64,000 nucleotides of DNA from an uncultured Gemmatimonadales bacterium (GTDB taxonomy: Bacteria; Gemmatimonadota; Gemmatimonadetes; Longimicrobiales; Gaopeijiaceae). The stretch covers positions 576,001-640,000 of the forward strand of contig CAWELD010000010.1 in assembly GCA_963809895.1 (NCBI GenBank). Reading direction: 5' to 3'. Made by a program: the position numbers and the translations under genes. How positions within the stretch are numbered: position 1 is the stretch's first letter; each line of letters opens with the position of its first letter. Below the pieces are notes generated by a model. The model saw only the letters and a list, made by a program, of their open reading frames with translations. It searched no databases and was not told where the DNA came from. Below, one piece after another: positions 1 through 64,000 of the stretch.

Positions 1-182
1 CCGCGTGTCACCTGTCGTCGCTCCGGCGACTACGCGGTCCGTCGCGGCCGCCCACGGCGGACGCTGGCGTGGGGCTGCAGATGATCGTTGCCCGGCCCGC
101 CTGCCGGAACGTATGTTTCCGGTCCCTCCTCCGCCGGAGCCCGCCAGGCGCCGCGCGGATCGATCCCAGAGAGGAGCGACCC

Positions 183-1049
183 ATGAGCGCACGGGCCATC
201 GCCTCGTCCACCATCTCGTTCGGCCTGGTCTCCATTCCGGTCAAGCTGTACTCGACGGGAGAGAGCGGCAGCCGCATCTCGTTCAACCTGGTGCACGAGG
301 CCTGCGGGACCCGCCTCAAGCAGCAGTACATCTGTCCCAAGTGCGATGTCGTCGTGCCCCGCGAGGACATGGTGAAGGGATACGAGTTCGCCAAGGGCCA
401 GTACGTGCTCTTCGACAACGAAGAGCTCAAGGCCATGGAGGCGACCAAGAAGGACAGCATCGAGATCACCGAGTTCGTGCCCGAGGACCAGGTGGAGCCG
501 GTCTACATGGACAAGCCCTATTACCTGGGACCCGACAAGGGCGGCGCGCGCGCCTACCGCCTGCTGTCCATGGCGCTCAAGGACGAGAACCGGGTGGCCA
601 TCGCCAAGTACGCGGCCCGTGGCCGCGAGTACCTGGTGATGATCCGCCCCCATGGCGAGGGTCTGGTCATGGATCAGCTCCGCTACGCCGACGAGGTACG
701 CACCTTCGACGAGGTGCCCATCGACGAGGCCGAGGTGAAGGACGCCGAGCTGGCGCTGGCCCGGCAGCTCATCGAGCAGGCCGCATCGGACACCTTCGAT
801 CCCGCGCAGTACGAGGACGACGTTCGCAAGCGCATGCTGGAGATGATCCAGGCCAAGGTGGAGGGCCAGGAGATCACCGTGGCGCCGCAGGAGGAGCCCG
901 CCACGCAGATCATCGATCTCATGGCCGCTCTCAAGGCCTCGATCAAGGAGGGCGACGAGCGCAAGCCCGCGGCCAAGGCCGGCAAGAAGAAGCCGGCGTC
1001 GGGCGCCGCGAAGAAGGGCTCCTCGAAGAAGAAGGCGGCCGAGGGATGA
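183..1049 (+). CDS. ku: Ku protein (NHEJ DNA end-binding)
   Basis: ISFGLVSIPVKLY N-terminus, VKGYE, PYYLGP, IIDLMAALKASI and a basic Lys/Ala tail; ATG 183 after GAGGAG. Confidence 0.95.
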   Translation: MSARAIASSTISFGLVSIPVKLYSTGESGSRISFNLVHEACGTRLKQQYICPKCDVVVPREDMVKGYEFAKGQYVLFDNEELKAMEATKKDSIEITEFVPEDQVEPVYMDKPYYLGPDKGGARAYRLLSMALKDENRVAIAKYAARGREYLVMIRPHGEGLVMDQLRYADEVRTFDEVPIDEAEVKDAELALARQLIEQAASDTFDPAQYEDDVRKRMLEMIQAKVEGQEITVAPQEEPATQIIDLMAALKASIKEGDERKPAAKAGKKKPASGAAKKGSSKKKAAEG

Positions 1050-1630
1050 GGCACGCCGGCCCGCCGGGCGCGGCCCGCCCATCGACGCCCGCACCCCTGC
1101 TGCTGGCGGTGACCCTCCTCCTGGCGGCGCCGTTCATGGCGTCGCCGCTGACGGCCCAGGAGACCTTCGATCCCGAGGCGCGGCTGGCCGAGATGGGCGT
1201 GACGCTGCCCGAGCCGGGGCCCAGCCGGGCCGCGTACGACCGGGCCGTGCGCACGGGCGACCTGGTCTTTCTGGCCGGCCACGGCCCGTGCGGCGAATGG
1301 GACGGGCAGGGCCGGGGCAAGGTGCCCAGCGAAAGGAGCGTCGAGGAAGCCACGGCGGCGGCCCGTCAGGCGGCGATCTGCCTCCTGGGCTCCCTGAAGG
1401 CCGAGATCGGCGACCTGTCCAGGGTGCGGCGGATCGTCCGGGTCTTCGGCATGGTCAACGCCGATACGGACTTCACCGGCCACTCGCAGGTGATGAACGG
1501 CGCATCGGAGTTTCTGAACCAGGTGTTCGGCGAGCGCGGCCGCCACGTGCGGGCGGCGGTGGGCATGGGATCGCTCCCCGCCAACCTCACCGTGGAGATC
1601 GAAATGGTCGTGGAGGTGGAAGGAAGCTGA
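1046..1630 (+). CDS. RidA/YjgF family protein with N-terminal signal peptide
   Basis: LVFLAGHGP, RIVRVFGMVN, VMNGASEFL..VFGERGRHVRAAVG, LPANLTVEIE; ATGA overlap with ku stop. Confidence 0.85.
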   Translation: MRHAGPPGAARPSTPAPLLLAVTLLLAAPFMASPLTAQETFDPEARLAEMGVTLPEPGPSRAAYDRAVRTGDLVFLAGHGPCGEWDGQGRGKVPSERSVEEATAAARQAAICLLGSLKAEIGDLSRVRRIVRVFGMVNADTDFTGHSQVMNGASEFLNQVFGERGRHVRAAVGMGSLPANLTVEIEMVVEVEGS

Positions 1631-2457
1631 CGGGATACACCACTCGCGAGGTGGCCCAGGTGGTGGGCCTGCCTCCCCGCCGCATCCGGGCCTTCGCCCG
1701 CGACGGCCTGCTGGACGCCGGTCGAGGGCCGGGTCGGCGCTACCATTTCAGCTTTCCCGACGTCATCCTGTTGCGCACGGCCAAGGAGCTCCACAAGCAG
1801 GGCGTGTCGGCGCGGCGAGTGCGCCAATCCCTCCGCAGACTGCGGGAGCAGCTCCCCTCGGGACGTCCATTGAGCGCGGTGCGCATCGTGGCGCGGGGGG
1901 ACGAGCTCCTGGTGCACGACCGGGACACCGTCTGGGAACCCGTCAGCGAGCAGGTGGCCTTCGACTTCGCGGTGGACGAGCTGGCGGCCCGCGTGGAGCC
2001 CTTCGCCCGGCGGGTGGCCCGGGAGCGAGAGGCCGCCGGCGAGATGGACGCCGACGACTGGTACGATCTGGGCTTCGACCTGGAGGCCGTTACCGCCGAC
2101 GAAGCCAAGCGTGCCTACCGGCAGGCCCTCGCCCTGCAGCCGGGACATCCGGAGGCGCTGGTCAACCTGGGGCGCCTGCTCCACGAGGAGGGCCAGCTGG
2201 CCGACGCGGAGGCGTACTATCGCCGTGCACTCGTCATGGAGCCGCGCCACGCCCTGGCGCGCTACAACCTGGGCGTGGCGCTGGAAGATTCAGGTCGGGC
2301 CGACGCGGCGTTGAAGGCGTACCGCGACGCGCTGGGTGCGGACCCCGGGCTGGCCGGGGCCCACTTCAACCTGGCGCGACTCTACGAGGCGCGGGGCGAC
2401 GTGCAGAACGCCGTCCGCCACCTGGCGGCCTACAAGAGGCTGCGCGATTCGGCCTGA
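1627..2457 (+). CDS. MerR-type HTH plus TPR repeat protein
   Basis: YTTREVAQVVGL..RRIR HTH; TPR motifs ALVNLGRLLHE, ARYNLGVALED, AHFNLARLYE; start uncertain (CTG 1627 or GTG 1651). Confidence 0.85.
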   Translation: MTGYTTREVAQVVGLPPRRIRAFARDGLLDAGRGPGRRYHFSFPDVILLRTAKELHKQGVSARRVRQSLRRLREQLPSGRPLSAVRIVARGDELLVHDRDTVWEPVSEQVAFDFAVDELAARVEPFARRVAREREAAGEMDADDWYDLGFDLEAVTADEAKRAYRQALALQPGHPEALVNLGRLLHEEGQLADAEAYYRRALVMEPRHALARYNLGVALEDSGRADAALKAYRDALGADPGLAGAHFNLARLYEARGDVQNAVRHLAAYKRLRDSA

Positions 2458-2458
2458 A

Positions 2459-3409
2459 TCAGGACCCCCCCTCGCCCGCCTTCTCCAGCAGCGCGTCCAG
2501 CGCCTGGCGAGGATCGTCGAGCGAGCGGCCGTGGCGGCCCATGCCCTGCCAGGGGTCGTCGCGCTGACCCAGGCGGCGTTGGATGTTCTTCACCGTGTAT
2601 CGCCGTGGGCCCAGCTCGGGATCATCCAGCTCGTCCCACGCCAGCGGGGTGGCCACCGGCGCGCCCGGTCGGGGCCGCACCGCGTAGGGCGCTACTGAGG
2701 TCTGGGCGTACGCGTTGCGCAGCACGTCGAGGAACACGCGCTTGCCCCGTTTGTCCTTGCGTTGGGCCACGGTCAGGCGCTCGGGATGCCGCTCGGCCAG
2801 GAGCCGGGCCACGTCGCGTGCGAAGGCCCGCACGTCGTCGAACGACGGGCCCCGGCGGAGCGGCGCGTACACGTGGAGACCCCGGGAGCCCGACGTCATG
2901 ACGAAGGTGGCGAGCCCGACGTCGTCCAACACCGCCCGCACGTCGCGCGCGGCGGCCCGCACGTCGTCGAAGGTGGCCTCCCAGTCGTCTCCGGGGGGAT
3001 CCAGGTCGAAGATCATGCGGTCCGGCTCCCGCACCCGGTCCACGCGGCTCAACCACACGTGGGGCGTGATGCACGCCTGGTCGGCCAGGTACACGAGGGT
3101 GGCCGTGTCGTCGATGACGAGCTGGCGCAGGCTGCCCCCTTCCTTCTCCACCTGCTCCGTGTGGATCCAGCCCGGAAAATGATCCGGGACGTCCTTGTGA
3201 TAGAACCCGTCCTCGTCGATCCCCTCGGGGAAGCGGTGCATGGACACGAGCCGGCCCTGCACGTGGGGCAGCATCACCTCGGCCACACCCTGGTAATGGT
3301 CCACCAGATCGAGTTTGGTGATGCCCGCATCGGGAAAGAGCACCTTGTGGGGATTGGAGATCTCCAATGAGCGTCGTCCTACACGGCGCGTCAGCACGTC
3401 CTCGATCAC
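2459..3409 (-). CDS. ligD: Stand-alone LigD polymerase (primase-polymerase) domain
   Basis: SNPHKVLFP, ITKLDLVDHY, RFPEGI, PDRMIFDLDP, TSGSRGLHVY, VAPYAVRPRPGAPVATPLAWDEL. Confidence 0.93.
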   Translation of the reverse strand: MIEDVLTRRVGRRSLEISNPHKVLFPDAGITKLDLVDHYQGVAEVMLPHVQGRLVSMHRFPEGIDEDGFYHKDVPDHFPGWIHTEQVEKEGGSLRQLVIDDTATLVYLADQACITPHVWLSRVDRVREPDRMIFDLDPPGDDWEATFDDVRAAARDVRAVLDDVGLATFVMTSGSRGLHVYAPLRRGPSFDDVRAFARDVARLLAERHPERLTVAQRKDKRGKRVFLDVLRNAYAQTSVAPYAVRPRPGAPVATPLAWDELDDPELGPRRYTVKNIQRRLGQRDDPWQGMGRHGRSLDDPRQALDALLEKAGEGGS

Positions 3410-4026
3410 GACTCCCCCCCGTCTCCGTCCTCTTCTGCCCCTTCGCTCGCGACCTCCTCCACCGTCCGCCCAGAGATCACCGACTCGGGCTCGGTGCTCA
3501 CCGGGTTGCGGCGCGCGTCGGCCTCTTCGTCGTCCATCTTGACCAGGAGCCAGCGCTCGTCGTCACCCGTGGCGACCCGGGTCAGGGCGTACCCTCCCGG
3601 GACTTTCTGTCCCTCGAGCCAGAAGGTGGCGTGTCCGGATCTCAGCTGATCCGCCATGGGAACCGGGTCACCGTCGTCATCGGTCTTCAGGTTCCGGTAG
3701 GTGCCGTGGTCCCAGACGATGACGGCACCGCCCCCGTACTCGTCTTCGGGGATGACGCCCTCGAACCCGGCATAGTCCATGGGATGGTCCTCGGTGGGCA
3801 CCGCGAGTCGCTTGTCCCGTGGATCAGTGCTCGGTCCCTTGGGCACGGCCCAGGACTTGAGCACGCCGTCGACCTCCAGGCGGAAATCGAAGTGATGCGT
3901 GGAGGCCTGGTGTTCCTGGATGACGAACCGGGGATCCCCCGAGCCACGCTTCACGGGCTCCCCCTTCGGCTCCGGGGTGCGTCGGAAGTCTCGGCGGCTG
4001 CGGTAGCGATCCAGGGCATCGGACAT
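3406..4026 (-). CDS. Stand-alone LigD 3'-phosphoesterase domain
   Basis: YRSRRDFRRTPEP, FVIQEHQASTHHFDFRLEVDGVLKSWAVPKGPS, KRLAVPTEDHP, YGGGAVIVWDHGTY. Confidence 0.93.
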   Translation of the reverse strand: MSDALDRYRSRRDFRRTPEPKGEPVKRGSGDPRFVIQEHQASTHHFDFRLEVDGVLKSWAVPKGPSTDPRDKRLAVPTEDHPMDYAGFEGVIPEDEYGGGAVIVWDHGTYRNLKTDDDGDPVPMADQLRSGHATFWLEGQKVPGGYALTRVATGDDERWLLVKMDDEEADARRNPVSTEPESVISGRTVEEVASEGAEEDGDGGES

Positions 4027-4226
4027 CCTCCCTCCGGTGTCGGGCGACGAGTGTACCAGCGGTCGCTGCATCCTTCGAAGGATGCGAGTTCCATGCCGCA
4101 GACATCCCGCCCCCCGTCGGTAGCCGACTGGACGCCGGGAGCACGATGAGGTCGCCGCGTACGCGTGGCACGCGCGTTGCACGATATGAAGTGGATGCAG
4201 AGGTCGCATCCAGCAGGAGAAACGCC

Positions 4227-4334
4227 ATGAAATCCGACGCACGATTCGTCGACGCCCAGGGCCACCGCGTTCCGGCGCTGGGACTCGGCACCTGGCAGAT
4301 GGAAGGGGAACCCTGTGCGCAGGAGGCACCATGA
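4227..4334 (+). pseudogene. N-terminal remnant of an aldo/keto reductase
   Basis: 35 aa containing RVPALGLGTWQM; RBS AGGAG; ends at the start of the next gene. Confidence 0.6.
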
Positions 4335-6382
4335 GGGACATGGCGAAGCAGCGCAGGCACATGGTTCGCACGCAGCTCGCCGCCCGGGGGATCGGCCACG
4401 ACCCGGTGCTCGAGGCCATGGAGGAGGTCCCCCGGGAGTCGTTCGTCGCTCCCGAGATGGTGGAGTTCGCGTATCACGACTCGGCGCTCCCCATCGACGA
4501 GAAGCAGACCATCTCGCAGCCCTACATCGTGGCGCTCATGGCCGAGGCGCTGGAGCTGGCTCCCGAGGATCGGGTGCTCGACGTGGGCACGGGCTCCGGA
4601 TACGCCGCCGCGGTGCTGAGCCGCATGGTGGAGCAGGTCTTCACCATCGAGCGGCATCGGTCGCTGGCCCAATCAGCACGGCGCCGCTTCGAAGCGCTGG
4701 GCTACGACAACATCCACGTGCGCGTAGGTGACGGTTCGCTGGGGTGGCCCGAGGAAGGTCCCTTCGACGCCATCCAGGTGGCTGCGGGCGGACCGCGGGT
4801 TCCCCAGGCGCTGGTGGACCAGTTGGCGCCCGGCGGACGGATGGTGATTCCCGTGGGCGAGGACCCGCGCCTGCAGAAGCTGCTGCGCATCCGGCGCACG
4901 CCTCAAGGGCTGCGGAAGGAGGATCTGGGCGACGTGCGCTTCGTACCGCTCCTGGGCGTGCAGGGTTGGACGCCGAGCGGTGAGCCGGCGTCGTCGAACG
5001 GACACGCGGGCCGGCCCGGTCCGGACGAGCAACGCGGTAGTCACGCGAGCGCCGGGTCGACCCGCAACGAGCCACCCGTCATCTCTCGCCGCGACCGTCT
5101 GCGTCGCGCCGCCGAGCCCTTCGACGGGATCTCCGAGGTCGACCTGGAACCGCTGCTGGAGCGCATCGGCGACGCGCGCGTGGTGCTCCTGGGCGAAGCC
5201 ACCCACGGCACCTCCGAATTCTACCGCATGCGCACCCGCATCACCCGGGAGCTGGTGGAGAAAAGGGGATTCCGCATCGTGGCGGTGGAGGCGGACTGGC
5301 CCGACGCGACGCGCGTGGATTCGCACGTGCGCGACCGGCCCATGGTGCCGCCCACGCGCACGCCCTTCACACGCTTCCCCACCTGGATGTGGGCCAACGA
5401 GGAGGTGGGCGAGCTGGTCGAGGTGCTGGCCGACTTCAACCAGGGCCGGGCCGAAGACGATCGCGCCGGGTTCTTCGGGCTGGATCTCTACAGCCTCCAC
5501 GCCTCGCTGGCGGTGGTGCTGGAATATCTGGACGAGGTGGACCCCGAGGCGGCGGCGGTGGCCCGACAGCGCTACGGATGCCTGACACCGTGGGAGTCGG
5601 ATCCGTCGAGCTACGGCCACGCGGTGCTCACGGGCGGCTACCGGAGCTGCGAGGACGAGGTGGTGCGCACGCTGAAGGATCTGCTCCAGAAGCGCCTGGA
5701 CTACGAGGAGCGCTCCGGTGCCGATCGCTTCTTCGACGCCTCGCTGAACGCCCGGCTCGTGGCCGACGCCGAGCTCTACTACCGCATCATGTACTTCGGC
5801 GGCCGCGCATCGTGGAATCTGCGCGATCAGCACATGTTCGACACCCTCGAGGCATTGCTCGATCATCACGGCCCCGACAGCCGCGCGGTGGTGTGGGAGC
5901 ACAATTCCCACATCGGCGATGCCCGGGCCACCGAGATGAGCGCCCGGGGCGAGCACAACGTCGGCCAGCTCTGCCGACAGCGGTTCGGCTCCGCTGCCTA
6001 CGCCGTGGGCTTCGGCACCCACACCGGGACCGTGGCCGCGGCCCACGACTGGGGCGACCCGGTGGAGATCATGAGCGTGCGGCCCTCGCATGCGCACAGC
6101 TACGAGCGCCTCTGCCATGATGCCGAGCTGGACCGCTTCCTGTTGCCGCTACGGGGCTCGGATCAGGAAGGCGTGCGCCGGGACCTGTTGCCGGAACGGC
6201 TCGAGCGGGCCATCGGCGTCATCTACCGGCCCCACACCGAGCTGCAGAGCCACTACTTCCACGCATCGCTGCCGCGGCAGTTCGACGAATACGTGTGGTT
6301 CGACCAGACCAGGGCGGTGACGCCTCTCGACGTCCGCACCCGCGAAGAGCGGACGCCCGAGACCTACCCGTTCGGGGTGTAG
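4331..6382 (+). CDS. pcm: Protein-L-isoaspartate O-methyltransferase fused to erythromycin-esterase-family domain
   Basis: QTISQPYIVA, VLDVGTGSGY, GDGSLGWPE; then VVLLGEATHGTSEFY, VAVEADWPD, WNLRD, WEHNSHIGDARAT. Confidence 0.92.
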   Translation: MRDMAKQRRHMVRTQLAARGIGHDPVLEAMEEVPRESFVAPEMVEFAYHDSALPIDEKQTISQPYIVALMAEALELAPEDRVLDVGTGSGYAAAVLSRMVEQVFTIERHRSLAQSARRRFEALGYDNIHVRVGDGSLGWPEEGPFDAIQVAAGGPRVPQALVDQLAPGGRMVIPVGEDPRLQKLLRIRRTPQGLRKEDLGDVRFVPLLGVQGWTPSGEPASSNGHAGRPGPDEQRGSHASAGSTRNEPPVISRRDRLRRAAEPFDGISEVDLEPLLERIGDARVVLLGEATHGTSEFYRMRTRITRELVEKRGFRIVAVEADWPDATRVDSHVRDRPMVPPTRTPFTRFPTWMWANEEVGELVEVLADFNQGRAEDDRAGFFGLDLYSLHASLAVVLEYLDEVDPEAAAVARQRYGCLTPWESDPSSYGHAVLTGGYRSCEDEVVRTLKDLLQKRLDYEERSGADRFFDASLNARLVADAELYYRIMYFGGRASWNLRDQHMFDTLEALLDHHGPDSRAVVWEHNSHIGDARATEMSARGEHNVGQLCRQRFGSAAYAVGFGTHTGTVAAAHDWGDPVEIMSVRPSHAHSYERLCHDAELDRFLLPLRGSDQEGVRRDLLPERLERAIGVIYRPHTELQSHYFHASLPRQFDEYVWFDQTRAVTPLDVRTREERTPETYPFGV

Positions 6383-6452
6383 AGGCCGTGGGCGCGTGAG
6401 GGCGGCGCCGACCGGCGCCGCCTCACCCTGCGCCCGGAATGGGCCGGAAGCG

Positions 6453-6483
6453 CCCCGGGGGGAGCGACGGGCTCCCCCCGGGG
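6453..6483. terminator. GC-rich hairpin between convergent genes, probable terminator
   Basis: Perfect 13-bp stem CCCCGGGGGGAGC / GCTCCCCCCGGGG with 5-nt loop; a second hairpin lies at ~6396-6426. Confidence 0.65.
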
Positions 6484-6498
6484 TTTGCCGTCAGGGCG

Positions 6499-8932
6499 TC
6501 AGCTTCCGGGATCCAGAATCTGGTCGATACGTGCGATGGCGTCGCGGTAGTGCAGACGGGTCGCCCGGTCCGGCGCCCGCCCAACCGCCTGCTGCAGCTC
6601 GGTTCTGAGCGTGACGAGCTGACCGCGCACGTAGGGCGCGATGTCGGTCTGCCGGGCGTCCTCGTCCTCCATGAGCTCGCCCATGCGGTCCAGGTAGGCC
6701 CGCTGCAGATTTCGGCGGTACGCGTCGGTGGCCCGGCCCGCCGAGGCCTCGGACCAGATGCCGTGGCGCAGGTCGTCCATCATCTCGCCCAGCGTGTAGG
6801 CGTCGTCACCGTGGAAGGCCTCCTGCTCCACCAGGCGCTTCATGCGGTCCACGTTGAGCAGCCCGTTGAGGGCGTAGACTTGACGGGCGCGGATCATGTC
6901 GGGCGCGCCGGCGTCCTCGATGCGGTCCAGGATGTCCTCGTCCAGCATCCAGCTCGGTGTGGCGAAGACCTGCCGGTTCAGGTAGTCCACGGCCCGGCGC
7001 TGCATGTCTTCGGAGACCATGGCGTATTGCGGGCCGTCCTGGCCCTGGTGCTTCCGGGTGTAGACCACCCCGCCCACGTTGGTCATGACGTGGCCGATGT
7101 AGCGATTCCACTGACCCACCACGTTCTGGTAGAGCTCCTGGAGCTGCGAATAGTCCTCGCCCTCCTGGAACGTCCAGTCCTGAAGGCTGGCGGTGATCCG
7201 TTTCAGGTTCTCGATGCCGAAATCCGACGCGCGCATGGCATCGTCGCCGATGGCTTCGGTGAGGGCCGTGGGATCGGAGCCGTTGGGGCTGGAGAACCGG
7301 TAGATGGGATCGTCCTGCATCTCCACCACCTCGGCGTTCAGCTCCGCCCGCTCCGCGTCGGGTGAGGCGGCGTCCAGGAGCGGCTTGTAGCCCCACTCGA
7401 TGGCGAACTTGTCGTAGGGACCGATGGCCGGCAGGAAGCAGGTGTCGTCACCAGGCTGCGCCACGTAGTTGAAGCGGGCGTAGTCCATGATGGAGGGTGC
7501 CACGCCCATGCGGCAGGCGAAGTCGGTGCGCAGCGAGTCCACGGGATACGCGGCCGACGCCTGCATGTTGTGCTGGAGCCCCAGCGTGTGCCCCACCTCG
7601 TGCGACGACACGAAGCGGATGAGCTGCCCCATGACCTCGGTATCGAACTCCACCTGCGCGCGCTTCGGGGTTCGCCGCCGCCGTCTGGATGAAGTACCAG
7701 TTGCGGACGAGGTTCATGACGTTGTGGTACCACTGGATGTCGCTCTCCAGGATCTGCCCCGTGCGCGGATCGCTCACGTGGGGACCGGAGGCGTTCTGCA
7801 CGTCGGACGCCAGGTAGCGGATCACCGAATAGCGCGCGTCTTCCGGCGCCCACTCGGGGTCTTCCTCGGGGGTGGGCGCGTCGCGGGCCACGATGGCGTT
7901 GCTGAAGCCGGCTTCCTCGAAGGCCGCCTGCCAGTCCTCGACCCCCTGCTTCAGATAGGGACGCCACTTCTCCGGCGTGGCCGGATCGATGTAGTAGACG
8001 ATGGGCTGCACCGGGTCCACCAGCTCGCCCCGGCGGAAGGCCGCCGTGTCGCTGGGCTCCAGGCGCCAGCGCGTGATGTAGCAGCGCTCCTCGGCCTTCT
8101 GGGCCGGGAGGCCGTAGTCTACCTGGGACACGCTGAAGTACCCAACCCGCTCGTCGCACAACCTGGGGGTCATGGGATCGTCGGGCAGGAGCACCATGGA
8201 GTGGTGCATCTCGGCCGACACCGTGTTGGCCGATGCGTTGCTCGGCGGGCTGGTGGCCTCGTAGGTCAGCACCCGCCGCACCTCCACGTTGGTCGGGAAG
8301 CTGTGGGCCCACTCCACGAAGGTGCGGCTCCCGTCCACACGTCGGACGCCGTACTGGTCGCGCCGGAACTTGGGTAGCCCCAGGAGCGGGACGTCTTCGG
8401 TGAAGAGCGGGGTCACCTCGATGACCACCGCCGACGAGTCGGGCGACAGCGCCTCGATGTCGAAGGAGCGGATGACGGGCTCGAAGTTGGACGCCTTCAC
8501 GGCCCGGGAGATGGGCAACGAGTCGGCCGCCACGTTCTCGTAGCTCACCAGCCGCAGGAGCACCCGATCCTCGCGTCGCTGCCAGCGCACCACCGACGTG
8601 TTCACCTTGGATCCGCCGTATCCGGCGTCTTCGGGAGCACTGGCGAGACGCGTCAGCAGGAGCATCTCCCGATCGAGCTGGTTCAGGGGGATCTCGTAGT
8701 AGAGCTTCTCTCCCACCATGTGGACGTCGAACAGACCCTCGTCCGTGGTGGCCTTGTCCGTGATCACCTCGGAGTAGGGCTTCATGCCCTCCTCCTCCTG
8801 GTCGCCCCGCGACCTCGCTTGCTGCCCGGCGTTGGCCGGGGCGGGGGTGGAGGGTGCCGCCTGACCCGACGAGCAGCCCGCCAGGGCCGCCGCCAGGAAC
8901 AGCAGGGTTGTGGAAAGCACGCCGCGTCGCAT
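6499..8932 (-). CDS. Zinc-dependent metalloprotease lipoprotein (DUF5117/DUF5118/DUF4953 type), split by one frameshift near 7655
   Basis: Lipobox LAGC, DPRTGQILESDI in one frame; HEVGHTLGLQHN and SIMDY in the next frame. Confidence 0.85.
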
Positions 8933-9139
8933 GATCGTCTTCCTCCCGGTACCGGGCTCGTCGTGATCGCTGGGCCACCGGCTGGCGGCCACGGCACACA
9001 ATTCCCGCGGCCGGCGCCGGGCGCAAGGCGCGGCGGCGTCGGAGCCCACGAGCCCGCGACCTTGTGGGGGCCGGGGTCACCGGGATAGGGTGAGCGTCCC
9101 GCACAGGTCTCCCGCACGGACAGGTCCCGCGGAGCGCGC

Positions 9140-11374
9140 ATGCCCCAGCCCAACGCCAGGCCCCGCTCGACTCCACCCGGCGCCGCGCCCGTAGCACCCG
9201 GACGCCCTGGCGGGCTCGGCACCTTCGGAGGGGTCTTCACGCCGTCGATGCTGACCATCCTCGGCGTGATCATGTACCTGCGCTTCGGGTGGGTCGTGGG
9301 CAACGTGGGGCTGGTGGGCACGCTGACCATCGTCACCCTGTCCACCTCCATCACCTTCCTCACCGCCCTCTCCGTGGCCGCCATCGCCACCGACCAGCGC
9401 GTCAGGATCGGTGGCGCGTACTACATGATCAGCCGGTCGCTGGGGATCGAGACCGGTGGCGCCGTGGGCATTCCCCTGTTCCTGGCCCAGGGACTGTCGG
9501 TGGCGCTCTACACGGTGGGCTTCGCCGAGAGCATCACCGACGCCTTTCCCGGGGTGGACGAGCGCCTGGTGGGGATCATCACCACCGTCGCCATCGCCGG
9601 GCTGGCCCTCTACTCGGCCCGGGTGGCCATCCGGAGCCAGTACTTCATCATGGCGGCCATCGCGCTGTCGCTGGTGTCGCTCCTGTTCGGGCACGCCATC
9701 GAGCCGTCGAGCATCGAGATGTTCGGCGCGCGGCCCGAGCGCTCCGAGTCGTTCTGGGTGGTGTTCGCGGTCTTCTTCCCGGCCGTCACCGGCATCATGG
9801 CCGGGGTCAACATGTCCGGCGACCTGGCCAACCCCGGGCGTTCGATTCCCCGCGGCACCTTCGCGGCCATCGGCGTCGGCTACGTCATCTACATGGGATT
9901 GCCGGTGATCCTGGCCATGCGGGCCGATGCGGTGACGCTCATCGAGGACCCGCTCATCATGCGGCGTATGGCGCTGTGGGGGAACGCCATTCTGGTCGGG
10001 GTGTGGGGCGCCACGCTGTCGTCGGCGCTGGGGAGCATTCTGGGGGCGCCCCGCGTGCTGCAGGCATTGGCGAGGGACGGCGTGCTGCCCCGACCTCTGC
10101 GTTGGCTCGGCAAGGGGAGCGGGCCCGAGGACACTCCGCGGGCCGGGACGCTGGTGACGCTGGCCCTGGCACTGGTGGCGGTGTGGTACGGCGATCTCAA
10201 CCTGATCGCGCCGGTCCTCACCATGTTCTTCCTCACCACGTACGGTGTGCTCAACGTGGCCGCCGGCGTGGAGCGCTTCCTGGGCAGCCCCTCGTTCCGG
10301 CCGCGCTTCCGGGTGCACTGGTTCCTGTCGCTGCTGGGCGCGGTGGGATGCGTGGCGGTCATGTTCCTGGTGAACGCCGCCGCCACCGTGGTGGCCGCCA
10401 TCTTCGTGCTGCTCATCTTCGTGTGGCTCGAGCGGCAGGGGCTGGAGGCCACCTGGGGCGACGTGCGCCGGGGCCTGTGGATGGCGCTCACCCGCTCCGG
10501 CCTCCTGCGTCTTCGGAGTGGCACGGATCCGCGCAACTGGCGGCCGCATTTCCTGGTGCTCTCGGGGGCGCCCACCAAGCGCTGGCACCTCATCGAGCTG
10601 GCCAACGCCTTCAGCCACGGGCGTGGGCTGCTGAGCGTGGCCACCGTGGTGCCACCGGAGGGCATGGTGTCGGAGAAGCGGCGCCAGACCATGGAGAACC
10701 GGGTGCAGGACTACATGGCCAAGCGCGGCGTGCACGGCCTGGTGCGGGTCATGACCGCGCCGGATGCCTTCGTGGGTGCCGAGCGACTGGTGCAGGCGTA
10801 CGGTCTCGGTGCGCTGGTGCCCAACACCATCCTGCTGGGCGACAGCGAGCGCGACGAGCTCCGTCCCCGCTATTGTTCAATGGTCGAGCACTTCTACGAT
10901 GCGCGCCGCAACGTGGTCATCGTGCGGGGCGGTGAGAACCACGGCTTCGGCCTGCGGCAGCGCGTGGACATCTGGTGGGGCGGTCTGCAGGGCAACGGCG
11001 CGCTGCTCCTGATCCTGGGCTATCTGCTCCGCAACAGCATCGCGTGGCAGAACGCCGAGGTGCGCATGAAGATGGTCGTGCCCGACGAGTCCGCGCAGGA
11101 GCAGAGCCTGGAGCGGCTCACCGAGTTGGTGGAGATGACCCGCACCGGGGTCACGCCCGAAGTGCTGGCGGCCGAGGGCCGGCCCTTCGACGACATCCTG
11201 CACGACAGCTCGACGGGGGCCGATCTGGTGCTCATGGGGATGGCCGAGCCCGATGGGGACTTCCTGCAGTACTTCACCGAGCTCCGCGAGCGGACCACCG
11301 GGCTCCCACCCACGGTCTTCGTGCTCGCCGCCGAGGAGATCGCCTTCCGCGAGGTCCTGCTCAGGGGGGAGTGA
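9140..11374 (+). CDS. Cation-chloride cotransporter / amino acid permease family
   Basis: LGTFGGVFTPS.LTILGVIMYLRFGWVVG, GGAYYMISRSLG, FFPAVTGIMAG, NWRP, DIWWGG. Confidence 0.92.
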   Translation: MPQPNARPRSTPPGAAPVAPGRPGGLGTFGGVFTPSMLTILGVIMYLRFGWVVGNVGLVGTLTIVTLSTSITFLTALSVAAIATDQRVRIGGAYYMISRSLGIETGGAVGIPLFLAQGLSVALYTVGFAESITDAFPGVDERLVGIITTVAIAGLALYSARVAIRSQYFIMAAIALSLVSLLFGHAIEPSSIEMFGARPERSESFWVVFAVFFPAVTGIMAGVNMSGDLANPGRSIPRGTFAAIGVGYVIYMGLPVILAMRADAVTLIEDPLIMRRMALWGNAILVGVWGATLSSALGSILGAPRVLQALARDGVLPRPLRWLGKGSGPEDTPRAGTLVTLALALVAVWYGDLNLIAPVLTMFFLTTYGVLNVAAGVERFLGSPSFRPRFRVHWFLSLLGAVGCVAVMFLVNAAATVVAAIFVLLIFVWLERQGLEATWGDVRRGLWMALTRSGLLRLRSGTDPRNWRPHFLVLSGAPTKRWHLIELANAFSHGRGLLSVATVVPPEGMVSEKRRQTMENRVQDYMAKRGVHGLVRVMTAPDAFVGAERLVQAYGLGALVPNTILLGDSERDELRPRYCSMVEHFYDARRNVVIVRGGENHGFGLRQRVDIWWGGLQGNGALLLILGYLLRNSIAWQNAEVRMKMVVPDESAQEQSLERLTELVEMTRTGVTPEVLAAEGRPFDDILHDSSTGADLVLMGMAEPDGDFLQYFTELRERTTGLPPTVFVLAAEEIAFREVLLRGE

Positions 11375-11560
11375 GGGCGTCCAGGGGGACTTCGCCCAGG
11401 CGCCGGATCAGCCGGTTGCGTTCCTTTCCCATGGAGACGAGGATGGCCGGGTGCGAGCGGGAGCGCCAGCCTCGGAGGAGCGATGCCGGGGTCGCGCCCG
11501 GCGGGGCCTCGGCGGCTTCGCCTTGATGCTCGCGCGCCCGACCCACGTCGTCCCGAGCCC

Positions 11561-14285
11561 ATGACCCAGCCCACATCAACCCCGTTCGTCGGCGAGGACC
11601 GCCAGCGACTGCTGGAGGAGCTCCAGCAGGTGTGGGACGAGGTGAAGGGTGGGGAAGGGGCGCGCCTGGTGACGCTGGCGGCGCCCACCGGGTGGGGAAA
11701 GACCCGGGTCATCCAGGAGCTCTACGGGCGGTTGGTATCCGAAGGTGGTGGCGGTTACTGGCCTGCATCGATGCAGGTTCCCGACACGTCCTGGCTGCAA
11801 GCACGCAAGCGCGTCTTTCCGCCGCCGTTCGACGTGCGCGAGGGAACCACGATCCCGTTCCTGTGGCTGGGGGTGAGCTGCCAGAAGGATCAGATGGGTC
11901 GGCGACTGGCAGCCCTCCAGTATGCCGAAGAGCAGTTCCAGGCCCACGTGGGCCCCATGGCTCGGGCGCTGGCCGAGCGGGGGGAGCGCTGGAAGGCGAG
12001 GCTGGGGGCCGTGGGCGCCGTGGCGGGCCTGTTCGGACTCCCCGACCCGGTGCAGATGGCCATGACCTGGCACGGCATCGCCCGCTCTACGTGGGACCTC
12101 GTCAGCGGCGAGTGGTCGGTCTTCCAGAGCCGCCGTCGGGGGCACGCCGCCCGCCACGTCGACACCGAAGGGCTGGAGTCCGCAGCGGAACGGGCTCGGG
12201 AGCTCGGCGAGCAGCTCGGCGAAGCTGAGCGGTGAGGATCTGCCGGTGGTGCTGGTGGTGGACGACGCCCACTGGGCCGACCCGGGAACGGTGGCGTTCC
12301 TGGACACGCTCCTGGGCGGTACCGGCCATGTGCTCGTGCTGGCCACCGCGTGGCCCGATCAGCTCGCGGTTCAGGCGAGCGAGCCTGGGACCTTCGGTGC
12401 CGCGATGTCCGCGTGGGCGGAGGCCGGTATCGCTCGCCGCATCGATCTCGCACCCCTGCCGGATCCCTCACTGGAGATGCTGGTGCGTGCCCGGGCGCCG
12501 GATCCGGACCAGGTGGAGCCGCAGGTGGTGGCCGCGCTGTGCCGGCGGGCCGGCGGTAATCCCAATCGCCTGGAGGGATTGCTGTCACTCCGGGTCGTGC
12601 GCCGCGCACTGGCGTCGGGTGCCGCGGGTGGAGGGCTCACCGACGAGGAGATCCAGTCGCTGCCTACCGGCGACCGGGAGATCTATCAGGCCATCTGGCG
12701 GGAGCTGCCCGAAGGCGTCCAGGAGGCGCTGGCCCTGACCACCGTGCAGGGGCCGCGCTTCAATCCCCAATGGATCCCGGCGGCCGCGGAGCTCCTGGAC
12801 CTGACCGGCGCCGAGGCCGGGCTGGCCGCGGCGCGGGCTCCGTGGGGCTGGGTGCGCTCGCTGGACGCGGCCCTGGACGCCTTCGTGGAGGCGGGCCTCT
12901 TCGAGCGGGCCCGAGAGGAGGCCGCCAACCTCTTCCTGCCGCGGGAGCTGAAAGAGGCCCGCGCTGCCATGTTGGCGTGGGCGGTGGCCCGCAAGCAGCA
13001 GGACGATTGGTCCGCGCTCTCCACGTCCGCACGCCGAGCGGTTCTGGAGGCGCACGTCACGGCGCTGGAAGACGGCCTGGTGGAGGTGGACGAAAACGTG
13101 TTGGACTCGGTGGATCAGCTCACGCAGCTCATGTCGGAGGGCTACGAGTTGGAGGCACTGACCGCGCTCGCGCGGCGGGGCAGCGCGTGGGCCGAAGACC
13201 GGCCCGCTCTCCGCGGATTCTGGTGGCGGTTCCGGCTCCGGGAAGCCATGGCCATGGGCGAGTCGGGGCGGACCGAAGAAGCGCTGGAGCGCACGGCCGC
13301 GCTGCTGGCCGAAGTCGAGGAGGAAGCAGATGAGGGTCCGGTGGAGGTGCAGGCGATCCGCCGGCTGCGGGCTCATTGGCTCATGGAATCCGGGCGCCTC
13401 ACCGAGGCCCGGGCGGAGCTCGAGGACCTGCTGGCCACCTGGCTGGAAGAGCGGGGTCCGGACCACGTGCTGACCCTCGAAGCCCGGGCCCGGATCGCCA
13501 CCTGTCTACGGCAGGAGGGCAAGGTCCCCGAGGCCCTGGAGCGGCTGGAAGACATCGTGGACGATTCGGTGCGCGTGCTGGGTCCCGATGCCCACGATAC
13601 ACTGCTGCGGCGCCACGAGCTGGCGGTGGCGCTCATGGATGCGGGCCGCATGGATGAGGCGCTCGGATCGCTCCGCTCGCTGCTGGCCAGCCGCTTGCGA
13701 CTCTCGGGCGCCGACGCGTTCGAAACCCTGAACGTGCGGCGAAGTCTGGATGCATGTCTGCTCGGGCTGGCGCGTTGGGACGACGCAGTAGAGGCGCTGC
13801 GCGCGTCGGTCGACGACCATCGGCGCGTCATGGGGCCGGATCATCCCGCCACGCTCCGCGCGCTCGGACACCTGGCCCAGGCGCTCACGGGCAGCGGCGC
13901 GGTGGGCGAAGCCCTACAGGTGCAACTGCACCTCGCAGAGGAGAGGGCACGGGTCCAGGGTCCGGATCATCCCAACACCCTCATCGCTCGCCACAACCTC
14001 GCCTCGACCCTGGTGCGCGCCGGCGAGCTCGATGCGGCGATCAAGCTGTTCAAGGCGGTCCTGTCCCAGCGCCACCACCTGTTCGGCGCCGAACATCCCG
14101 ACACCATGGCCACCATGAACAACCTGGCCATCTGCTATCTACGGTCCGGCAAGCGCGCCGAGGCCGGGCCGCTCCTGGAAGCCGTGCTCTCGTACCGCCT
14201 GGAGACGTTGGGCCCGGAGCATCCGCACACCGAGGCCGCCTGGCGGAACCTGAAATCGTGGGCGGCGGAGTCGGGGGATTCCTGA
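11561..14285 (+). CDS. P-loop ATPase with C-terminal kinesin-light-chain-like TPR repeats, split by one frameshift near 12220
   Basis: Walker A APTGWGKT; Walker B VLVVDDAHWAD in the next frame; repeated GPDHP.TL...NLA. Confidence 0.8.
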
Positions 14286-14315
14286 GCGGACGAGCGCCCG
14301 CTACATCCATTCGCT

Positions 14316-15863
14316 TCAATCCTCCAGCTCACCAAGGCGTGCGTCCACGTCGCGGAGCACCGCCTCGAGTGCCTCCTGACTGATCACGCCGCGGTGGTAG
14401 GCGTCCAGCACGTGCTCCTTCTCCACCAACATCAGGTGTCGAGAAGCGCGACGGGCTTCCTCCTCACGGAGCACGGCGCGCTCCATCTGCATGCCACCCA
14501 TGGCCTCCTCCGCCGCTTGCACGCGCTCCTCATAGCGCTCTTGAAGCTGCGCGAGCACGTCAGGATGCACGTGCCTCTTGTCACGCATCTCTCTGAGTTC
14601 GCCCAGGGCAGCCACCGCCGCCTGCAAGCCACCGCGCGCCACCTCGTACTGCACGCGCTCTTTCAACGGGTTGCCGATGCCCAGTTTGCTGAGCAAGGGC
14701 GCCATGGTGAGGCCGTTGACGAGGATGGTCAGCACCACCACGCCGAAGGTGATGGTCACGATCAACTCGCGATGTGGGGCGTCGACGACGGAGAGGCTGA
14801 GGGCGAGCACCATGGAGATGCCGCCCCGTAGGCCGCCCCACGTGAGCGCCGCCGTCCACGCCATGGGGATACGACGTTCTCCGCGCAGCACCAGCGAAGC
14901 GAGTAGCATGACGATCGCGCGCGAGGCCATCACGGCCACGTACGCCACCAGTATGGGAAGCCACGAAACGAGCAGCGCCGTGATGCGCACCTCGAATCCG
15001 ATGAGCAGGAAGACGACCGAGTTGAGGCCGAAGGCGACGTACTCCCAGAAGCTCTCGACCGCGACGCGCGTGGACGGCGACATGCCCGTACGGGCGGCGT
15101 AGTTCCCGCACAGCATGCCGGCCACCACGGTGGCGATGACGCCGGAGGCGTGCACCTGCTCTGCGGCCACGAACGAGCCGTACGCGGCGATGGTGGTGAG
15201 CGTGATCTCGATCATCGGATCGTCGACGCGCTGGATCACGTGGCTCACCGCGAGACCCATGACTCCACCCACCAGCGCTCCCGCGCCCACGATGGCCACG
15301 AAGTCCAGGATCATCCCGGCGGGAGTCAGCACCTCTCCCGCCAGGAAGGCCAGCGTCAGCGTGAAGAAGACGACAGCGGTACCGTCGTTGAGAAGGCTCT
15401 CCCCCTCTACCAACACGGCGAGTCGTCGTGGCACGCCCAGGCTTCTGAAGAGCGCCACAACCGCGATGGGGTCCGTGGCAGCGATGAGTGAGCCGAACAC
15501 CAGGGCGTCGCGCCAGCCGAACTCGCTCTGCAGATCGAGCACCGCGGTGGCGGGCACCAGCAGAAGCACCGTGAGCGCGATGGCGGCCATCACACCCGGT
15601 ACCGCCAGGGCTGCGATGGGCACTCGATTGCGCCAGAACTCCCGGAACTGGAGGTGGTACGCCGCCTCGAACAGGAGCCCCGGGAGGAAAAGGGCGAAGA
15701 GCAGCTCCTTGGTCAGGTGAGGCGGGCTCAGCACCTCCAGCCACCCCAGCACCAGCCCGGCGATGACCAGGGCCACCGTGTAGGGTATGCGCAACCGCCT
15801 CGCGGCGACGGCCACCGTGGTCGCGACCACGAACAGCAGGATGAACACGGTCTCGGTCTGCAT
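14316..15863 (-). CDS. Na+/H+ antiporter (CPA1 family)
   Basis: LPGLLFEAA, ATDPIAVVALF, EGESLLNDG, WGGLRGGIS. Confidence 0.93.
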   Translation of the reverse strand: MQTETVFILLFVVATTVAVAARRLRIPYTVALVIAGLVLGWLEVLSPPHLTKELLFALFLPGLLFEAAYHLQFREFWRNRVPIAALAVPGVMAAIALTVLLLVPATAVLDLQSEFGWRDALVFGSLIAATDPIAVVALFRSLGVPRRLAVLVEGESLLNDGTAVVFFTLTLAFLAGEVLTPAGMILDFVAIVGAGALVGGVMGLAVSHVIQRVDDPMIEITLTTIAAYGSFVAAEQVHASGVIATVVAGMLCGNYAARTGMSPSTRVAVESFWEYVAFGLNSVVFLLIGFEVRITALLVSWLPILVAYVAVMASRAIVMLLASLVLRGERRIPMAWTAALTWGGLRGGISMVLALSLSVVDAPHRELIVTITFGVVVLTILVNGLTMAPLLSKLGIGNPLKERVQYEVARGGLQAAVAALGELREMRDKRHVHPDVLAQLQERYEERVQAAEEAMGGMQMERAVLREEEARRASRHLMLVEKEHVLDAYHRGVISQEALEAVLRDVDARLGELED

Positions 15864-15910
15864 GGTGGTGAAGATAGGACCGTGCGCGCTGGAGGGGGAT
15901 CTCCAGCTTC

Positions 15911-16633
15911 CTACTTCATGGCATCGAGGTTGGCCACGATGCGCCGGGCCAGGTCCTGGGCCAGGCCGGGATCCAGCACGTCTTCACCGTCGGTCTTACC
16001 CGTGAACCACACGGTCACGTTGCCGTAGCGGACGCGCACGGAGCCACGGCCGTCCATGGCCGATCCGCTGCCGATGTCGGGCCAGCGCTCGTGGCCCACG
16101 TCTTCTTCGGGCATGGCGTCGACCAGGGCACCGGCCACGGCTTCGTCGGACTCGCTCATCTCGCCCTGCTCGCGCTCGTCGGCCAATTCCTCGCGCACCT
16201 GCTGCTTGGCCTCACCCACCTCCTGGGCGGTGGCGTCTTCGGTGAAGCGCGCAAAGTAGCTCCGGGCCGCATCCACGGATTCGTGGACCCGAACTCCGAG
16301 AACGTTGATGTTGAGGTCGGCGAACTCGTAATAGCAGCCGGAGCCGCCCAGCGAACGCCCTTCGATCTCGTCCTGCGGGGTCCCGGTGGCGGCGGCGAGG
16401 TCGGCGGGGGTCAGCACGGCACAGTCGTCGTCCTCGACGGCCTCGGTGAAGGTGGGCTCCGGCACGTCCGCCGTGGCCGACGCGCCGGGGCTATCGGCCG
16501 CGCCACCCTCGCCGCCGCCGCACGCCGCCAGTGCCAACGCGACGACGACGAGCAGTATGTGGAGGGCCGCGCCGACCGGGCTCGCCGGGGTCACGCGCGA
16601 GCCCGCGCGAAAGTGCGGCGCGCGGGCGCTCAT
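15911..16633 (-). CDS. Hypothetical lipoprotein
   Basis: Hydrophobic stretch plus LAAC lipobox; C-x-L motif CAVLT; ATGA-type overlap with the upstream ompA-like gene. Confidence 0.7.
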   Translation of the reverse strand: MSARAPHFRAGSRVTPASPVGAALHILLVVVALALAACGGGEGGAADSPGASATADVPEPTFTEAVEDDDCAVLTPADLAAATGTPQDEIEGRSLGGSGCYYEFADLNINVLGVRVHESVDAARSYFARFTEDATAQEVGEAKQQVREELADEREQGEMSESDEAVAGALVDAMPEEDVGHERWPDIGSGSAMDGRGSVRVRYGNVTVWFTGKTDGEDVLDPGLAQDLARRIVANLDAMK

Positions 16634-17952
16634 CCCTCCCCTCCCTGATCCAGGCGCACCAACTCGACTCGACGGTTCTTCTGCTTGCCCTCGGCGGTGT
16701 CGTTGTCGGCCACGGGCTGCGATTCGCCCATCCCCGCGGTCTCGAGGCGCTCGCCCGCAATCCCCTGAGACACCAGGTAGCTCTTCACCGACTCGGCTCG
16801 ACGTTCCGAGAGCTCCTGGTTGTAGGCTTCCTCGCCGTCGGCATCGGTGTGCCCCTCGATGCGGAGGCTCAGGTCGGGATGCTCCTGGAGGATGTCCGTG
16901 ATCTCCTCCAGCGTGGGCGTGGACTCCGGGCGGATGCGGTCCGAGTTCACCGCGAAGAGGATCCCCCGGGTCACGGCGCGTCCGTCGTCCACCAGGTCGT
17001 CGTAGAGATCGGCGCCACCGGCGGCCAGCCGGATGGGCCCGATGTAGATCGGGTTGTCGTCGTTGTTCATGTACATGTTCTCGAGGTAGAGCGTGTTGCC
17101 CCGCCTCAGCTCGGCGTTGGGCACGTTGGCCACGCGCTGTGATCCCACGTAGACCTTGGCGTAGCTGCCGTCGACCATGATGCGGATGGGCACGATCTCC
17201 TCTTCGACCTGATCGGTGCGCACCACCGACTCCACCCCGTCGCTGCGCGGAGCCTTGGCGACCCCGGTCCCTCGCATGGTGCCGACCTGGAAGAAATTGC
17301 CCTGAATGTTGCGCGAGTCGTGACCGTCGGCCGCCGGCGAGTATGTCGCCACCGCGATTCGGTGATTCGGATGCGGCATGTAGGCGTCGAACTCGAGGGT
17401 GAAGCGCTGGGGGATGTCCTCGGGGAGGGGGATCTCCACGGCGGCGTAGCGGCGGCCGGTATTGCGCAGGAAGCGGCGCCCCTCCCATTCGACGATCTCC
17501 CAGTTGCCCTTCACGAAGTTGAGCCGGCGCGGGAAGTCCCCCACGTCGTCGCGGGACCAGTCGTCGTAGAAGAGGATGTCGTCGCCGGGCACGAAGTCGT
17601 AGTTGGCCCACACGCCCTCGCCCGGGACTTCCTGGGGAGGCGCCATGGCCTCGGCCTGATCCGGATCGGTGACCGGAACGCCGTCCTCGTCGGTGATGAC
17701 CTCGCCCTCGTCGTCGACGAAGATCACGTCGTCGCCGGACTCCTTGCCTTTCTCGTAGCAGTCGGAGTCGCCCACCACGCAGCGGATGGCGTCGCGGAGC
17801 AGGTCGTCGATCTTCTTCGAGAGCTCGTTCGCCACCGTGCGCTCGGCCGAGCGCTTGATGCGGTCCACGATCTGACCCCGGGCGCCGGGGGGCGCCACCA
17901 GGGCCGGAAGCAGTGCGAGGGAGAGGGTCAGAGCCAGGGCTCGGCCGCGCAT
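16630..17952 (-). CDS. OmpA-family peptidoglycan-binding protein
   Basis: Signal peptide; YDFVPGD; C-terminal IEGHTD..G...YNQELSERRAESV, NRRVE. Confidence 0.9.
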   Translation of the reverse strand: MRGRALALTLSLALLPALVAPPGARGQIVDRIKRSAERTVANELSKKIDDLLRDAIRCVVGDSDCYEKGKESGDDVIFVDDEGEVITDEDGVPVTDPDQAEAMAPPQEVPGEGVWANYDFVPGDDILFYDDWSRDDVGDFPRRLNFVKGNWEIVEWEGRRFLRNTGRRYAAVEIPLPEDIPQRFTLEFDAYMPHPNHRIAVATYSPAADGHDSRNIQGNFFQVGTMRGTGVAKAPRSDGVESVVRTDQVEEEIVPIRIMVDGSYAKVYVGSQRVANVPNAELRRGNTLYLENMYMNNDDNPIYIGPIRLAAGGADLYDDLVDDGRAVTRGILFAVNSDRIRPESTPTLEEITDILQEHPDLSLRIEGHTDADGEEAYNQELSERRAESVKSYLVSQGIAGERLETAGMGESQPVADNDTAEGKQKNRRVELVRLDQGGEG

Positions 17953-18069
17953 GTTCGTCCTCCGGGGGTGCGGGTCGGGATGTCCGTCGCCCGCTACAGC
18001 GAGATCGGACCGGGAAGCCCGCCAGCAGGGGGCGGCGGATATCCTCCCGAAACCCCGGAACGCGCCCGG

Positions 18070-21000
18070 CTACCGACTCTTCACGAGATCCATGATGTTT
18101 CCGGCCAGCGCGCTGATCGTTCGCACCCGGAAGCCACTTGCGGTGGTTCTGTAGCGTATGATTCTCTGATTTCGCCGGTTCGAGAGAATGGCGATGGAGA
18201 TGCCGTCGTTCACGGCGAGCAAGAGCTCCGAGCGGGCTCCCCGCCAGCTTCCGCCGTGCGAGGCGTACTGGGCGTCCATCTCCCATCCCAGGCCCACGAT
18301 CGGCGCCTCCGAGCCATCGCTCGTGTAGGTGGCGGTGCCCGTCCGGGTATTCCAGAGGCGGCTGGTGCGGGACACGATCTGTCCGTCCAGGGCCGCCCAC
18401 CCGAATCTCGCCAGGTCCACCGCGCTCGACTCGATGCCTCCTCCCAGGACCTTCCAACTGTTGTCGTCGTAGTCCGTCGGTTCGGATGGATTGGAGCTCG
18501 GATCTGCGCGGTTCACCAAGGTGTCGGGGCTCGCGGTCGTATCCATCTGTGTGAAGCGCAGGACGTACGGGCGGGCGCGGTCGTAGTCGGGCCGCGGGCC
18601 GCTCGGAGTGCTCATGGCCCGCAGAGACGTGAGCCCCAGGGGGTCGGAGATCTCCTCCTGGATCAGGGTGGCGACATCGGTCCCGGTCCGGCTCTCCAGC
18701 ACCGCCCCCACGAACGAGTAGCCTGGCGTGGAATAGTGGTAGTTCTCGCCCGGCGTGCAGCCGGGCAGCAGGCCGTTGCCCCACACCTGTTCCAGCGCCT
18801 CGGCGCGCCAGCGGTAGAAACGCTCGCTCGGCGTGTAGTCGATGGTGTTGCCGTTGGCGTCTTTGTCCGTGTAGTGCGGCACACACCCGGTCTTGGCCAG
18901 GAGCTGCTCCACGGTGTGGGTGTGCGTGTCGGGGAGAGTCGCGCACTGCCACGGTGGATCGTCGGACGCGCAGGCCTGGTCGCTGGTGGCGTCGCCGGGG
19001 ATGTACTCCCGTGCAGGCACCAGGTAGTCGGCCGTGGGCCGCGACAGGTCCAGTACGCCCTGCTCCTCCAGGCGCGCGGCCAAGGTCGCACCCACGACCT
19101 TGGAGACCGACGCCAGCAGGTAGACCGTGCCCGACCAGGCCCACTGCTGGTTGAAGCGATCCGCCATGCCGAAGCCCCGGCGGTAGATGACCTCGCCGTC
19201 ATCGATGATCGCCACTGACATGCCGGGCACGTCGGCATCTTCACGGTAGCGCTCGATGAGCGCATCCAACTGACCCCGTACCGGATCGCTGTAGCGGTCG
19301 TCGTTCTCGACCCATAGCCCTGCATAGCGCGGGGGACCGTTGCCCGTGTCGTAGGATTCGTAGTCGATCAGTCGGAAACCCACGTCCACGTTCCGCCGTT
19401 GGTGGTTCACGAACTCCTTGAGTGTCTTGTCGAGTTGGATCCGGACCTCACGCTGCGCTGCGGGGGCCTCGAGGATGGCGGCGTAGCGCCGGCCCGCCGG
19501 GGTCTGCCATGACTCGAGGTCGATGGGTTCGAGTCCGCGGGCGCTGGCCTCGTCCAGCCGGGCCTCGAAGGCGTCCCGGTCCTCTCCGGCGACGTAGTCC
19601 CACTCGGCGCCGGCGCAGCTGCGGTGCCAGACTGCGGTGTAGAGGAGCTGGTCCCCCCTGCGGAACGCATCGAAGGCCACCAGCCGGTATCCGTCGGCAC
19701 GCCGTTGGGCCACCTCGGCGTCGAACTCGTCCGGGCTGATCACCTGGTCCCAGGACCAGTCGATTCCTTCGACGTTGTCGGACCAAATGCCGGCAAGGGT
19801 CAGGGCTCCATCCACCTCGTCGACCTCGACGTCGGTGAGCCGCAGCCCGCGGCTGCGGTAGGTCTGGTTGCGGCTCTCGAACTCGGCGACGGTGAGGCCG
19901 TGGGCCTCCTCCCAGTCGAGGCCCCCGGTGTTGGCCTCCCAGATGAGCGAGTAGTGATCGTCGAGCCCCGGAACGACGGAGCGGTCCACGTCGATCACTC
20001 GCCGGGAGCGGGCCGGGACGGGTTCCCAGGCGGGCAGCGCCGAGCGGATCGAGCCCGGGTCGGGATCGGACTCGGTGAGCCCCCATCCCCAGGCGACGTT
20101 CATGACGTCGTCCAGGAGGCCGGTGGCGACGCAGGCGGCTGGGTTCTCGCTGTCCGCGTCGCCGCCTCCGGCGTCTGGCTCATCCAGCCCTCCGCCAGCG
20201 CCGGCGTCCAAGTCCGCGTCGGGCCGCAGCCACACCTGGATCACCCCGTCCACCTCAACCCGCAGCCGCTCGCCGGCCGTGAGTCGGTATCCCGACGAAG
20301 CGTAGTCCCTGGACGGAGTGAGGGCCCGGAGCTCTTCTCGTCCGATGTCCTGCCAGAGGACGTCGCCCACGCGGTAACGCCCCGATGCGTTCGCGGGCAG
20401 ATAGCGCAGGGTGGCTTTGTCGCCCTCGACCCGGATGCGCATGCCCTCGTTCGCGCCGTCGCCGCTGGTACGGAGTACCCACTCGCCGTCGAGGGAAGGG
20501 CCCGCGCGGTCCCAGGTCTGGTCGTTGCCGGGCCCGTTGGAGTCGATGTCGATGTTGAGGCGGTCGCCGTCCAGCGTCATGCGTGCGCTGTAGTACTGCC
20601 CGTCGCTGCCTCGGACCTGGAGCGTGCCATCGGAGGAGATGTTTTGCCACAGGACGTTGCCTTCGCTGAAGAGCTGGGATCCCTGCGGGGGAATGAAGGT
20701 GAGGGTCGCGCGGTCGCCCTGCACCACGGCGCGCATGCCGTCGTTGCGGGCGTTGTTGCTGTCGAAGCGGCGCCAGTTGCCCTGGAGGGCGGAGGGGTCG
20801 ATGGAGCCGGATGCCTCTGCGGGTGGCTGGTCACCTTCCTCGGCAGCGCCCTCATCATCGGCGCCCTCGTTCTCGGCAGCGCCCTCGTCCTCGGCGGGTA
20901 GCTCCGAACCGCACCCCGTGGCGTCATTCTCGAGGAGGACGTATCGGTCAAAGAGGTCGTTGGCCCCCCGCGGTGCCTCGGCCCAGCAGGAGCTCTCCCC

Positions 21001-21411
21001 CAGCGAGACCGCTCGCTCGGTGCTGCCCTCGGTCCTGCGACGGATCTGGATCCGGTCGCCGCCGCTGGGACCGATGCGGACGTAGATGACCCATTCTCGA
21101 TTGCGCCCACAGGCGCCGGGCGCCTCGAAGCGCATGTCCAGACGCTCGCCGGGTGCGAGACGACGATTCTGAAGATCGGGATCGATTCCGTTGAACTTGT
21201 ACGCGAGCGTGTTGATACCGTCCATGTACACGCGGCCCTCCGGAAGCAGGATCCAGACACTCTCGGAGAGATTGTTCAAGCCCCGGATGGCGAATTGACA
21301 GGCCCGCGCCCCCGGCCGCTCGCCAGCGGGCGCCGCCGCGGACCGGACCGACGCGGGTAGCGCCAACGTCACCGCGGCCAGGGCGGGGAGCCAGCGTCCG
21401 AGCGCCTTCAT
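18070..21411 (-). CDS. Large secreted serine hydrolase (beta-lactamase fold) with tandem repeat domains
   Basis: Signal peptide; two GxW..N.GMR..V.GD.ATL repeats; repeats GLRLTDVE, GYRLVAFD, GLEPIDLE, GFRLIDYE; catalytic SVSK, YST, HGG. Confidence 0.85.
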   Translation of the reverse strand: MKALGRWLPALAAVTLALPASVRSAAAPAGERPGARACQFAIRGLNNLSESVWILLPEGRVYMDGINTLAYKFNGIDPDLQNRRLAPGERLDMRFEAPGACGRNREWVIYVRIGPSGGDRIQIRRRTEGSTERAVSLGESSCWAEAPRGANDLFDRYVLLENDATGCGSELPAEDEGAAENEGADDEGAAEEGDQPPAEASGSIDPSALQGNWRRFDSNNARNDGMRAVVQGDRATLTFIPPQGSQLFSEGNVLWQNISSDGTLQVRGSDGQYYSARMTLDGDRLNIDIDSNGPGNDQTWDRAGPSLDGEWVLRTSGDGANEGMRIRVEGDKATLRYLPANASGRYRVGDVLWQDIGREELRALTPSRDYASSGYRLTAGERLRVEVDGVIQVWLRPDADLDAGAGGGLDEPDAGGGDADSENPAACVATGLLDDVMNVAWGWGLTESDPDPGSIRSALPAWEPVPARSRRVIDVDRSVVPGLDDHYSLIWEANTGGLDWEEAHGLTVAEFESRNQTYRSRGLRLTDVEVDEVDGALTLAGIWSDNVEGIDWSWDQVISPDEFDAEVAQRRADGYRLVAFDAFRRGDQLLYTAVWHRSCAGAEWDYVAGEDRDAFEARLDEASARGLEPIDLESWQTPAGRRYAAILEAPAAQREVRIQLDKTLKEFVNHQRRNVDVGFRLIDYESYDTGNGPPRYAGLWVENDDRYSDPVRGQLDALIERYREDADVPGMSVAIIDDGEVIYRRGFGMADRFNQQWAWSGTVYLLASVSKVVGATLAARLEEQGVLDLSRPTADYLVPAREYIPGDATSDQACASDDPPWQCATLPDTHTHTVEQLLAKTGCVPHYTDKDANGNTIDYTPSERFYRWRAEALEQVWGNGLLPGCTPGENYHYSTPGYSFVGAVLESRTGTDVATLIQEEISDPLGLTSLRAMSTPSGPRPDYDRARPYVLRFTQMDTTASPDTLVNRADPSSNPSEPTDYDDNSWKVLGGGIESSAVDLARFGWAALDGQIVSRTSRLWNTRTGTATYTSDGSEAPIVGLGWEMDAQYASHGGSWRGARSELLLAVNDGISIAILSNRRNQRIIRYRTTASGFRVRTISALAGNIMDLVKSR

Positions 21412-21553
21412 CGGGCGAAGGCCGGAGCGAACGCGTGGAACGGGCTCGAGAGGGTTCGGGACTGCATGGGAGGCCTCCTCCGCGCTGGGGCGTATCCGTG
21501 GTCGGCCGCCATAGCGAGAAAGGAGGGGGAGGTCCGCCACCCTCCCGCCGCGT

Positions 21554-24160
21554 TCAGCCCCCGTCCTGCTCCGCGTCGGGGGCTGACGCCTCCGCCTGCC
21601 TGCGGTAGACCGCCGCCTCGTCGGGGCGTCCCCAGGCCTCGTACAATTCGACCACCCGCTGCCGTAGGGTCGGCAGGTACCGGCGGTCGTCAGGATGCGC
21701 GTCGGCGAGCCACTCGTAACTCTCCACCAGCAGCGGCTCGGCTTCGGCGTAGCGGCCCTGCACCGCCAGAGCCCGGCCCAGGGTGCTGCGTCCGACCTGG
21801 TAGCGGAGTGAGCTCAGGTCATCACCCGCGTTCCGGAGAATCTCCATCATCTCGCGCAGGATCCGCTCGGCCTCCGCACCCTCGCCCAGCTCGGCGAGCG
21901 TCCAGCCCAGGCCGTGCATCGGGTAGGCGTGACCCAGCGAATCATCGGGGTATGCCTCTCGCCGCCGCCGGAGCACCTCGCGGTAGAGTGGTGCGGCGCG
22001 GGAGTATTCACCCTTGTCACGAAATCGTCCCGCCACGCTGTTCAGCATGTTGAGCGTATGGGCGTGCTCGGGACCGTGGATGCGGGTCTCGATGGCGACC
22101 GCTTGCTCCAACAGGGAGTCTGCGGCCGCGGGGTCGGACGTCTCCAGCATCAGCGCCAGGTCGTGGAGGGTGGCGGCGACGCTGGCGTGGTCGGAGCCGT
22201 AGACCGAACGACGCAGAGCCAGGGCTTCTCGCAGGCGCTGCTCGCCACCGGTCCGCTCACGTCCGATGGCTGCCGCGTGCAGGGCACTGGCCAGGGCGAG
22301 GCGGGTCTCGATGGAGTCCCCGTGACCCCGGAGAATCTCCACGGCCCGGTCTGCCGCGGCCAACTTCTGCCGTTTGCCCGAGGGCTCGGGCCGGGCCTGA
22401 CCCATGATCTCGGCCCAGGTGGTGAGGGCGGTGGCGAGTCGGACGTCGTCGGGGGCGAGCTCGTCTTCGGCCACGGCCACCGCTTCGTCGGCCACGGCCA
22501 TGGCCTGGTCCAGGTCGTGCTGGGTCGTCGCGGAGGCGAGTCGGTCCAGATCCTCGACCAGGTCACCCGGGTCGTGGGGTCCGCTGCGCCGGAGAGCCAC
22601 CGCCTGAACGAGGGCCTCGCGGCTCTCGTCGAAGAGCCCCAGTCGCTGGTACATCTCGCCGATGGAGGCGAGCACGTCGGCGTGAACCTGGGGCTGCCCC
22701 GCCAATTGGCTGTCTGCGCGGGCGCGGCCGACTTCCAGGAGCCGCCGGGCGGCTGTCGGCGAGGCGTCCTGGGCGTTCGGGTCCGCCATCCGGATCAGGT
22801 CGGTGACGAAGGCCGTGACCGTCTCGGCGCGTGCCGCCGCCGCCTGCGCCCGGTCGCGCTCGACGGTGGCATGCCTCGCCTGTACCACAGCCACCCACGC
22901 CGAGGTGCCCAACGCCATCACCACGACGGCCGCCGCCGCGACGGCGACCCGATGGCGTTGCACGAACTTGGCCGCGCGGTAGCCGACCGTGTCGGGCCGG
23001 GCCGCGACCGGCTGTCCCGCCAGGTGCCGCTCCACGTCGTCCACCAGCGCGGCCGCCGATTCGTAGCGTCGCTCCGGCTCGGAGCGGAGGGCGTGCAGGA
23101 CGATGGTGTCCAGATCGCCTGCGAGCCTGCGGCGGAGCGTGCGGGCCGAACTGCTCCGCCGGGTGGCCGTGTCGGGGCTCACGAGCGCACTGGGGCGGGT
23201 CGGGTCGGCCTCGGTGACCGCGCGCTCCGCCCGCGCCGGCGACAGCGCGCGCACCTCGTAGGGAGGATGTCCCGCCAACAGAACGCAGAGCAGGAGTCCC
23301 AGTTGATACACGTCCGAAGCGGTCGTGATGGCCTCGCCGCGGACCTGCTCGGGGCTCGCCCAGGCCGGTGTGAGTGGTCGGAGGCCCGTACGTGTGACGT
23401 CACCCAGTGGGGTGTCGCTCAGGAGCTTGGCGATGCCGAAATCCAGCAGCTTCACGCGCCCTTCGCGGTCCACCAGGATGTTCGACGGCTTCAGGTCGCG
23501 GTGCACCACCAGGCGTTTGTGCGCCCGCTGGACCGCCCGCGCCACATCGCAGAACAGCGAGAGACGGTCCGCCACCGGGAGGCCGCGACGGTCGCAGTAG
23601 CGGGTGATCGGCTCGCCCTCCACGTATTCCATGACCAGATACGGCAACCCGTCGTCGGTCGTGCCCCCGTCCAACAGGCGCGCGATGTGGGGATGGTCCA
23701 GGGAGGACAGGATCTGACGCTCGCTACGGAAGCGTCGCACCACGTCTTCGGTGTCCAGGCCCCGGCGCAGGATCTTCACCGCCACCTGCTGGTCCCACTG
23801 GCCGTCGGCGCGCTCGGCCAGGTAGACGGTCGCCATTCCTCCGCGGCCGATACGGCGTTCCAGGCGATAGTGCCCGCAGCGCTCGCCGCTCCGATCGAAC
23901 GACGCCGTCTCGTGGTCCTGGCCGGCATCCGGGGTCGGCGCCGGAAAGATCTCCTCCCACGGGAACTCACCCAGGTCCTCGACGGGGGATTCCAGAAAGG
24001 AGGCCGATTCGTCGGCGGCGCGCAGGAGGTCGACGACGTGACTCACCAGTTCCGGATCGCGATTTCGCGCTTCATCGAGGAGCGCGCGCCGCTCCTCCGG
24101 GGGCCGCTCGAGTGCGGCTCGGAACAGGGCGTCCACCTCCTGCCAACGCTCCGCCGTCAT
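21554..24160 (-). CDS. Ser/Thr protein kinase with TM helix and TPR repeats
   Basis: IGRGGMATVY, VAVK, HRDLKPSN, DFGIAK, SPEQ; TM segment; GxxH TPR repeats. Confidence 0.95.
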   Translation of the reverse strand: MTAERWQEVDALFRAALERPPEERRALLDEARNRDPELVSHVVDLLRAADESASFLESPVEDLGEFPWEEIFPAPTPDAGQDHETASFDRSGERCGHYRLERRIGRGGMATVYLAERADGQWDQQVAVKILRRGLDTEDVVRRFRSERQILSSLDHPHIARLLDGGTTDDGLPYLVMEYVEGEPITRYCDRRGLPVADRLSLFCDVARAVQRAHKRLVVHRDLKPSNILVDREGRVKLLDFGIAKLLSDTPLGDVTRTGLRPLTPAWASPEQVRGEAITTASDVYQLGLLLCVLLAGHPPYEVRALSPARAERAVTEADPTRPSALVSPDTATRRSSSARTLRRRLAGDLDTIVLHALRSEPERRYESAAALVDDVERHLAGQPVAARPDTVGYRAAKFVQRHRVAVAAAAVVVMALGTSAWVAVVQARHATVERDRAQAAAARAETVTAFVTDLIRMADPNAQDASPTAARRLLEVGRARADSQLAGQPQVHADVLASIGEMYQRLGLFDESREALVQAVALRRSGPHDPGDLVEDLDRLASATTQHDLDQAMAVADEAVAVAEDELAPDDVRLATALTTWAEIMGQARPEPSGKRQKLAAADRAVEILRGHGDSIETRLALASALHAAAIGRERTGGEQRLREALALRRSVYGSDHASVAATLHDLALMLETSDPAAADSLLEQAVAIETRIHGPEHAHTLNMLNSVAGRFRDKGEYSRAAPLYREVLRRRREAYPDDSLGHAYPMHGLGWTLAELGEGAEAERILREMMEILRNAGDDLSSLRYQVGRSTLGRALAVQGRYAEAEPLLVESYEWLADAHPDDRRYLPTLRQRVVELYEAWGRPDEAAVYRRQAEASAPDAEQDGG

Positions 24161-24194
24161 CGGATGTGCTCGTCCCCCTCGGTTCCTGCCGTGT

Positions 24195-24755
24195 CTACGC
24201 TGGTTCGAGTGCTCGGTACAGGTAGGCCTTGGCCCGCGTCCAGTCCCGCTCGGCGGTGCGGAGCGAGACCCCCAACGCTTCGGCCGCGTCCTTCATCGTC
24301 ATTCCTCCGAAGAAGCGGCACTCGACCAGCTTGCCCAGGCGTGGGTCGCGCTCGGTCAGCGCCTCCAGAGCTTCATTCAGGGCCAGCAGGTCGATGCTGT
24401 CGTCGCCGCCGCCGTCCAGGTCCTCACGCAGGGGGATGCGCACCATCCCCCCGCCGCGCTTCTCGGTTGCGCGAGCCCGCGCGTAGTCGATCAGCACGTG
24501 CCGGATGACCGTGGCCGCTACAGCGAAGAAGTGGGCGCGATCCCGCCACGTGGCCGTGGCCTGGTTGACCAGTTGCAGGTAGGCCTCGTGCACCACGCCC
24601 GTGGTGCTGAGGGTGTGAGAGCCCTCGGAGCGGAGGCGACGGTGGGCGATGCCCCGCAGGTCGTCGTACACCACCGGGATCAGGCGCTGGAAAGCGCCCC
24701 GGTCCCCGCTGGCGCACTCCGCCAGGAGCTGCGTCACGTCGCCAGGAGGCATCAT
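24195..24755 (-). CDS. ECF sigma factor (kinase-associated, TIGR02999-like)
   Basis: DVTQLL, VYDDLRGIA, HTLSTTGVVHEAYL, HFFAVAA, KRGG, VECRFFGGM, TAERDW. Confidence 0.92.
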   Translation of the reverse strand: MMPPGDVTQLLAECASGDRGAFQRLIPVVYDDLRGIAHRRLRSEGSHTLSTTGVVHEAYLQLVNQATATWRDRAHFFAVAATVIRHVLIDYARARATEKRGGGMVRIPLREDLDGGGDDSIDLLALNEALEALTERDPRLGKLVECRFFGGMTMKDAAEALGVSLRTAERDWTRAKAYLYRALEPA

Positions 24756-24920
24756 GGTCTGCTGTCTCCGAAGAGAGAGCCGTGGGCGGGCAAGGTTCTG
24801 CGCGTCGAGGCGCTCGGTCAAGTGCACGGTGAGCCTCGTGCGCGCTCCCGTTCAGGTCCAACGCAAGGCCTGCGCCCATCGCGCCATTCCGTCGCCCCGC
24901 GGGTCTGCGGAGGGTGAGGG

Positions 24921-25910
24921 ATGACGCCGCCGACTCCGCTCGAGACCCTCCGCCGCGCCCTGCGCACCAGGCGCTACAGCTCCAGAACCGAGAAGGCCTA
25001 CGTCGGGTGGGCGAGGCGGTTCCTGCATTTCCACCGGCGCCGCGCGCTGGAGTCGTTGGGCAGGAGAGAGGTGGACGCCTACCTGACGCACCTGGCCGTG
25101 GCGCGCCGCGTGAGCGCGTCCACTCAGAATCAGGCCGCGAGCGCGCTGGTGTTCTTCTTCAAGGCGCTGGGCCGGCCCCTGCCCGGCGGGGGCCGAACGA
25201 TCGTGCGTGCCCGGCGCCCGGCGAGGCTGCCCGAGGTGCTGTCGCCAGGCGAGGTGCGGAGGGTGCTCCGGGAGATGAGCGGGCAGAAGCGCCTTGTGGG
25301 CGCGCTGCTGTACGGCTCCGGATTGCGGCTGAACGAGGCCCTCCGGCTCAGGGTCAAGGATGTACGCCTCGAGCTCCGGGAGCTGGTCATTCGGCAGGCA
25401 AAGGGGCGACGGGACCGGGTCGGCCTCGTGCCGGACCGCCTCCGAGAGCCCCTGGCCCGGCAGATTCGCCGTACCCGCCGCCGGTTCGAGTCCGACCTCC
25501 AGCGAGACGCAGGTTGGGTCGAGCTCCCCCACGCCCTCGAACGCAAATCACCCCGACTCGCCCGATCGTTCGGCTGGCAGTTCATCTTCGGTTCCAGCCG
25601 TCTCAAGAAGGATCCCAGAACCCGCCGCCTCACCCGCCCCCCCATGCACCCCAGCGCCATGCAGCGGGCCGTGAAGGTGGCCGCCCGCCGCGCGGGTATC
25701 GACCGCCGCGTCACCTGCCACACCTTCCGCCATTCCTTCGCCACCCACCTGCTCCGTAGCGGTTACGACATCCGAACCGTCCAGGAGCTCCTCGGCCACA
25801 AGAGCGTCCGCACCACCATGATCTACACCCACGTTCTCAACCGCCCCGGCCTCGGCATCATCAGCCCCCTGGACCGTATGGGCGAGGAGGGCGAGGAGGG
25901 CGAGGAGTAG
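24921..25910 (+). CDS. intI: Integron integrase (tyrosine recombinase)
   Basis: [17 protein letters not shown], integron-specific insertion [49 protein letters not shown]; adjacent attC array. Confidence 0.97.
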
Positions 25911-26111
25911 GCCTCGGCACCCGGCCGGAGCCCCGTGCGCGCTGAGGGTCCCGCGATTATCCATGCGAGCCGCCCGCAGCCTCTGGCCCCTCCATCCCCG
26001 GTAGCTCGGGGGCGTTATCCTGCACCCACCGCAAGGAAGCTGACCACGCCGAACCAGACGAGCGCCCGGGCGCTCGGCGACGGAGCCTGCGCCACCCCCT
26101 GGCGTCTAGCA

Positions 26112-26197
26112 TGCGGACGCCGCAAGTTGATCAGAGTTCGCTTCTCTCTGTGCTGCGGACGCGGCGCTGCGGGAGGGTTGGGTAAAGCTCGTTAGGC
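26112..26197 (+). other. Putative attI site
   Basis: GTTAGGC core at 26191-26197 before the first cassette, with no attC arm upstream; direct repeat TGCGGACGC at 26112 and 26154; GTTAG-GCAGTATGC partly complements the end of cassette 1. Confidence 0.6.
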
Positions 26198-26222
26198 AGT
26201 ATGCAGAGGCAGGAGGCACGTG

Positions 26223-27391
26223 ATGGACTACGCTCGACATGCCGGCCTGATCATCGTACTCGCTCTTGCCGGGTGCGGCGCGGAAACTCCGGGAGTACCC
26301 GCCACGACGGACTATCACGTGACTCTCGTTGCTGAGATTGGCGGGGGAGAGGGTGAGGGTGCGCTCACCGATGTCTTCGGAGTGGCCGTGTCCCCGGGGC
26401 GGGGCGTCTTCCTGAGTGAGCCGCGCTTCGCCTCGTGTAGTTGAGTTCGACCAGCATGGCCAGTTCACTCGGGTGTTGGGTGGTCGAGGTCGCGGACCCG
26501 GCGAGTTTCAGGTTCCTGGTGGACTGTTCTGGCGAGGTGACTCTCTTGCTGTTCGCCGACTTCACGAGTGGCATCAGCCTCTTCGCACCCGACGGGAGCT
26601 TCGAAGAGCGGATCTCCTTTGTGGTGAACGTGCCGGGGACGCCATTTGGAGGACGCCCAGGCCTGCCACTCGCAGATGGATCCATCGGTGTGGTTGTGCT
26701 CCCAGCGACGAAGCGAGACTGATCCCGGCGACGAGATGTGGTTGAAGACATCTCGCACGGGAACCGTCTTGGACACCTTGGCCCGACTGTCCATGCGGGG
26801 TCGAACGTTCTCGTTCCGAGCGGGGGGCCGACGCCAGATGGGCACGCATCCACTGGCCTGGGCACCGATTATCGCCGTGCCGCCCTCCCTGGAGGCCTTG
26901 GTCATCGTGGAACGCGGTCCTGCCACGACGTCGACCGGAGGGAGCTTCCGCGTCCTGCGCGTGAACCTCGATGGAGATACCATCGCTTCGAACAGATCGT
27001 GTATGTTCCTGTGCCCGTTTCGGACACGATGGTGGATTCGATCGTCGGTGGCATGGCTGGGCGGATGGCGGGGCGCTTCGCTATGTCTCCGTCAGCCCTG
27101 GCCGGGGAAATCAAAGACCAACTCGACTGGCCACCCTACGTGCCGCCGCGTCTCGACGGTGCTGGTTGGAGATGACGGGTCAGTGTGGATCGAGCGAAGA
27201 CGCCTCGGAAAACGGCTCGGTCAAGTGGGAGATCCTGGACGAGAGCTTCGCTGTGCTTGGAGCGGTGGCGCTCCCTTCGAACCTTGAGCCCAAGGTCGTG
27301 TCTCGGGGCGAGTTATGGGCCGTGCAAAAGGACTCCCTGGACGTTCCGACATCTGCTGCGCTTCGAAGATCCGCAAGGGAGCGCGAGTAGG
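26223..27391 (+). pseudogene. Cassette 1: 6-bladed beta-propeller lipoprotein with multiple frameshifts
   Basis: LAGC lipobox, GGRGRGPGEF, GDSL, LWAVQKDSLDVP spread over several frames. Confidence 0.75.
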
Positions 27392-27419
27392 CTCACCGGT
27401 GAGATGGCCGCAGACTGCG

Positions 27420-27529
27420 ATCTAACACGGCGTTTGCTACTGCGTGCGTCGACGAGTCGAAAGGGCTCGCGCGCTGAGGCGCGCGGGCGGCATCATGAGG
27501 CACGCAGCAGAATCGCAAATCCGTTAGCG
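27420..27529 (+). repeat. attC (family A)
   Basis: ATCTAAC..CTACTGCGTGC..GCACGCAGCAG..GTTAGCG. Confidence 0.92.
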
Positions 27530-27541
27530 TGCGCCGTGTGA

Positions 27542-28052
<511 letters not shown>

Positions 28053-28111
28053 CGATTCGACCACGAAGTATCGCGCCGGATCGCGCGGCCCGTGCCGTTC
28101 GCGGGGGCGCA

Positions 28112-28230
28112 CTCTAACAGGGGTTTGAACCTGACGGAGTAGGCGTGAAGGTCGGACGGTTGTTCGGCTTGCACCTCACAACCGCCGGTTGGCATGTTGC
28201 TCCCGCAGGTTAAACCCAAATCCGTTAGAC
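28112..28230 (+). repeat. attC (family B)
   Basis: CTCTAACAGGGGTTTGAACCTG..CAGGTTAAACCC..GTTAGAC. Confidence 0.92.
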
Positions 28231-28263
28231 AGCGATCGATGGGCGATGAAGGAGGCATGCAGT

Positions 28264-29370
28264 ATGAAGACATGGGCCGCTGGGTTCCTGACGGCACTGG
28301 CCATGGTGCCTTCGGACTCTTCAGCGCAAGATGTCAGCCTCCTTTGGGAGTACGGCTCGGAGGCCAACGGCCCCGAAGCCGTTTGGCAATCAATCACTGA
28401 CGCGCAGCTGTGGCGGGGCGAGATCTACGTGCTGGATACGCGCGCCCCCTTGGTTCGGCGCCTGAGTCAGAGCGGCCAGTTCCTGGGCGAGTTGGGTAGG
28501 CGTGGTCAAGGGCCCGGTGAGTTTGCCGTCCCGTTGGGACTCCACGCCTCCGCCGAGGGCCTTATCGTATTCGACGGGGCACCTCCGCGCTGTACGTGGT
28601 TTGACAGCGCAGGAAGGGCCACCAGAACCTCCGCTACCGAGCTTCCCACCGGCTACTCTCTCTTGGCTTGGAGCCAGTCGTTCGATAACGGATGGATCGT
28701 TGGGGCGACGCCCATCATTCAGACTCCCGATGGACGTGACTCTATGCAGCGCGTGCTCGCTTGGAGGGACCCGGATGACCTCCGAGTCCTTGCCGAGTTT
28801 AGATCGCTGGCAGTGGTTGGACGTCTGGGCCAGAATCTCCACCCAACTGCGCTGGCGCCGAAGGCAGGCCCCACTGGCGCCGCGGCGTTGCTCGGTGATT
28901 CGCTCGTGGTGGTCGTAGACGAGTCGGACGGTTTGCGGGTGTTTGGCATCGCACAGGACGGTCCCCAGGTGCGGGCTCGAATCCCCCTCCCAGGGCGGGG
29001 TGGGACGCTCTCGGGCCGAGCTCGCGACCAACTCATGGATAGCGCGGTTTCGAGGCTGGGCGGGGCGATCGCGGTGTCCGACGTCGTTGCCCCAGATCAT
29101 TGGTCGGGCTGGGTCGATGTGGAGGTGGAGGATGTTGGTGTAGTCTGGGTGCGGCGGGGTGGTGGGTTTGGACGAATCAGTTTCGGCGATCATGAGATTG
29201 GTCCGCGGCAGCATTGGGTCAGGGTGCCCCTGGCAGGCGGCCCGCGGGCGGAGATCACGCTGCCGATCGGCGTCGAGGCGATAGGGTTCGCACCCGGCTT
29301 CATCTTCGCTCGTCGCATCGGGGTCTATGGCGAGCAGTATTTCCAGGTCTATTCGGTCGCCCTTCCGTAG
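28264..29370 (+). CDS. Secreted 6-bladed beta-propeller protein
   Basis: Signal peptide; LGRRGQGPGEF motif. Confidence 0.75.
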   Translation: MKTWAAGFLTALAMVPSDSSAQDVSLLWEYGSEANGPEAVWQSITDAQLWRGEIYVLDTRAPLVRRLSQSGQFLGELGRRGQGPGEFAVPLGLHASAEGLIVFDGAPPRCTWFDSAGRATRTSATELPTGYSLLAWSQSFDNGWIVGATPIIQTPDGRDSMQRVLAWRDPDDLRVLAEFRSLAVVGRLGQNLHPTALAPKAGPTGAAALLGDSLVVVVDESDGLRVFGIAQDGPQVRARIPLPGRGGTLSGRARDQLMDSAVSRLGGAIAVSDVVAPDHWSGWVDVEVEDVGVVWVRRGGGFGRISFGDHEIGPRQHWVRVPLAGGPRAEITLPIGVEAIGFAPGFIFARRIGVYGEQYFQVYSVALP

Positions 29371-29454
29371 TCGGCCGCCGGATCGAGGCCCGCTGTCTAA
29401 CCAGCGTATCTGGACTCCCCCGACAGCAGTGCGCAAGTCGGACAGATAGCAGAG

Positions 29455-29640
29455 AGGGTCGACTGCAGTCGTATCTCCGGCCCTTGGGTGGGCGCATTCA
29501 GTTGGCCCTGGCCACGATGGAAAGTCGCGCGTGGGGTGCCTATCGATTTCACGGCCCTGGAGGCGCACGTTTGTTATCGGCTCCTCCCCACGCCGGTCCG
29601 CCCGGTCTGCCATCGATGTCGTCTCAACGCAGTTCGTCGA
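29455..29640 (-). ncRNA. Predicted bridge/seek RNA of the IS1111 element (ends approximate)
   Basis: Two stem-bounded loops carrying matches to the attC target halves and the donor junction halves. Confidence 0.7.
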
Positions 29641-29681
29641 TTCAGATCCTCCTTGTTCTGAGTGGCGGGCGTGTGTGATGC

Positions 29682-30704
29682 CTACGCGGCGTGCCGCGGC
29701 TCGAAGTCCCGTTGGTCCCGCCACACTCTCCAGGCGACACGGGCGAGCTTATTGGCAAGCGCGACGGCGGCCAGGTTGAAGTTCTTCCGGTTCTTGAGCT
29801 CCAAGGCCCAGGTGCGGAGGTCGTCCGGTTCGTCGGCCACCATCCCGGCGCGCAGGGCCGAGCGAGCCCCGTGGATGAGGAGCATGCGGAGGTAGGTGTT
29901 GCCGCGCTTGGTGATGCGGCCCAGTCGTCGAACCGCTCCGGAGCTGTGCTCCCGCGGTGTGAGCCCGAGATAGTCCGCGAAGCTCCGGCACGAAGGGAAG
30001 CGCTGCACGTCGCCGACGAAGGCGACCATCGCGGTGGCGGTGAGCATCCCGATCCCGGGTACGCTCATCAGATGGCGGGCGTCGGGCATGTGATGGGTTA
30101 GCCGCTCCAAACGCTGCTCGATGTCCTTGGCCCGAGCCGCGAGGCGTTCAATGTCGTCGAGCAACTCGAGCAGCACCCCGCCGAGCAAGTCCGGCACCGC
30201 CCCCTGCGTGAGCGCCGAGCGCGCGAAAGGAACCACCTTCCTCGCACCGGCGGGGATGTTCACTCCGTACTCGCGAAGGTGACCTCGAACCGCGTTGATG
30301 CGTGCCGTCCGGGTCTGCAGGTAGCCGGAGCGGATCCGGTGCAGGGCTGCCATGGCCTGCTGCTCTTCGGACTTCACGGGCACCGCATCGATGGCCCGAT
30401 TCCTCGAAGCCTCCAGCAACGCCTTGGTGTCGGTCCGGTCTGTCTTGTTGCCGTCCCTATACCGACGGACATCCCCAGCCGGCAGCAGACGCACCTGGTG
30501 GCCCATGGCTCGACACTCTCGGCCCCAGTAGTGCGCCGTGCCGCAGGCCTCCATCAGGATCTCCGACGGTGCCTGTGTCTCCAGGAACCGCCGGAACCCG
30601 GATCGATTGAGCCGCCGGTGCTCGGTGACTTGCCCCACCTCGTGCGATACCGCGATCTCGAACACGCTCTTTGCCAGATCCACTGCCACCTGCGTAGTCT
30701 TCAT
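29682..30704 (-). CDS. IS110-family transposase/recombinase
   Basis: VAVDLAKSVF, MEACG, KTDRTD (DEDD); SVPGIG, LGLTPREHSSG, GRITKRGNTYLR, VALANKLAR. Confidence 0.96.
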   Translation of the reverse strand: MKTTQVAVDLAKSVFEIAVSHEVGQVTEHRRLNRSGFRRFLETQAPSEILMEACGTAHYWGRECRAMGHQVRLLPAGDVRRYRDGNKTDRTDTKALLEASRNRAIDAVPVKSEEQQAMAALHRIRSGYLQTRTARINAVRGHLREYGVNIPAGARKVVPFARSALTQGAVPDLLGGVLLELLDDIERLAARAKDIEQRLERLTHHMPDARHLMSVPGIGMLTATAMVAFVGDVQRFPSCRSFADYLGLTPREHSSGAVRRLGRITKRGNTYLRMLLIHGARSALRAGMVADEPDDLRTWALELKNRKNFNLAAVALANKLARVAWRVWRDQRDFEPRHAA

Positions 30705-30911
30705 CGGGACTCCTCCTTCGGGCTTGGCCTTCGGGGCCGTTCGTGTCAGTGGCAGAGTGCTGCCACTCCGGAGGGGGAGTCCATCCCATCAATTCCTACT
30801 GCGTGCTCAACGACCGAAAGGGTCGCGCGCGAGGCGCGCGGTCGACATCATGAGGCACGCAGCAGAGTCGCAAATTCGTTATGTGGTCGTCGTCAGCCTG
30901 AAGAAGACACC

Positions 30912-31850
30912 GTGCAAGGAACCGTAGCGAACACCGACCGCGGTTGGTACGAGTTCCTTCGAGGTCGTCCTGACCTCGCCGAGGTCAACTTCTGGTCGCC
31001 ATCTCCGAGGCGAGCCTTCCGCGGCGATCCCATGACCCCGTTCTTTTTTCGACTCAAGGCCCCGCACAAGGCCGTAGCCGGCTTTGCATTCTTCGGGCGT
31101 TACGGACGGCTCCCCGTTTGGCTGGCTTGGGAGGCGTTCGGTGCGGGGAATGGAACGGATTCGCTGGCCGACCTGAAGGATCGACTTCAGACGCTACGGG
31201 ACCACATCCGCTTCGACCCTCCGCCTGGTCCCGACGAGATCGGCTGCACGATTCTGCTCGAGCCCGTTTTCTTCCCCGAAGACTTGTGGGTTCCGGAGCC
31301 GGCGGACTGGAAAGGCCGAACGCAGGGGTATCGGTACTATGACCTTGAGTCCGGCGAAGGCGAACTCTTGTGGAGGCGCTGCCGAGAAGCGGCCCGTCTG
31401 GTATCGGAGCGCTCCTACTCCGAGCCGGCTGCTGTGATTGAGCGGGCCACGCGCTACGGTGCGCCGCATCTCGTGCTGCCTCGAATGGGCCAGGGAACGT
31501 TCCGCATCGCCACCCTCCAAGCGTATGAGAAGGCCTGCGCAGTAACGGGAGAGCACTCCCTGCCGGCCTTGGAGGCAGCGCACATCTGGCCGTTCCATGC
31601 TGGTGGGCAGCACGAAGTGTCCAACGGCATCCTCCTGCGGGCGGATCTCCACCGCCTGTTTGATCGGGGCTACGTCACCGTTACTCCGGATCTGACACTT
31701 CGCGTTAGCCCACGGCTAAGAGCGGACTTCGACAACGGGAGGAGCTACTACCCGTTCGACGAGAAGCCGGTGCGCGTACCGTCCAAGGACACAGAGCGTC
31801 CCAACCCGGAGCACCTGGATTGGCATGGTCGGAATGTGTTCCTCGGGTGA
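30912..31850 (+). CDS. HNH endonuclease, putative restriction/defence nuclease
   Basis: NTDRGWYEFL, EVNFW; RMGQGTFR, CAVTG, LEAAHI, NGILLRADLHRLFDRG. Confidence 0.9.
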   Translation: MQGTVANTDRGWYEFLRGRPDLAEVNFWSPSPRRAFRGDPMTPFFFRLKAPHKAVAGFAFFGRYGRLPVWLAWEAFGAGNGTDSLADLKDRLQTLRDHIRFDPPPGPDEIGCTILLEPVFFPEDLWVPEPADWKGRTQGYRYYDLESGEGELLWRRCREAARLVSERSYSEPAAVIERATRYGAPHLVLPRMGQGTFRIATLQAYEKACAVTGEHSLPALEAAHIWPFHAGGQHEVSNGILLRADLHRLFDRGYVTVTPDLTLRVSPRLRADFDNGRSYYPFDEKPVRVPSKDTERPNPEHLDWHGRNVFLG

Positions 31851-31855
31851 CGCCC

Positions 31856-31974
31856 ACATAACACGGGTTTCCTGCTGACGCGGCTGGCACCCGGCTCCGG
31901 TAGCCGTTCGCCTTGCAGCTCACGACTCCGGGGCAGCATTGTGGTCGCGCAGCAGAAACCCGAAGTCGTTAGAG
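31856..31974 (+). repeat. attC (family C)
   Basis: ACATAAC..GTTCGCCTTGCAGCTCAC..GCAGCAGAAACCC..GTTAGAG. Confidence 0.92.
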
Positions 31975-32011
31975 CGCAGCTCTGTCACCGTCGTCTATTG
32001 CTATCGGGTCG

Positions 32012-33211
32012 ATGAGCAAGAAGAAGGACCAACACACGGTACCAGAGTCCTACCTGCAGGGGTTTGTCTCCGACGAGATCCCGCCCGAGCATCGGGCCAA
32101 TCCGTTGTTCGAGCCGGGAGTCTGGGTCTCCTCGCCCGATCTCCAGCGCGGGTGGAGCCATCGCCACCCGTCCAACGTCCTGACGAAGTCGTACTTCTAC
32201 AACATTCCGGGCGATTCGCCCGATGCTCCCGTCATCGAAGAGTTCCTGTCCCGAGTCGAGGCCACCTTCCCAAGGGTAAGAAGGGAGCTAGTTGCGGGCC
32301 GCATGCCGACTGGGGAGGACATCGGAAATCTGGCGCTCTTCGCGTCGACCCTTTCGATGCGCACCGAGGCACAACTTGCGCATTGGGAGCGCCAGTTCTC
32401 AGACCTCAGACACCTCTATCGACAGGTCGGCGGCTACGACCCTGAAGAGCCAACCGGTGACAGCATCGCCGATGGCAGCCCTGAGGTATTAGCGCGTCAA
32501 CTCATCACCGAGCCCACGCTGGCCAGGCTGTTGCTCGAGCAGGGGATGTACGTGCTCGTCAATCGAACGGAGGAGTTGTTTGTGAGCTCCGACAATCCCG
32601 TCATCCATCAACACTGGCACGTTGACGAGATGCAACGGGCGCTGGCCGGGCTGGTCCGCGCAGACATCCCACGGAGTGAGCGGAGGCCGGTGACCCTTCT
32701 CCCGCTTGATCCCCGTCACCTGCTCATCTCATCACTCTTCTTGAAGACCGCTCCCAGGCCGTGTGGGGCCCATGACATCACTGAGGCGGCCACAATCGTA
32801 TGGCTGAACATCCTGGCGTTGGTGAATGCCGATGAGTTGGTCGTGTCCTCAAAGCCTCGCGTTTCCCGCGGCGACGACCTGGCTCTCGTCGAAGGCATGG
32901 AGCGTTGGAGGGCAGCACAGGAGAACGGAGTCTACCTGAGTATCTACACGAAGCGGGAGCGTTACTGGCTCCCTATCCGGGATCTTGATCGAACCGGCGG
33001 TCGCCTCAGCTTCGTGCCCCTCGACCTGGAAGAGTTCCATCGGCTCGTCGATGATGGTGACCTGGACCACTTGGAGGTCCACCAAGGAACTGACTTGGCT
33101 GGCGGAATGCGACAGATAATGTTCCACAGCGTCGATGCATCGGGGAACGGTCCGTCTGTGATCAAGCACTCCGGTGGCCTCGACTTCATCTTCGGTGAGC
33201 GCGAGGCCTGA
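32012..33211 (+). CDS. DUF4238-like protein
   Basis: QHTVPESYLQGF N-terminus, IEEFLSRVE, FVSSDNPV. Confidence 0.75.
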   Translation: MSKKKDQHTVPESYLQGFVSDEIPPEHRANPLFEPGVWVSSPDLQRGWSHRHPSNVLTKSYFYNIPGDSPDAPVIEEFLSRVEATFPRVRRELVAGRMPTGEDIGNLALFASTLSMRTEAQLAHWERQFSDLRHLYRQVGGYDPEEPTGDSIADGSPEVLARQLITEPTLARLLLEQGMYVLVNRTEELFVSSDNPVIHQHWHVDEMQRALAGLVRADIPRSERRPVTLLPLDPRHLLISSLFLKTAPRPCGAHDITEAATIVWLNILALVNADELVVSSKPRVSRGDDLALVEGMERWRAAQENGVYLSIYTKRERYWLPIRDLDRTGGRLSFVPLDLEEFHRLVDDGDLDHLEVHQGTDLAGGMRQIMFHSVDASGNGPSVIKHSGGLDFIFGEREA

Positions 33212-33227
33212 GCCCAGCGGCGGCTGC

Positions 33228-33307
33228 AGGCTCCGGAGCACTCGCCTTGCAGCTCGCGCTCCGGGTCAGCATCGTGGTCCGGCAGCAGAATTCCAAGATC
33301 GTTAGGA
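33228..33307 (+). repeat. attC (family C), left arm deleted
   Basis: CTCCGGAGCACTCGCCTTGCAGCTC..GCAGCAGAATTCC..GTTAGGA with no upstream TAAC. Confidence 0.8.
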
Positions 33308-33332
33308 AGCGATCGCAGGCGAGGAAGGTACG

Positions 33333-34370
33333 GTGGCAGATCGTTCCCGCATGGACCGCACACTCGGGCGATTCATCGACCGAGTACGCCTGGGCACGCT
33401 TGTTCTCGCGCTCGGCTGCACCGTTCTTGGAGCGGCTGCCAGCTACTACGCTCTGACCAAATGGTCCGCCAGCGGCATAGTGGCAACGGGGGTGTCAGAT
33501 CAGCAAGTGGGTTTGCTGGATGCTCTCTACTTCAGTGTGGTGACCGTGTCGTCGTTGGGATATGGTGACTACGCGCCCGTTGGATGGGCCCGTGTCTTGG
33601 CTGGCGTAGAGGTCTTCGTTGGGCTTGGGCTGATATCGATCATGATTGCCAAGGTGGCGTCAGAACGATCGACTCAGTTGGTGAAGCTCATCTACACCAG
33701 CGACCACGAACGCCGCATCAACGATTTCACGGATGACGTAGCCGTGTATCGCGACCGAGTGAGAGACGCTGTCGGGAGGCAGCTCGAATCAGAGCTACAG
33801 GGAATTGCCGAGAGATGCCGGAAGCTGATTGAGGGAATGAACGCCTATGTGGCGTTCCAATCGCAGGTGGGAATGCTCACAGCCGGTAACAAGGGTTCGA
33901 TCCGCCGGCTATTGAAGGGCACGGTTCATCTCGCGGAGTCCGTGCTGGTAGCGGCGAAGCAGCCGCAGTACTCGGACGCCACACGACGACGACTGGCTGA
34001 TTTGATCGGGTCGCTGTCCCGTTTCAGTGGGGTGGCCGAGGAGTTCTATGACGACACGGTCGTCTGCGCTCGTGCCCACCATGTAGTCACCCTGGCGACT
34101 GACTTTCGGCGCATCAACCAGCAGCGTGCAGCTGGGCATCGGAGCTTCGACAACTACCGCGTTGCTGATTTGACCGAGGGACTTCTGGCTCGAGTAGTGG
34201 AGGTGGCCCCCGACCCACCATGGCCCAAGGGAGTGCATAAGACGGTTGCGGCCGAATTGGGTATCTCGAACGCCCTCGCAAGCAAGGCTCTCCATCACCT
34301 CGTCGACGAAGGCCGACTACATGCCGAGATCGACAACCCTGAGGAAGGACGAGGGGCGGTCGCTTCCTAA
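33333..34370 (+). CDS. Two-TM potassium-channel-domain protein with cytoplasmic C-terminal extension
   Basis: DALYFSVVTVSSLGYGDYAP pore motif; C-terminal HTH-like HKTVAAELGISNALAS. Confidence 0.85.
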   Translation: MADRSRMDRTLGRFIDRVRLGTLVLALGCTVLGAAASYYALTKWSASGIVATGVSDQQVGLLDALYFSVVTVSSLGYGDYAPVGWARVLAGVEVFVGLGLISIMIAKVASERSTQLVKLIYTSDHERRINDFTDDVAVYRDRVRDAVGRQLESELQGIAERCRKLIEGMNAYVAFQSQVGMLTAGNKGSIRRLLKGTVHLAESVLVAAKQPQYSDATRRRLADLIGSLSRFSGVAEEFYDDTVVCARAHHVVTLATDFRRINQQRAAGHRSFDNYRVADLTEGLLARVVEVAPDPPWPKGVHKTVAAELGISNALASKALHHLVDEGRLHAEIDNPEEGRGAVAS

Positions 34371-34483
34371 CAGGGGTTTGAACCTGACGGGGTAGACGGG
34401 ATGGACGGACGGTTGTTCGGCTTGCACCTCACAACCGCCGGGGAGCATGTTGCTCCCGCAGGTTAAACCCAAAGTCGTTAGTA
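34365..34483 (+). repeat. attC (family B)
   Basis: TCCTAAC..GTTAGTA; the gene stop TAA lies inside the inverse core. Confidence 0.92.
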
Positions 34484-34496
34484 CGCTTGATCGGAC

Positions 34497-34841
34497 CTAG
34501 ACATCCAACACCAGGCGCAGCCCAGCGTCTACACGGGCCATCCGCTTGCGCGTGACACGGCCGACACGCTCCGTAAGGTAGTCCTCATCTAGCGTTACCA
34601 CCTGCGTGACGTTTACGACCGAGTCCTTCGACAAACCCGTGGCCGACGCAGGTAACAGGACGTTCCCGGGGGCATCGAGGAGCCTAGCGTTCGAAGTGAG
34701 CACCACACACAGCACTGTGCGAAGCCTACTTCGGTTGAACGCGTCGGCCTGAACGACGAGCACGGGGCGGCGAAATCCCGGCTCGGACCCTCGGGGGTCG
34801 TCCAACTCTGCCCACCAAATCTCGCGGCGCTGAACTACCAC
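34497..34841 (-). CDS. PemK/MazF toxin
   Basis: RREIWWAEL..GSEPGFRRPVLVVQ..FNRS, GLSKDSVVNVTQ. Confidence 0.92.
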   Translation of the reverse strand: MVVQRREIWWAELDDPRGSEPGFRRPVLVVQADAFNRSRLRTVLCVVLTSNARLLDAPGNVLLPASATGLSKDSVVNVTQVVTLDEDYLTERVGRVTRKRMARVDAGLRLVLDV

Positions 34842-35071
34842 TCGTTGGACCTGAGGGAGCGAGCCTGGGCGCGGCGAAGGAGCGGGTCGAGTCCGCTGTC
34901 CTCATCACCGAACACGTCGTTGAGCCGTGCAGTGACGTCCTGGTCTCGGTGCTTGGCCAAGTACTCTTCAACCGCGCGAGCGTAGAGCTGACTCCGGGAC
35001 ATGCCGAGTCGGTCGGCAAGGGCCTCGGCCGACTCAAAGAGGTCGTCTGGAAGGGAGATGGCTGTCTTCAT
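34835..35071 (-). CDS. Ribbon-helix-helix antitoxin
   Basis: MKTAISLPDDLF..LGMSRSQLY; overlaps the toxin. Confidence 0.88.
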   Translation of the reverse strand: MKTAISLPDDLFESAEALADRLGMSRSQLYARAVEEYLAKHRDQDVTARLNDVFGDEDSGLDPLLRRAQARSLRSNEW

Positions 35072-35109
35072 ACCGTGAGTATACTTCGGTATAACCACCG
35101 GCGCAAGCG

Positions 35110-35228
35110 TTCTAACAGGGGTTCGAACCTGACGGGGTAGGCGTGAAGGTCGGACGGTTATTCGGCTTGCACCTCACAACCGCCGGTTGGCATGTTGCTC
35201 CCGCAGGTTAAACCCAAATCCGTTAGCC
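35110..35228 (+). repeat. attC (family B)
   Basis: TTCTAAC..GTTAGCC; nearly identical to 28112-28230. Confidence 0.92.
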
Positions 35229-35286
35229 CGACTACGGGAGCCGGAAGATCTCATACCGACGCATCCGTTTCGCCGTTTGGCTGTTG

Positions 35287-35658
35287 ATGGTGGTGGGAGG
35301 GGTTGGATGCGGCGAGCGCTCAAGCTCCTCGGCGTCGCGGGTCGAGGGGTGTTGGTCCGCTGCGTCTGACCCACCAGGGGTATTCCGGCTGACGGTACGG
35401 CCGGAGTCGGGTGACTCGGTGCTCCTTCCGGACCTCGGTCCCGACTTCATCATCCGGAACATCTGGAGACAGATCCCGGCCTCCGATTCGCTTGAGATCT
35501 TCCTGAATTCCGGTGGCTTCGGAGGCAATGTGATCCACTTCGTGATGCACGGTGACTCTCTCGGAGGGACGATTCAGGAGTGGTCAGACCATCCGGAGAC
35601 GTTTCCGGTCCGACCCTTCATGGCATCACGGGTGAGTTGCCCGGATCGCCTTCGGTAG
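35287..35658 (+). CDS. Hypothetical cassette protein (start uncertain)
   Basis: Single ORF filling the cassette and ending 3 bp before attC. Confidence 0.55.
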   Translation: MVVGGVGCGERSSSSASRVEGCWSAASDPPGVFRLTVRPESGDSVLLPDLGPDFIIRNIWRQIPASDSLEIFLNSGGFGGNVIHFVMHGDSLGGTIQEWSDHPETFPVRPFMASRVSCPDRLR

Positions 35659-35661
35659 TCG

Positions 35662-35766
35662 GTCTAACGAGCGAGTCCTACTGCGTGCTCAAGGATCGAA
35701 AGGCTCGCGCGCGAGGCGCGCGGTCGGCATCATGAGGCACGCAGCAGAAGCGCAAATTCGTTAGGT
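35662..35766 (+). repeat. attC (family A)
   Basis: GTCTAAC..GTTAGGT. Confidence 0.92.
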
Positions 35767-35791
35767 AGCTCTCCAACCGTTGGAGGAGGGG

Positions 35792-36664
35792 ATGCGGACC
35801 CTGGCATCATGGATGGCCTTGGGCCTGGCATGTCTCGCGGCCCCTGTGGCCGCATCGGCGCAACGGCCCAGTGCGTGGGCAGTTCTCGATTCCCTGGGTC
35901 TCGAGTCGGGACATGTGGGCCGAGTCGAATACTACTTCGCGACGGCGGACGAGGCACGAGCGGAGGCCCTCGCGTCACTGGTGGACGCCGCCGCCGCCGT
36001 GTTCGAGCGTCAACTCGATCTCCGCTTTGACCTATCCGTGGCGGCTCTCGGCCCAGGCGAGTGGTTCTCTGAATTCCCAGGGGTGCCCTACGCCGTGCCG
36101 TGGGCATCGATTCCCGAACGGCTCCTCCTGCTGCCCTCATCGTTGTCGCAAGGTGTGCTCATCTTGGGGCCGACTGCCCTTGCGGATCGGCGACGTGTGG
36201 ACTTCGTGGCGCTTCATGAGTACGGGCATATCGCTGCAAAGGAGTACTTCCGACCGGAAGCGGTCGAGCCATACACGCCGGTGAGTTGGTTCGACGAGCT
36301 CATCGCGACGTACTTTGCGTATTCCCATCTGGCGGAAGCGGACCCAGAGTGGGCGTCAGCGGCACGAGCCGAGTGGTCTTCGCAGATACGAGACTTCACT
36401 CCTCCGGTCCTGTCGCTGGATTGGGGTTTCATGAGCGGGCTGCCTGGACCGGAGTTGTCGCGTGTCTACGGGTGGTATCAGACCGTGTTGAACGAGCGAG
36501 CCGCTGAGCTTTACGACCGCCGCGGGATCGCCCTGTTGCCGCGCCTCAAGGCAGCTCTCTCGTGGGAGGACGCATCAAGGTGGACGCCAGCCCGGCTCTT
36601 GAATGCTCTGGATGGTGTGACGCCAGAACTGGCCGCTTGGGCCCGCGAATTCGGGCGGCGGTAG
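35792..36664 (+). CDS. Secreted hypothetical protein with HExxH zincin-like motif
   Basis: Signal peptide ending ASA; ALHEYGH and downstream WFDE. Confidence 0.7.
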   Translation: MRTLASWMALGLACLAAPVAASAQRPSAWAVLDSLGLESGHVGRVEYYFATADEARAEALASLVDAAAAVFERQLDLRFDLSVAALGPGEWFSEFPGVPYAVPWASIPERLLLLPSSLSQGVLILGPTALADRRRVDFVALHEYGHIAAKEYFRPEAVEPYTPVSWFDELIATYFAYSHLAEADPEWASAARAEWSSQIRDFTPPVLSLDWGFMSGLPGPELSRVYGWYQTVLNERAAELYDRRGIALLPRLKAALSWEDASRWTPARLLNALDGVTPELAAWAREFGRR

Positions 36665-36681
36665 ACGCTGGACCGTGAGCT

Positions 36682-36799
36682 ACCTAACTAGCATTTGTTG
36701 CTGACGCAGGCTAGATGGAGGTCCGAGACCGTTCGCCTGACGGCTCACGGCCTCGGGTCGGCGCCCGGCCTGCGCAGCAAAAATGCAAAGTCGTTAGAC
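36682..36799 (+). repeat. attC (family C variant)
   Basis: ACCTAAC..GTTAGAC. Confidence 0.88.
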
Positions 36800-36914
36800 T
36801 GAACCCGTTGACCCCAGGGAAGTACGAACATGGGACGCTCGGAAGACGCCGCAGGGCGTCGCGGGCGGCCGCGTAGGCTGAGCATTGTCCCTCCCTCCCC
36901 GTCAGGAGAACTGC

Positions 36915-37781
36915 ATGCGGACACGCAACCTACTGATCCTTGTCTGCCTCCTGGCCGAACTTGTGCTCCCGGTGGCACTTTGTGCCCAGTCGCCACCAGA
37001 CAGCGCTGCCGATTGGATCGCCATTGATCCAGAGTACACACTCTATGTGGACGTGCCGGCGGGCCGTATTGTCATTGCGTTGTCGAAGAAGCTCGCGCAG
37101 AACCATGTCAGGCAGATGAAGATCCTGGCGCGTGAGCACTACTTCGATGGGCTTCCGTTCCACCGCGTCATCGGAGGGTTCGTTGCCCAGGCCGGAGACA
37201 TGGCAAAGGAACCCCGAGACCTCGGCTCAGCTGCCATGTCGCTCGAGCCCAGGTTCGACGAACCATGGTCCGATGACCTGCATTTCGTGCCGCTGGGTGC
37301 TCCGGATGAGTATCAGGAACAGACCGGCTTCATCGATGGCTTCCCAGCCATGCGGAGCCTGTCCGAGAATCGGGTCTGGTTGACTGGCTGTCCCGGCATG
37401 GTGGGCATGCCACGAGACGACGATCCGAAGAGTGCCGCGGCCGGGTTTGCGATCGCCCTGGGATCAAATCGTTACAATGACCGCAACGGCACGAGATTCG
37501 GTCGAGTCGTCGACGGGCTGGATATCGCACGGATGATGCGACGCGCGACCGTGGACGACCCATCGACCTGGACACTCATCGATTCGGTGCGAGTCGCTGC
37601 CGATCTGCCGCCCGAGCTTCGGACGCCGCGCGAGATCCGCAATACGAATGCGGCAGGCTTCCCTGCCTACCTTGCATCTCAACGGATTCCGGACAATCCG
37701 TGGTTTGTGACGAAGACCATAAGATTGGACGTATGCACGACGTGGATCGTGCCTACCAGAACTCCTCCGGGCGGAGGATAG
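36915..37781 (+). CDS. Cyclophilin-type peptidyl-prolyl isomerase, secreted
   Basis: YFDGLPFHRVIGGFVAQAGD, GMVGMPR, FGRVVDG. Confidence 0.85.
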   Translation: MRTRNLLILVCLLAELVLPVALCAQSPPDSAADWIAIDPEYTLYVDVPAGRIVIALSKKLAQNHVRQMKILAREHYFDGLPFHRVIGGFVAQAGDMAKEPRDLGSAAMSLEPRFDEPWSDDLHFVPLGAPDEYQEQTGFIDGFPAMRSLSENRVWLTGCPGMVGMPRDDDPKSAAAGFAIALGSNRYNDRNGTRFGRVVDGLDIARMMRRATVDDPSTWTLIDSVRVAADLPPELRTPREIRNTNAAGFPAYLASQRIPDNPWFVTKTIRLDVCTTWIVPTRTPPGGG

Positions 37782-38040
37782 ATTGCCGGCCGGGCCTTTC
37801 GATCGGCATGGTCACCATCGCGCCGAGCACGGTCTGGTTCGGCCTCATCTCGGATGAAGTCAGCGTGTTCGGGCAAGCGTCGCTTGCGGCGAAAGCTGCG
37901 GCCGCGGCTCGGACATTCGTCAATGATTGCGGTCTCGGCCAACGTGGTGCCGCATTTTCATCTACTCGAGGAAGTCGGCGACTTGTTGGCGCAGGTGCGT
38001 GCCGAGGCTCAGAGGCTCCGTTAGCAGCCGGGGGAGTTCA

Positions 38041-38159
38041 GTCTAACAGGGGTTTGCTGCTGACAGGGTAGGCTTGGGGGATTCCGGCAGCACTCGCCTA
38101 GCGGCTCGCACTCCGGGTCGGCATTGTGGTCCTGCAGCAGAATTCCAAAGTCGTTAGAA
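38041..38159 (+). repeat. attC (family C)
   Basis: GTCTAAC..GTTAGAA. Confidence 0.92.
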
Positions 38160-38221
38160 CGCCGAAGCCTATTCCTAGGTCTGAGCGTCAGGACGTGTGC
38201 AAGGAGGCTGGTGTGGAGGGG

Positions 38222-38608
38222 ATGGATCCTGGAATTGCGGTTCTTCACGAAGCGTGGCGCGACGCGATCCTCCGCGAAGACGTTGAGGGAGCGCTCGACC
38301 TCCTGACGGAGGATTACGTCCTATGGGCGGCTGGCGCTCCACCCATCGAGGGGCGCGATAGCGTGCGGGCCATCTTCAGTGCCGCCTTGGCACGTTATCG
38401 AATCACCCCAGCCTTCGAGCCCGAAGAGTGCATCGTGTCTGGTGATCTGGCTGTGGCTCGTGGTTGGGATATTCAAACGGTCCAGCTTCGAGCAGGCGGT
38501 GAGGCCACGACACAGAGACAGCGCGTCTTCCTGATCATGCGACGAACCAAAGACGGCAATTGGCGCTTCGCGAGAGGAATGTCCCAACCGGGTCCAGAGT
38601 CGAGCTGA
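38222..38608 (+). CDS. NTF2-like / DUF4440 protein
   Basis: DVEGALDLLTED, PIEGRDSVR, SGDLA, DGNWRF. Confidence 0.8.
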   Translation: MDPGIAVLHEAWRDAILREDVEGALDLLTEDYVLWAAGAPPIEGRDSVRAIFSAALARYRITPAFEPEECIVSGDLAVARGWDIQTVQLRAGGEATTQRQRVFLIMRRTKDGNWRFARGMSQPGPESS

Positions 38609-38677
38609 GTCGGTCAATCGTCCTGCGCTGCTTCGGCAGCATCCGAACGGGCGGGTCAGGTCGCACGGGCTTCGGCG

Positions 38678-38727
38678 TTCTAACAGGGGTTTGCCGCTGA
38701 CAGGGTAGGCTTAGAGGTCCGGAGCCA
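38678..38727 (+). repeat. attC (family C), right arm deleted
   Basis: TTCTAACAGGGGTTTGCCGCTGACAGGGTAGG..GTCCGGAGCC, then breaks into coding sequence. Confidence 0.8.
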
Positions 38728-38729
38728 CA

Positions 38730-39114
38730 GCTCCGGCCGGGACGCTGGCTCTTCGAGGTCTACCCTCACCCTGCACATGTAGTCCTGTTTGGGCTCCAAC
38801 AGATCGTGAAGTACAAGAAGGGGCGGGTTGAAGAGCGCCGAGACGGCCTCGCAACCTTCGCCGGCCTCTTGGGCAGAGAGCTGAAGCGGGCGACGCTTCG
38901 ACTCATTCCTTCGGAGCAGCTGTCTGAAACGCTCAGCACCGTACCGGATACGCTGAGAGGCCAAGCGCTGAAGGACCACGAAGACCGTCTCGATGCGTTG
39001 CTTTGCTGCTACCTCGCCGCGCACTACTGGTACTGGGGGGACGAGGGCAACGAGATGATTGGAGACCTTCGCTCTGGAAACATCGTGGTTCCTATTAGGC
39101 GGGCGGATCAGTGA
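38730..39114 (+). pseudogene. 5'-truncated DUF429-like (predicted nuclease) gene
   Basis: EVYPHP-like stretch, KYKKG, LKDHEDRLDALLCCY, GDLRSGNIVVP. Confidence 0.65.
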
Positions 39115-39125
39115 CAACCGCTGAC

Positions 39126-39241
39126 ACCTAACAAGGAATTGCTGCTGACCGGGTAGGCCGTGGGCTCCGGAGCACTCGCCTTGCAGCTCGCGCTCCGGGT
39201 CGGCATCGTGGTCCGGCAGCAGAATTCCAAAGTCGTTAGAT
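39126..39241 (+). repeat. attC (family C)
   Basis: ACCTAAC..GTTAGAT. Confidence 0.92.
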
Positions 39242-39382
39242 GGCGCTCCAGAAGGAACGGGGCCTGTACTGCGTAGTCGTGCTGGTGAGTGAGTCGCACG
39301 GTGAAGGGCGAGCGAAGGACCCAGGGTCGTTCGGCAGTGCCGGCGTCACTCAGACGCTCGCGATTCGACTCGAAGGTGCCCA

Positions 39383-39805
39383 ATGCTCAGACGTGCACTC
39401 AGGCTCGCCGCCTGGCCTGTGCTCATTTCTCTCTTCATAACGCCGATTCGCGTCTTCCTCGAACTGGCCGGCGTGCCCACGGTGTTCGTCTTTCCGCTCG
39501 GCCTACTCTGGCTGGCCTTGGGGTTTGCGGTCTTCCTGGGCACGAGACTGGGTGAGGAAGAGCATCCGTATCTGCTCCTGCTGCTGAGCCTTGTCGTCTT
39601 CTCTCCACCCTCTCGGTTCCCTGTCTTCGTGATGTGGTGGGTCGATACGACGTGGGAGCTCGGTACGCACTACAACATCTTCGACAGCTGGCGTCAGGCC
39701 CTGTTCTCCGAACTCTTCTGGGGCTCGGTCATCCAGGTGATTCCGGGCTTCTTCATCGGGTCAGTGGTCCTCGGCATCAAGAGAGCCCGGGCGCGCGCCG
39801 CCTAA
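39383..39805 (+). CDS. Hypothetical membrane protein
   Basis: About 4 hydrophobic segments; stop inside the attC inverse core. Confidence 0.75.
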   Translation: MLRRALRLAAWPVLISLFITPIRVFLELAGVPTVFVFPLGLLWLALGFAVFLGTRLGEEEHPYLLLLLSLVVFSPPSRFPVFVMWWVDTTWELGTHYNIFDSWRQALFSELFWGSVIQVIPGFFIGSVVLGIKRARARAA

Positions 39806-39914
39806 CTAGCGTTTCCCGCTGACGCGGCGGTTGTAGAGGTCCGCGCCGTTCGCCTTGCAGCTCACGACGCGGGTTGGCATCGTGCTGCGCAGCAGAAACC
39901 CAGAGTCGTTATAC
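39800..39914 (+). repeat. attC (family C)
   Basis: GCCTAAC..GTTATAC. Confidence 0.9.
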
Positions 39915-39952
39915 AGCATAGCCCAACGCCAAGATGGACGGAGGTTCACACA

Positions 39953-41431
39953 ATGGTTCCGTGTAGAGCACCACTCGCAACGCTAGTGCTTGGGTTCGCA
40001 GTAGTGGCATCCGTGTCCTGCGTAAATGCCCAGGGAGTTTCATCCGTTGCAGAGTCAATCGATTCGTTGATGACCAGCCTCAATGACCAGGGGTACTTCG
40101 TAAGTGGGGCAGTCGTCGCGGGGAGGGGAGACGAGATCTTGTACGAACGCGGCTTCGGTCTCGCGAACGTGGCCGAAGGCGTGCCGTTCACGCCTGACAC
40201 GCCTGCCCACGGCGCGTCCCTGGCGAAGACGCTGACGGCGACCGCGATCCTGATGCTCGACGAGGAAGGTCGCCTTCGCCTCGACGACCCCGTGACAGAG
40301 TACCTCCCCGAGTTCCCGTATCCGGAGATCGAGGTCCGGCATCTGCTCGATCACAGCTCTGGGTTGCTCCCCGATGGACCGCTGCTGGCCATGGCGCCGC
40401 GTGGCGAAGAGCACACCAACCAGCTGCTGCTGGATCTCCTGGTCGAGCACGCCCCGCCGCTCGCGTTCACCCCGGGGACAGGCTTCCTGTACAGCGCCGG
40501 CTCCGTCATCGCGGCGACCCTGGTCGAGCGCGTCACCGGCGTGTCGTATGCCTCCTTCTTGCGGGAGCGGATCTTCGAACCCCTGGATATGGATGCGTCC
40601 TTCGTCCGTGTGGCCGAGGCGGAGGACTCGAGTCGTGTTCGAACACTCGGCTACCGCCGGTCGCCCGACGGCACGCTCGAACTCTTCGACGAGCCGGCGA
40701 ACCGCCATGTGTATGGCGGCACCGGGATCGACTACTCGACTCGCGATCTCTACCGTTGGGTCTCCTCGTTCTACGCGAGGCCCCTCCTGGGCGAGAGCGC
40801 GCTGCGAGCCGGTCTCGAGGCCCCGGACCTGGGCGAAGGGCAGCGGTCCGGCATCACCCTCCTGAACTGGTACCACCCCGAAAGCGGGCGGCGCTTCTAC
40901 TTCACCGGTGACAGCTACGGCTTCTACACCTTCGCGTACTGGGACGCCGATCGCCGACACGCCTTCGTCTACATGAGCAACACGCTCCTGCCGAACTGGT
41001 TGCGGCCGAGGCTGGCGATGGCGTTGGTCGACATTCTGGAAGGCCGTCATCCCGCGTTGATCGAGGATCCTCACTACGCCATTGCAGGCGTACCCTCCGG
41101 GTCCTGGGACCTGTACGCCGGGGTACCGTCACTCGACGACTTTGCCCCAGCCTTGGGCGAATACGAGATGACTCCGGCAGGCAGGGTGTCCATTGAGAAT
41201 CCTCCTCCAAACTGGCTGAACATCGGCTGGATGATCCCGGATGGATGGTTCACTCCGGTCGTCCAAGTGAACGGGGGGCTGACGTTAAACTTGTTTCCGG
41301 TGGAGCCCGGGATGTTCTACGTCCCCGGTCTCGACGCCTGGGTTGGGTTCACAGAGAGCGACGGGGAACCGACGCTCCACTGGACGCAGGTGTTCAAGGG
41401 CACGAGTACGGGCACGCGCATGGAGGAGTAA
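39953..41431 (+). CDS. Serine hydrolase (class C beta-lactamase-like fold)
   Basis: ASLAK (SxxK), LLDHSSGL, FTPGTGFLYS. Confidence 0.88.
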   Translation: MVPCRAPLATLVLGFAVVASVSCVNAQGVSSVAESIDSLMTSLNDQGYFVSGAVVAGRGDEILYERGFGLANVAEGVPFTPDTPAHGASLAKTLTATAILMLDEEGRLRLDDPVTEYLPEFPYPEIEVRHLLDHSSGLLPDGPLLAMAPRGEEHTNQLLLDLLVEHAPPLAFTPGTGFLYSAGSVIAATLVERVTGVSYASFLRERIFEPLDMDASFVRVAEAEDSSRVRTLGYRRSPDGTLELFDEPANRHVYGGTGIDYSTRDLYRWVSSFYARPLLGESALRAGLEAPDLGEGQRSGITLLNWYHPESGRRFYFTGDSYGFYTFAYWDADRRHAFVYMSNTLLPNWLRPRLAMALVDILEGRHPALIEDPHYAIAGVPSGSWDLYAGVPSLDDFAPALGEYEMTPAGRVSIENPPPNWLNIGWMIPDGWFTPVVQVNGGLTLNLFPVEPGMFYVPGLDAWVGFTESDGEPTLHWTQVFKGTSTGTRMEE

Positions 41432-41485
41432 AGGGCTGGGCGTTCATCGGTGGAAGACAGAGGAAGAAACAGGAGACGGTGTGCT

Positions 41486-41547
41486 GTATGACAAGGCGAT
41501 GCAGACGTAGGCGCTGCGCGCCGCCGCTGATCGCCGATCCGCTATGG
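41486..41547 (+). repeat. Short (62 bp) degenerate attC of a different type
   Basis: GTATGAC AAGGCGATGCAG..CTGATCGCC..GCTATGG; flanks complement the neighbouring cassette ends. Confidence 0.7.
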
Positions 41548-41554
41548 AGCGCGG

Positions 41555-41959
41555 CTACTGCGGGTTCCTCTGGCCCAGGTAGGCTCCCGGCGGCAACACG
41601 ATGACCCCACCGACTTCGTGGCCGAAGAAGGGCCCGAAGTCCTGATGGTCGCCCGTGATCAGGTGAGTTGCCCGTCCTGCCATGGCGCCGCCGAGAATCG
41701 GCCAATCCTCCCGCCTCAGGTCGAGCATCTCGAAGAACGCCTCGTCGAGCGTCACCCCAGGGACGAGTTCGAGGACGGCGACAAGTTCATTGAGCCGAAC
41801 GCGCCGCTCGGGCTCCAAGAGGTTGCGTCGGGCCTCCTCAATGGCGTAGTCGGACGAGAGCAACTTCACATCATCGAGTTGCCAAAGCCGGGCCACTCCC
41901 GCGCCGGGTCGGTAGGCCGCGGAGAACAGCACGTTGGCATCGATGAACAGCCGGTCCAC
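41555..41959 (-). CDS. PIN-domain toxin
   Basis: LFIDANVLFSAA, EEARRNL, EDWPIL, HLITGD. Confidence 0.88.
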   Translation of the reverse strand: MDRLFIDANVLFSAAYRPGAGVARLWQLDDVKLLSSDYAIEEARRNLLEPERRVRLNELVAVLELVPGVTLDEAFFEMLDLRREDWPILGGAMAGRATHLITGDHQDFGPFFGHEVGGVIVLPPGAYLGQRNPQ

Positions 41960-41962
41960 TCC

Positions 41963-42259
41963 TCAAACGCCTTCCGGTCGATGGTGCGGAATGGCACCAG
42001 GATCGAGGCCCATACGTCGGACCTCGTCGGTGGCAAGCCGGTAGTCCTCGGCGTCAACGGCGTTGGACAGCAGGAACTCCGCTTTCCTCTCTGCGGAATA
42101 CACCTCAATGGGCACGGTCATCGCCGGCCGGATCAGAATCCCGTCGGGTGTTTCCTCGGCAATGACCTCGGACCCCTCTTGGATCCCAAACCGACGCCTC
42201 AACTTGGCCGGAATGACGAACGTGCCCCGCTTTCCAACACGACTTGTCTCAGTAGCCAT
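41963..42259 (-). CDS. AbrB/MazE antitoxin
   Basis: VGKRGTFVIPAKLRRRFGIQEG. Confidence 0.88.
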   Translation of the reverse strand: MATETSRVGKRGTFVIPAKLRRRFGIQEGSEVIAEETPDGILIRPAMTVPIEVYSAERKAEFLLSNAVDAEDYRLATDEVRRMGLDPGAIPHHRPEGV

Positions 42260-42390
42260 AGCTCCTCCTGCCTGAATATCAGATATTCCGGCACCGTCCG
42301 CAAGAAGAAGAGCCCGCCCGGGGTGGTGTTGAAGCGGCCCGGAGGCGCGGGTGCCAGAAGCTGGTGACGGCTCCGACGCGAAGGCGCGCC

Positions 42391-42505
42391 CCATATCAAG
42401 GAATTGCTGCTGGCGGGGTGGGCTGCGGGGTCCGGAGCACTCGCCTTGCGGCTCCCGCTCCGGGTCGGCATCGTGATCCGGCAGCAGAATTCCAAGTCGT
42501 TATGA
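42391..42505 (+). repeat. attC (family C), inverse core mutated
   Basis: CCATATC..GTTATGA. Confidence 0.85.
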
Positions 42506-42577
42506 AGCGCGAACCGAGCGATTGCGCTGGATGGGAGCATCCGGTTCGACAGGGTGTAGATTGGATAGGAGGCTCGT

Positions 42578-42802
42578 ATGCGCAATTCAGTCCCGATCTT
42601 CGTCTCGGATCCCGAGATCCTTGGAGGTGTGCCCGTGTTCCGCGGCACGCGGGTTCCTGTGCGGGTGCTTCTGGAGTACCTGTCCGCTGGGCAATCCCTC
42701 GACCAGTTCTTGGATGAGTTCCCCACCGTCACACGCGAGCAGGCTCAGGCTGCCCTCGAATTGGCGATGGAAGCGTTGACGGGAAGTGCGAGCACTGCTT
42801 GA
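42578..42802 (+). CDS. DUF433 antitoxin
   Basis: DPEILGGVPVFRGTRVPV..FLDEFP. Confidence 0.9.
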   Translation: MRNSVPIFVSDPEILGGVPVFRGTRVPVRVLLEYLSAGQSLDQFLDEFPTVTREQAQAALELAMEALTGSASTA

Positions 42803-43118
42803 CGAGTCGCTGCCGCGCACCCTGGCGCGGCACTTCGCCAAGCTCGAGGTCCAGACGGTATACGAGCGCGGTTGGGCAGGGCTGAAGAACGGCGAGTTGC
42901 TGGCCGAGGCGTCTGGAGACTTCGATGTCTTCGTGACGGCGGACCAGAACCTCCAGTATCAGCAGAACTTGTCGGGCACGTCGCTCCGAGTTGTCGTCCT
43001 CGCAGCGGTCTCGAACCGAGTTCCGGACCTCTTGCCCCTCGTTCCGTACGCGGAGATGGTAGTTGAAGGGATGCAGCCTGGCGAGGTCCGAACTGTGAAT
43101 GGGCGAGCCGCTTCTTAA
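42786..43118 (+). CDS. DUF5615 PIN-like toxin
   Basis: LLDESLP, GWAGLKNGELL, FVTADQNLQYQQN. Confidence 0.88.
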   Translation: MRALLDESLPRTLARHFAKLEVQTVYERGWAGLKNGELLAEASGDFDVFVTADQNLQYQQNLSGTSLRVVVLAAVSNRVPDLLPLVPYAEMVVEGMQPGEVRTVNGRAAS

Positions 43119-43217
43119 CCAGCGATTTCTACTGCGTGCTCAACGATCGAAAGGGTCGCGCGCGAGCCGCGCGGTCGGCATGATGAGGCACGCAGTAGAA
43201 TCGCAAATTCGTTAGAC
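43113..43217 (+). repeat. attC (family A), uninterrupted, with the best match to the IS guides
   Basis: TCTTAACCAGCGATTTCTACTGCG..GTTAGAC. Confidence 0.92.
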
Positions 43218-43236
43218 GGCGGAGAAGGACCACGAG

Positions 43237-44586
43237 ATGCCTTTGAGGCGGACTCTAGGCGGGCTTTGCGCACTTCTCATGGTGAGCGCGGGGTGCTGGG
43301 CCCGGAGTGAAACTCGGTCGTCAGTGAACCGGGCGACGGCCCTGCGCATCGACAGCGTCGCAGCGGCGTTCATGCAGCGCCGATCTGTTCCCGGGCTGTC
43401 GATAGCAATCGCCTCGCGGGGGCGGCTCCTTTACGCCCACGGATACGGGATCGCGGCGCTGACGGGCGATCGTGCGGGGCCCGTTACCTCGCATACGGTC
43501 TTCGAACTGGGCTCGATCAAGAAGCCGATTACGGCGGCCGCCGTACTTCAACTCACGCAGCGGCGGCTGGTCGGTCTGGATGACCCTGCGGACCGATGGA
43601 TCGGTCGCATCAGGACGGAGGAGCAATCTGTGCGCGTGCGCGATATGCTCAATCAGGTATCCGGCCTGCCTGATGGCGACGACACCGCGGTGATACGGAA
43701 ACTGGACTTCGAGCCAGGTACCAGATGGGCATACCGAAACGCCAATTTCGACCTCCTGGACGTACTCGTGCAGGAAGCGACGGGAGAGCACTTCGGAGAC
43801 TACCTGAGGACCTCGATGATGGTCCCGCTGGGCTTGCCTACGTTGGGGATGTGCGATCCGGATAACCCTCAGACGGTTGAAATGGCGCAGGGGTACACGC
43901 GCCGGGGCGGGACCTTCCAACCGGTTGCGGACGCGTGCTGGCTCCGTGGCACGCCGAGCGACGTAGCGTTGTGGGCCGATGCTCTCTTCGGGGGGCGCAT
44001 CGTGGGGCAACAGGAACTGAGGGAGATGACGACCCCGGCCACTCTGAAGGATGGCACGAAGACCGACTACGGGTTTGGCCTCCGTCTGCTGCCGATTCAC
44101 GGCATCGAGCGTCTATCACACACGGGACATGTCGACGGCTTCACTGCTTCCTTCGGTTACTATCCGGCGGCCGACTTGGCAGTCGCTGTAGCGGGCAACT
44201 CCGATTCGTTGTTCGATCCCGATGCGGTGGAGGTGGCTATTGCCATGGTTCTCCTCGGCGTAGCGCCGTTCCGGCCGGAGGTCGTGAGCATAGGCGACGC
44301 CGAGCGGTTTCGTGGAGTCTACGACGCGGGCGAGGTCTGGTTCTTGATTGGGGGCGCCGGCGGCGACTCGCTCACGCTCAGCATGACCCCGGCCGAGGAT
44401 AACGCCACCCCCTACCTGGTGACGCGACTGGTGAGGGTCGGGGAGGCCCGGTACGTCGGGGCTGACTCTCCGGATGTAGTCGGAGCGCAGTTCTTGAATC
44501 CAAGAGGCGGCGAGGTGCCCGACAGGGTCGTCGTCGATGCCGTCGGCATCCCGTGGGCAGCGACCCGGCGCTCGAAGGCACGTTGA
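43237..44586 (+). CDS. Serine hydrolase (beta-lactamase fold)
   Basis: GSIKK (SxxK), YRN, HTG. Confidence 0.88.
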   Translation: MPLRRTLGGLCALLMVSAGCWARSETRSSVNRATALRIDSVAAAFMQRRSVPGLSIAIASRGRLLYAHGYGIAALTGDRAGPVTSHTVFELGSIKKPITAAAVLQLTQRRLVGLDDPADRWIGRIRTEEQSVRVRDMLNQVSGLPDGDDTAVIRKLDFEPGTRWAYRNANFDLLDVLVQEATGEHFGDYLRTSMMVPLGLPTLGMCDPDNPQTVEMAQGYTRRGGTFQPVADACWLRGTPSDVALWADALFGGRIVGQQELREMTTPATLKDGTKTDYGFGLRLLPIHGIERLSHTGHVDGFTASFGYYPAADLAVAVAGNSDSLFDPDAVEVAIAMVLLGVAPFRPEVVSIGDAERFRGVYDAGEVWFLIGGAGGDSLTLSMTPAEDNATPYLVTRLVRVGEARYVGADSPDVVGAQFLNPRGGEVPDRVVVDAVGIPWAATRRSKAR

Positions 44587-44595
44587 CGTTCCGCC

Positions 44596-44710
44596 GTCTA
44601 ACAGGGGTTTGCTGCTGACAGGGTAAGCTGCGAGGTCCGACAGCACTCGCCTGGCGGCTCGCGCTGCAGGTCGGCATGATGCTCCTGCAAGAAACCCAGA
44701 GTCGTTAGAG
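44596..44710 (+). repeat. attC (family C)
   Basis: GTCTAAC..GTTAGAG. Confidence 0.9.
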
Positions 44711-44731
44711 CGCAGTTGGCAGGCGAAGTGA

Positions 44732-45019
44732 CTACTTCACCGAATCCAGTACGGCCCGGGGGTGCTTTGCCGCGACGCGGAGCAGGACTTTGGCCGGGCC
44801 CTGCGGATGACGACGTCCCTGCTCCCAATTCTGAAGTGTCCGTACGCTGATCCCGAGAAGGGCGGCGAACTTCGTTTGCGACAGCCCGTACTCCTCCCTG
44901 ATCGCGCCGACATCCGGGTCGTCGAACCTCGTCTCACGCGCAGCCTCGTGCTCGCGCCGCAGAACTGCCCCACCCTGCTTGACACTCTCCACGAGCTCGC
45001 TGAACAGCTCATCCCTCAT
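44732..45019 (-). CDS. HTH antitoxin (HigA/NadS-like)
   Basis: GLSQTKFAALLGISVRTLQNWEQGRRHP. Confidence 0.9.
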   Translation of the reverse strand: MRDELFSELVESVKQGGAVLRREHEAARETRFDDPDVGAIREEYGLSQTKFAALLGISVRTLQNWEQGRRHPQGPAKVLLRVAAKHPRAVLDSVK

Positions 45020-45312
45020 TTGAACTCCTCCTTTACAAGAGCCGCCAGGACCTTCTTCTGGTCCACTGACAGGTCGTCTCGCTCGCTCTTCGGGTACATG
45101 AGGAGCATCAGGATCTGACCCTCAGCCGTCGCCCAGTAGTAAATTGCACGGACCCCGCCGCGCTTGCCGCGACCCGAGCCTTGCCACCGGATCTTCCTCA
45201 AACCGCCCGTGCCTCGAATCACGGCTCCCGCTTCCGGGCCCTGAGCGAGTCGAAGCTGGAGCAGCCGGTAGGACTCCGGCTTCATGAACACCGGCGTCTC
45301 CTTGATAACCAT
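45016..45312 (-). CDS. RelE/HigB-2-like toxin
   Basis: IRGTGGLRKIRW..GKRGGVRAIYY, YPKSERDDL; N-terminal helix looks short. Confidence 0.88.
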   Translation of the reverse strand: MVIKETPVFMKPESYRLLQLRLAQGPEAGAVIRGTGGLRKIRWQGSGRGKRGGVRAIYYWATAEGQILMLLMYPKSERDDLSVDQKKVLAALVKEEFK

Positions 45313-45320
45313 GGTGCAAT

Positions 45321-45355
45321 GTACGTCGTTGGCGTACTATACGTCAACGGCGTAC
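45321..45355. promoter_or_regulatory. Inverted-repeat operator upstream of the toxin
   Basis: GTACGTCGTTGGCGTA-CTA-TACGTCAACGGCGTAC. Confidence 0.6.
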
Positions 45356-45387
45356 TCATGGTTCCGAACCTACGGTGAGGCGCTGCG

Positions 45388-45492
45388 CTCTAACAGGCGA
45401 CTGCTGCTGCGTGCGCAACGATCGAAAGGGTCGCGCGCGGGGCGCGCGATCGGCATGATGAGGCACGCAGCAGAAACCCAAATCCGTCAGAG
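45388..45492 (+). repeat. attC (family A), core GTT>GTC
   Basis: CTCTAAC..GTCAGAG. Confidence 0.88.
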
Positions 45493-45530
45493 CGTGCTCG
45501 ATCAGCCCGGAACTTGCTAGGGCAGGCCAG

Positions 45531-45551
45531 ATGTAGTACATTGTACTACAT
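45531..45551. promoter_or_regulatory. Perfect 10-bp inverted repeat overlapping the antitoxin start
   Basis: ATGTAGTACA-T-TGTACTACAT. Confidence 0.7.
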
Positions 45552-45771
45552 GAAGACCGCCGCTGTTACCATTCGCTTGGATCCGAGCCTCGAAGAGATG
45601 CTCGACCGGGTTTGCCGCGAAACGGGCCGCTCTCGCAGCGAAGTGGTCCGGGAGGCGTTGCGTCGGCAGTTGACCCTTGAGCTCTTCGAGGAAGCGCGTC
45701 GCCAGCTGATCCCGTTCGCTGAGGCACAGGGCATCTACACCGACGAGGACGTCTTCAAGCTGGTCTCGTGA
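45550..45771 (+). CDS. CopG/RHH antitoxin
   Basis: VTIRLD..GRSRSEVVREALRRQL..YTDEDVF. Confidence 0.88.
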   Translation: MKTAAVTIRLDPSLEEMLDRVCRETGRSRSEVVREALRRQLTLELFEEARRQLIPFAEAQGIYTDEDVFKLVS

Positions 45772-46178
45772 CGCGGGTCTGCCTGGATTCGAACGTTCTC
45801 GTCGCGGCTTTCATCGCTCGAGGCCTCTGCGCCGACCTCCTCAAGCTCGTGCTATCTGAGTACCAACTCGTTGTCCCCGAAGTCGTCGCGGAGGAAGTCC
45901 TTCGCGTCCTCACGACGAAGCTGAAGGCGAGTCAGACTGCCCTGTCCGCGGTGCAGGCAGTCCTTGATCGCTGCGACATCGTTCCCCGAGGCAAGGCACC
46001 TTCGCCCATCTCACTGCGAGATCCCGACGATGAACGCGTTCTGGCCGACGCCGTGTCTGCCGGGGCTGAAATCCTGGTGAGCGGCGACCAAGACCTCCTC
46101 GTTGTTGCCAAGGAGTCCCCCATTCGGATTCTGTCGCCCAGGGCGTTTCTCACCCTGGCACGCGGCGGCACGCTCTAA
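45768..46178 (+). CDS. PIN-domain toxin (TIGR00305-like)
   Basis: VCLDSNVLVAAF, RDPDDERVL, LVSGDQDLL. Confidence 0.9.
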   Translation: MTRVCLDSNVLVAAFIARGLCADLLKLVLSEYQLVVPEVVAEEVLRVLTTKLKASQTALSAVQAVLDRCDIVPRGKAPSPISLRDPDDERVLADAVSAGAEILVSGDQDLLVVAKESPIRILSPRAFLTLARGGTL

Positions 46179-46289
46179 CAGGGGTTCGCTGCTGCGCGTG
46201 TCAGCGTTGAAGGGCCTGGGCTACTCGGCTTGCACCTCGCAGCCCGGCCGAGCATGGTGGTGCGTAGCAGAATCGCAAATCCGCTAGGG
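46173..46289 (+). repeat. attC (A/B hybrid), core GTT>GCT
   Basis: CTCTAAC..CGGCTTGCACCTCG..GCAGAATCGCAAATCC GCTAGGG. Confidence 0.82.
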
Positions 46290-46300
46290 TGCCCTGGACC

Positions 46301-46702
46301 TCAGTGGAGGAGGGTCTCGAGGAACGCGCCGGGAGTCATCACCCGTACATCCCTCCAGCCGTCGACGTCGAGCAGATGTCGGTCGCCGGAAACCACGATT
46401 GCATCGGCCCTCGCGGCGCACCACATGAACTTGTCGTCGTCGGGGTCTGCGGTCACGCTTCCGCCGCCGTGTGAGTCCGGCATCAGCATCCCATGCGCCG
46501 CGAGTTCGAAGAGCAGTGGCTGGTAGTCGGCGTCAGGGTAGGAGGAGCGTAGGCGGTCGCAGACCCGTAGGTACTCATCCAGTATTGACGGAGTGAGGAC
46601 CACCTCCAAGCGTCCGTCTGCCCACGCGTCGAGGACCGTACGTGGCTGCCCCCCAAAGAAGAGGGCGGAGACAACCACGTTGGTGTCCAGAACCACTCTC
46701 AC
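46301..46702 (-). CDS. PIN-domain toxin
   Basis: VVLDTNVVVSA, DPDDDKF, VSGDRHLL. Confidence 0.9.
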   Translation of the reverse strand: MRVVLDTNVVVSALFFGGQPRTVLDAWADGRLEVVLTPSILDEYLRVCDRLRSSYPDADYQPLLFELAAHGMLMPDSHGGGSVTADPDDDKFMWCAARADAIVVSGDRHLLDVDGWRDVRVMTPGAFLETLLH

Positions 46703-46962
46703 TTCGATGCGCGGGCCTCTCGGATCGCCCTCTCGACATCCTCAGGCGTGACCCCAGCGGCCTCGGCCGCCGCCTGAACCTTGTCCATCAGAGCCTTGAG
46801 CTTCTTCGGGTTCGGGGGCTCCACCGCCTTGAGGATAACGACGTTCCCTTCGCCAACGACCACGAATTGGTCGCCTGGCTCAAGGCCGAGGCGGTTCCGG
46901 ATTTCCTCTGGAATGACGACCTGCCCGCGCGACGAGAGCTTCGTTGTCGATGGTTTCACCAT
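46699..46962 (-). CDS. AbrB antitoxin
   Basis: SSRGQVVIPEEIRNRLGL. Confidence 0.9.
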   Translation of the reverse strand: MVKPSTTKLSSRGQVVIPEEIRNRLGLEPGDQFVVVGEGNVVILKAVEPPNPKKLKALMDKVQAAAEAAGVTPEDVERAIREARASK

Positions 46963-47009
46963 GGTGGCCTCCGTAAGATCTTATTGATAAGATGGCGCAC
47001 CGGGGGGCA

Positions 47010-47127
47010 ACCTAACAAGGGTTTGCTGCTGACGCGGTAAGCGATGAACTCCGGAGCCGTTTGCCTTGCAGCTCACGGCACCGGGTCGGCAAGTTGGTCG
47101 CGCAGCAGAAACCCAAAGTCGTTAGGA
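47010..47127 (+). repeat. attC (family C)
   Basis: ACCTAAC..GTTAGGA. Confidence 0.92.
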
Positions 47128-47134
47128 GGCGCTA

Positions 47135-47539
47135 CTACCTGCGTCCGTGGAGCTTCTCCCAGAACCCGCGAGGGGAGACGACAGGGAGGGGGGGCGTCTC
47201 AGCAACGTCGAGGATGTCGCGGTCTCCCGTGACGACGAGTTCGGCCAAGCCCGCCGCGGCTTCGCTCAACACAATGACATCGTCTGGGTCACGAAGCTCA
47301 AGCCGGAGGGTTGGGGCAGAGGATACGATGATCGCCTCTCTGCGTAGGAAGGCCACTGCCTCCTCGGCCAACTCAGACTGCATCCGCATCTTCTTGTCCA
47401 AGACCCGAGGGAGTTCCGCCAACACGGCCTCCCCGAGGACAAGCTGGTGCTCCGCGAGGACGACGTTCAGGACGTCTTCGCAAATGCCGCGCGTCGTGAA
47501 GGCGCTAACCAGCACGTTCGTGTCGAGGCAGACCCTCAA
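47135..47539 (-). CDS. PIN-domain toxin
   Basis: VCLDTNVLVSAF, RDPDD, VVTGDRDIL. Confidence 0.9.
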   Translation of the reverse strand: MRVCLDTNVLVSAFTTRGICEDVLNVVLAEHQLVLGEAVLAELPRVLDKKMRMQSELAEEAVAFLRREAIIVSSAPTLRLELRDPDDVIVLSEAAAGLAELVVTGDRDILDVAETPPLPVVSPRGFWEKLHGRR

Positions 47540-47720
47540 GACACGTCTCGGAAGACGTCCTCATCTGTGAGGTATCCGGCCGCTTCCGCGAAGGGCATCA
47601 TCCGCGTGCGCAGTTCCTGGAACTGGCTCACTGCGAGTTGGCGGCGCAGTGCCTCACGTACGATCTCGCTCCGAGATCGGCCGGTACGCTCGGCGAGGCG
47701 ATCCAACTGCTTCTCCAACT
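47536..47720 (-). pseudogene. RHH antitoxin, 5'-truncated
   Basis: GRSRSEIVREALRRQL..LTDEDVF; the first strand and promoter are replaced by an attC remnant. Confidence 0.75.
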
Positions 47721-47721
47721 C

Positions 47722-47803
47722 GGGGTCCGGAGCCGTTCGCCTTGCAGCTCACGGCACCGGGTCGGCATCATGGTCGCGCAGCAGAGCCCCAGAGTCGTTA
47801 GGC
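47722..47803 (+). repeat. attC (family C), left arm deleted
   Basis: GTCCGGAGCCGTTCGCCTTGCAGCTCAC..GTTAGGC. Confidence 0.82.
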
Positions 47804-47830
47804 TGAAACGTGAGCTGTGTGGGCCTTCGG

Positions 47831-48130
47831 CTACCCGGCCACCGGCTCGATCTCCTCGAGCACCGAACTGTCCTTCGAGTGAAGGGCATGCCAGAGGTCC
47901 CAGTTCCGCTGTCCGTTCAGCCAGAACTCCGGTGTGGTTCCGAAGAGCTTCGAGAGGCGGAGGGCAGTGTCTGGCGTGACTCCGCGCTTCCCGTTCACGA
48001 GCTCGTTGACGCGGGGGTAGGACACCCGGATCCGCTCGGCGAGCTCCGACTGGGTCATGCTCAGGGGGCGAAGGAACTCCTCGAGAAGCATCTCGCCGGG
48101 GTGGGTGGGCGGTCGGTTCTTCGGCAGCAT
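47831..48130 (-). CDS. higA: HigA antitoxin
   Basis: PTHPGEMLLEEFL, VTPDTALRL..FGTTPEFWLNGQ. Confidence 0.92.
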   Translation of the reverse strand: MLPKNRPPTHPGEMLLEEFLRPLSMTQSELAERIRVSYPRVNELVNGKRGVTPDTALRLSKLFGTTPEFWLNGQRNWDLWHALHSKDSSVLEEIEPVAG

Positions 48131-48141
48131 GTGTCCTCCCT

Positions 48142-48435
48142 CTAGTGGTAGTCCGCAACCTCGACGTCAGCGGGCCCAGCGTCTGTCCACCGGAAGCAGA
48201 TCCGGTACTGGTTATTGATTCGAATGCTGAACTGCCCTTCCCGGTCGCCGCGTAGAGCCTCGAGGTGGTTACCGGGCGGCATCCGCAGATCCTGCACAGC
48301 CTGGGCCTGGTTCAAGGAGTCCAGCTTCCGTGCGGCGGTCTTCCACAGGTTCCGAGGACAGATCCGACGCGCCGCCTTCGAGTCCTCGCGATCGAAAAGG
48401 TCTCGGGAGCCCTGGTTGTGGAAGGACTGGATCAT
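48142..48435 (-). CDS. higB: HigB toxin
   Basis: LRMPPGNHLEALRGDREGQFSIRINNQYRICFRW..DYH. Confidence 0.92.
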   Translation of the reverse strand: MIQSFHNQGSRDLFDREDSKAARRICPRNLWKTAARKLDSLNQAQAVQDLRMPPGNHLEALRGDREGQFSIRINNQYRICFRWTDAGPADVEVADYH

Positions 48436-48441
48436 GTGTCA

Positions 48442-48462
48442 GTATAACGCACATCGTTATAC
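48442..48462. promoter_or_regulatory. higBA operator palindrome
   Basis: GTATAACG-CACAT-CGTTATAC directly upstream of higB. Confidence 0.7.
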
Positions 48463-48485
48463 GTTACAATCGGGTCTTGGTTTCA

Positions 48486-49644
48486 CCCTAACCAGCGTAT
48501 CTGGACTCCCCCGACAGTCGGATGTTGTCCGGAGCGTAGTTGAAGGTGGTGGCTCCGGGCTGCTCCTTGATTAGCCGGCAATGCTCACCTCGGCAAGGGT
48601 GTCCTCGCGCTCGAGCCAGAGGGCGAGCTGCTCGAGCTTCTGCGTGCCCTCGCTCGCCTCGAGCTTCACCGCCGCCCGGAAGGCCGACTTCACCTGCGCG
48701 TGCTGGTCCCTGGGCAGGTGTCCCGTGAGGTTGCGCAGCTTGTGGTTGCGGCAGCGCTGGACCAGGTCCTCGAGCAGGGCGGTGGCCACCTCCGCGTTCT
48801 CGCTCGCGCCCTCCCGCAGGCCGAGCACGTGCTTCCGCCCCTCGTTGTCCACGCCCACGGCCGCGAGCACGTGATGATTCCCGAACTGGATCCCGTCCAC
48901 GTAGACGATGAGCAGATCCCAGGCCTCCAGCCGCCGCTCCATGAGCTCCCGGAGCACCGTCTCGCTCGCCTCGATCGCCTCACGGCTCACCGACGACTTG
49001 GCCACGCCCACCGTGTCGGCCATTGCCGGGATCACGTCCGCATAGCGACGCGTGCTCACGCCCGCCAGCAGGATCTCGAGCATCCGCTCCGCCACCGGCC
49101 CAGGCCGTCGCATCGCCTCGTAGGCCGGCATCTCGACCTCGCCTCCCTCGCCCCGGCCCTTCACCCGGAGCCGCGGCCGCTCGACCCGAACCTTCCGGTC
49201 CGACTTGTTGCCGTCCCGGTATCGACGCACATGCCCAGCCGGCAGCAGGCGCACCTGGTGGCCCATGGCTCGACACACTCGGCCCCAGTAGTGCGCCGTG
49301 CCGCATGCCTCCATCAGGATCTCCGACGGTGCCTGGGTCTCCAGGAATCGCCGGAACCCGGATCGATTGAGCCTCCGCTGTTCAGTGACTTGCCCCACCT
49401 CGCGCGATACCGCGATCTCGAACACGCTCTTTGCCAGATCCACTGCCACCTGCGTAGTCTTCATCGGGACTCCTCCTTCGGGCTTGGCCTTCGGGGCCGT
49501 TCGTGTCAGTGGCAGAGTGCTGCCACTCCGGAGGGGGAGTCCATCCCATCAACTGCTACTGCGTGCTCAAAGACCGAAGGGGTCGCGCGCGAGACGCGCG
49601 GTCGACATCATGAGGCACGCGGCAGAATCGCAGATCCGTTAGAC
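48486..49644 (+). repeat. attC (family A) split by the second IS copy
   Basis: CCCTAACCAGCG | IS | ACTGCTACTGCGTGC..GTTAGAC. Confidence 0.9.
48498..49551 (-). mobile_element. Defective IS1111 copy containing an IS256-family remnant
   Basis: Same IRs as 29407-30791; ORF 48571-49464 is the IS110 N-terminal ~90 aa fused to IS256-like GVSTR, YVDG, GRKHVLG, QRCRNHK. Confidence 0.88.
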
Positions 49645-49675
49645 CGTGCCACACCCACTCAGGGGATACAGCCCA

Positions 49676-50401
49676 ATGGCGGAGACGCGACGGTGGTATC
49701 GCTTCGCGACGGAGAGCGTGGCCATCGTCGCCTCTATCCTCGTGGCCTTTGGTATCGACGCCTGGTGGGCTGGCCGGCAGGCCCTTGCTGAAGAGCAGGA
49801 ACTCCTCACCGGACTGGTCGAGGAATTCGAAGGCAACGCGAGTTTGGTCGACGAGACCCTTGAGCGTGGCCTTCAGGCACGCGCTGATCTCCAGCACTTC
49901 CTGTCTCTGAGTTCCGACGAGCTCCGCTCTCCAGGCCTAGCCCTGACGTTCGCGTCAGCATACGAGCCCTTCATCCGAACGTACTCGGTGACGCCGACCG
50001 TCGGCTTCCTTCATGCCACCATCAGCTCCGGCAAGCTTGCCATCATTCGTGATGTCGACCTACGAGCCGCGCTCGCCCGTTTCGATGGTCTGTTCTCGGA
50101 TGCCGCGGAACTCACTTGGTTCACGAATGAACTCAACCTGCAGGCTGCGGAACGACTCGGGGAGCTCGATGAGATTCGGTCTGTGCTTTCGCGCGAATCC
50201 GAGTTGGATGACACGATTCTGGCGCAAATTACTCTCAGTCCCGCCACTATCCGGAGGATGCATAGCGATCCGGAACTGATGCGGGTCGCCACGGCCAAAC
50301 TCCGATATTGGGACGGCTACTTCTTTGAGGTCCGCGCTTTCCGACAAGAGATCGATGCGGTGCTCGCCCTTCTCAGAGCGAACTTGGCGACCCGCAGCTA
50401 A
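49676..50401 (+). CDS. Hypothetical membrane-anchored protein (DUF6090-like)
   Basis: ESVAIVASILVAFGIDAWW; SSGKLAIIRDVDLR. Confidence 0.75.
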   Translation: MAETRRWYRFATESVAIVASILVAFGIDAWWAGRQALAEEQELLTGLVEEFEGNASLVDETLERGLQARADLQHFLSLSSDELRSPGLALTFASAYEPFIRTYSVTPTVGFLHATISSGKLAIIRDVDLRAALARFDGLFSDAAELTWFTNELNLQAAERLGELDEIRSVLSRESELDDTILAQITLSPATIRRMHSDPELMRVATAKLRYWDGYFFEVRAFRQEIDAVLALLRANLATRS

Positions 50402-50412
50402 GTGGGGGCACG

Positions 50413-50475
50413 GTCTAACAGGCAACTCTTGCTGCAGACCGAGCAATGAATTCGGGGCGCTCGCGTCTTGCAACG
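50413..50475 (+). repeat. attC left arm only
   Basis: GGCACGGTCTAAC is complementary to cassette start GTTAGACCGTGCC; no GTT core downstream. Confidence 0.7.
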
Positions 50476-50499
50476 CGAAACCGACGAGATGGAGGTCGC

Positions 50500-50697
50500 T
50501 TGAAGGCCAAAGAGACCGTACGAGACCTGTTGGACAGACTGCCTGACGATTGCACGCTTGAGGATGTCCTCTACCATCTGTACGTCGTTCAAGCCGTCGA
50601 GCGGGGCCTTGAGGATGCCGAAGCCGGGCGGACCCTGTCGCATGAAGAGGTCCTCGAAGAAATGCGTCGGAAGTGGGTCCTCGGCGCCGCCGGGTAG
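50500..50697 (+). CDS. Putative ParD-like antitoxin
   Basis: LPDDCTLEDVLYHLYV..ERGLEDAEAGRTLSHEEV; TTG after GGAGG. Confidence 0.8.
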   Translation: MKAKETVRDLLDRLPDDCTLEDVLYHLYVVQAVERGLEDAEAGRTLSHEEVLEEMRRKWVLGAAG

Positions 50698-50775
50698 TCT
50701 GGACCAACGTGGCGAGGCGCGAAATCGATGAGATCGCAGGATTCATCGCTCAGGATTCGCACCAGGCGGCAGCGA
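50673..50775 (+). pseudogene. ParE/RelE toxin N-terminal fragment fused in frame to the next gene
   Basis: VVWTNVARREIDEIAGFIAQDS. Confidence 0.7.
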
Positions 50776-50810
50776 GAGGCGGAACGACGGCCCAGACAGC
50801 GGAGGCGCTC

Positions 50811-52076
50811 GTGAGACTCGGCACTTCTTCATTCGTGGCGGCCGCACTGGCCGCGTTGTTTGGCTGCGCTGGCGAGTCTAGCTCGTCCTTTGAGCTCGTG
50901 GACAGCGCGGGCGTTGCGATAGGGGTGAACGCAGCCGGCAGCGTCGCGACCGCTAAGACCTGGACTCTCTCGCCTGAGCCCGTCACCGAGATCGGGGGCG
51001 GTGTCAATCCGGCAATTCTACTCTACCGTGTGACGGCCGTGACTCCCCTCGGCAACGGGAGCGTAGCGATCGGCAGCGAGGGTCCAAGTGAAGCGATTGT
51101 GGTTGGCCCGGCCGGTGGCGTCGTTGCGACGTTGGGCAGGGAAGGCGAGGGTCCCGGCGAGTTCGCGGGTGTGGGCTCCGTCATCTCACTGCCGGGCGAC
51201 TCGATTGCGGTATGGGACCCGGATCGGCGTCGGGTCTCCGTGTTCGGCCTCGACGGACGGTTCGGCCGTGAGCTCGACCTGAGCGAAGTGGCCCCTGCGT
51301 CCGTCCGCGCCGCGCCAGACATGAACACTCCGAGTGGCTTCACCCACCTGTTGCCATCTTCCCCAGGCTCCTTCGTGGTACTGGGCGAGGCGGTCATGGC
51401 CCCGGGTGCCGCGGCGGGAGTTATCCGCCCGCAGCTTCCGGCGGTTCGCATCAACTCGGTGGGCGACGAGGTCGCACGGTTCACGCCCCTGCCGGGTCTC
51501 ATGGTTCACGTGGGTGGACCTGCCGGCACCATGCCGGTCCCGTTTAGTCCCCGCCTCTACGCCGTGGCCGCCTCGGGAAACCTCGTCGTAGGCACTGCGG
51601 ACACGACCGAGGTACGGGTGTACGTCCCAACCGGCGGGCTGGCACGGATCATTCGTTGGCCGGATCACGACCGTACGGTCGGGGGAGTGTCTCTGGCGAA
51701 GTGGCGCGAAATGGTCGATTCGCAGGCTGGCACGCGAGATCTGGTCGAGTCGGTACCTCGACCCGAGCGCTTCCCGGCGTACGAAGGGCTCGTTGCCACC
51801 GACCGAGGTGAGATCCTGGTCGGCGAGTATGCTGGGCCGCTCGGCATCTGGCCAATGCGGCGAGCGGACCAGGGCCCAGATATGCTACGGCCTCAACTGA
51901 AGGTGCCGGCGCGCCAGTGGCTGGTGTTCGACCCCGACGGCGAGTTGATCGCTACGCTCGAGACGCCCGGTTCATTTGAGCCATACGCGGTCGAGGACGA
52001 CATGATGTGGGGGGTATACGTCAGCGATCTCGATGTGGAGTCGGTTCGGGCATACGCATTGCACCGAGGCAACTGA
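50811..52076 (+). CDS. 6-bladed beta-propeller lipoprotein
   Basis: LFGC lipobox, VDSAGV, LGREGEGPGEF, GDSIAVWD, SDLDVESVR. Confidence 0.82.
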   Translation: MRLGTSSFVAAALAALFGCAGESSSSFELVDSAGVAIGVNAAGSVATAKTWTLSPEPVTEIGGGVNPAILLYRVTAVTPLGNGSVAIGSEGPSEAIVVGPAGGVVATLGREGEGPGEFAGVGSVISLPGDSIAVWDPDRRRVSVFGLDGRFGRELDLSEVAPASVRAAPDMNTPSGFTHLLPSSPGSFVVLGEAVMAPGAAAGVIRPQLPAVRINSVGDEVARFTPLPGLMVHVGGPAGTMPVPFSPRLYAVAASGNLVVGTADTTEVRVYVPTGGLARIIRWPDHDRTVGGVSLAKWREMVDSQAGTRDLVESVPRPERFPAYEGLVATDRGEILVGEYAGPLGIWPMRRADQGPDMLRPQLKVPARQWLVFDPDGELIATLETPGSFEPYAVEDDMMWGVYVSDLDVESVRAYALHRGN

Positions 52077-52136
52077 GCGCCAGCGGGCCGTCTGCTCTTG
52101 GCGCAGCGGGATTTCGCCGAGCGCTTGACGCATGCG

Positions 52137-52255
52137 CACTTACAAGGGTTTGCTGCTGTCGCGGTAGGCGTCGGGAGTCCGGAGCCGTTCGCCTTGCCGC
52201 TCACGGCCCCGGGTCGGCATCATGGTCGCGCAGCGGAAACCCAAAGTCGTTGGAG
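52137..52255 (+). repeat. attC (family C), inverse core mutated
   Basis: CACTTAC..GTTGGAG. Confidence 0.85.
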
Positions 52256-52352
52256 CGTCACCTCCTTGGCACGTGGCGTCGCGACGAAGGACCACCTCCA
52301 GGCCACGGCCATCTGGCCGACCGCAATCACCCTGAATGGACAGGACTGAGCA

Positions 52353-52820
52353 ATGAACTCGGACAAGGTGCTGCGGTGGGCCACGCTGGCGGCGAACCTC
52401 GGGGCCGTTGTCGGCTTGATCTTGCTCGTTCTGGGCCTCAAGCAGAATGAGACACTGATGAGAGCCCAGACGCGCAATGATCTCTCCGTTGGAATCGTCG
52501 ATCTCTTCGCCCGGGTGGCGGAAAACCCGCAACTCGCGAGTTTGCGTCGGCGCGCTGATGCGGGCGAGGATCTCACGCCAGACGAGGCCTACCAGTACGC
52601 GATTATCACGAGAGCCTTCTTTCGCTACTGGGAGAACGTCCACTACCAGTATCGTCAGGGGCTATACGACGAGGAGGAGTTCGGCCGCCAGCGCGAAGCG
52701 TGGCGGAGCTACGCTCAGTCGTCTCCGGCCTTGATCAAGTTCTGGTGCGCGGAAAGAACTCAGTTCTCTCCGGAGTTCGTGTCGGACTTCGACCAACTCC
52801 TTCCGCGGGCGGCCTGCTGA
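52353..52820 (+). CDS. Hypothetical membrane-anchored protein
   Basis: ANLGAVVGLILLV..QN; ENVHYQYRQGL. Confidence 0.75.
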   Translation: MNSDKVLRWATLAANLGAVVGLILLVLGLKQNETLMRAQTRNDLSVGIVDLFARVAENPQLASLRRRADAGEDLTPDEAYQYAIITRAFFRYWENVHYQYRQGLYDEEEFGRQREAWRSYAQSSPALIKFWCAERTQFSPEFVSDFDQLLPRAAC

Positions 52821-52860
52821 AGCAGAGGCGAATCGCGGCGGTGCGATCATGATCGAGCCT

Positions 52861-54702
52861 CTACCGCGCCAGCCCCAGCCGCTCGAGGATGTAGGCGAAG
52901 CGCGGGTCCCTCCGAGCCTTCTCCAGAGGGAGGATTCGCCACAGGTTATGAAGGTCGTCCGTCTTGTAGGGCATGCTGCGAAACCGCCCCTCCAACACTT
53001 GGAGTGCCCGCGTGGTATCCCCCATCAGCCGCCACTCATCCGCCCACATGAGGGGATACTCAAGCGTCTCCAACACGGCGGTATCCCTGGCGGCCCACGC
53101 GGCCCCAAATGTGTCGATCAGCGATTCATCCCAGGGTGGATCGAGTCGGCGGAAGGCCGCCCGGTGCACCTCGACGGCGCCCTCCACGTCGCCCAACGCC
53201 AGGTGGATTCCCGCGAGGTGATAGTCGGGGCTCCAGTGTGCGGGTGCCTGCGCCACCGCCTTTTCGCACACCGCCTTGGCCTCAACGAGCTCTTTTTCTC
53301 CTACCAGGAGCAGGCAGAGCGCAGTGAGTCGGCTTACGGCCGTCGGATCGAGCTCGACGGCGCGCCGGGCGCTTCGTACCGCCTCCGGGGTCCGGCCGAT
53401 GGCCCCCAACAAATCCGCATACTGTTGGTGCGCCTCCGGATCGTCGGGGTCGATGGACAGGGCCCGCAGGTAGTGGGCCTCGCTCTGATCCCAGTCCCAC
53501 CGATCCCGAAACACGTTGCCGAGTGCGACCTCCGCCGCCGCGTTGCGCGGATCGAGATCCAGGGCACGTCGGGCCGCGGCCTCGCCCGCGTCGAGTGCAG
53601 AAGCCCAGTCGGCCGAGTCCGGCCATGGGGCTCCGAGCGCGGGGTAGTAGGGCAGCAGCGACTGCGCCATCGCCAACCCGGCCCACGCAGGGGCCCAGCC
53701 GGGGTCGAGTGCCGTGGCGCGGGAGAAGAGTCCGATGGACTCGGTCAACCCAGCACCCCGCTCAGCCATCTTCGAACGCCCGAGCAGAAAGAGGTCGTAC
53801 GCCTCGAGATCGGAGGTGGGTGTCACGAGCTGCCCGCCGGCCCCCAGACCAAGCGACACCTGCAGCTCGCTGGCCACCGCCTCTGCGATCTCCGACTGGA
53901 TCCGGAAGATGTCATCGACGGTGTAGTCGTACGTGTCGCTCCACAGGTGGAAGTCACCGGCCGCATCGATGAGCTGGGCCGTGATCCGGCGCTGCGTTCC
54001 CTGCTGGCGGAGGCTCCCCTCAATGAGGTACTGCACGCCAAGCTCGGCGCCGATCTGGCGCAGGTCCCTCTCTTCGCCGCGGTATGCGAAGGACGAGGTA
54101 CGCCCGCTGACCCGTAGCTCCCGGATCTTCGCGAGGGCATTCAGGATCTCCTCCGTCATACCGTCGGTGAAGTACTTCTGGTCCTGGGCCTCGCTCAGGT
54201 CGACGAACGGCAGGACCGCGATGGTGGGGCGAGGATCTTCAGACAAATCTGCGTACGCGACCCGGAGGATCTCCTCCGAACCCGCAGGCTGCGCCGACGC
54301 GGCGGTTGCGGGAGCGTCCTCGGCCGGGGCCGACGCTCGTCCCACCCACCACGCCCCGGCGGTCAAGGCAAGTACCCCGCCCAGGGCCAGGATGCCGGCT
54401 GGCCATCGGCGACTCCCGGGCTCGGCGATGATCGCCTCCAACTCCCCGGCCGCAGCTGGGGCCGTGCGTTTCATCCCCTCGGGGCTCGCCTCGAGGGCCC
54501 ATGCCAGTATCAGAGCGATGGGGAATCCAACGAGGATGAGGAACGTCGTGATCCTCATAACCACCGGAGGGAGCTCCATGGAGCTCGCCAAGAGGTCGGC
54601 CACTTGAAGGACGATGAACCCTGTAGCGCCGTAGACCGTTGCAACCCGAAATACGTTCCGGCGCCGCAGGTCGGCAAAGAAACGCTGATAGGTGTGAGGC
54701 AT
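52861..54702 (-). CDS. Membrane protein with TolB-like N-domain and TPR repeats
   Basis: LRRRNVFRV, GFPIALILAW, IAVLPFVDLS, DGMTEEILNAL, TPRs. Confidence 0.85.
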   Translation of the reverse strand: MPHTYQRFFADLRRRNVFRVATVYGATGFIVLQVADLLASSMELPPVVMRITTFLILVGFPIALILAWALEASPEGMKRTAPAAAGELEAIIAEPGSRRWPAGILALGGVLALTAGAWWVGRASAPAEDAPATAASAQPAGSEEILRVAYADLSEDPRPTIAVLPFVDLSEAQDQKYFTDGMTEEILNALAKIRELRVSGRTSSFAYRGEERDLRQIGAELGVQYLIEGSLRQQGTQRRITAQLIDAAGDFHLWSDTYDYTVDDIFRIQSEIAEAVASELQVSLGLGAGGQLVTPTSDLEAYDLFLLGRSKMAERGAGLTESIGLFSRATALDPGWAPAWAGLAMAQSLLPYYPALGAPWPDSADWASALDAGEAAARRALDLDPRNAAAEVALGNVFRDRWDWDQSEAHYLRALSIDPDDPEAHQQYADLLGAIGRTPEAVRSARRAVELDPTAVSRLTALCLLLVGEKELVEAKAVCEKAVAQAPAHWSPDYHLAGIHLALGDVEGAVEVHRAAFRRLDPPWDESLIDTFGAAWAARDTAVLETLEYPLMWADEWRLMGDTTRALQVLEGRFRSMPYKTDDLHNLWRILPLEKARRDPRFAYILERLGLAR

Positions 54703-54888
54703 CCGGGAAGATCAACCCAACCGTGGTAGAGGGCAAGAAAGCCACGGCCTCAGTGCCCCCGGTCAGGAGGACCTGATTGAGGCGACGATCCCCCGCTCTA
54801 GCCGACGATGCCAGTGAAGTCTTCCTCTCGGTTTGACATCTCGGCTCGATTAGTGGATCGGTGGGCGGGAGATACGATCCAACAAGCG

Positions 54889-55122
54889 TATCTGGACTCC
54901 CCCGACAGTCGTGCGCGAGTCGGACAGGATAGCAGTCCGCCCGGTCTGCCATCGCAGGGCCGAACGAGCTCCGTGCGGAACCGGGTCGCCCTGCATCGAG
55001 ATCTCCTCCTCGCTGTCGAAGAGCTCCGGGGCATGGTTGCGGACGAGCTGGGTGGTGGCAGCGACCAGGACGCGCGTTCAAACAAGAGTGCTGCCACTCC
55101 GGAGGGGGAGTCTATCGCATCA
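54889..55122 (-). mobile_element. Miniature (234 bp) non-autonomous IS1111 derivative in an attC left arm
   Basis: ATCCAACAAGCG | TATCTGGACTCCCCCGACAG ... AGAGTGCTGCCACTCCGGAGGGGGAGTCTATCGCATCA. Confidence 0.85.
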
Positions 55123-55489
55123 GTCGGCTAGGATCTTGAGGATCGTCGACGAAGCGTTGGGTACATGAGGGCGCGAGCCCTTAGAGGGGGGACGTCGGGC
55201 GCATGGTTTCGGGTCAGGAGAATCGCCGGTTGAACGAGACCAACGAGCACTTCGCGGTGGCCCGGAGCGTCGACGACGCAGAGCGTCTCTTGGGGCTCCG
55301 TCCAAGAGTGCCAATTGCGGCAGGTGCGACGGTGACTATTTCTACTTCATTGCCAGCACTGAGCTTCGGCCGAAGCACTCGTCCCGGTGGCAGATGCGTG
55401 CTATGGTCGCTTGCAGACGTAGCTCGGCGGCGAGCGACCCCGCACAGGGTCACGTGCGGCTCCCCACGGACGGGATGACAAGGCAGACC

Positions 55490-55948
55490 ATGTCGACCGA
55501 GGAATCCAGCTTCGAGGAGGACCGGATCAGACCCAAGGCGCTTCGTTTCCTCGTCGGTGTTCTCACGTTCCAGGGTGTTAGCGGCATTGGTGGCGGTCTC
55601 GGCCTGTCTCTCGACCCGAGCGGCCAGTCAGTAGGCATTCCGTTGGAATGGCTCCAGGGCTCCCCGTTCTCAGACTATCTCGTCCCGGGTTTGGTTCTGC
55701 TTGTGCTACTGGGAATCGGTCCCCTCGTGGCTGCCTTTGGCGCTTGGACCGGACGACGGTGGTCTTGGGCCACTTCGCTCCTGGTGGCGGCCGGCCTGCT
55801 CATCTGGCTCGGGGTCGAGATTGCAGTGATCGGGTATCAGCCCGAACCCCCTCTGCAGATGGTCTACGGCCTCGTGGCGCTGTCCATTCTCAGTGCTGCC
55901 TACGTGCCTTCCGTCCGCGACTACCTTCGCAATGGGGGGACGACGTGA
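55490..55948 (+). CDS. Hypothetical 4-TM membrane protein
   Basis: GGGLGL..DPSG, L.GSPFSDYLVPGLVL. Confidence 0.8.
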   Translation: MSTEESSFEEDRIRPKALRFLVGVLTFQGVSGIGGGLGLSLDPSGQSVGIPLEWLQGSPFSDYLVPGLVLLVLLGIGPLVAAFGAWTGRRWSWATSLLVAAGLLIWLGVEIAVIGYQPEPPLQMVYGLVALSILSAAYVPSVRDYLRNGGTT

Positions 55949-56041
55949 AGACCGGCCGCGGCCTCGACCACGGACTCCGGTCGAATCGCAAGGGCTGAGG
56001 TCGTCACGTCTGACAACACATGACGTTTGTCGTGAAGCTCG

Positions 56042-56539
56042 TTAGAAGGCGCTGCCTGTGTCTTGGGCCTGGCCCTTGCCCTCGCCGCCGAGATGTGGCT
56101 CCAGTAGGTCACGGAAGTCGCCGGGGAACAGCTCGCCGAACCTCTGCCACGCTGCCCGGATGGCTTGGCGCTGGCCGAACATCGAGACCGTGCGCATGGT
56201 CACACCCCACTGGTCATCATCGACCTGACCCCGTTGCCGGGCCTTGTACAGCGCCCACCAGAATTGGAATACAGTGTACTCCCAGAGGACGTGGCGCTGT
56301 TGGTCGATCTCATCGAGTTGATCGAATCTGTCGGCCCCGGTGACCCACCACTCGGCCGCTTCCCGGTCCAACGCGACTCCCGCCGCGAGCGTGAGGTTGA
56401 AGTTGGACCACATGCTTTCGCTGTTGGCCCGCATCGCCTCGGTGTTCCCTCTGACCTGTCTTGCCAGGTACACGAGGGAGACGATCACGCCGACCGCCGC
56501 CACGAGGTCGCCGACGTACGAGAATTGCTCCAGGTTCAT
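56042..56539 (-). CDS. Hypothetical membrane-anchored protein (similar architecture to 52353-52820)
   Basis: GDLVAAVGVIVSLVYLARQVR.NT. Confidence 0.75.
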   Translation of the reverse strand: MNLEQFSYVGDLVAAVGVIVSLVYLARQVRGNTEAMRANSESMWSNFNLTLAAGVALDREAAEWWVTGADRFDQLDEIDQQRHVLWEYTVFQFWWALYKARQRGQVDDDQWGVTMRTVSMFGQRQAIRAAWQRFGELFPGDFRDLLEPHLGGEGKGQAQDTGSAF

Positions 56540-57004
56540 TGGTGCCCCAGGCGAGAGTCCGGAGGAACGTCGGAGCGAAGCTACGTGGCCCACCGCGGGG
56601 CCACCAGAAACCTGCGCGCTTGGACGGAGGAAGAGATGCACGGAGTTGGGCTTCGTCGCGCCTCTACCGCCGGACTCGGCGACCACCATCTGTCGATTGC
56701 TCTATTCGGCGAGCACCTTCGACGGCGTCCGAGCTCAAGCTGATGCCCTGGTCGGAGCCGGGGATCTCGGGCTCATCACGGATCCATCTCTCCGTCGAAA
56801 TGTGACCGCCTTCCTTCGGGCCGAAGACGACTTCGCAGAAGATGCGGCACGGGTCAACGAGACCGGACTGTCCTTCCTCGAGGCGACGATGGCACACGGG
56901 GCTATCTCGTCGAAATTCAGAATCTGTCAACCATCATCGACAGCGTGTTGGTCGAGCTTGGTACCGCAAGCTCCGGAGAGTAGTCCCCGTCTGGCGTTAC
57001 CACG

Positions 57005-57511
57005 TCACGTTTGCGACCGAAGCAGATCGTCGAGCCTCGCGTAGCTCACCTCCATGCCGTCGGTCATCCCGGTCTCGAGTGCCTGGTCGCGTGAGATCCT
57101 GGAGCCGTAGTCGATCCGCGTCGTCATGATCGTCACGCCGCCCTGCTCTTCGAACGTCACGGTTACGATCGCCGGTTGATCTCCCATCGTTCCGCCGACG
57201 TCGCCCGGGTCGAACGCCTCGGTATTGCGGATGCGGCTCGGCGCCTCGATCTCGAGGAACTCGCCGTGGAAGCCGAACTGCTTCCCGTCCTCGTCCGCGC
57301 GCCAGCGCCAGCGGAAGGTCCCGCCGACGCGGAGGTCCACCTCGCAGACGGTCATCGTCCAGCCGGGGTATCCCCCCAACCAGCGCTGCTGCAGCTCAGG
57401 GGTCGTGTAGGCCTCGAAGACCAATTCGCGCGGCGCGCGAAACGCTCTCTGGACACGTACCTCGGTGTCGCTGGGCAGTGAAACCTGTGCGGTCTCGGGG
57501 AGGGTCGTCAT
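57005..57511 (-). CDS. SRPBCC/AHSA1 domain protein
   Basis: RAFRAPRELVFEAYT, EVDLRVGG, FHGEFLE, GMTDGMEVSYARLD. Confidence 0.9.
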   Translation of the reverse strand: MTTLPETAQVSLPSDTEVRVQRAFRAPRELVFEAYTTPELQQRWLGGYPGWTMTVCEVDLRVGGTFRWRWRADEDGKQFGFHGEFLEIEAPSRIRNTEAFDPGDVGGTMGDQPAIVTVTFEEQGGVTIMTTRIDYGSRISRDQALETGMTDGMEVSYARLDDLLRSQT

Positions 57512-57543
57512 GTCGTCAGCTCCTCTGGTTCGTGTGTGGTATC

Positions 57544-57900
57544 TCACTCGGATCGCCGCGCCGCCTTCAACTCGTCCAGCACCTCGTCGAGGCGTCGGAA
57601 CTGGGACTCCCACATATCGCGGTATCGCGTGATCCATTCGGATGCGACGTCGAGGGGAGCCGTCTCGAGGCGCCGGAGCCGTCGCGCTCCGTCCGGCTCC
57701 ACCGAGACGAGACCCGCGCGCTCGAGCACCTTGAGGTGCTTGGAGATCGCGGGCTGGGTCATCTCGAAGGGCTCGGTCAGCTCGGTTACCGAGGCTTCTC
57801 CGGTGGCCAGACGAGCGAGAATGGCGCGTCGAGTCGGGTCGGCCAGAGCAAAGAAGGTGGCGTCGAGTCGCTGGTCAGCCTGCGGCGTAGTAATAACCAT
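57544..57900 (-). CDS. ArsR-family regulator
   Basis: FFALADPTRRAIL, QPAISKHLKVLERAGLV; ATAAC/GTTAT operator-like repeats at 57893-57913. Confidence 0.92.
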   Translation of the reverse strand: MVITTPQADQRLDATFFALADPTRRAILARLATGEASVTELTEPFEMTQPAISKHLKVLERAGLVSVEPDGARRLRRLETAPLDVASEWITRYRDMWESQFRRLDEVLDELKAARRSE

Positions 57901-58008
57901 ATCGTTATATAACGGTTCGGTGATGGTCGTGCAAGGTCGCCATGTGACGAGGGATCCGCGCTCCGTGACTCGTGCCGGGATTCCACCGGAAGGGATGATG
58001 GAGCTGCA

Positions 58009-58112
58009 TTCCAACAGGCGACCGCTACCGCGTGCGCGACGATCGGAAGGGTCGCGTGCGAGGTGCGCGGACAGCATCGTGAAGGCACGCAGCCGATCGC
58101 AAATCCTCAGAG
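58009..58112 (+). repeat. Degenerate attC (family A)
   Basis: TTCCAAC..CGCGTGC..AAGGGTCGCG..GGCACGCAG..CGCAAATC CTCAGAG. Confidence 0.78.
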
Positions 58113-58150
58113 CGAGGCACGACCTGAGCCTCGCGGGAGACCGGGATGCA

Positions 58151-58510
58151 ATGGCCAGAGTAGCCTCAGTCATTCCGACCCTTCGCGTGACGAAGGTCGA
58201 GGACTCGCTGCCAATCTACCAAGCCCTTGGCTTTGAGGTCGCTTGGCAGCACCAGCTCCAGCCCTCTGGGCCCAGACTGACAGCCCTCGCTCAAGACGCG
58301 AAGCAGGTGTTCCTGACCGAGCATCCCATCGCACCCGTCGGCGCTGTCGTCCACTTCATGGTCGAGGGACTCGACGAGATAGTGGGGCGTGCCAAGTCCG
58401 CCGGCTTCGACCCGACGTTTGGCCCCGAACTCCGGCCTTGGGGTGACCGCGAAGCGTACTTTGCAGATCCCGACGGCAATATCTTGAGATTCGGAGAGAG
58501 TTCGGGCTGA
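58151..58510 (+). CDS. VOC/glyoxalase family protein
   Basis: LGFEV, PWGDREAYFADPDGNILRF. Confidence 0.88.
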   Translation: MARVASVIPTLRVTKVEDSLPIYQALGFEVAWQHQLQPSGPRLTALAQDAKQVFLTEHPIAPVGAVVHFMVEGLDEIVGRAKSAGFDPTFGPELRPWGDREAYFADPDGNILRFGESSG

Positions 58511-58592
58511 CGCGGCGGCGGGCTGTTCGGCTTGCACTTCACAGCCGGCGGTCAGCAGATTGCCCCCGCAGAAGAAACGCTAGTCGTTAGCG
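58507..58592 (+). repeat. attC remnant (family B)
   Basis: CTGTTCGGCTTGCACTTCACAGCC..GTTAGCG. Confidence 0.7.
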
Positions 58593-58760
58593 GTATGCCC
58601 AGAGGGCCGACAGTGGTGAGATCATCCGCTTGGGCGACGGGCGAGCTCAGCCCCGCGCGAGTCCAGGCAGCGAAGACCGGCCAGGGCCCAATTCCTGCTA
58701 CTTGGGAGGCGCTGACGGACGTGATCGAGTGCCCCGGAAGCGAGTGGAACTTGAGCGGTC

Positions 58761-59246
58761 GTGAAAGGGGGATCCGGGTTGGGTAAGGACGAGGTACGAC
58801 TTCGTGAGGTCGAACCTGACGACCTGCCCATCTTCTACGAGCAGCAACTCGACGCCGACGCCACACGTATGGCTGCCTTCCCCGCCCGCGACCGCGTAGC
58901 CTTCGATGCCCATTGGTCGACCAACATCCTCGGAAATCCGGCGGCGATCACGCAGACGATTCTCCTCGACGGCCAGGTCGCGGGCCACATCGGAAGCTGG
59001 CTCCAAGACGGTGTCCGCCTTGTCGGGTACTGGATTGGCAAAGAGCATTGGGGCAAGGGGGTCGCCACCCGAGCGCTGACCGGCTTTCTGCACCTGGTCA
59101 CGCAACGCCCTCTTCGAGCGCACGTGGCCAAGCATAACGTCGGCTCGATCCGGGTTCTTGAGAAATGCGGCTTCCAACTTGAGCGTGAGGAGAGCGACGA
59201 GTTCGGGGGCGACGGCGTTGCGGAGGTCGTGTTTGTCCTGCGCTGA
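58761..59246 (+). CDS. GNAT N-acetyltransferase
   Basis: VGYWIGKEHWGKGVAT, NVGSIRVLEKCGF. Confidence 0.9.
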   Translation: MKGGSGLGKDEVRLREVEPDDLPIFYEQQLDADATRMAAFPARDRVAFDAHWSTNILGNPAAITQTILLDGQVAGHIGSWLQDGVRLVGYWIGKEHWGKGVATRALTGFLHLVTQRPLRAHVAKHNVGSIRVLEKCGFQLEREESDEFGGDGVAEVVFVLR

Positions 59247-59322
59247 AGCAGAGTGGCTCCCCCAGAGGCCCGGCGGGTTGCCGTAGCGCCGGCTGATGCA
59301 GGAAGAACGCTCGTCGTTGGAG
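59241..59322 (+). repeat. Highly degenerate attC remnant
   Basis: GCAGGAAGAACGCTCGTC GTTGGAG resembles the right arm at 58570-58592. Confidence 0.45.
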
Positions 59323-59396
59323 CGCGACGCTGGCTGGGTGGTCGGGTCAGCGGTGGCCATCATCGGCAGGTCACGGGCGATGGCCAACGATCCTGA

Positions 59397-59828
59397 TCAA
59401 GGCCACGGCTCCAGGTCGGTACTGGCCATTCCGGTCTCGAAGTCCATCGGGGCCGACATGTGCTCATGGACGGCTATCCACCGTCCGCCTCGGCGCACCC
59501 ATCCGATGGTGGAGCGAACCCACATAGAAACGCCGGCTCCCGTCTTGAGCGTGCCGCTCACGTGGACGAGCGCGTGGCTGAAGGCAGCATCGCCATCGCC
59601 TCGCACGGCCAGGTCGCGCAGCTCGAATCCGATGGGGCCGTCGTACCCTGCGAACCATGCCTCGAGCTGCTGACGAACGGCGTCAGATCCTGAGCGCACA
59701 AGCGGCTTTCCAACGTCGAAGCAGATGACTTCCTCGGCCACATGCTGCATCACGCCGTCCACGTCGTGCGCCGCCACGGCCGCTACCCGTGCTTCGAGGA
59801 GTCGGGAGATCTCGGTCTCGACGCTCAT
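59397..59828 (-). CDS. SnoaL-like / NTF2 family protein
   Basis: DVDGVM, FDVGKPL, MWVRST, WIAVHEHMSAP. Confidence 0.88.
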   Translation of the reverse strand: MSVETEISRLLEARVAAVAAHDVDGVMQHVAEEVICFDVGKPLVRSGSDAVRQQLEAWFAGYDGPIGFELRDLAVRGDGDAAFSHALVHVSGTLKTGAGVSMWVRSTIGWVRRGGRWIAVHEHMSAPMDFETGMASTDLEPWP

Positions 59829-60045
59829 CGTGTCCGGGGTTGCGTGGAGAGTTGATCTTCGAGGCGATCCAGCAACACGGACAGGCCCGCTTTGCGCATG
59901 TCGGGCGTCTCGCCTCCGAGGTACGCAGACTGATCAGTGAGAGTGAGATGGGTGCCGTCACCGTCCGGCATGAGGTCGATGGTGGTCATCGTCGCGGTCG
60001 TAGGGATGCCGCGCTCGTACAGGACGCCAGCCATGACCAGGAGCT
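59825..60045 (-). pseudogene. SRPBCC C-terminal fragment
   Basis: TTIDLMPDGDGTHLTLTDQSAYL..G...LLDRL; no credible 5' part. Confidence 0.6.
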
Positions 60046-60089
60046 CGCCCTCTCGAATTTCGAGGTATTCTTGGCACGTCAAGACCGTG

Positions 60090-60251
60090 TTCCAACTAGC
60101 AATTCTTGCGAGGCGTGTGGTGACGTCCTCGTCTGGTGCTTGGCCACGGACTCGGCCCGACGAGGTAGGCGGGATCCGGAGCACTCGGCTGGCGGCTCGC
60201 GCCGCGGGTCGGCATTCTGGTCCTGCAGCAGAAACCCAGGGTCTCTTGGCA
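60090..60251 (+). repeat. Degenerate or rearranged attC (family C)
   Basis: TTCCAACTAGCAATT left arm; CCGGAGCACTCGGCTGGCGGCTCGCG..GCAGCAGAAACCC; core lost. Confidence 0.65.
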
Positions 60252-60326
60252 ACTTCCCACGATCGGCCAGCCGTCGCGAAGCACGCCCGGTGCGTCGTCA
60301 AGGCCGACATAGCCGGTGCCGTGTGA

Positions 60327-60568
60327 ATGGGAGCGTTCGAAACCTGTCGGTCTTGATCTCGATCGTGCTGGGGCTGGGGATCACCCACCTCCTCATGGGA
60401 TTCGGACGGTGGGTCGAGGGGCGACGTGAGTTCCATGCCTTCGGGCCATCGCTGGCCTGCTGCGATCCTCGGCATGGCCCTGAAGAGAAGAGGGGACATC
60501 GTCCGTTGGCATACTCCGTCCTGGTCGTGTTCGTGGTCTACACCGTCGTCCTCTTCTTCGACCTCTGA
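60327..60568 (+). pseudogene. Membrane protein remnant
   Basis: LSVLISIVLGLGITHLL stretch, short and frame-disrupted. Confidence 0.5.
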
Positions 60569-60614
60569 GCCCGAGGGCGGAAGCCCGCCCGACGGTGGAC
60601 GTGGAGACTCAACC

Positions 60615-61556
60615 TTGAACACCAAGCGAGTGTGGTTGCACAAGGCCGGTCGTCTGGCCGCTGAGTTCATTGTGGTCGTCGCAGTGCTCTGTCTTCTCGA
60701 CGCTGCATCGGCCTCGGCCCAGATACCCGCCGGCGCGCGCCAGATGGTCGATGTCCAGGGGGTGTCTACCCACGTGGTCACACTCGGGCTGGAAGACCGG
60801 GACCCGGGCGAACCCGTTCTGGTGCTGATGTCCGGATCGGGAACTCCGCTGGAGTCGTGGGCGAGGTGGCTTCCGGCGCTAGCCGAGTTGGCGCCCGTCC
60901 TGGTATACGACCGGCCGGGCATCGGACGGTCGGAGTACGACGGAAGCTCCGTCGGCCCCGACGGGATCTCGAGTCACCTCGATGCCCTGCTCACTGCTTT
61001 GCACATCGAGCCTCCGCTGGTCCTCGTCGGGCACTCCTGGGGTGGGGTGCTCGCCCTCTATTTCGCTGGGCACAGAGGCGACGACGTCGTCGGAATGGTC
61101 TATCTGGACCCGAAGGATCCGCGGGACTCGCAGTACGGTTATCGGCTCGTGGATGAGGAGGAACTGGCCCGACAAGAGGCCGCGGAGGACTCGATGTACG
61201 CGGCGATGAATCTCGGGCCCGGGCTGCTGGCCGAGCTCGACGCGATTCGCGCGTTCGAGGCCACGCCCGTCGACGAGCGGGGACTCCCCGACGACCCGCC
61301 CGTGCCGACGGCTCTCGTGCTCGCGACAATGATTCCGGACTTGACCGGCGCCCCAGAGGGTGTGACCGCGGAGTGGTTTGGCCGTCTGATGAGCCGACGG
61401 CTGGAGCGGCTTCCTCGATGGGTGGCCTCGATGCCACACGGCACCGTGATCATCTCCACCGACTCGGGTCATGGCGTGTACCGTGATGCTCCCGAGTTGT
61501 CTTTGGCGGCGGTCAGGAGGGTGCTCCGGGCCTATCGGAATGGATTGGAGCGATAG
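60615..61556 (+). CDS. Alpha/beta hydrolase, secreted (start uncertain)
   Basis: YDRPGIGRS, LVGHSWGG, SGHGV. Confidence 0.88.
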   Translation: MNTKRVWLHKAGRLAAEFIVVVAVLCLLDAASASAQIPAGARQMVDVQGVSTHVVTLGLEDRDPGEPVLVLMSGSGTPLESWARWLPALAELAPVLVYDRPGIGRSEYDGSSVGPDGISSHLDALLTALHIEPPLVLVGHSWGGVLALYFAGHRGDDVVGMVYLDPKDPRDSQYGYRLVDEEELARQEAAEDSMYAAMNLGPGLLAELDAIRAFEATPVDERGLPDDPPVPTALVLATMIPDLTGAPEGVTAEWFGRLMSRRLERLPRWVASMPHGTVIISTDSGHGVYRDAPELSLAAVRRVLRAYRNGLER

Positions 61557-61643
61557 CCCGTTCGCCTTGCACCTTCGAAGCCCGCAACACTCGTTGCTGG
61601 TCCCCCGCTTGCGAGTGTAAGACGATATATGTAGAATAAGGTC

Positions 61644-61946
61644 ATGCAACGCCTCACTCGTACGACCACGCGCGCCCTCGCAGCCTTTCTCGAGACGCCC
61701 AGCAGTTGGCGCTACGGCTACGACCTCATGCAGGTCGCCGACCTCTCCTCGGGCACCCTCTACCCACTCCTGGCGCGACTCGCCGACGACGGCTGGCTCG
61801 AATCGCGTTGGGAGGAGTCCGAACTCCCGGGGAGGCCGCCGAGGCAGTTGTATCGCCTCACCGCGACCGGGCGTGTTCAGGCTCGCAAGGCGCTGGAGCG
61901 GGCGCAGCCTTCATGGCTTCCGACCCCCCGGACTCGGGAGGCGTGA
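61644..61946 (+). CDS. PadR-family regulator
   Basis: YGYDL, SGTLYPLLARL..GWLESRWE, RPPRQLYRLT. Confidence 0.92.
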   Translation: MQRLTRTTTRALAAFLETPSSWRYGYDLMQVADLSSGTLYPLLARLADDGWLESRWEESELPGRPPRQLYRLTATGRVQARKALERAQPSWLPTPRTREA

Positions 61947-63049
61947 GCATGCTGCAGCGCTTCTCCCCGGTGCTTGGCCGAACGGTTCAGAAGATGGCCA
62001 GACTCTCCCCGCCGCGGTATCGCGAACTGGTACGAGGGATGGTGGCCGAACTCGAATCGATGCCGGACCCAGCGGAGCAGACCCGTTTCGCGCTGGGTGC
62101 CATGGTCGCCATCAGCCGCCTCGTAGTGCGTGGGTACGTGGGAAGCGTGTCACGCGTCGTGCGCCGACTTGTCGGCATCCGGGAATCACGAGACCACGCA
62201 ACAGCAGAGGTGCCATCCATGCCATCCCTCACGACTCGCCAGGTGCTGGGTCGCCTCGCCGTCCCCTTTGCCGTATCGCTCGCCTCCCTGACGGCACTCC
62301 TGATCGCCAACAGCGCCGTGCGGTTGGTGCCCCGGTTGACTGCAAGAGGAGTATCGACCGGCGGCGTTGCCAAGGCCATCGTGGTCGCCGTTCCCCACAC
62401 GGTCGCCCTCACGATCCCGATGGCGGTCTTCGTGGCGGTTTGCTGGGCGTTCATGCGGCTCGGAAGGGAAGGCATCCTCGCCGAGGCCAGACGAGAGGCG
62501 GGCGGATACCGCCGCCTCCTCGGGCCGGTGTTGGGCGCGGCCGCCGTGGTGACCGCGTTGGCCTTTGCGTCAAACGCGGAACTCGTGCCTCGGGCGAATG
62601 CGCAGCTCGGGGCGGCGATCCAAGGGGCCCCGCTCCGAGACAACGACCGAACGATGACCTTTGGCCAGCTGCGAGCGGCCGTGCGGAGAGCCGAAGCCGC
62701 GACCGAGCCGAGCGCCGCGGCCCGCGCGGCGGCGTACGAAGTAGAGATCCAGAAGAAGGCCGCCCTCGCAGTCGCGTGCATCTTGCTGGCTCTGCTCGGG
62801 ACAGCAGTGGCCATTCGATTTCCGCGAGGCGACGGCAGATTGGTGTTTGGCGCCGCTGTTACCGTCTTTTTGGGGTACTATGCCGTTACCGTCGCAGGAG
62901 AGTCGCTTGCGGACCGACAGATGCTGTCGCCGCTCCTCGCGATGTGGATGGCCAACGCGATCCTACTGGTCCTCGCGGCGCTCCTCATCTGGGGAGCGGG
63001 GCGTCCTCGCCATGCCGATGGCGCTGAGGGCCTGGCGGTCAACGGCTGA
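61943..63049 (+). CDS. Membrane protein with LptF/LptG-like domain
   Basis: LTIPMAVFVA, NAELVPRAN, VEIQKKAALAVAC, AMWMAN; GTGA overlap with padR. Confidence 0.75.
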   Translation: MSMLQRFSPVLGRTVQKMARLSPPRYRELVRGMVAELESMPDPAEQTRFALGAMVAISRLVVRGYVGSVSRVVRRLVGIRESRDHATAEVPSMPSLTTRQVLGRLAVPFAVSLASLTALLIANSAVRLVPRLTARGVSTGGVAKAIVVAVPHTVALTIPMAVFVAVCWAFMRLGREGILAEARREAGGYRRLLGPVLGAAAVVTALAFASNAELVPRANAQLGAAIQGAPLRDNDRTMTFGQLRAAVRRAEAATEPSAAARAAAYEVEIQKKAALAVACILLALLGTAVAIRFPRGDGRLVFGAAVTVFLGYYAVTVAGESLADRQMLSPLLAMWMANAILLVLAALLIWGAGRPRHADGAEGLAVNG

Positions 63050-63094
63050 CGGCCGGGAACGTGAGCGGCGCGCCCTGACGGACGGGCGGAGAGC

Positions 63095-63820
63095 CTACCG
63101 GAAGTCGAGCGATCCGTCGCCCAGGTCGGCGATGTCGAACGGCCCCTCGAACACGAAGTCGCCGAGGTACGTGGCCCATTGGGTCCCGCTGACGTTGAAC
63201 AGGTAGTAGGTGCCGTTGACGTATACTGCCGCTCCCACGTTGGCGATGGGTGCACCGCCACCACCGAAGTCGTCGGCGAAGCTTTGCACGTCGGTCCAGG
63301 CCAGGTCTCCGTATCGCCAGAGCTGCCAGGACGTACCCGCGCTGTCGAAGATGAAAAAACGGGGGGTGTTCGCCGCGCGGGAGATCGCGCCCACGTTCGT
63401 GAGCGTCGGGGTGCCGAGGACGTCGCTGGGTCCGAACGACTCTGCGTCACGGTACGTCCCGGACCCGTATTCGTAGGCCGTGTAGCTGTGGCCGAGTCCG
63501 TCGACCATGAACGTCTCGGACCCGGCGATCGTCGTGCCGGCCGCGCCGATGGAGGCGAGAGGGAGCCCGTCCGTTTCGAGGTCGGCCACGTCCGCGGCCG
63601 GCCCGAACGTCCCGCTGCCCGGGTCCCAGCTCACCCAGCGGGTTCCGTCGAGGCTGATCAGGTTGACCGTGCCCGCCGGGGTCACGTAGGCGGCACCCAC
63701 GGCTTGGAGGGGGGGACACGCGGACTGGCTAGGGTCGTCCGCGCAGGTCGGGGCCGCCGTGGAGCTATCGCACGCCACGAGAGTGGCGGCCATGAGCGCG
63801 AGTGTCGCGGTCCGGTTCAT
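63095..63820 (-). CDS. Lipoprotein with four ~50-aa repeats (hemopexin-like)
   Basis: LVAC lipobox; repeats AVGAA, SIGAA, NVGAI, NVGAA each followed by an aromatic strand and G. Confidence 0.7.
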   Translation of the reverse strand: MNRTATLALMAATLVACDSSTAAPTCADDPSQSACPPLQAVGAAYVTPAGTVNLISLDGTRWVSWDPGSGTFGPAADVADLETDGLPLASIGAAGTTIAGSETFMVDGLGHSYTAYEYGSGTYRDAESFGPSDVLGTPTLTNVGAISRAANTPRFFIFDSAGTSWQLWRYGDLAWTDVQSFADDFGGGGAPIANVGAAVYVNGTYYLFNVSGTQWATYLGDFVFEGPFDIADLGDGSLDFR

Positions 63821-63896
63821 GGGTATTCCTCGGTCGCTGGACGTCTCGGGCGGGCGGAGGGCCGTCCAGCCGAGCGAAGGATCAGGTTTGGAACCT

Positions 63897-63995
63897 ATGT
63901 TGCCGCGTGCGATCGACGAAGGCCGGAAGGGTCGCGCGCGCGGCGTGCGGCGGGCATCATGGGGCACGCGGCGCACTGAAGATCCACTTGGCGTC
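63897..63995 (+). repeat. Degenerate attC (family A)
   Basis: TGCCGCGTGC..GAAGGGTCGCGCGCG..GGCATCATGGGGCACGCGGC. Confidence 0.7.
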
Positions 63996-64000
63996 CCATG

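Follow-up and report, generated by a model that had tools for sequence, protein, structure and literature searches.

A candidate two-loop guide RNA in an IS1111-group element inserted into an integron attC site of an uncultured Gemmatimonadales bacterium

Introduction

Insertion sequences of the IS1111 group carry subterminal inverted repeats (sTIRs) with 7- and 3-base extensions, and in the available parts of the report by Siddiquee et al. (2024; PMC11187229) their ends are described as abutted, with no target duplication reported. The same source describes the purification of the seekRNAs of the attC-targeting elements ISKpn4 and ISPst6, which were shown to match their targets, the prediction of that of ISPa25 and the reprogramming of that of ISEc11; in those parts, target matches are described without donor matches, whereas donor matches are seen in the element presented here. 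Bridge RNAs have been predicted in 93% of IS1111s, with donor regions forming multi-loops (Durrant et al., 2024; PMC11208160), and, by the names given, none of the three IS1111 examples of that article targets attC. For IS621, the top strands are cut 3′ of the core (Hiraizumi et al., 2024; PMC11208158) and single-strand excision has been reported, while CazIS110 is described as undergoing top-strand copy-out and insertion (bioRxiv 10.1101/2025.10.25.684509); the two mechanistic reports of such transfer are preprints dealing with IS110-group elements. Further work related to these systems is given for IS621 in PMC13626964 and in two preprints (bioRxiv 10.64898/2026.08.31.748434; 10.1101/2024.04.26.591405). 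Our literature search, which covered abstracts and passages of main text, found no description of a donor loop or of an unshared central dinucleotide in attC-targeting elements, although predictions of this kind may be contained in Supplementary Table 5 of PMC11208160.

The element that we describe resembles ISPa25, ISKpn4, ISPst6 and ISPa21 in its sTIRs with 7-bp and 3-bp extensions, its 340-aa DEDD transposase, its downstream non-coding region (NCR) and its alignable RNA scaffold, and it shares with IS1111-attC elements the R''-side end of attC as insertion site, a gene opposite to the cassette and a CG adjoining the insertion point (Table 1 of PMC13604230). It is unlike the named IS1111-attC elements in that its protein identity to them is about 47%. 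As in the IS621 bridge RNA, its predicted RNA has two loops with four guides ordered LTG-RTG-LDG-RDG, the transposase has a DEDD plus serine active site, and a candidate AU handshake that would pair with donor positions 6-7 (AT) follows the right target guide. Unlike in IS621, the RNA lies downstream of the gene, the sTIRs are long, the donor loop is a multi-loop (as in many IS1111s; Durrant et al., 2024), no donor-loop handshake signal was found, and target and donor do not share their central dinucleotide, whereas the CT core of IS621 is described as invariant. The junction asymmetry of its clade is what top-strand-only transfer, as described for CazIS110-1, predicts; unlike that IS110-group element, which was tested in vitro, ours is read from a genomic pattern alone.

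We suggest, with a probability of roughly 0.9, that positions 29460..29593 constitute the guide (seek/bridge) RNA core of an autonomous IS1111-attC element, working by a mechanism that we infer from its relatives. The initial annotation of this DNA had proposed such a two-loop RNA aimed at attC, and the covariation of its target and donor segments with their partner DNA bears that proposal out.

Results

An intact element and two defective relatives in one cassette array

The element lies in an integron within the window, by which we mean the whole stretch of 64,000 nt that was analysed. The features on which the description depends are the following.

24921..25910, + strand: integron integrase gene heading the cassette array (TIGR02249, 388 bits; cut-off, 265)
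29398..29406, + strand: left half of the interrupted attC, identical in its 9 bases to the start of the empty attC at 43116 and ending in the target-derived CG (29405-29406)
29407..30791, - strand: complete IS1111-group insertion sequence of 1385 bp, its ends set by the rule of 7 bp on the left and 3 bp on the right
29407..29421, - strand: right end, a 12-bp subterminal inverted repeat (29410-29421) with a 3-bp extension
29682..30704, - strand: DEDD transposase gene, 340 aa (Pfam PF01548 and PF02371; NCBIfam NF033542 above its cut-off)
30773..30791, - strand: left end, a 12-bp subterminal inverted repeat (30773-30784) with a 7-bp extension
30792..30882, + strand: right part of the interrupted attC, repeat family D1
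43116..43215, + strand: empty attC, the only site in the genome with at most 2 mismatches to the 14-mer read from the guides
48498..49551, - strand: defective second copy in a family-D1 attC, retaining its two ends and the first ~90 codons
54889..55122, - strand: 234-bp miniature copy with both ends and without transposase

The sTIRs match at 11 of 12 bases and, with their 7- and 3-bp extensions, fall within the 11-13 bp of IS1111 elements; the NCR measures 275 bp downstream of the gene against 87 bp upstream, the long-downstream arrangement of the group. An alignment with ISPa25, ISKpn4 and ISPa21 finds residues D9, E52, D89, D92 and S254 of the transposase all kept, its motif GLTPREHSSG fits the IS1111-group pattern GL-P----S(t)G, and its 340 aa lie within the group's range of 330-350. 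Support for the end at 30791 comes from a contig of sequencing run X2, which diverges from the window just past that position, and the outermost two bases of this left end (30790-30791, CA on the + strand) are element-borne. There is no target duplication: the rejoined flanks give an attC like that at 43116 with a single CG, and the other junction reads CA. Among plasmid matches, the 11 best all belong to the ISPa25, ISPa21 or ISKpn4 families, at 46.6-47.7% protein identity (ISPa25, 47.7%), and the NCRs of ISPa25 and ISKpn4 align motif by motif with that of this element. Judged on these sequence features, it adds an intact member to the IS1111-attC group, for which guide RNAs of this kind had been reported in 2024.

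Both this copy and the second one break a family-D1 attC at the identical base, hence at fixed position and orientation in an integrase-headed array, and the insertion point is one base off the ISKpn4/ISPa25 position. In the second copy, the guide RNA and the remaining gene are replaced by a fragment of a Mutator-family transposase; this IS256-like fragment is in frame with the first ~90 IS1111 codons (ORF 49464-48571), and no further copy of it was found within the assembly. The miniature copy is without exactly the 144 bp that carry both loops (29453-29596 of the first copy); it has ~130 bp of unrelated interior, and its right flank neither resembles an attC nor fits the right target guide. 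No full source for the interiors of the two defective copies was found elsewhere in the assembly, and these relatives share the array of the intact element, with none elsewhere in the assembly.

In most integrons the integrase gene is divergent from the cassette array. Here, the gene at 24921-25910 is co-oriented with the array, and an attI-like GTTAGGC (26191-26197) lies downstream of it. The attC sites of the array (28111-28233, 43113-43222, 44595-44715) apparently have an asymmetric central spacer, of 5 bases between R'' and L'' but ~9 between L' and R', and two cassette genes (39953-41431 and 43237-44586) encode proteins of the serine hydrolase / class C beta-lactamase fold, far under every curated cut-off.

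Covariation data set and chance controls

Homologues were gathered at 131 loci, of which 97 had a right end; RNA scaffold motifs allowed 69 of these to be anchored, and 62 were used, three with doubtful ends (L015, L044, L087) and four with duplicate guides having been removed at the last step. The 28 loci that could not be anchored are mostly distant elements below 41% identity, and viral contigs contributed just 6 distant loci. The anchors were RNA motifs only, but NG was required and CG, AT and CAT/CAG were favoured at guide ends; counts of these letters are thus partly built in by the anchoring rules, whereas the match of a guide to each locus's own DNA is not. Because relatives share history, disjoint nearest pairs were also compared.

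Across the 62 non-redundant homologues, all four segments proposed as guides in the initial annotation covary with their flanking partners (z 6.7-14 against shuffles), and for each of them no shuffle reached the observed value. When the observed numbers of mismatches are allowed, a post-hoc choice, none of 5000 dinucleotide shuffles of the 275-nt region contains the four words in order; singly they appear in 1462, 2328, 1762 and 61 of the 5000, so it is only the ordered set that is unusual.

The 5′ loop and the attC target

29568..29576, - strand: left target guide, predicted from covariation to pair with the attC bottom strand
29542..29550, - strand: right target guide (29550-29546), CG (29545-29544) and candidate AU handshake (29543-29542)

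The left target segment UAACAAACG had been placed correctly at 29576-29568 on the - strand, and its mismatches, put beforehand at one or two, number 2 of 9 whether it is compared with the flank of the element itself or with the empty attC at 43116. GAAAUCG (29550-29544) matches the right half of that attC exactly, as had been noted, and one base of the right target guide is mismatched to the element's flank (30792-30796). When the 14-mer read from both target guides is searched on both strands of the 5.33-Mb assembly, there are no matches at 0-1 mismatches, a single one at 2, which is the empty attC at 43116, and 16 sites at 3.

The left target guide scores 377 against its own partner and 277 against shuffled partners (n=56, z 14.3), and the positions after TAAC alone score 166 against 83 (z 12.4). 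For the right target guide the values are 194 and 110 (n=50, z 11.2), with the signal confined to the five bases adjoining the centre and none at the sixth; sliding this guide by one base changes the in-register z of 11.2 to -1.9 in one direction and 4.1 in the other. Between nearest relatives, a guide fits its own flank rather than its partner's in 18 pairs to 1 (right target guide, p 8e-5) and in 12 to 1 (left target guide, p 0.003). In five of the six loci whose flank lacks the AAC of attC (L003, L051, L079, L099 and L117, but not L112), the left guide is altered to fit its own flank. On this covariation evidence, the two guides of the 5′ loop follow both halves of the attC insertion site.

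The distance from AAC to the central dinucleotide is three bases in this element and in 24/56 loci and four in ISPa25, ISKpn4 and 20/56 loci; it is two in 5/56 and one in 1/56, and AAC is lacking in 6/56. With three spacer bases rather than four, the insertion lies one base nearer the R'' box than those of ISPa25 and ISKpn4. Since this distance runs from 1 to 4 bases while the length of the left guide strand is near-constant, the guide register can slide.

The predicted fold and the 3′ loop

29529..29593, - strand: target-binding domain, with an outer helix (29593-29586/29536-29529) and a loop-closing helix (GCC 29581-29579 / GGC 29540-29538), from RNAalifold and pair counts in 46 homologues
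29465..29528, - strand: donor-binding domain, with a closing helix (GCG 29528-29526 / UGC 29467-29465) and an inner helix (29514-29510/29482-29478)
29514..29523, - strand: left donor guide, matching the left-end extension, by covariation
29469..29476, - strand: right donor guide with CG, matching the right-end extension, by covariation

The consensus fold was obtained with RNAalifold on 46 of the 62 homologues and contains the outer helix (two-sided changes in 6/6 pairs), the GCC/GGC and GCG/UGC helices and the inner helix, with 97.3% of cells paired against 30-45% in slid controls; all four guides are unpaired in it. The stem proposed earlier for loop 1 is this outer helix, with two-sided changes in 7/8 pairs and 89.5% of cells paired over the 46 homologues. 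The stem proposed for loop 2 fared less well: its bases are present where they had been placed, but it is poorly conserved (78.3% paired) and absent from the single-sequence fold, whereas the overlapping GCG/UGC helix is 100% paired; it was probably mis-assigned, with this 3-bp helix closing loop 2. Folding the single sequence, the check suggested in the initial annotation, recovers the loop-1 stem, but the stability is no better than that of shuffles (z -0.04 and -0.08). There is little variation in the short closing helices, which are therefore supported through conservation rather than covariation. A search of 29300-29750 against Rfam gave no match at E <= 1.

The two donor words, CCAUCGU at 29520-29514 and AGAUACGA at 29476-29469, had been located correctly on the - strand. 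The left donor guide scores 290 against its own end and 265 against shuffled ones (n=54, z 6.7); the right one scores 310 against 266 (z 11.0), with 5/5 bases matching in 62/62 loci, variant ends included. Among nearest-relative pairs the left donor guide gives 6:0 (p 0.03) and the right 4:0 (p 0.125), the latter not significant alone; the donor-guide and handshake contrasts comprise few informative pairs (4 and 4) and are not significant alone. The AU that follows the right target guide could pair with donor positions 6-7 at 103/108 bases, a value that 8 of 5000 shuffles reach, with nearest-relative pairs at only 2 against 0; in ISKpn4 and one other relative (L121) it is altered along with the donor, and it does not match its own target. 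The reciprocal donor-loop handshake showed no covariation with target positions 6-7 in the homologue set (z 1.5). The covariation of both donor guides with the element ends agrees with the earlier suggestion that the second loop matches both halves of the donor junction, albeit on few independent contrasts, and as judged from it the two guides of the 3′ multi-loop follow the left and the right end of the element itself.

A simpler arrangement, in which the target loop alone guides, the protein recognises the ends at the sTIRs and the second-loop matches are dispensable, is in our view unlikely. It would suit the long sTIRs of IS1111 elements, the abundant IS1111 RNAs of 82-96 nt and the movement supported by an 82-nt form of the ISEc11 RNA (PMC11187229), and the donor guides vary so little that independent contrasts are few. 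It does not, however, account for a right donor guide that fits its own end at every locus even where that end is a variant, for a left donor guide that changes with its end in nearest relatives, or for the helices framing loop 2, which are 99.6-100% paired. Short seekRNAs sufficed for ISEc11 movement, so that IS1111 elements may not need the second loop; we favour the two-loop guide RNA.

The central dinucleotide

In this RNA all four segments do contain a CG, as the initial annotation had observed, but the DNA junctions do not share it. Of the 52 loci in which both ends are present, 46 have TG as the left-end dinucleotide; nine different dinucleotides occur at the right end (CG 21, TG 11), and left and right are equal in 13 loci; here they are CG on the right and CA on the left. 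Three copies of one relative in genome G355 have CG/CG/CG on the left and TG/TG/CG on the right, and one of these copies directly adjoins another element's right end across its left-end dinucleotide. From the 52-locus counts and the G355 copies we infer that the left-end pair belongs to the element and the right-end pair to the target. A left-end dinucleotide that travels with the element should place CA (+ strand) in the circle; the CG circle junction predicted earlier is not supported by the comparative data.

That prediction belonged to a fuller proposal, in which a CG core is common to target and donor and the right-hand CA is a tolerated or later mismatch. In its favour, besides the four CGs of this RNA, both right guides read CG in 56/62 and 57/62 homologues, counts partly fixed by the anchoring. 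All three copies in the window nevertheless read CA on the left-end side, the left-end TG of relatives holds irrespective of the other end, the left-end pair is constant across the three G355 copies, the dinucleotide of the left donor guide tracks neither end, and ISPa25 has the same CG/CA asymmetry, with no duplication reported for IS1111 elements; a shared CG core is accordingly quite improbable. The dinucleotide of the right donor guide tracks the right-end pair (1/5000 shuffles) better than the left-end pair (66/5000), with very few variant loci.

For a circle itself, four assembled DNA runs (85% likeness) gave no end-to-end joint and no element-spanning piece, data of a kind that cannot show circle absence. 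The element's right end has no good -35 box at the usual distance for a junction promoter; the commonest TTG position in relatives is 20 bases from the right end (22/62), and this element has CTG there.

Discussion

That the guide matches arose by chance or as remnants of conserved scaffold motifs such as GATAAC is refuted by the covariation and the nearest-relative contrasts, for although each word alone is common in shuffles and part of the left guide is near-invariant across the clade, the covariation stays after TAAC is removed and non-attC relatives change guide bases along with their flanks.

Under the two-loop reading, and by analogy with IS621, ISKpn4 and CazIS110, the RNA would be transcribed and bound by the DEDD/Ser transposase, and the element would be copied out into a circle in which its two ends abut. 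The target loop would then locate the R''-side end of an attC, whose top strands would be cut 3′ of the central dinucleotide and exchanged, with the AU handshake aiding the exchange by pairing with donor positions 6-7; the guides may also be open to reprogramming. The presence of the target's CG at the right end and of the element's CA at the left end suggests that transfer is mainly of the top strand, which would leave no duplication and demand no shared core. Two-strand exchange would be expected to swap the dinucleotide pairs half the time, while top-strand-only transfer would give exactly the asymmetry observed; the asymmetry fits equally the description of IS1111 elements as having abutted ends and no duplication.

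We put forward tentatively, and with more doubt than conviction, that the IS1111-attC clade is a coreless bridge system, in which a functional donor loop, unmatched dinucleotides and top-strand transfer would go together and the C of the right donor guide would be tuned to the incoming target base as an extra handshake. If so, the junctions of the clade would form a natural in-genome record of top-strand-only transposition, and the limits on the core would be looser than in IS621.

The locus appears to be one more intact, readable RNA-guided recombinase in a family whose relatives number in the thousands (7922 of 8000 candidates at E <= 1e-40). A donor loop and a target-loop handshake that can be read in attC-targeting IS1111 elements bear on the question of seekRNA versus bridge RNA, and the unshared central dinucleotide bears on whether transfer in IS1111 elements is of the top strand only.

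One relative deserves separate mention. This 64%-identical element (L140; G355:C1:2409900-2413500) lies immediately after the right end of another element. It also has a 120-bp tandem duplication by which its own right end is joined to a TG within its guide RNA; a half-match event involving the donor arm only may have produced this.
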